IMG/VR virus record: IMGVR_UViG_2740892431_000001 | DNA length: 6,963 nt | Direction: 5' to 3' (one strand) | DNA from: a virus | Lineage: Duplodnaviria > Heunggongvirae > Uroviricota > Caudoviricetes | In this document: piece by piece, positions 1-6,963 of the stretch | How the letters are laid out: the number at the start of each line of letters is the position of its first letter | Numbering within the stretch: position 1 is the first letter of the stretch | Position numbers and translations under genes: made by a program | Notes under the pieces: model-generated | Database searches by the model: none | What the model saw: only the letters and a program-made list of their open reading frames with translations | Told to the model about the DNA's origin: nothing

Positions 1-531
1 GTGGACTTGTCACGCTTGCTCCACTCCGTGCCGCCGGACTGCGTGATGTTATTCGCCGCACTGCGGCCCATATCCACCTCAACCGGATCGAAGGCTTCAC
101 CGGTCATGGTGTATTTGCCCTTAAGCACGGCAGAAACGGCCTGCATCTCTTCGACCTGAGCAATGGCCAGCTCTTCGTCACGCATGTTCTGCATGATGAT
201 GCGACGGCGGCGGTAAGCCGGGTCCGCCAGATTCTGCGGATCTTCATCCGGCAGGCGACGCAGGGTCATCTGCGGATTCACCTCATGCTTCGGCTTGACA
301 TATCCCGGCGTAAATTCAGAGGTGGAGCCGCCACGGGAACGGATAACCTCACCGGAAACAATCGGCGAAACGTACAGCGCCATGTTTACCAGTCCCGGAA
401 TTTGTGAGAGATAGACTTTCTCCGTGGTGAAGGGATAGCTCTCACGGAAAAAGAGACGCAGAAACAGCGGATCAAACTTAAATTTCTGCTCATTTGCCGC
501 CAGCAGCTGGGCGGTTGTGTACATCGACATA
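1..531 (-). CDS. E: Major capsid protein gpE, N-terminal 177 codons; the gene continues past the window start
   Basis: ATG at 531..529 on the minus strand; my own translation reads MSMYTTAQLLAANEQKFKFDPLFLRLFFRESYPFTTEKVYLSQIPGLVNMALYVSPIVSGEVIRSRGG..., which I recognise as lambda gpE. It is not in the ORF track because it runs off the window edge. The spacing to D (about 55 bp) matches lambda. Confidence 0.9.
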
Positions 532-543
532 AAAAAATCCCGT

Positions 544-564
544 AAAAAAAGCCGCACAGGCGGC
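544..564 (-). terminator. Short GC hairpin (GCCGC-acag-GCGGC) followed by a T-run on the minus strand, in the D-E intergenic spacer; possible weak terminator or RNA structural element
   Basis: Plus strand 544..550 is aaaaaaa (a U-run on the minus-strand transcript) and 551..564 is gccgcacaggcggc, a perfect 5-bp inverted repeat with a 4-nt loop. The stem is short, so this is a weak call. Confidence 0.25.
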
Positions 565-585
565 CTTTAGTGATGAAGGGTAAAG

Positions 586-918
586 TTAAACGATGCTGAT
601 TGCCGTTCCGGCAAACGCGGTCCGTTTTTTCGTCTCGTCGCTGGCAGCCTCCGGCCAGAGCACATCCTCATAACGGAACGTGCCGGACTTGTAGAACGTC
701 AGCGTGGTGCTGGTCTGGTCAGCTGCAACAGCCAGAATGCCAACGGCAGCACCGTCGGTGGTGCCATCCCACGCAACCAGCTTACGGGTGGCGGTGTCAA
801 GCATCAGCGGAGTCATTGCAGGCGCTTTCGCACTCAATCCGCCGGGCGCGGTTGCGGTATGAGCCGGGTCACTGTTGCCCAGCGGCTGGTAATGGGTAAA
901 GGTTTCTTTGCTCGTCAT
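586..918 (-). CDS. D: Head decoration protein gpD (110 aa)
   Basis: ORF 586..924; the likely true start is the second ATG at 918..916 ([12 protein letters not shown]...), with stop TAA at 588..586. The protein is recognisable as lambda gpD, and there are 9 nt between the C stop and the D start as in lambda. Confidence 0.9.
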
Positions 919-927
919 AAACATCCC

Positions 928-1533
928 TTACACTGGTGTGTTCAGCAAATCGTTAACGGCATCAGATGCCGGGTTACCTGCAGCCAGTGGTGCCGGTGCA
1001 CCCTGCATCAGACGATCCAGCGCAGTGTCACTGCGCGCCTGTGCACTCTGTGGTGCTGCGGCCAGAATGCGGCGGGCCGTTTCCACGGTCATTCCGGGGG
1101 TTTCTGCCAGCACGCGCGCCTGTTCTTCGCGTCCGTGAGCCTCCTCACAGTTGAGGATCCCCATAATGCGGCTGTTTTCTGCCGCAACCGCTGCGGTGAT
1201 CTGCGCGTTCACGTCCGGCTGCGCCGCGCTGGCGTTTTCGCCCTCCGTCGCTTGCACCACGTCAGTAACGTCAGCCTGCGAAGCGGTGGCTGAAACAGTT
1301 GTTGATTGAGTCTCTTTGGTCATTCGCCCTCCTGAGAGACGGGATTTACGTGCATCCAGTGCATCACGCATGACGGTGATCGCATCGGTGCTGTTAACAA
1401 GTTCATCAGCCAGTCCGGCATCAATGGCCTCCTGACCGCTGTACACTGCAGCCTCGGTATCCAGCACAGCCTGCACGGACAGGCCGGTATATGCCGACAC
1501 CTTCTGCGCAAACATCCGGCGGGTTGCATCCAT
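928..1533 (-). CDS. Nu3: Capsid scaffolding protein gpNu3 (201 aa), translated from an internal in-frame start within the C reading frame
   Basis: ATG at 1533..1531 gives MDATRRMFAQKVSAYTGLSVQ... through to the shared stop at 930..928. In lambda Nu3 is the in-frame C-terminal part of the C ORF. It lies downstream of all four duplications and so is intact. Confidence 0.8.
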   Translation of the reverse strand: MDATRRMFAQKVSAYTGLSVQAVLDTEAAVYSGQEAIDAGLADELVNSTDAITVMRDALDARKSRLSGGRMTKETQSTTVSATASQADVTDVVQATEGENASAAQPDVNAQITAAVAAENSRIMGILNCEEAHGREEQARVLAETPGMTVETARRILAAAPQSAQARSDTALDRLMQGAPAPLAAGNPASDAVNDLLNTPV

Positions 1534-1729
1534 CCGGGACTGCAGTGTCTCCCGGACGTCATCCGGAAGATGGCTGTAGGGGTTGCCATCCACCTTATGG
1601 CTGCCGCTGTAAATCAGCGTGATTTCCACGCCCTGTTTCTCCAGCGCAGCACCGTAATTACTGTGAGCCATCATGACGCCGATGGAGCCTGTCCGGGCGG
1701 TCTGCGTGACCAGACGCCGGGAGGCGGCA

Positions 1730-1905
1730 CTGGCAAGCAGCTGACCTGCGCTGCAGTTCATGTCATTGGCCAGCGCCCATACCGGCTTTATGTCACGCAC
1801 ACGGGCGATGATGTCAAGCTGGCAAGCAGCTGACCTGCACTGCAGTTCATGTCGTTGGCCAGCGCCCATACCGGTTTTATGTCACGCACACGGGCGATGA
1901 TGTCA
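1730..1905. repeat. Imperfect tandem duplication, 2 x 89 bp
   Basis: Unit at about 1730..1816 is repeated at about 1819..1905 (for example ggcaagcagctgacctgc at 1732 and 1821; gatgatgtca ending at 1816 and 1905). There are 3 mismatches. The period of 89 is not a multiple of 3. Both copies encode DIIARVRDIKPVWALANDMNCSAGQLLAS. Confidence 0.9.
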
Positions 1906-1919
1906 GCGCAGTCAAATGC

Positions 1920-2030
1920 CCCTGCCACCATCCCGCCTGGCGTATCCATATCGAGCAGAATGCCGTCCACCATCATCCCTGCCACCATTCCGCCGGGCGT
2001 GTCCATATCGAGCAGAATGCCGTCCACCAT
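1920..2030. repeat. Imperfect tandem duplication, period 57 bp (in frame, 19 codons)
   Basis: ccctgccaccat...gccgtccaccat at 1920..1973 is repeated at 1977..2030, with 3 mismatches. Both copies encode MVDGILLDMDTPGGMVAG, and ORF 1788..2159 reads ...GGMVAGMMVDGILLDMDTPGGMVAGAFDC... Confidence 0.9.
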
Positions 2031-2095
2031 CGGGTCACTGGCAGCCTGTTGCAGACGGGCGATAATGCCGTTGTAACCGGTCATCCCCGAATAAG

Positions 2096-2223
2096 GCTGC
2101 AGCGCCCGCGTCCGGCTGACCAGCGTACCGGACACCGGCAGCACGGCGATGCCGTTCACGGCTGCAGCGCCCGCGTCCGACTGACCAGCGTGCCGGACAC
2201 CGGCAGCACGGCGATGCCGTTCA
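2096..2223. repeat. Imperfect tandem duplication, 2 x 65 bp
   Basis: gctgcagcgcccgcgtcc begins at 2096 and again at 2161; gcgatgccgttca ends at 2158 and 2223. There are 2 mismatches. The period of 65 is not a multiple of 3. Both copies encode (V)MNGIAVLPVSGTLVSRTRALQP. Confidence 0.9.
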
Positions 2224-2252
2224 TGACCTGATAACTGCGGGCCTGCCGTGAT

Positions 2253-2386
2253 CGTGGTCCGTCGCCATCACCGACTAACGCCAGCGTCGCGGGTGCCTCT
2301 CCGGCAGTCAGGCTGTCACCGTGGTCCGTCATCATCAACGGATAACGCCAGCGCCGCGGGTGCCTCTCCGGCAGTCAGGCTGTCGC
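2253..2386. repeat. Imperfect tandem duplication, 2 x 67 bp, the most diverged pair
   Basis: cgtggtccgtc begins at 2253 and again at 2320; gggtgcctctccggcagtcaggctgtc begins at 2291 and again at 2358. There are about 7 mismatches. The period of 67 is not a multiple of 3. The copies encode DSLTAGEAPATLALVGDGDGPR and DSLTAGEAPAALALSVDDDGPR. Confidence 0.85.
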
Positions 2387-2511
2387 CGGATACCGCATCC
2401 GTCAGGCGGCTGATCCCAAGCTGGCCTGCAAGCGCACAAAAGAAAACCCGCGCATAGGCGGGTTCAAGCATCAGCGGCTCATTAAAGGCCATACTGGTAA
2501 TATGCGGGAGA

Positions 2512-6212
<3,701 letters not shown>

Positions 6213-6238
<26 letters not shown>

Positions 6239-6758
6239 TCAGCAACCCCGGTATCAGTTCATCCAGCGCGGCTGCTTTGTTCATGGCTTTGATGATATCC
6301 CGTTTCAGGAAATCAACATGTCGGTTTTCCAGTTCCGGAAAACGCCGCTGCACCGACAGGGGGATCCCGTCGAGAATACTGGCAATTTCACCTGCGATCC
6401 GCGACAACACGAAAGTACAGAATGCGGTTTCCACCACTTCAGCGGAGTCTCTGGCATTCTTCAGTTCCTGTGCGTCGGCCTGCGCACGCGTAAGTCGGTG
6501 GCGTTCGTACTCAATAGTCCCTGGCTGGAGATCTGCCTCGCTGGCCTGCCGCAGTTCTTCAACCTCCCGGCGCAGCTTTTCGTTCTCAATTTCAGCATCC
6601 CTTTCGGCATACCATTTTATGACGGCGGCAGAGTCATAAAGCACCTCATTACCCTTGCCACCGCCTCGCAGAACGGGCATTCCCTGTTCCTGCCAGTTCT
6701 GAATGGTACGGATACTCGCACCGAAAATGTCAGCCAGCTGCTTTTTGTTGACTTCCAT
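6213..6758 (-). CDS. Nu1: Terminase small subunit gpNu1 (181 aa; cosB-binding subunit)
   Basis: ORF 6213..6758 (MEVNKKQLADIFGASIRTIQNWQEQGMPVLRGGGKGNEVLYDSAAVIKWYAERD...) is recognisable as lambda Nu1. ATG at 6758..6756, stop TAA at 6215..6213. Confidence 0.95.
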
Positions 6759-6782
6759 TGCTCATTCCACGGACAAAAACAG

Positions 6783-6894
6783 AGAAAGGAAACGACAGAG
6801 GCCAAAAAGCTCGCTTTCAGCACCTGTCGTTTCCTTTCTTTTCAGGGGGTATTTTAAATAAAAACATTAAGTTACGACGAAGAAGAACGGAAAC
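6783..6894 (-). promoter_or_regulatory. cosB: cosB: the three gpNu1 binding elements R1 (6783..6794), R2 (6828..6839) and R3 (6883..6894)
   Basis: Plus strand has agaaaggaaacg at 6783..6794, cgtttcctttct at 6828..6839 and agaacggaaacg at 6883..6894. These are the lambda R-site 12-mers (CGTTTCC(T/G)TTCT), with R2 inverted relative to R1 and R3, at lambda-like spacing upstream of Nu1. Confidence 0.85.
6846..6880. promoter_or_regulatory. AT-rich segment between R3 and R2, where the IHF site I1 of cosB sits in lambda
   Basis: gtattttaaataaaaacattaagttacgacg is strongly AT-rich and lies between R2 and R3. The exact IHF core cannot be fixed without a motif scan. Confidence 0.45.
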
Positions 6895-6935
6895 GCCTTA
6901 AACCGGAAAATTTTCATAAATAGCGAAAACCCGCG

Positions 6936-6947
6936 AGGTCGCCGCCC
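6936..6947. other. cosN: cosN: the 12-nt cohesive-end sequence (GGGCGGCGACCT on the minus strand), here joined to right-end sequence
   Basis: Plus strand 6936..6947 is aggtcgccgccc, the reverse complement of the lambda left-end 12-mer. It is followed at 6948..6963 by cgtaacctgtcggatc, which reverse-complements to a sequence ending ...ACAGGTTACG, my recollection of the lambda right terminus. Confidence 0.85.
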
Positions 6948-6963
6948 CGTAACCTGTCGGATC

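Follow-up and report, generated by a model that had tools for sequence, protein, structure and literature searches.

The break in the lambda-type gene C analysed here is very probably a consensus or scaffolding artefact, produced from two nearly identical, co-assembled lambdoid head modules, and the C gene of the underlying, ordinary lambda-type locus is almost certainly intact in the cell. Within a few hundred bases the gene is written as a staircase of short overlapping segments that alternate between two natural C alleles. Each upstream segment ends on a nucleotide that distinguishes the alleles, each join carries the same extra base, and removal of the pieces from the second allele restores a complete gpC.

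The window, by which we mean the whole 6963-base stretch of DNA that was analysed, is a lambda-type module of packaging and head genes read from the minus strand; many Escherichia phages and prophages match it at 97-99.7% identity. It comprises a joined cos site (about 6930-6963), Nu1 (6758..6213), A (6238..4313), W (4316..4110), the portal gene B (2512..4113, 533 aa), the start of C (GTG at 2531), the scaffold gene Nu3 (928..1533, 201 aa), D (918..586) and, from 530, E as far as its codon 176. None of Nu1, A, W, B and D is disrupted, and for each the exact protein is present in natural prophages. Nu3, which has its own ATG at 1533 and lies inside the 3′ part of C in the same frame, is also intact, with exact copies of its protein encoded in four related loci (L008, L013, L002 and L004). 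A preliminary description of this DNA had held that Nu3 was undisturbed and the other head and packaging genes apparently intact, and these protein identities bear it out. The reverse complement of window positions 6930-6963 is GATCCGACAGGTTACG followed by GGGCGGCGACCTCGCGGGTTTTCGC, which we take to be the joined lambda cohesive-end site, with the right end closing in ...AGGTTACG and the left end opening with GGGCGGCGACCT; a joined cos is what an integrated or circular genome should have. As far as the sequence can indicate, the packaging signal beside Nu1 (cosB, up to about 6780) looks intact.

In lambda, gpC is an S49-family prohead protease, and the Nu3 scaffold is nested in frame in the 3′ third of its gene. 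The window shares with lambda the gene order B-C/Nu3-D-E, with C/Nu3 flanked by the portal gene B and the decoration gene D, the 20 nt by which B runs into the start of C, an in-frame nested Nu3 that starts at Met239 of C, and a Peptidase_S49 domain with Ser166 in the motif NDMNCSAGQ. Unlike lambda C, its reading frame is cut by five joins and runs for 71 codons before a stop. The collection has 1634 blocks that list the exact gpB protein, and in 10 of the 10 loci fetched through this protein an intact 439-aa C adjoins the gpB gene.

Read from the GTG at 2531, the C frame yields 71 residues (VTAELRNL...DDDGPR) equal to residues 1-71 of natural gpC and then meets a TGA at 2318..2316 on the minus strand, as had been described. 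The stop lies in the context CCACGG-t-GACAGCC, where the T is the filler base of a junction, at window position 2318, and GA is the start of a re-read segment. No single continuous ORF of about 439 codons runs through the window from the C start to the Nu3 stop. Positions 1730-2378 hold four imperfect tandem duplications, at 1730-1905 (period 89), 1920-2031 (period 57), 2095-2223 (period 65) and 2245-2378 (period 67), whose copies are 87-97% identical and score far beyond chance (TRF scores 203-331). A fifth repeat, at about 2246-2256, consists of 5 nt plus 1 nt and resembles a 6-nt insertion. With the 71-codon frame, the intact neighbours and the four duplications all in place, the original observation is confirmed as a description of the sequence as written.

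Two natural alleles account for the duplicated stretch. We compared every variable site of the C region with nine natural alleles, and we call P1-type the C gene of prophage 1 of E. coli isolate AF3 (NZ_OZ547117.1, at 938 kb) and P2-type the C gene of prophage 2 in the same closed genome (at 5.04 Mb); in this stretch the P2-type allele is identical to those of loci L008, L007 and L002. At 18 of 18 discriminating sites the base in each window segment is that of P1 or that of P2, with a change of haplotype at every back-step. Each discriminating site within the duplicated stretches is P1-type in one copy and P2-type in the other. The patch has one base private to the window among the nine alleles compared, at position 2264 (g on the plus strand, where the others have a), and this is a synonymous third-position change inside a P2-type segment.

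Aligned with natural prophages, the C region resolves into six overlapping colinear segments separated by back-steps, all on the minus strand. Segment E (2319..2531, window position 2319 upward) is P1-type at all discriminating SNPs, supplies the 5′ part of C and extends to L008 position 11795. After the filler at 2318 the sequence steps back 66 nt into segment D1 (2252..2317; L008 11730-11795), which is P2-type at 6 of 6 discriminating sites, contains the private base at 2264 and re-reads C nucleotides 148-213, the 66 nt that segment E already covers. A filler at 2251 and a 5-nt back-step lead into segment D2 (2159..2250; L008 11791-11882), which is P1-type, and a filler at 2158 and a 64-nt back-step lead into segment C (1976..2157; L008 11819-12000), which is P2-type and, together with position 2158, is identical at 183 of 183 bases to both L008 and AF3 prophage 2. 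Segment B (1818..1974; L008 11945-12101) follows a filler at 1975 and a 56-nt back-step; it is P1-type at L008 11975-12000 and P2-type at 12044-12101, so that it contains an internal switch without a back-step. Finally, after a filler at 1817 and an 88-nt back-step, the P1-type segment A (928..1816; L008 12014 onward) provides the rest of C, namely the S49 protease domain with Ser166 and the Nu3 part. Judged by this alignment, the visible duplications are the overlaps of successive segments, and the apparent 6-nt insertion within segment D is the fifth back-step, of 5 nt, with its filler. As a natural indel allele the 6-nt insertion found no counterpart: it is in no complete E. coli genome, where the best full-length match, at 94.5%, is insertion-free. 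A 20-nt pattern in segment D has a sole match, in an unrelated viral contig (L012, IMGVR_UViG_3300048802_000008, positions 2711-2730), which we regard as chance; that match falls inside a 581-aa ORF that, by eye, resembles a GroEL-type chaperonin.

The frame shifts and the TGA stop arise from the filler-bearing joins. They do not, as had been supposed, leave the remainder of C merely as out-of-phase fragments. The segments at 1818-2157 are back in the C-start frame, to which the sequence returns after the second duplication; segment A is offset by 2 relative to that frame. An ORF of 313 aa with an ATG start (1869..928) begins inside segment B, crosses segment A and is in frame with Nu3. It encodes the whole Peptidase_S49 domain, Ser166 included, fused to Nu3, and lacks the N-terminal 144 residues of gpC; PF01343 scores 151.2 bits against it over profile positions 3-151 of 154 (gathering cut-off 24.9). 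No obvious Shine-Dalgarno sequence was seen by eye upstream of this ORF, which is relevant only if the sequence is real.

The junctions obey a simple rule. At five of five joins the last base of the upstream segment is a SNP that discriminates P1 from P2, and it shows the allele of the segment's own haplotype. With 18 discriminating sites in 373 nt, the chance expectation for five ends all on SNPs is about (18/373)^5, or about 3e-7. The filler is A on the plus strand, T in the coding sense, at five of five joins; each join has a single called base, and the window contains no N. Microhomology at the joins is little or none (0-3 nt). The natural base just before the restart is C, C, T, C and C for the joins at 1817, 1975, 2158, 2251 and 2318, respectively. 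The possibility that the filler is a C-to-T change where a segment starts, of the kind left by DNA damage, was considered and rejected: the preceding base is C at only four of the five joins, and the idea is inconsistent with the join between segments B and A, which is better read as an insertion.

When the P2 pieces and the fillers are deleted, a 1320-nt ORF of 439 aa is recovered, and it encodes, residue for residue, the S49 peptidase annotated in AF3 prophage 1. The restored path retains 63 nt that are covered only by the P2-type segment C, and these introduce one synonymous difference from P1. At the DNA level the de-duplicated sequence aligns with AF3 prophage 1 as one ungapped piece at 99.6% identity, and its protein scores 150.3 bits against PF01343 (gathering cut-off 24.9). 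Residue 166 of the restored gpC is the S in NDMNCSAGQ, and the Nu3 start falls at Met239. Ser166 is reportedly the catalytic serine of gpC, and it is the predicted catalytic serine here. The de-duplicated window is a natural mosaic, with a P1-type patch of about 600 bp that runs from the end of B through the first half of C (at about 2319-2611 and 1729-1816) on a backbone that is otherwise almost L008. This arrangement points to short-patch recombination between lambdoid prophages at the mosaic spot.

AF3 shows how two such modules can share a genome. Its two lambdoid prophages have the same Nu1, A, W, D and E proteins and differ at 36 sites over the span of the window, 30 of them within 1 kb around the end of B and the first half of C; we use AF3 as an analogue for two co-occurring alleles, not as a candidate for the source sample. 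Several copies per genome are common: of 5426 complete E. coli genomes, 3272 carry the head module, at 4835 places in all and with up to 6 in one genome. Outside the patch (L008 11503-12101) the window differs from L008 by one mismatch in about 4.3 kb, so that in an assembly two such copies would collapse along their whole length but for this patch.

Searches for the broken form itself returned nothing that shares its structure. Among 3286 matching E. coli records and 93 phage records, the duplicated C stretch had no full-length match; the best matches fell into 5 pieces spanning 617 or 1417 nt. Junction 1, the one junction whose sequence was searched, is absent from IMG/VR, JGI metagenome contigs and GTDB representative genomes. 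Exact-protein look-ups found neither the 313-aa ORF nor a 123-aa ORF on record, and no protein with the 19-aa in-frame duplication was found when the 123-aa ORF was queried against 5.8 billion protein clusters; the matches to that query were just ordinary or frameshifted gpC fragments. Public assemblies, multi-megabase contigs among them, hold many frameshifted or fragmentary gpC proteins (for example P0003, P0007, P0009, P0019 and P0021), and an out-of-frame peptide, GMGAGQRHELQCRSAA, is common to several of them. Some of these proteins may be sequencing indel errors rather than real pseudogenes.

These features can be brought together in one sequence of events. The source sample would have held two near-identical lambda-type head modules, either as two prophages in one genome or as two strains. 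Assembly, scaffolding or polishing would have failed to separate the copies in the SNP-dense patch (~18 sites in ~370 bp), and allele-specific pieces of 66, 92, 182 and 157 nt would have been laid in positional order with their overlaps unmerged. The outcome would be a staircase in the order P1, P2, P1, P2, P1/P2, P1, in which the unmerged overlaps would appear as the 89-, 57-, 65- and 67-nt duplications plus the 6-nt one. Some scaffolders use a single-n spacer, and the constant filler looks rule-based, as if, for example, a spacer character had been turned into the base A. A scaffolder that joins overlapping contigs with a spacer would be one candidate for the kind of software step, and the computational cause itself is inferred from the structure of the sequence. 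Three points sit less easily with an artefact of assembly: paths through standard de Bruijn graphs do not go backwards, segment B switches haplotype without a back-step, and the constant filler is not accounted for.

Similar errors have been described at other scales. Heterotype false duplications arise from alleles that are left unmerged (Ko et al. 2022, PMC9516828). The window resembles them in that its paired copies carry haplotype-specific variants, in that these lie where identical sequence borders on divergent sequence and in the probably false disruption of a gene; the single filler base between its copies may also correspond to the unsupported sequence found in such cases. It differs in that they span kilobases whereas its own scale is tens of bases, in that its 'haplotypes' would be paralogous bacterial prophage copies or strains, and in that its spacer is one called base where theirs is a run of N. 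Scaffolders have also been reported, for SOAPdenovo2, to insert gaps between overlapping contigs (PMC5368935). Here the likeness is that the overlap ends are kept on both sides, which leaves a short direct repeat flanking a spacer; the difference is that the window has no N, so that a conversion of spacer to A would have to be supposed.

The strongest competitor to an assembly artefact, although an improbable one, is a real rearrangement in which replication switched template serially between the C alleles of co-resident prophages, in the manner of MMBIR or FoSTeS, re-annealing tens of bases back each time. Five backward switches would then have left a genuine C pseudogene, with Nu3 and the 313-aa S49-Nu3 ORF remaining and prohead maturation defective, an outcome that we consider just as improbable. 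The segments are indeed pure copies of two natural alleles able to share one genome, back-steps with small junction insertions are the typical product of such switching, and broken C genes do exist in public assemblies. Against this, the process requires five backward switches and one in-line switch within ~370 bp, at joins with 0-3 nt of microhomology, and it leaves unexplained both the placement of five of five breakpoints on SNPs and the constant one-base filler; moreover, the structure is in no related prophage that was searched. The functional prediction would hold under template switching, since C is essential in lambda, where its knock-down lowers the EOP below 2e-7 (PMC10695390, Table 1); gpC is referred to there as a protease through a citation of Medina et al. 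2010.

Very unlikely, too, is the proposal that the window was edited or synthesised, as a constructed or simulated sequence, instead of being the product of an assembler. The regularity of the junctions (a SNP base, a constant filler and a back-step) looks rule-based, and the junction searched occurs in no public record, as would suit a construct, but a simulator would not normally take its variant bases, in phase, from a second genuine allele. On sequence alone, a construct and a pipeline artefact would look alike. Ordinary slippage, with tandem duplications formed in situ in a decaying prophage and diverging later by point mutation, has next to no probability, and the allele table excludes it: four head-to-tail repeat pairs at 87-97% identity superficially resemble old duplications, but the differences between copies are natural allele states with one private base only, up to 13% divergence between copies stands against one mismatch in ~4.3 kb of flanks (against L008) and unchanged neighbouring proteins, four or five independent duplications would have to fall side by side, and the inheritance expected of them is not seen, with no related record or protein carrying a duplication. 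DGR-like or other programmed variation was likewise rejected; the copies differ by transitions and transversions alike, which agree with natural alleles and show no restriction to adenine.

The lesion also looks unlike the decay seen elsewhere among these prophages. The usual damage in the cryptic prophages of K-12 and the like consists of deletions, IS insertions and scattered decay. The window, unlike these, has other genes that match intact natural proteins and a lesion that consists of a second allele; if the sequence were real, it would resemble defective lambdoid prophages in adding one more inactivated essential head gene. Among relatives linked by gpB, some carry damage that looks genuine: L008 has no call for the 341-aa major capsid gene at about 13244-13975, and a break in its alignment with the window falls at 13581; in L005 and L007 transposase genes replace the tape-measure gene (about 17800-20240), and L007 has a split Z gene at 15139-15718. 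Real decay in this family seems to proceed by deletions and IS insertions, which the lesion in the window does not resemble.

The preliminary description had concluded that the locus would be a prophage with a scaffold but no head protease. It had properly made this conditional on the sequence being real, and if it were, the essential role of C means that the prediction of a maturation-defective prophage would stand. Most likely the sequence is not real as written, and the conclusion is therefore probably wrong. Were the sequence real, an ordinary outcome, a defective prophage, would have been reached by an unusual mechanism, and if template switching were the true cause, the window would record a natural bacterial MMBIR-like chromoanasynthesis measured in tens of bases, for which paralogous prophages served as the alternate templates. 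Most likely the broken C is not a real biological feature and has little biological significance. Its value would lie in a caution, that short imperfect tandem duplications in a conserved prophage gene can mark collapsed prophage copies, and in a staircase test that can be reused: assign an allele to each copy, ask whether the breakpoints fall on inter-allele SNPs, and ask whether removal of one allele restores the ORF. Pseudogene or defective-prophage calls that are based on such duplications need read support.

Follow-up and report, generated by a model that had tools for sequence, protein, structure and literature searches.

The head module of a lambda-type prophage raises the question of whether its head protease gene is genuinely broken. 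In the 6,963 nucleotides of viral DNA that we analysed (hereafter the window, meaning this whole stretch), gene C is interrupted by four imperfect head-to-tail duplications of four different periods. This could reflect a rearranged and defective gene, or else sequence variants that were laid out in series when the record was made. Judging from the sequence, we consider it very probable that the four duplications are an artefact of assembly or of graph linearisation and not a biological feature, and that C only looks broken because two natural versions of the gene were written in series by an assembly graph with k=31.

Results

Gene C as it stands in the record

The window comprises the left-arm head module of a lambda-type prophage on the minus strand, with Nu1, A, W, B, C, D and the start of E. 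Using the list of open reading frames (ORFs), Pfam and synteny, we assigned the lambda-type gene C (S49 head protease/Nu3 scaffold) to positions 928-2531 of the minus strand. Its neighbours on the same strand, recognised by ORF list and synteny, are both intact: the portal gene B lies upstream (2512-4113) and the head decoration gene D downstream (586-924). This placement of C between B and D agrees with annotated prophages and with lambda. Furthermore, the locus has in common with lambda gene C/nu3 the B-C-D-E order and the Pfam Peptidase_S49 domain, and the flanks in the window show about 98% DNA identity to lambda. Unlike lambda C, however, C in the window is interrupted by 284 extra nucleotides, an interruption that most likely belongs to the sequence record and not to the phage.

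As written, C is 284 nt too long and is broken into four ORF fragments of 71, 60, 123 and 313 aa (positions 2316-2531, 2156-2338, 1788-2159 and 928-1869, minus strand, as given by the ORF list and the translations), such that the single ORF of about 439 aa typical of lambda gpC is not found. The 313-aa fragment matches Peptidase S49 (Pfam PF01343, E = 2.9e-44), and besides S49 the C fragments also match NfeD1b_N in Pfam. Cutting out the 284 nt restores an intact C of 439 aa. The identical protein, annotated as S49 peptidase WP_115740435.1, is encoded by gene C of an E. coli AF3 prophage (locus L001, see below). The window without these nucleotides is a module of 6,679 nt, equal in length to the aligned spans in complete genomes.

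Gene B contains two tiny tandem repeats near its 5' end, in the N-terminal coding part on the minus strand, at 3961-3976 (8 nt, two copies) and 4086-4104 (9 nt, 2.1 copies). They score at the threshold of Tandem Repeats Finder (TRF) and are probably due to chance.

The four repeats

An earlier note on this DNA had read four head-to-tail duplications with periods of 89, 57, 65 and 67 bp from the sequence, and TRF bears this out with exactly four such arrays, located at 1730-1905 (period 89, 96% match), 1920-2031 (period 57, 94% match), 2095-2223 (period 65, 96% match) and 2253-2388 (period 67, 89% match). That they are confined to the N-terminal, protease-encoding part of C holds as well, a repeat search of the whole window having found no other direct repeats of at least 25 nt. 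Each array has two imperfect copies arranged head to tail, the identity between copies is 89-97%, and together the arrays span 1729-2384.

The true repeat units begin one base before the TRF starts, on an allele-specific SNP. They form the pairs 1729-1816/1818-1905, 1919-1974/1976-2031, 2094-2157/2159-2222 and 2252-2317/2319-2384, with one A between the members of each pair. Beyond the four duplications there is an additional stub of 6 nt, CCGTGA, at 2246-2251. This stub had been overlooked in the note's estimate of 278 bp added to C, and the added length is corrected here to 284 nt.

The copies are two natural alleles

Each repeat pair joins a copy that is allele R of gene C with a copy that is allele V. 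E. coli AF3 (NZ_OZ547117.1) has both alleles as intact single-copy C genes in two prophages, R in the prophage at 933-944 kb (L001, used as reference for the positions given below) and V in that at 5,034-5,046 kb (L004). Compared over L001 5150-5700, R and V differ at about 19 sites within a stretch of some 450 nt. Allele V is common, being present at 9 of the 16 loci examined. The copies in the window agree with R or V at every site but one: position 2264 is a G, where all 16 reference loci have an A (reference 5548), and this is the sole base in 1700-2483 for which the AF3 alleles do not account. Either the V-type allele of the source has a private SNP here or the base is an error. The window and the R-type prophage of AF3 show 99.3-99.5% identity outside the repeats and less inside them, and window 1976-2158 shows 100% identity to V-type prophages.

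All ten internal differences between the copies of repeats 1-3 are synonymous and fall on third positions in the original, undisrupted frame of C; in repeat 1, for instance, this applies to the three R/V differences within the TRF repeat (5251, 5266 and 5287). Differences that are exclusively synonymous are the signature of two functional alleles, and not of decay inside a frameshifted gene.

The head modules of the two AF3 prophages are near-identical, with A, W, D, E and FI proteins that are identical by accession, and their differences are concentrated in the N-terminus of C and the C-terminus of B. As such, they are the kind of prophage pair that would generate the artefact.

The layout is that of a k=31 graph

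When k is 31, a de Bruijn graph fuses SNPs less than 31 nt apart into one bubble. From R and V we constructed the compacted k=31 graph and trimmed every unitig by its 30-nt overlapping prefix. The trimmed unitigs tile window 1629-2488 exactly and contiguously, except for one private base and setting aside the stub and the spacer As. At this k, the R/V SNPs form six clusters, at reference 5230-5287, 5331-5356, 5392, 5449-5482, 5536-5571 and 5608, and each branch extends from the first SNP of its cluster to 30 nt (k-1) beyond the last.

The tiling opens with a shared unitig (1629-1728) that leads into bubble 1, of which both branches are written, each covering reference 5230-5317: the R branch (R1) at 1729-1816 matches the R unitig exactly, and the V branch (V1) at 1818-1905 matches the V unitig exactly, with V bases at 5230, 5251, 5266 and 5287. 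A shared unitig of 13 nt (1906-1918) connects V1 to R2, which makes this an in-register switch from V to R. Bubble 2 (reference 5331-5386) is likewise present as R2 (1919-1974) followed by V2 (1976-2031). After a shared unitig at 2032-2036, the single-SNP bubble 3 (reference 5392) appears without duplication, as its V branch only (V3, 2037-2067), and is followed by a further shared unitig at 2068-2093. In bubble 4 (reference 5449-5512) the V branch comes first (V4, 2094-2157) and the R branch second (R4, 2159-2222). Behind the shared unitig at 2223-2245 stands the stub (2246-2251), whose first five nucleotides open the R branch of bubble 5 and whose sixth is an A, and the two complete branches of that bubble (reference 5536-5601) follow as V5 (2252-2317, with the private G at 2264) and R5 (2319-2384). 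The interval ends with a shared unitig at 2385-2390, one branch of another single-SNP bubble (R6, 2391-2421) and a shared unitig at 2422-2488 that reaches the end of the modelled interval. Hence only multi-SNP bubbles are doubled, and single-SNP bubbles are reduced to one branch. A sequence built from AF3 R and V by this rule agrees with window 1700-2483 at 783 of 784 positions.

The four periods follow one formula. The span of the SNP cluster plus 32 predicts 89, 57, 65 and 67, which are the observed values, and the duplications, taken in the earlier note to be independent, are not so, because a single SNP-based rule between two alleles governs all four. A random duplication would obey the span + 32 rule with a probability of about 1.3e-4, which gives about 3e-16 for all four. 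Furthermore, the copies of each pair end in the same 30-mer, exact matches between them reach at most 30, 30, 31 and 30 nt, and in the whole window one 31-mer and no 32-mer is repeated. The sole repeated 31-mer arises because the spacer A at 2158 equals the true base. We also considered k=32 instead of k=31 with a spacer and rejected it, the R1 and R2 unitigs no longer matching. In the branch written first, the base at the fork is always the alphabetically smaller one (A before G, C before T, A before C and C before T, respectively), which suggests a deterministic traversal.

A single non-templated A separates sibling copies at 1817, 1975, 2158, 2251 and 2318, and at four of these five joins it replaces a G, the next base of the preceding branch. 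The A at 1817 fits neither allele, R continuing with G and V having C before its branch. At 1975 both alleles have G at either candidate position, at 2318 both alleles have G, and the A at 2158 coincides with the natural base 5513. The spacer A may be a placeholder, for example an unknown base encoded as A, or a filled gap of 1 nt. The stub may represent an aborted branch or a third sibling; together with the private G, it falls outside the prediction of the simple two-branch rule.

The structure in other records

All matching records carry this stretch in single copy, that is 93 of 93 phage records and 3,286 of 3,286 records of complete E. coli genomes. When aligned with window 1500-2700, they fall into five pieces, which span 917 nt of record against 1,201 nt of query. 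Searches for the junction strings gave no exact match, neither for J1 and J3 in genome contig and viral contig collections nor for J1 and J4b in a metagenome contig collection. At the protein level, the in-frame repeat of 19 aa that derives from the 57-nt unit is in none of the 5.8 billion protein clusters searched. A protein search with the 123-aa fragment, which holds this repeat, gave single-copy relatives of 82% identity as best matches, none of them bearing the repeat. Exact look-ups of the 313-, 123- and 60-aa fragments of C in public collections found no match, and the loci returned for the portal protein all have an intact C of 439 aa.

The N-terminal C fragment of 71 aa recurs in 18 public contigs, at whose ends it forms a partial gene. 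Six of these contigs, from draft E. coli genomes (NCBI DA*, L017-L022), were checked, and all six stop exactly at window 2320. This position is junction 4b, one base from the R/V SNP at reference 5536, and the next 260 nt carry no mismatches. The common end point of the six contigs marks the SNP at reference 5536 as a place at which the graphs of short-read E. coli assemblies fork recurrently, and shows that the graph habitually forks there where a strain carries two lambdoid prophages.

The flanks

Outside the repeats, the flanks (1-1728 and 2387-6963) are a mosaic of known alleles in which every base is present in six natural references. These flanking 6.3 kb are free of private mutations and hence give no sign of a decaying element. 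The best match to the window as a whole is a prophage of E. coli MSB1_4I (99.5%), to which the backbone is also closest (99.9% on the left, 99.7% on the right). Positions 1729-2611 follow allele R, where MSB1_4I has V. The primary path may be a chimera of two prophages or a natural recombinant.

Discussion

We propose that two lambda-type head-gene modules, close relatives of each other, were present in the source sample, most likely as two prophages of a single E. coli chromosome. In the k=31 graph of their reads, single-SNP bubbles would have been settled to one branch, and in the four multi-SNP bubbles both branches would have been written serially, be it by the assembler, by a scaffolder or gap-closer, or by a subsequent linearisation of the unitig graph. 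The branches would each have lost their 30-nt overlapping prefix and a single placeholder A would have been set between siblings, an outcome that would mimic four imperfect tandem duplications and would introduce frameshifts into C. The real DNA would most likely consist of two loci, each with an ordinary C gene of 1,320 nt, and reads spanning the junctions are presumably absent. A concatenation step must be assumed in this proposal, because junction k-mers that the reads lack are out of reach for a pure de Bruijn assembler; we know of no assembler documented to write sibling branches serially with an A between them. Of the two origins that had been put forward in the earlier note, the laying out of variants in series during assembly is the one supported, in the form of concatenated branches of multi-SNP bubbles at k=31. 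A genuinely rearranged, defective protease gene is not, the copies of C being natural alleles and their layout being that of a k=31 graph.

The same artefact could have arisen from alleles of two strains or phages in a mixed sample, either a metagenome or a mixed culture, and not from one chromosome. Taken by itself the window fits either source, as do its mosaic flanks without private bases, but three observations make such a mixture rather unlikely. Co-resident pairs are common, for the number of match places per matching E. coli genome, with a median of 1, rises to 6 in some genomes and is 3 in MSB1_4I; AF3 carries exactly the pair of R and V; and the repeated contig break at the same SNP in isolate drafts points to paralogues within a genome.

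If the record instead depicted a real molecule, repeated out-of-register recombination or template switching between co-resident prophages would have produced four heteroallelic duplications and an inactivated head protease. Both parental alleles are indeed able to coexist in one cell, as in AF3, lambdoid prophages often recombine, and the flanks in the window are mosaic. However, no biological process stops every time 30 nt past the last SNP and restarts on the first one, the junctions carry a non-templated A and lack microhomology, and there would have to be five such events within 650 nt, of which not one is seen in 3,286 E. coli or 93 phage records. The k=31 regularity would then be a coincidence or the product of an unknown mismatch-guided mechanism, and we regard a real chimeric molecule as highly improbable.

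Even less credence can be given to a decaying prophage in which slippage or unequal crossing-over duplicated the segments in tandem and in situ, the copies diverging afterwards by mutation. The head-to-tail order and the 89-97% identity between copies superficially resemble old duplications. After a genuine tandem duplication, however, the two copies start out identical, and the differences that they acquire later fall at random as regards codon position and existing alleles; its breakpoints are independent of allele SNPs and often lie at microhomology. Here, all differences but one equal a pre-existing natural allele, drift in a frameshifted gene would not yield ten synonymous differences out of ten in repeats 1-3, and the flanking 6.3 kb have acquired no private mutations. 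Moreover, the restarts all coincide with the opening SNP of a cluster and the stops all lie 30 nt past its final SNP, with an untemplated A in between.

Hypermutation of the diversity-generating retroelement type, acting between a template repeat and a variable repeat, would likewise give near-identical repeat pairs with clustered substitutions, but can be dismissed, given that the substitutions are not adenine-specific (G/A, A/G, C/T, T/G, C/A), that the variants equal a known allele and that the window holds no reverse transcriptase, only the lambda head genes of a standard Nu1-A-W-B-C-D-E module.

The assembly artefact that we favour resembles heterotype false duplication, an error known from assemblies of heterozygous eukaryotes (Ko et al. 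2022, Genome Biol 23:205, PMC9516828). In both, two diverged versions of one locus are kept side by side, k-mers are copy-specific, a gene gain or disruption is mimicked and divergence acts as the trigger; the likeness here is one of sequence, the drop in read depth and the lack of concordant reads across the junction being properties of that class. R and V exist independently of each other, as separate intact genes in AF3 and in many other genomes, and in better assemblies, namely the 3,286 E. coli and 93 phage records, the locus is single copy. Unlike in heterotype false duplication (PMC9516828), the versions would be paralogous prophage copies of a bacterium, or two strains, and not haplotypes; the duplicated pieces are single unitigs of 56-88 nt and not kilobases; and between the copies stands one A instead of a gap of Ns.

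The Logan unitigs and contigs (PMC12424806) are designed around k=31, with distinct 31-mers. Like the bubbles of a compacted k=31 de Bruijn graph, the repeats in C are bounded by the first SNP and by the last SNP + (k-1), have the 30-nt shared tail and leave essentially all 31-mers distinct. Correct graph traversal, however, picks one branch or breaks the contig, whereas here both branches are serialised and an extra A is added. The Logan paper (PMC12424806) makes no mention of such a serial-branch artefact.

The biological interest of the locus is small, and its practical value is that of a quality-control example. Taken at face value, the record would suggest a defective prophage whose head protease has become a pseudogene, and its spurious short ORFs would find their way into protein catalogues. 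Errors of this class can be diagnosed by adjacent near-identical segments that differ from each other solely by bases of a second known allele, by an exact shared tail of k-1 bases, by a period equal to the SNP-cluster span + k + 1 and by one filler base between the copies. A contrasting example of genuine prophage decay is the related prophage of E. coli NCTC86 (L005, NZ_CP019778.1), whose annotation gives the large terminase subunit as frameshifted and whose major tail gene is interrupted by an IS66-family element.

Follow-up and report, generated by a model that had tools for sequence, protein, structure and literature searches.

The locus analysed here raises the question of how a phage head gene came to hold adjacent pairs of nearly identical segments, whose copies differ at few bases, in a reading frame that is interrupted. 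The window, that is the whole stretch of 6963 nt that was analysed, carries the DNA-packaging and head genes of a lambda-type module, all read from the minus strand: Nu1, A, W, B, C/Nu3, D and the start of E. The pairs lie in gene C. In the first-pass annotation they had been read as a pair of lambdoid C alleles, both functional and slightly diverged, that were placed in tandem either by bubble linearisation in assembly or by recombination.

Gene context of the window

The genes of the module were located as follows.

6213-6758, minus strand: Nu1 (open reading frame list)
4313-6238, minus strand: terminase A (open reading frame list)
4110-4316, minus strand: W (open reading frame list)
2512-4113, minus strand: portal B (open reading frame list)
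928-2531, minus strand: C/Nu3, the S49 head maturation protease with the nested Nu3 scaffold frame (synteny with phage PhiR49_1; PF01343)
586-924, minus strand: D (open reading frame list)

The order Nu1-A-W-B-C-D-E, with C between portal B and D, was found in the open reading frame list, in PhiR49_1 and in the related loci L002-L011. Many lambdoid phages share 97-98% identity with this region, which is present in 3335 of the 5426 complete E. coli genomes. The lengths of all genes of the window are normal in comparison with related prophages, except that of C. The 12-nt lambda cohesive end (reverse complement of GGGCGGCGACCT) was observed near the right end at 6936-6947. The sequence runs past it, indicating that the DNA was in a joined form (prophage, circular or concatemer). 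An imperfect 25-nt inverted repeat was also observed just upstream of Nu1 (6783-6839), and presumably resembles the cosB terminase-binding repeats.

Alignment to PhiR49_1 revealed that gene C as written carries 284 extra nt in four insertions of 89, 57, 65 and 73 nt, and its raw translation ends after 71 codons (71 aa). An uninterrupted frame of about 439 codons was lacking in the raw window and was recovered once either set of copies was deleted. The window was split in this way into two haplotypes of 6679 nt each, one retaining the R copies and the other the O copies of the pairs, and both were found to encode an intact 439-aa S49 peptidase. The Peptidase_S49 domain (PF01343) was detected on the reconstructed protein with E = 5.5e-44 and on the 313-aa remnant reading frame at 928-1869 with E = 2.9e-44. 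Gene C is thus an ordinary lambda gpC-type S49 protease. Both reconstructed proteins have exact matches in public data, the R-type protein P0001 on 54 contigs and the O-type protein P0002 on 16 contigs; P0002 was recorded from Logan and ENA assemblies only and from none of the NCBI genomes. The DNA identity of the reconstructed alleles with lambdoid phages and prophages is 97-99.9%. The exact-protein look-up gave no match for the aberrant 313-aa and 123-aa reading frames. As a separate observation, the C gene at 13708-15028 of L011 (ENA ERZ28752576 contig_9176) is split by one extra C into reading frames of 65 and 361 aa; a homopolymer-type sequencing error is the probable cause, and this false pseudogene differs in kind from that of the window.

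Tandem pairs and their differences

The three tandem pairs of 89, 57 and 65 nt described earlier were also detected by TRF at 1730-1905, 1920-2031 and 2095-2223, with 2.0 copies each and 94-96% matches. A fourth pair of period 67 was revealed directly downstream of the first three by a repeat search and by TRF (2253-2388; copies 2252-2317 and 2319-2384). Within the units as they had first been drawn, all eight differences between copies are silent third-position changes in the natural C frame: AAG/AAA (Lys154), AAT/AAC (Asn161) and AGC/AGT (Ser166) in the 89-nt pair, GAT/GAC (Asp131), CCA/CCC (Pro133) and GGG/GGA (Gly135) in the 57-nt pair, and GGC/GGT (Gly89) and AGT/AGC (Ser93) in the 65-nt pair. 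For random substitutions in this stretch 25% are expected to be silent, which gives P ~1.6e-5 for eight of eight; when transitions alone are counted, P = 1.4e-4.

The true units were found to start one base to the left, at 1729/1818, 1919/1976 and 2094/2159, and each thereby gains one variant base. Two of these first-base variants are silent (Ser173 and Pro100), while the one at 1919/1976 (GCA/ACA) is the non-silent change Ala140Thr. The fourth pair carries seven differences with four amino-acid changes (A60T, S64V, V65G and D67G). The claim that the copies differ only at silent positions therefore holds inside the units first drawn and fails for the structure as a whole. Likewise, the statement that both copies encode identical peptides is correct there in the natural frame, but as written C stops after 71 codons.

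Two natural alleles of gene C

In every pair one copy is the natural allele R (found in L003 and L022) and the other the natural allele O (found in L002 and L023), position 2264 apart. The loci L022 and L023 are two separate prophages of the complete chromosome of E. coli AF3 (NZ_OZ547117.1). Both reconstructed C genes found their best match on this chromosome and aligned to it as a single piece without gaps: R with 99.9% identity at 938 kb and O with 99.7% at 5040 kb. At 17 of 17 shared variant positions R agrees with L022 and O with L023; the G at 2264 of the window alone is private. The copies thus differ at allelic sites and one private site, and removal of either set restores a single-copy gene whose 439-aa protein is exact in public data at 99.7-99.9% DNA identity. 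The two loci L002 and L003 also come from a single assembly (GCA_964046385.1); genomes with two such prophages surfaced in an exact-protein look-up of the terminase. The prophage region is present in multiple copies in E. coli, with 4915 places in 3340 genomes and up to 7 per genome. Natural mosaics of R and O exist as well, L008 being O, R, O and R over the four places of difference.

As the copies equal natural alleles at 17 of 17 sites, duplication followed by drift is ruled out, and the earlier argument against drift in a pseudogene is borne out. Purifying selection on the gene, in which the variants are ordinary polymorphisms, explains the bias towards silent sites. The proposal of two functional, diverged C alleles is likewise supported, since each copy equals a natural allele segment, each haplotype is intact at 439 aa with exact public matches, and the two alleles are found in two prophages of AF3 and likewise of GCA_964046385.1.

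Among the matches listed for 93 phage and 3349 E. coli records, none of the four insertions that make up the 284 extra nt was found; in all of these listed matches the 1261-nt query maps onto 977 nt in 5 pieces. The 35-mers spanning the junctions are absent from all fetched loci, and the 36-mer of the first junction (J1) does not occur in the searched collections of viral, genome and metagenome contigs. The truncated 71-aa C matched ten NCBI draft E. coli contigs (DA accessions, L012-L021), all of which stop at 2320, one base short of the C/T variant at 2319 where the two alleles fork in the fourth pair. This indicates that other assemblers stop at the same fork, and assemblies of genomes with two lambdoid prophages repeatedly break at 2320. 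Most contigs bearing this terminase are only 2-10 kb long, which is typical of a repeat common to two prophages.

Junction geometry and rebuilding of the sequence

The geometry of the junctions was then compared with that of a de Bruijn graph built from both alleles, in which each cluster of variants forms a bubble with an R and an O branch. The elements of the four bubbles are given below (no strand is assigned to them; the loci named carry the branch exactly).

1729-1816: bubble 1, allele R branch; variants at 1729, 1750, 1765 and 1786 plus 30 shared nt; L001, L003, L022
1817: separator 'A'; natural base G
1818-1905: bubble 1, allele O branch; L002, L004-L011, L023 and others
1906-1918: common stretch between bubbles 1 and 2; 13 nt, that is 43 nt between variants minus k-1 = 30
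1919-1974: bubble 2, allele R branch; variants at 1919, 1932, 1938 and 1944 plus 30 nt
1975: separator 'A'; natural base G
1976-2031: bubble 2, allele O branch; its first base is the Ala140Thr variant
2094-2157: bubble 3, allele O branch; variants at 2094, 2115 and 2127 plus 30 nt
2158: separator 'A'; same as the natural base
2159-2222: bubble 3, allele R branch; L003, L022
2246-2251: stub CCGTGA, 6 nt; first 5 nt of the bubble 4 R branch plus 'A'
2252-2317: bubble 4, allele O branch; 7 variants in 36 nt plus 30 nt; private silent G at 2264
2318: separator 'A'; natural base G
2319-2384: bubble 4, allele R branch; L001, L003, L008, L022

In all four pairs both copies start on a variant base (1729/1818, 1919/1976, 2094/2159 and 2252/2319) and end exactly 30 nt past the last variant base. 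At all four junctions the first copy is followed by one 'A' (1817, 1975, 2158 and 2318), where the natural bases are G, G, A and G, so that at three of the four it matches neither allele. Between the pairs, the single-copy stretches measure 13, 62 and 23 nt, in each case the distance between the flanking variants less 30. The starts on variant bases and the 30-nt tails correspond to branches of k = 31 written serially, with the prefix of k-1 = 30 nt removed and a 1-nt placeholder between them.

This rule was applied to the two haplotypes by building the k = 31 bubble branches, trimming the k-1 prefix and inserting an 'A' separator. The rebuilt sequence equals the window minus 2246-2251 with no mismatch, that is 6957 of 6963 nt. 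In a graph simulation, the two haplotypes were turned into a forward de Bruijn graph, which was then linearised by following successors in the order A, C, G, T. At k = 31 the simulation reproduced positions 1-2246 of the window exactly, including the branch order of bubbles 1-3. A length of 6957 nt was obtained at k = 31 alone, the lengths for k = 29-33 spanning 6949-6965 nt. The boundaries of the copies follow an assembler parameter, as seen in the 30-nt tail in four of four pairs, in the rebuild and in the value of k, unique among 29-33. The break in the C frame is attributable to the artefact rather than to the gene.

At the junctions the sequences do not overlap by k-1, so these joins are no edges of the graph; they stem from a layout or write-out step. 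The separator 'A' would be either a 1-nt gap turned into A or the corrupted last base of a k = 32 branch. Two earlier models of the junctions were discarded. Full branch unitigs with both k-1 flanks, which predict a period of span + 2(k-1), failed for the 57-nt pair and were replaced by the prefix-trimmed model. The 2-nt 'fillers' (AG, AT) seen at junctions 1 and 2 are really the separator 'A' and the genuine O-allele variant base. It was also observed that the natural base under the 'A' is G wherever it was replaced (four of four: 1817, 1975, 2251 and 2318), which could be chance in a G+C-rich gene or could reflect a bit-level encoding fault rather than a conversion of N to A.

Proposed origin of the pairs

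The tandem pairs are very probably a heterotype false duplication, that is an artefact of assembly. The sample would have held two slightly different functional C alleles, R and O, most likely contributed by two lambdoid prophages that shared one E. coli genome. A k = 31 de Bruijn graph of such a sample would contain four bubbles, one for each cluster of variants less than 31 nt apart. The program, judged from the format of its output, would neither have picked one branch nor broken the contig; both branches would have been written in series. Each branch would have been written without the common 30-nt (k-1) prefix, beginning at the first variant base and extending 30 nt beyond the last variant, with one placeholder base, here 'A', parting the branches. 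The outcome would mimic four tandem duplications (89, 57, 65 and 67 nt) and a 6-nt stub, with the C frame falsely broken. The junctions are presumably absent from real molecules. Of the two ways of joining that had been offered, bubble linearisation is in accordance with the 30-nt tails and with the rebuild, while recombination would give neither this arithmetic nor a non-templated 'A'.

To our knowledge, no named program emits exactly such a format. Gaps in Velvet output are runs of 10 or more N, ABySS retains the k-1 flanks, SKESA gives variants in separate output, and with Minia/Logan contigs end at bubbles of this type; the window is an exact fit to none of these.

Without this correction, the record would pass for a defective prophage whose head protease is frameshifted and fragmented, when in fact both alleles in the sample are intact. 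The biological weight of the finding is small, but it has some practical use. Near-identical co-resident prophages act like heterozygosity for an assembler, and the pattern provides a checkable error signature for bacterial and metagenomic assemblies: a start on a variant base, an end k-1 nt past the last variant and a 1-nt separator.

Alternative explanations

The same artefact may also have arisen from a mixed sample, R and O coming from two strains or from a mixed phage population in a metagenome or a contaminated culture. The arithmetic of the graph is the same for either source of the alleles, the exact O-type protein P0002 is confined to Logan and ENA assemblies, and the stub-like third element at 2246-2251 might reflect the presence of additional sequences beyond the two. 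Against these points, co-residence of R and O in one chromosome is documented twice among the few genomes examined, and the region occurs at 4915 places in 3340 genomes, with up to 7 in one. Moreover, the branches were neither popped nor dropped, which would suggest a similar depth of both alleles, as with a 1:1 ratio in one genome. Given the frequency of co-residence, both alleles most likely came from one genome, and a mixed sample is regarded as rather unlikely.

Long-read consensus and polishing tools and gap-closing tools create small local duplications, and a product of this kind over a collapsed repeat was considered as another artefact. The single-base error of L011 shows that long-read-style errors do occur in the same gene. 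This explanation is improbable in view of the constant 30-nt tail, the start on a variant base in four of four pairs and the fact that k = 31 alone gives 6957 nt.

Recombination or template switching between co-resident prophages could in principle have produced four real hetero-allelic duplications in C, leaving a defective prophage; two diverged alleles do share single cells, and natural mosaics such as L008 occur. Four independent events would each need a 30-nt tail, a restart on an allelic difference and a non-templated A, and among the matches listed for the 3349 E. coli and 93 phage records none of the four was seen. Recombination between aligned alleles, moreover, yields mosaics and not duplications. 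A real structure is accordingly very improbable, and hardly any probability attaches to the version in which repeated template switching in the course of replication or repair made physically real duplications and the 30-nt regularity reflects a fixed minimal homology rather than the k of an assembler.

Ordinary slippage duplications in a decaying prophage gene, followed by drift through point mutation, would suit the broken, pseudogene-like frame but have a negligible probability, since the 17 shared differences equal natural alleles in position and base, the eight interior differences are all silent (P ~1.6e-5) and either copy set alone is an intact gene identical to known proteins.

The following readings were rejected as well. 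A true tandem duplication, by slippage or unequal exchange, does not agree with differences that equal natural alleles, with a non-templated A at three of four junctions and with the absence of the structure from the related records listed. Microhomology-mediated duplication was rejected with regard to the same non-templated A. A diversity-generating retroelement would show adenine-specific differences and a reverse transcriptase close by, but the differences run in both directions (A/G, G/A, C/T and T/G) and the window holds head-module genes only.

Relation to known systems

Divergent haplotype contigs placed at adjacent locations give the illusion of duplication (Kelley & Salzberg 2010, PMC2864568), and among the hallmarks of false duplication are gaps that separate the two members of a pair and k-mers specific to one haplotype (Ko et al. 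2022, PMC9516828). The window resembles heterotype false duplication in that both diverged alleles are kept side by side and mimic a recent duplication, the differences lie at allelic sites and a false gene structure results. The gap or placeholder between copies in that class may have its counterpart in the single 'A' at the four junctions, which is non-natural at three. Unlike the cases in those two studies, which concern diploid animal haplotypes and contigs of kilobases, the alleles of the window probably belong to two prophage copies in a haploid bacterium, and each of its units corresponds to one branch of a de Bruijn bubble, 56-88 nt long, trimmed by k-1 and parted from its partner by a 1-nt separator.

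In comparison with C/Nu3 of phage lambda, the gene has the same place between portal B and decoration D, and the reconstructed alleles are of 439 aa with the PF01343 domain (5.5e-44); the 284 extra nt and the stop after 71 codons are an artefactual difference. The window is also like the collapsed or broken repeat contigs in short-read assemblies of multi-prophage E. coli, sharing the fork at 2319/2320 with at least ten NCBI drafts. Those assemblers halt at the fork, whereas the program behind the window went on and wrote both branches.

Residues outside the rule

Apart from the stub CCGTGA at 2246-2251, the rebuilding rule reproduces the whole window. The stub forms no separate node in a strict de Bruijn graph, as its k-mers belong to the R branch. 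The insertion is absent from 5426 complete E. coli genomes, where the best match (94.1%) has a 6-nt gap and one mismatch. A 6-nt insertion allele in pair 4 was considered for it; being absent from the 5426 genomes, the element was reread as a 5-nt stub with an 'A' before a clean 66-nt branch. The branch order of bubble 4 also departs from the A, C, G, T order of bubbles 1-3.

Position 2264 in the O branch of bubble 4 is G (silent, Gly67 GGC) and A in all natural alleles examined. The branch with this G has no exact match in the 5426 complete E. coli genomes or in the viral or metagenome contigs. The G is either a private variant or an error.

Outside the bubbles (584-3277), the backbone was observed to alternate between the two AF3 prophage types at isolated variant sites, being O-type at 584, 628, 2037 and 2674-3155 and R-type at 2391-2611 and 3277. 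It may be conjectured that small bubbles (at most 37 k-mers) were popped and larger ones (at least 56) written out; the switching could also be natural mosaicism of the kind seen in L008.

Follow-up and report, generated by a model that had tools for sequence, protein, structure and literature searches.

Gene C, which encodes the head protease of lambda-type phages, carries in the DNA studied here an 89-bp tandem repeat across the segment proposed to hold the catalytic serine, and the reading frame changes between the two copies. The question raised by this locus is whether the repeat arose in a phage genome, where it would have broken the protease gene, or whether it was made when the sequence was assembled.

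The repeats in gene C and the serine/lysine dyad

The window, i.e. the whole stretch of 6,963 nt that was analyzed, represents the left arm of a lambda-type genome on the minus strand. It contains Nu1 (6213-6758), A (4313-6238), W (4110-4316), the portal gene B (2512-4113), gene C for the S49 head protease with the nested Nu3 (928-2531 as written in the window) and D (586-924), all on the minus strand; of E, only the start lies inside the window. Gene order (Nu1-A-W-B-C/Nu3-D-E) and strand are shared with bacteriophage lambda, and the DNA identity to many lambdoid phages and E. coli prophages amounts to 97-99%. Positions 6936-6947 match exactly the reverse complement of the pattern AGGTCGCCGCCC, which we take to be the 12-nt cohesive end of lambda. 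Since the window continues for 16 bases past 6936-6947, it does not stem from a virion end; the DNA was integrated, circular or concatemeric. Between this putative cos site and the start of Nu1 an inverted repeat is found (6783-6839; 25-nt arms, 84% complementary, 7-nt spacer), which is presumably part of the cosB/terminase-binding region.

The 89-bp duplication that had been described for gene C is present in the sequence, with copies at 1730-1816 and 1819-1905. They are identical at 84/87 positions with a start-to-start spacing of 89, the mismatches being 1750/1839, 1765/1854 and 1786/1875, and the TRF score of 331 is far above chance. Both copies encode ...NDMNCSAGQLLAS; their minus-strand translation reads DIIARVRDIKPVWALANDMNCSAGQLLAS. 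The claimed frame shift is literally correct as well. The ORF at 1788-2159 holds the copy 1819-1905 and ends in ...QLLASLTSSPVCVT at a stop at 1788, and the ORF at 928-1869 holds the copy 1730-1816 in frame with the rest of C/Nu3.

The repeat does not stand alone. Further tandem repeats, overlooked in the preliminary description, occur in the 5' half of the same gene with periods of 57 (1920-2031), 65 (2095-2223) and 67 (2253-2388), and a mini-repeat of 6 nt at 2246-2257, which appears as an insertion in BLAST, shows the same construction. The total gain compared to every natural relative is 284 nt (89+57+65+6+67). As written, gene C is broken into four ORFs (2316-2666, 2156-2338, 1788-2159 and 928-1869). 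Removal of the 284 extra nt gives a gene of 1,320 nt coding for 439 aa, and the corresponding gene of the reference is annotated as S49 family peptidase of 439 aa. This reference, L001 (NZ_OZ547117.1), is the best-matching complete E. coli record, and all reference coordinates given below refer to it. From these findings and the analysis of the joins described below we conclude that the split into four ORFs is not a property of the phage.

The preliminary assignment of the catalytic serine was borne out by alignment. PF01343 (Peptidase_S49) matched residues 150-297 of the reference gpC with 150.3 bits (cut-off 24.9) and the window ORF 928-1869 with 151.2 bits; TIGR00706 SppA_dom gave 119 bits on gpC, under the equivalog cut-off. 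The serine of NCSAG has number 166 in the 439-aa gpC. In a phmmer comparison of gpC 81-298 with the B. subtilis SppA structures 3rst/4kwb (E ~1e-21), Ser166 paired with the serine of the SppA AASGG motif at chain index 92, and Lys218 paired with chain index 144, which is Ala in the crystallized K199A chains. The position of K199A gives a numbering offset of 55, so that the aligned SppA serine is residue 147. We take Ser147 to be the nucleophile of SppA, and the NCSAG serine would accordingly lie on it, in agreement with the position suggested for the gpC nucleophile. A Ser-Lys dyad is documented for SppA (PMC9360617), and the active-site change K199A inactivates the B. subtilis enzyme (PMC7568657).

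The preliminary description had placed the catalytic serine within 1730-1905, and both Ser166 codons are found there, at 1750-1752 (AGC, first copy) and 1839-1841 (AGT, second copy). This codon is polymorphic in nature (AGT in 66/82 alleles, AGC in 16/82), and the window copies carry one form each. The Lys218 codon AAG (1594-1596, minus strand) is present as a single copy outside the repeats, and Lys218 is the predicted general base of the Ser/Lys dyad. Judged by alignment, Ser166 and Lys218 of gpC occupy the positions of the S49 Ser/Lys dyad, which is a modest and already known result. Active-site work on gpC was reportedly done by Medina in 2010; our literature search for gpC Ser166 or S166A returned nothing relevant.

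Anatomy of the five joins

Aligned to the reference, the window consists of collinear pieces, each stepping back on the reference, and five joins are located within 1729-2384. The pieces are P1 (window 532-1816, reference 4033-5317), P2 (1818-1974, 5230-5386), P3 (1976-2157, 5331-5512), P4a (2159-2250, 5449-5540), P4b (2252-2317, 5536-5601) and P5 (2319-6963, 5536-10180). One A stands between the pieces at each join, at 1817, 1975, 2158, 2251 and 2318. At 5/5 joins the next piece begins on a base differing from the previous piece, and at 4/5 joins the previous piece stops exactly 30 nt past the last difference, with the exception of join 4. The copies, all on the minus strand, can be assigned to two haplotypes, H1 (L001-like) and H2 (L083/L087-like).

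At join 1, the first copy (1729-1816, reference 5230-5317) is H1 and identical to L001, and its end corresponds to the last variant (1786) plus 30. The separator A1817 is untemplated and fits neither flank of any natural allele; the 31 novel 31-mers starting at 1787-1817 have only this base in common. The second copy (1818-1905, again reference 5230-5317) is H2 and starts on the variant G1818. Its differences at 1818, 1839, 1854 and 1875 are third-position synonymous and show the L083 states, which occur in 51, 66, 64 and 33 of 82 natural alleles, respectively.

Join 2 (1919-2031, period 57) follows the same pattern, with H1 at 1919-1974 (reference 5331-5386) ending 30 nt past the last difference, A1975, and H2 at 1976-2031. 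The base T1976 was found in 4 IMG/VR contigs, confirming the prediction of the model that it is a real SNP; only A1975 is therefore untemplated at this join. At join 3 (2094-2222, period 65) the order is reversed: H2 at 2094-2157 (reference 5449-5512) is followed by A2158 and H1 at 2159-2222, the first difference falls on the first base, and the distance from the last difference to the end is 30. Join 4 (2246-2256) comprises only 5 nt of H1 (2246-2250, reference 5536-5540) and A2251, after which H2 restarts at reference 5536 with T2252. A T at reference 5536 is the common natural allele (78/82), and the 6 extra bases of this join occur in no complete E. coli genome among the matches listed. 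Join 5 (2252-2384, period 67) is formed by H2 at 2252-2317 (reference 5536-5601), A2318, and H1 at 2319-2384 leading into P5; here the end again lies 30 nt past the last difference. The A at joins 3 and 5 could instead be templated or a natural SNP.

In simulated random duplications both boundary conditions together were obtained with P = 7.9e-4 per join, corresponding to ~4e-13 for four joins; the boundary model was picked after the data were seen, and the margin is very large nonetheless. A description with 2-nt fillers (AG, AT) and a natural 6-nt insertion was dropped when G1818 and T1976 turned out to be SNPs of natural alleles, and with these two bases explained a single-A separator accounts for all five joins. 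An additional A was also noted in the A-run at 525-531, a T7 on the gene strand shortly before the E start codon; in L001 this run is 1 base shorter. The A at 531 was rejected as a sixth separator, and the run is regarded as an ordinary homopolymer polymorphism because its length is the majority one among natural alleles.

Allelic identity of the copies and search for the joins elsewhere

One copy per join (H1) is identical to L001. When the H2 copies are concatenated, 18/19 variant sites (reference 5230-5571) match L083, L084, L087-L091, L093 and L094. The piece 1819-1974 has 100% identity to some natural E. coli alleles, the piece 1977-2158 has 100% identity to natural alleles other than those, and the piece 1976-2157 is found exactly in L083-L086. 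In comparison with 82 natural alleles, the copy differences at joins 1-3 are without exception synonymous at third codon positions, and all except T1976 segregate in this panel. A single locus of the 82, L053 (IMGVR_UViG_2563366941_000007), failed a simple check of C-gene length and stops.

The overlaps were collapsed in three ways, each of which gave 6,679 nt, 284 nt shorter than the window, and an intact C ORF of 439 aa. In either haplotype the real gpC is most probably an intact 439-aa S49 protease with Ser166 and Lys218. Compared to L087 (CP164702.1) and L094 (CP164189.1) the collapsed window differs at 16-18 sites, nearly all within 2159-2611; outside this range 1-3 mismatches per ~6.2 kb remain. 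This near-identity indicates that the variant copies belong to the backbone haplotype of the window, H2, and the second haplotype H1 is seen only across ~1729-2611. Within P5 the haplotype switches, with 2319-2611 being L001-like and 2674 onward L087-like (differences from L087 at 2391, 2493, 2498, 2605, 2608 and 2611). Either the two haplotypes have been combined in a chimeric contig, or the second haplotype is a mosaic of natural origin.

The only window 31-mers missing from 96 natural loci are those across the five joins and those containing the private SNPs 2264 and 3966. The bases at 2264 and 3966 occur in none of the 96 loci compared; sequencing errors could account for them as well as private SNPs. 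In the H2 copy, the change D67G is partly due to G2264. The P4b block equals L083 except for one base, and a P4b-specific 35-mer had no match in IMG/VR. The stretch 2262-2290 (gpC residues 60-67) is a short hypervariable N-terminal patch with the natural non-synonymous changes A60T, S64V, V65G and D67G; natural variation elsewhere in the 5' portion of the gene that was examined is almost entirely synonymous.

The repeats themselves were searched for in several collections. The best 50 matches listed, from 93 records of phages and 3,286 of E. coli, all cover the 1,101-nt query with 817 nt. The IMG/VR relatives (80/80) gave an uninterrupted alignment of 1,317 nt, with no repeats, and all ten of ten loci coding for the exact portal protein of the window have an adjoining 439-aa S49 gene. 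A 30-mer from join 1 had 0 matches in public genome, viral and metagenome contigs. When 88 nt spanning join 1 were compared with 5,426 complete E. coli genomes, only two-piece matches with swapped halves were obtained, and an exact protein look-up of the literal ORFs 1788-2159 and 928-1869 returned no record.

A truncated N-terminal gpC fragment of 71 aa is, in turn, on record for 18 contigs. The six of these that were listed (L097-L102) are all independent NCBI drafts, and each of them stops at window 2320, a single base away from where P5 begins and at the C/T polymorphism of reference 5536. This position is a recurrent assembly-graph fork in E. coli with several lambdoid prophages; other assemblers halt at this fork, and in the window its branches are written in series. 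A real case of such multiple copies, which confuse the assembly of short reads, is LR898874.1. This single complete E. coli genome contains two prophages (L090 at 2.64 Mb and L091 at 3.79 Mb), whose Nu1-to-E regions have identical mismatch lists compared to the collapsed window.

Origin of the doubled segments and comparison with known systems

The 89-bp repeat is most probably an assembly artefact caused by two lambdoid haplotypes in the sample, and not a biological duplication, because its copies are different natural alleles, an untemplated A stands between them, and the boundaries are set at SNP + 30 nt. The same features speak against a real duplication that broke the protease gene, as the preliminary description had implied. 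The sample would have held two closely related lambdoid haplotypes, present as two prophages in one genome or in two strains. Clusters of SNPs between H1 and H2 in the 5' half of C would then form bubbles in a de Bruijn graph with k=31, in which a branch, spelled after the shared prefix, would begin with the first variant base and reach 30 nt beyond the last one. Normally one branch is chosen; at four or five consecutive bubbles both would have been written in series, with one placeholder base (for example N) between them that is now read as A. Join-spanning 31-mers cannot come from a de Bruijn graph of reads, so that a post-graph step must have concatenated the pieces. We infer the k=31 graph origin, the role of the A as placeholder and the software step from the geometry of the joins, and reads crossing the joins would not be expected.

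Some details count against this assembly origin, among them the need for such a post-graph step and the other possible readings of the A at joins 3 and 5. Join 4 does not follow the rule of 30 nt, its aborted branch being 5 nt only. The H1/H2 differences at reference 5392, 5608, 5710/5715 and 5822-5828 are written once only, which means that the doubling was not applied to every bubble. G2264 in the H2 copy is absent from all natural alleles examined. Overlap-trimmed unitig gluing, single-N scaffolders, bubble-caller output and simplitig or superstring representations were considered as the responsible step, and none of them fits all details.

A different non-biological origin, such as the concatenation of nodes or paths of a pangenome or variant graph, the output of a bubble caller or a synthetic sequence, is improbable, if slightly less so than the biological alternatives. 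The geometry needs nothing more than a two-haplotype graph with k=31 and the writing of both branches with a placeholder, and the short pieces (66-182 nt) are under the usual contig-length cut-offs. Nothing in the sequence, however, tells such an origin from an artefact of an assembler or scaffolder. The biological consequence would be the same, namely that no real duplication exists.

Repeated template switching or gene conversion between co-resident lambdoid prophages (FoSTeS/MMBIR-like), with back-steps and 1-nt insertions, is very improbable. The copies do represent two different natural haplotypes, there are genomes in which two prophages have this head region in common (LR898874.1 with L090 and L091), and template-switch junctions can hold short untemplated insertions. 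Five switches would nevertheless be required in 660 bp, each on a polymorphic base and all inserting the same A, with four ends falling exactly 30 nt past the last polymorphism (P ~4e-13), and the joins are found in no other record. We know of no molecular process that senses SNP positions in such a way; k-mer graphs track them by construction. If true, such a burst of template switches would inactivate gpC and spare Nu3 and all neighbouring genes.

Just as little credence can be given to real serial tandem duplications, by slippage or unequal exchange, that inactivated C in a decaying defective prophage and whose copies diverged afterwards. Head-to-tail copies are truly present in the sequence, the net gain of 284 nt shifts the frame and yields four ORFs as expected of a pseudogene, and E. 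coli often carries cryptic lambdoid prophages (3,272/5,426 genomes match). Divergence in a decaying gene is at odds with differences at joins 1-3 that are synonymous and, apart from T1976, natural in the 82-allele panel, and with variant copies that rebuild one natural haplotype at 18/19 sites. Elsewhere the 6.7-kb window is intact and near-identical to functional-looking prophages, so no general decay is visible. Moreover, the joins show an untemplated A and no microhomology, their boundaries follow SNPs + 30 nt, and the repeats occur in no database record examined. Duplication in situ followed by decay, as well as RecA/MEPS-type recombination as the source of the 30 nt, were rejected in view of the starts on SNPs and the constant A.

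An annotator who took the window literally would see a defective prophage whose head protease is frameshifted and fragmented, and the repeat might be taken for a mutation at the catalytic serine. The evidence indicates that the genes of the underlying phages are normal. In practice the finding is of diagnostic use: a copy starting on a SNP, a preceding copy ending k-1 nt past the last SNP, one placeholder base and different natural alleles form an easily recognized signature that can flag false duplications and false pseudogenes where a sample holds two near-identical prophages or strains.

With respect to known proteases, gpC has the Ser-Lys dyad positions in common with SppA (B. subtilis 3rst/4kwb; E. 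coli protease IV 3bez/3bf0). SppA is a membrane-anchored signal-peptide peptidase, whereas gpC is a soluble protease of phage assembly that carries a scaffold domain (Nu3) at its C-terminus, and gpC stays under the NCBIfam SppA equivalog cut-offs. The collapsed ORF of the window resembles lambda gpC, with 439 aa and PF01343 at residues 150-297; as written, the gene differs from it by its four ORFs owing to the 284 extra nt.

Slippage tandem duplications share with the window the head-to-tail repeat, a period that is not a multiple of three and the resulting frameshift. When a tandem duplication is genuine, its copies are identical at first and meet directly or at microhomology, and its boundaries bear no relation to SNPs in the population. 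The copies in the window are different alleles that are not derived from one another, carrying pre-existing polymorphisms of two natural haplotypes; they are separated by an untemplated A instead of abutting or meeting at microhomology, and their boundaries depend on SNPs.

The closest counterparts are false ('heterotype') duplications, in which both haplotypes or paralogues are kept in tandem in assemblies, as reportedly described by Kelley & Salzberg in 2010 and Ko et al. in 2022. As in those cases, the two copies in the window are two alleles, each representing a distinct natural haplotype, the boundaries are set by variants and k-mers, and the duplication is gone on haplotype collapse, which restores the gene; a spurious frameshift and gene split and two near-identical sequences in the sample are further common features. 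The window differs by its tiny scale (5-88 nt per join), its serial nature (five joins in 660 bp) and its exact boundaries. Such a small, serial and exact pattern, running from the first SNP to the last SNP + 30 and followed by one A, points towards a graph-writing step with k=31 and not towards scaffolding at the level of haplotigs.
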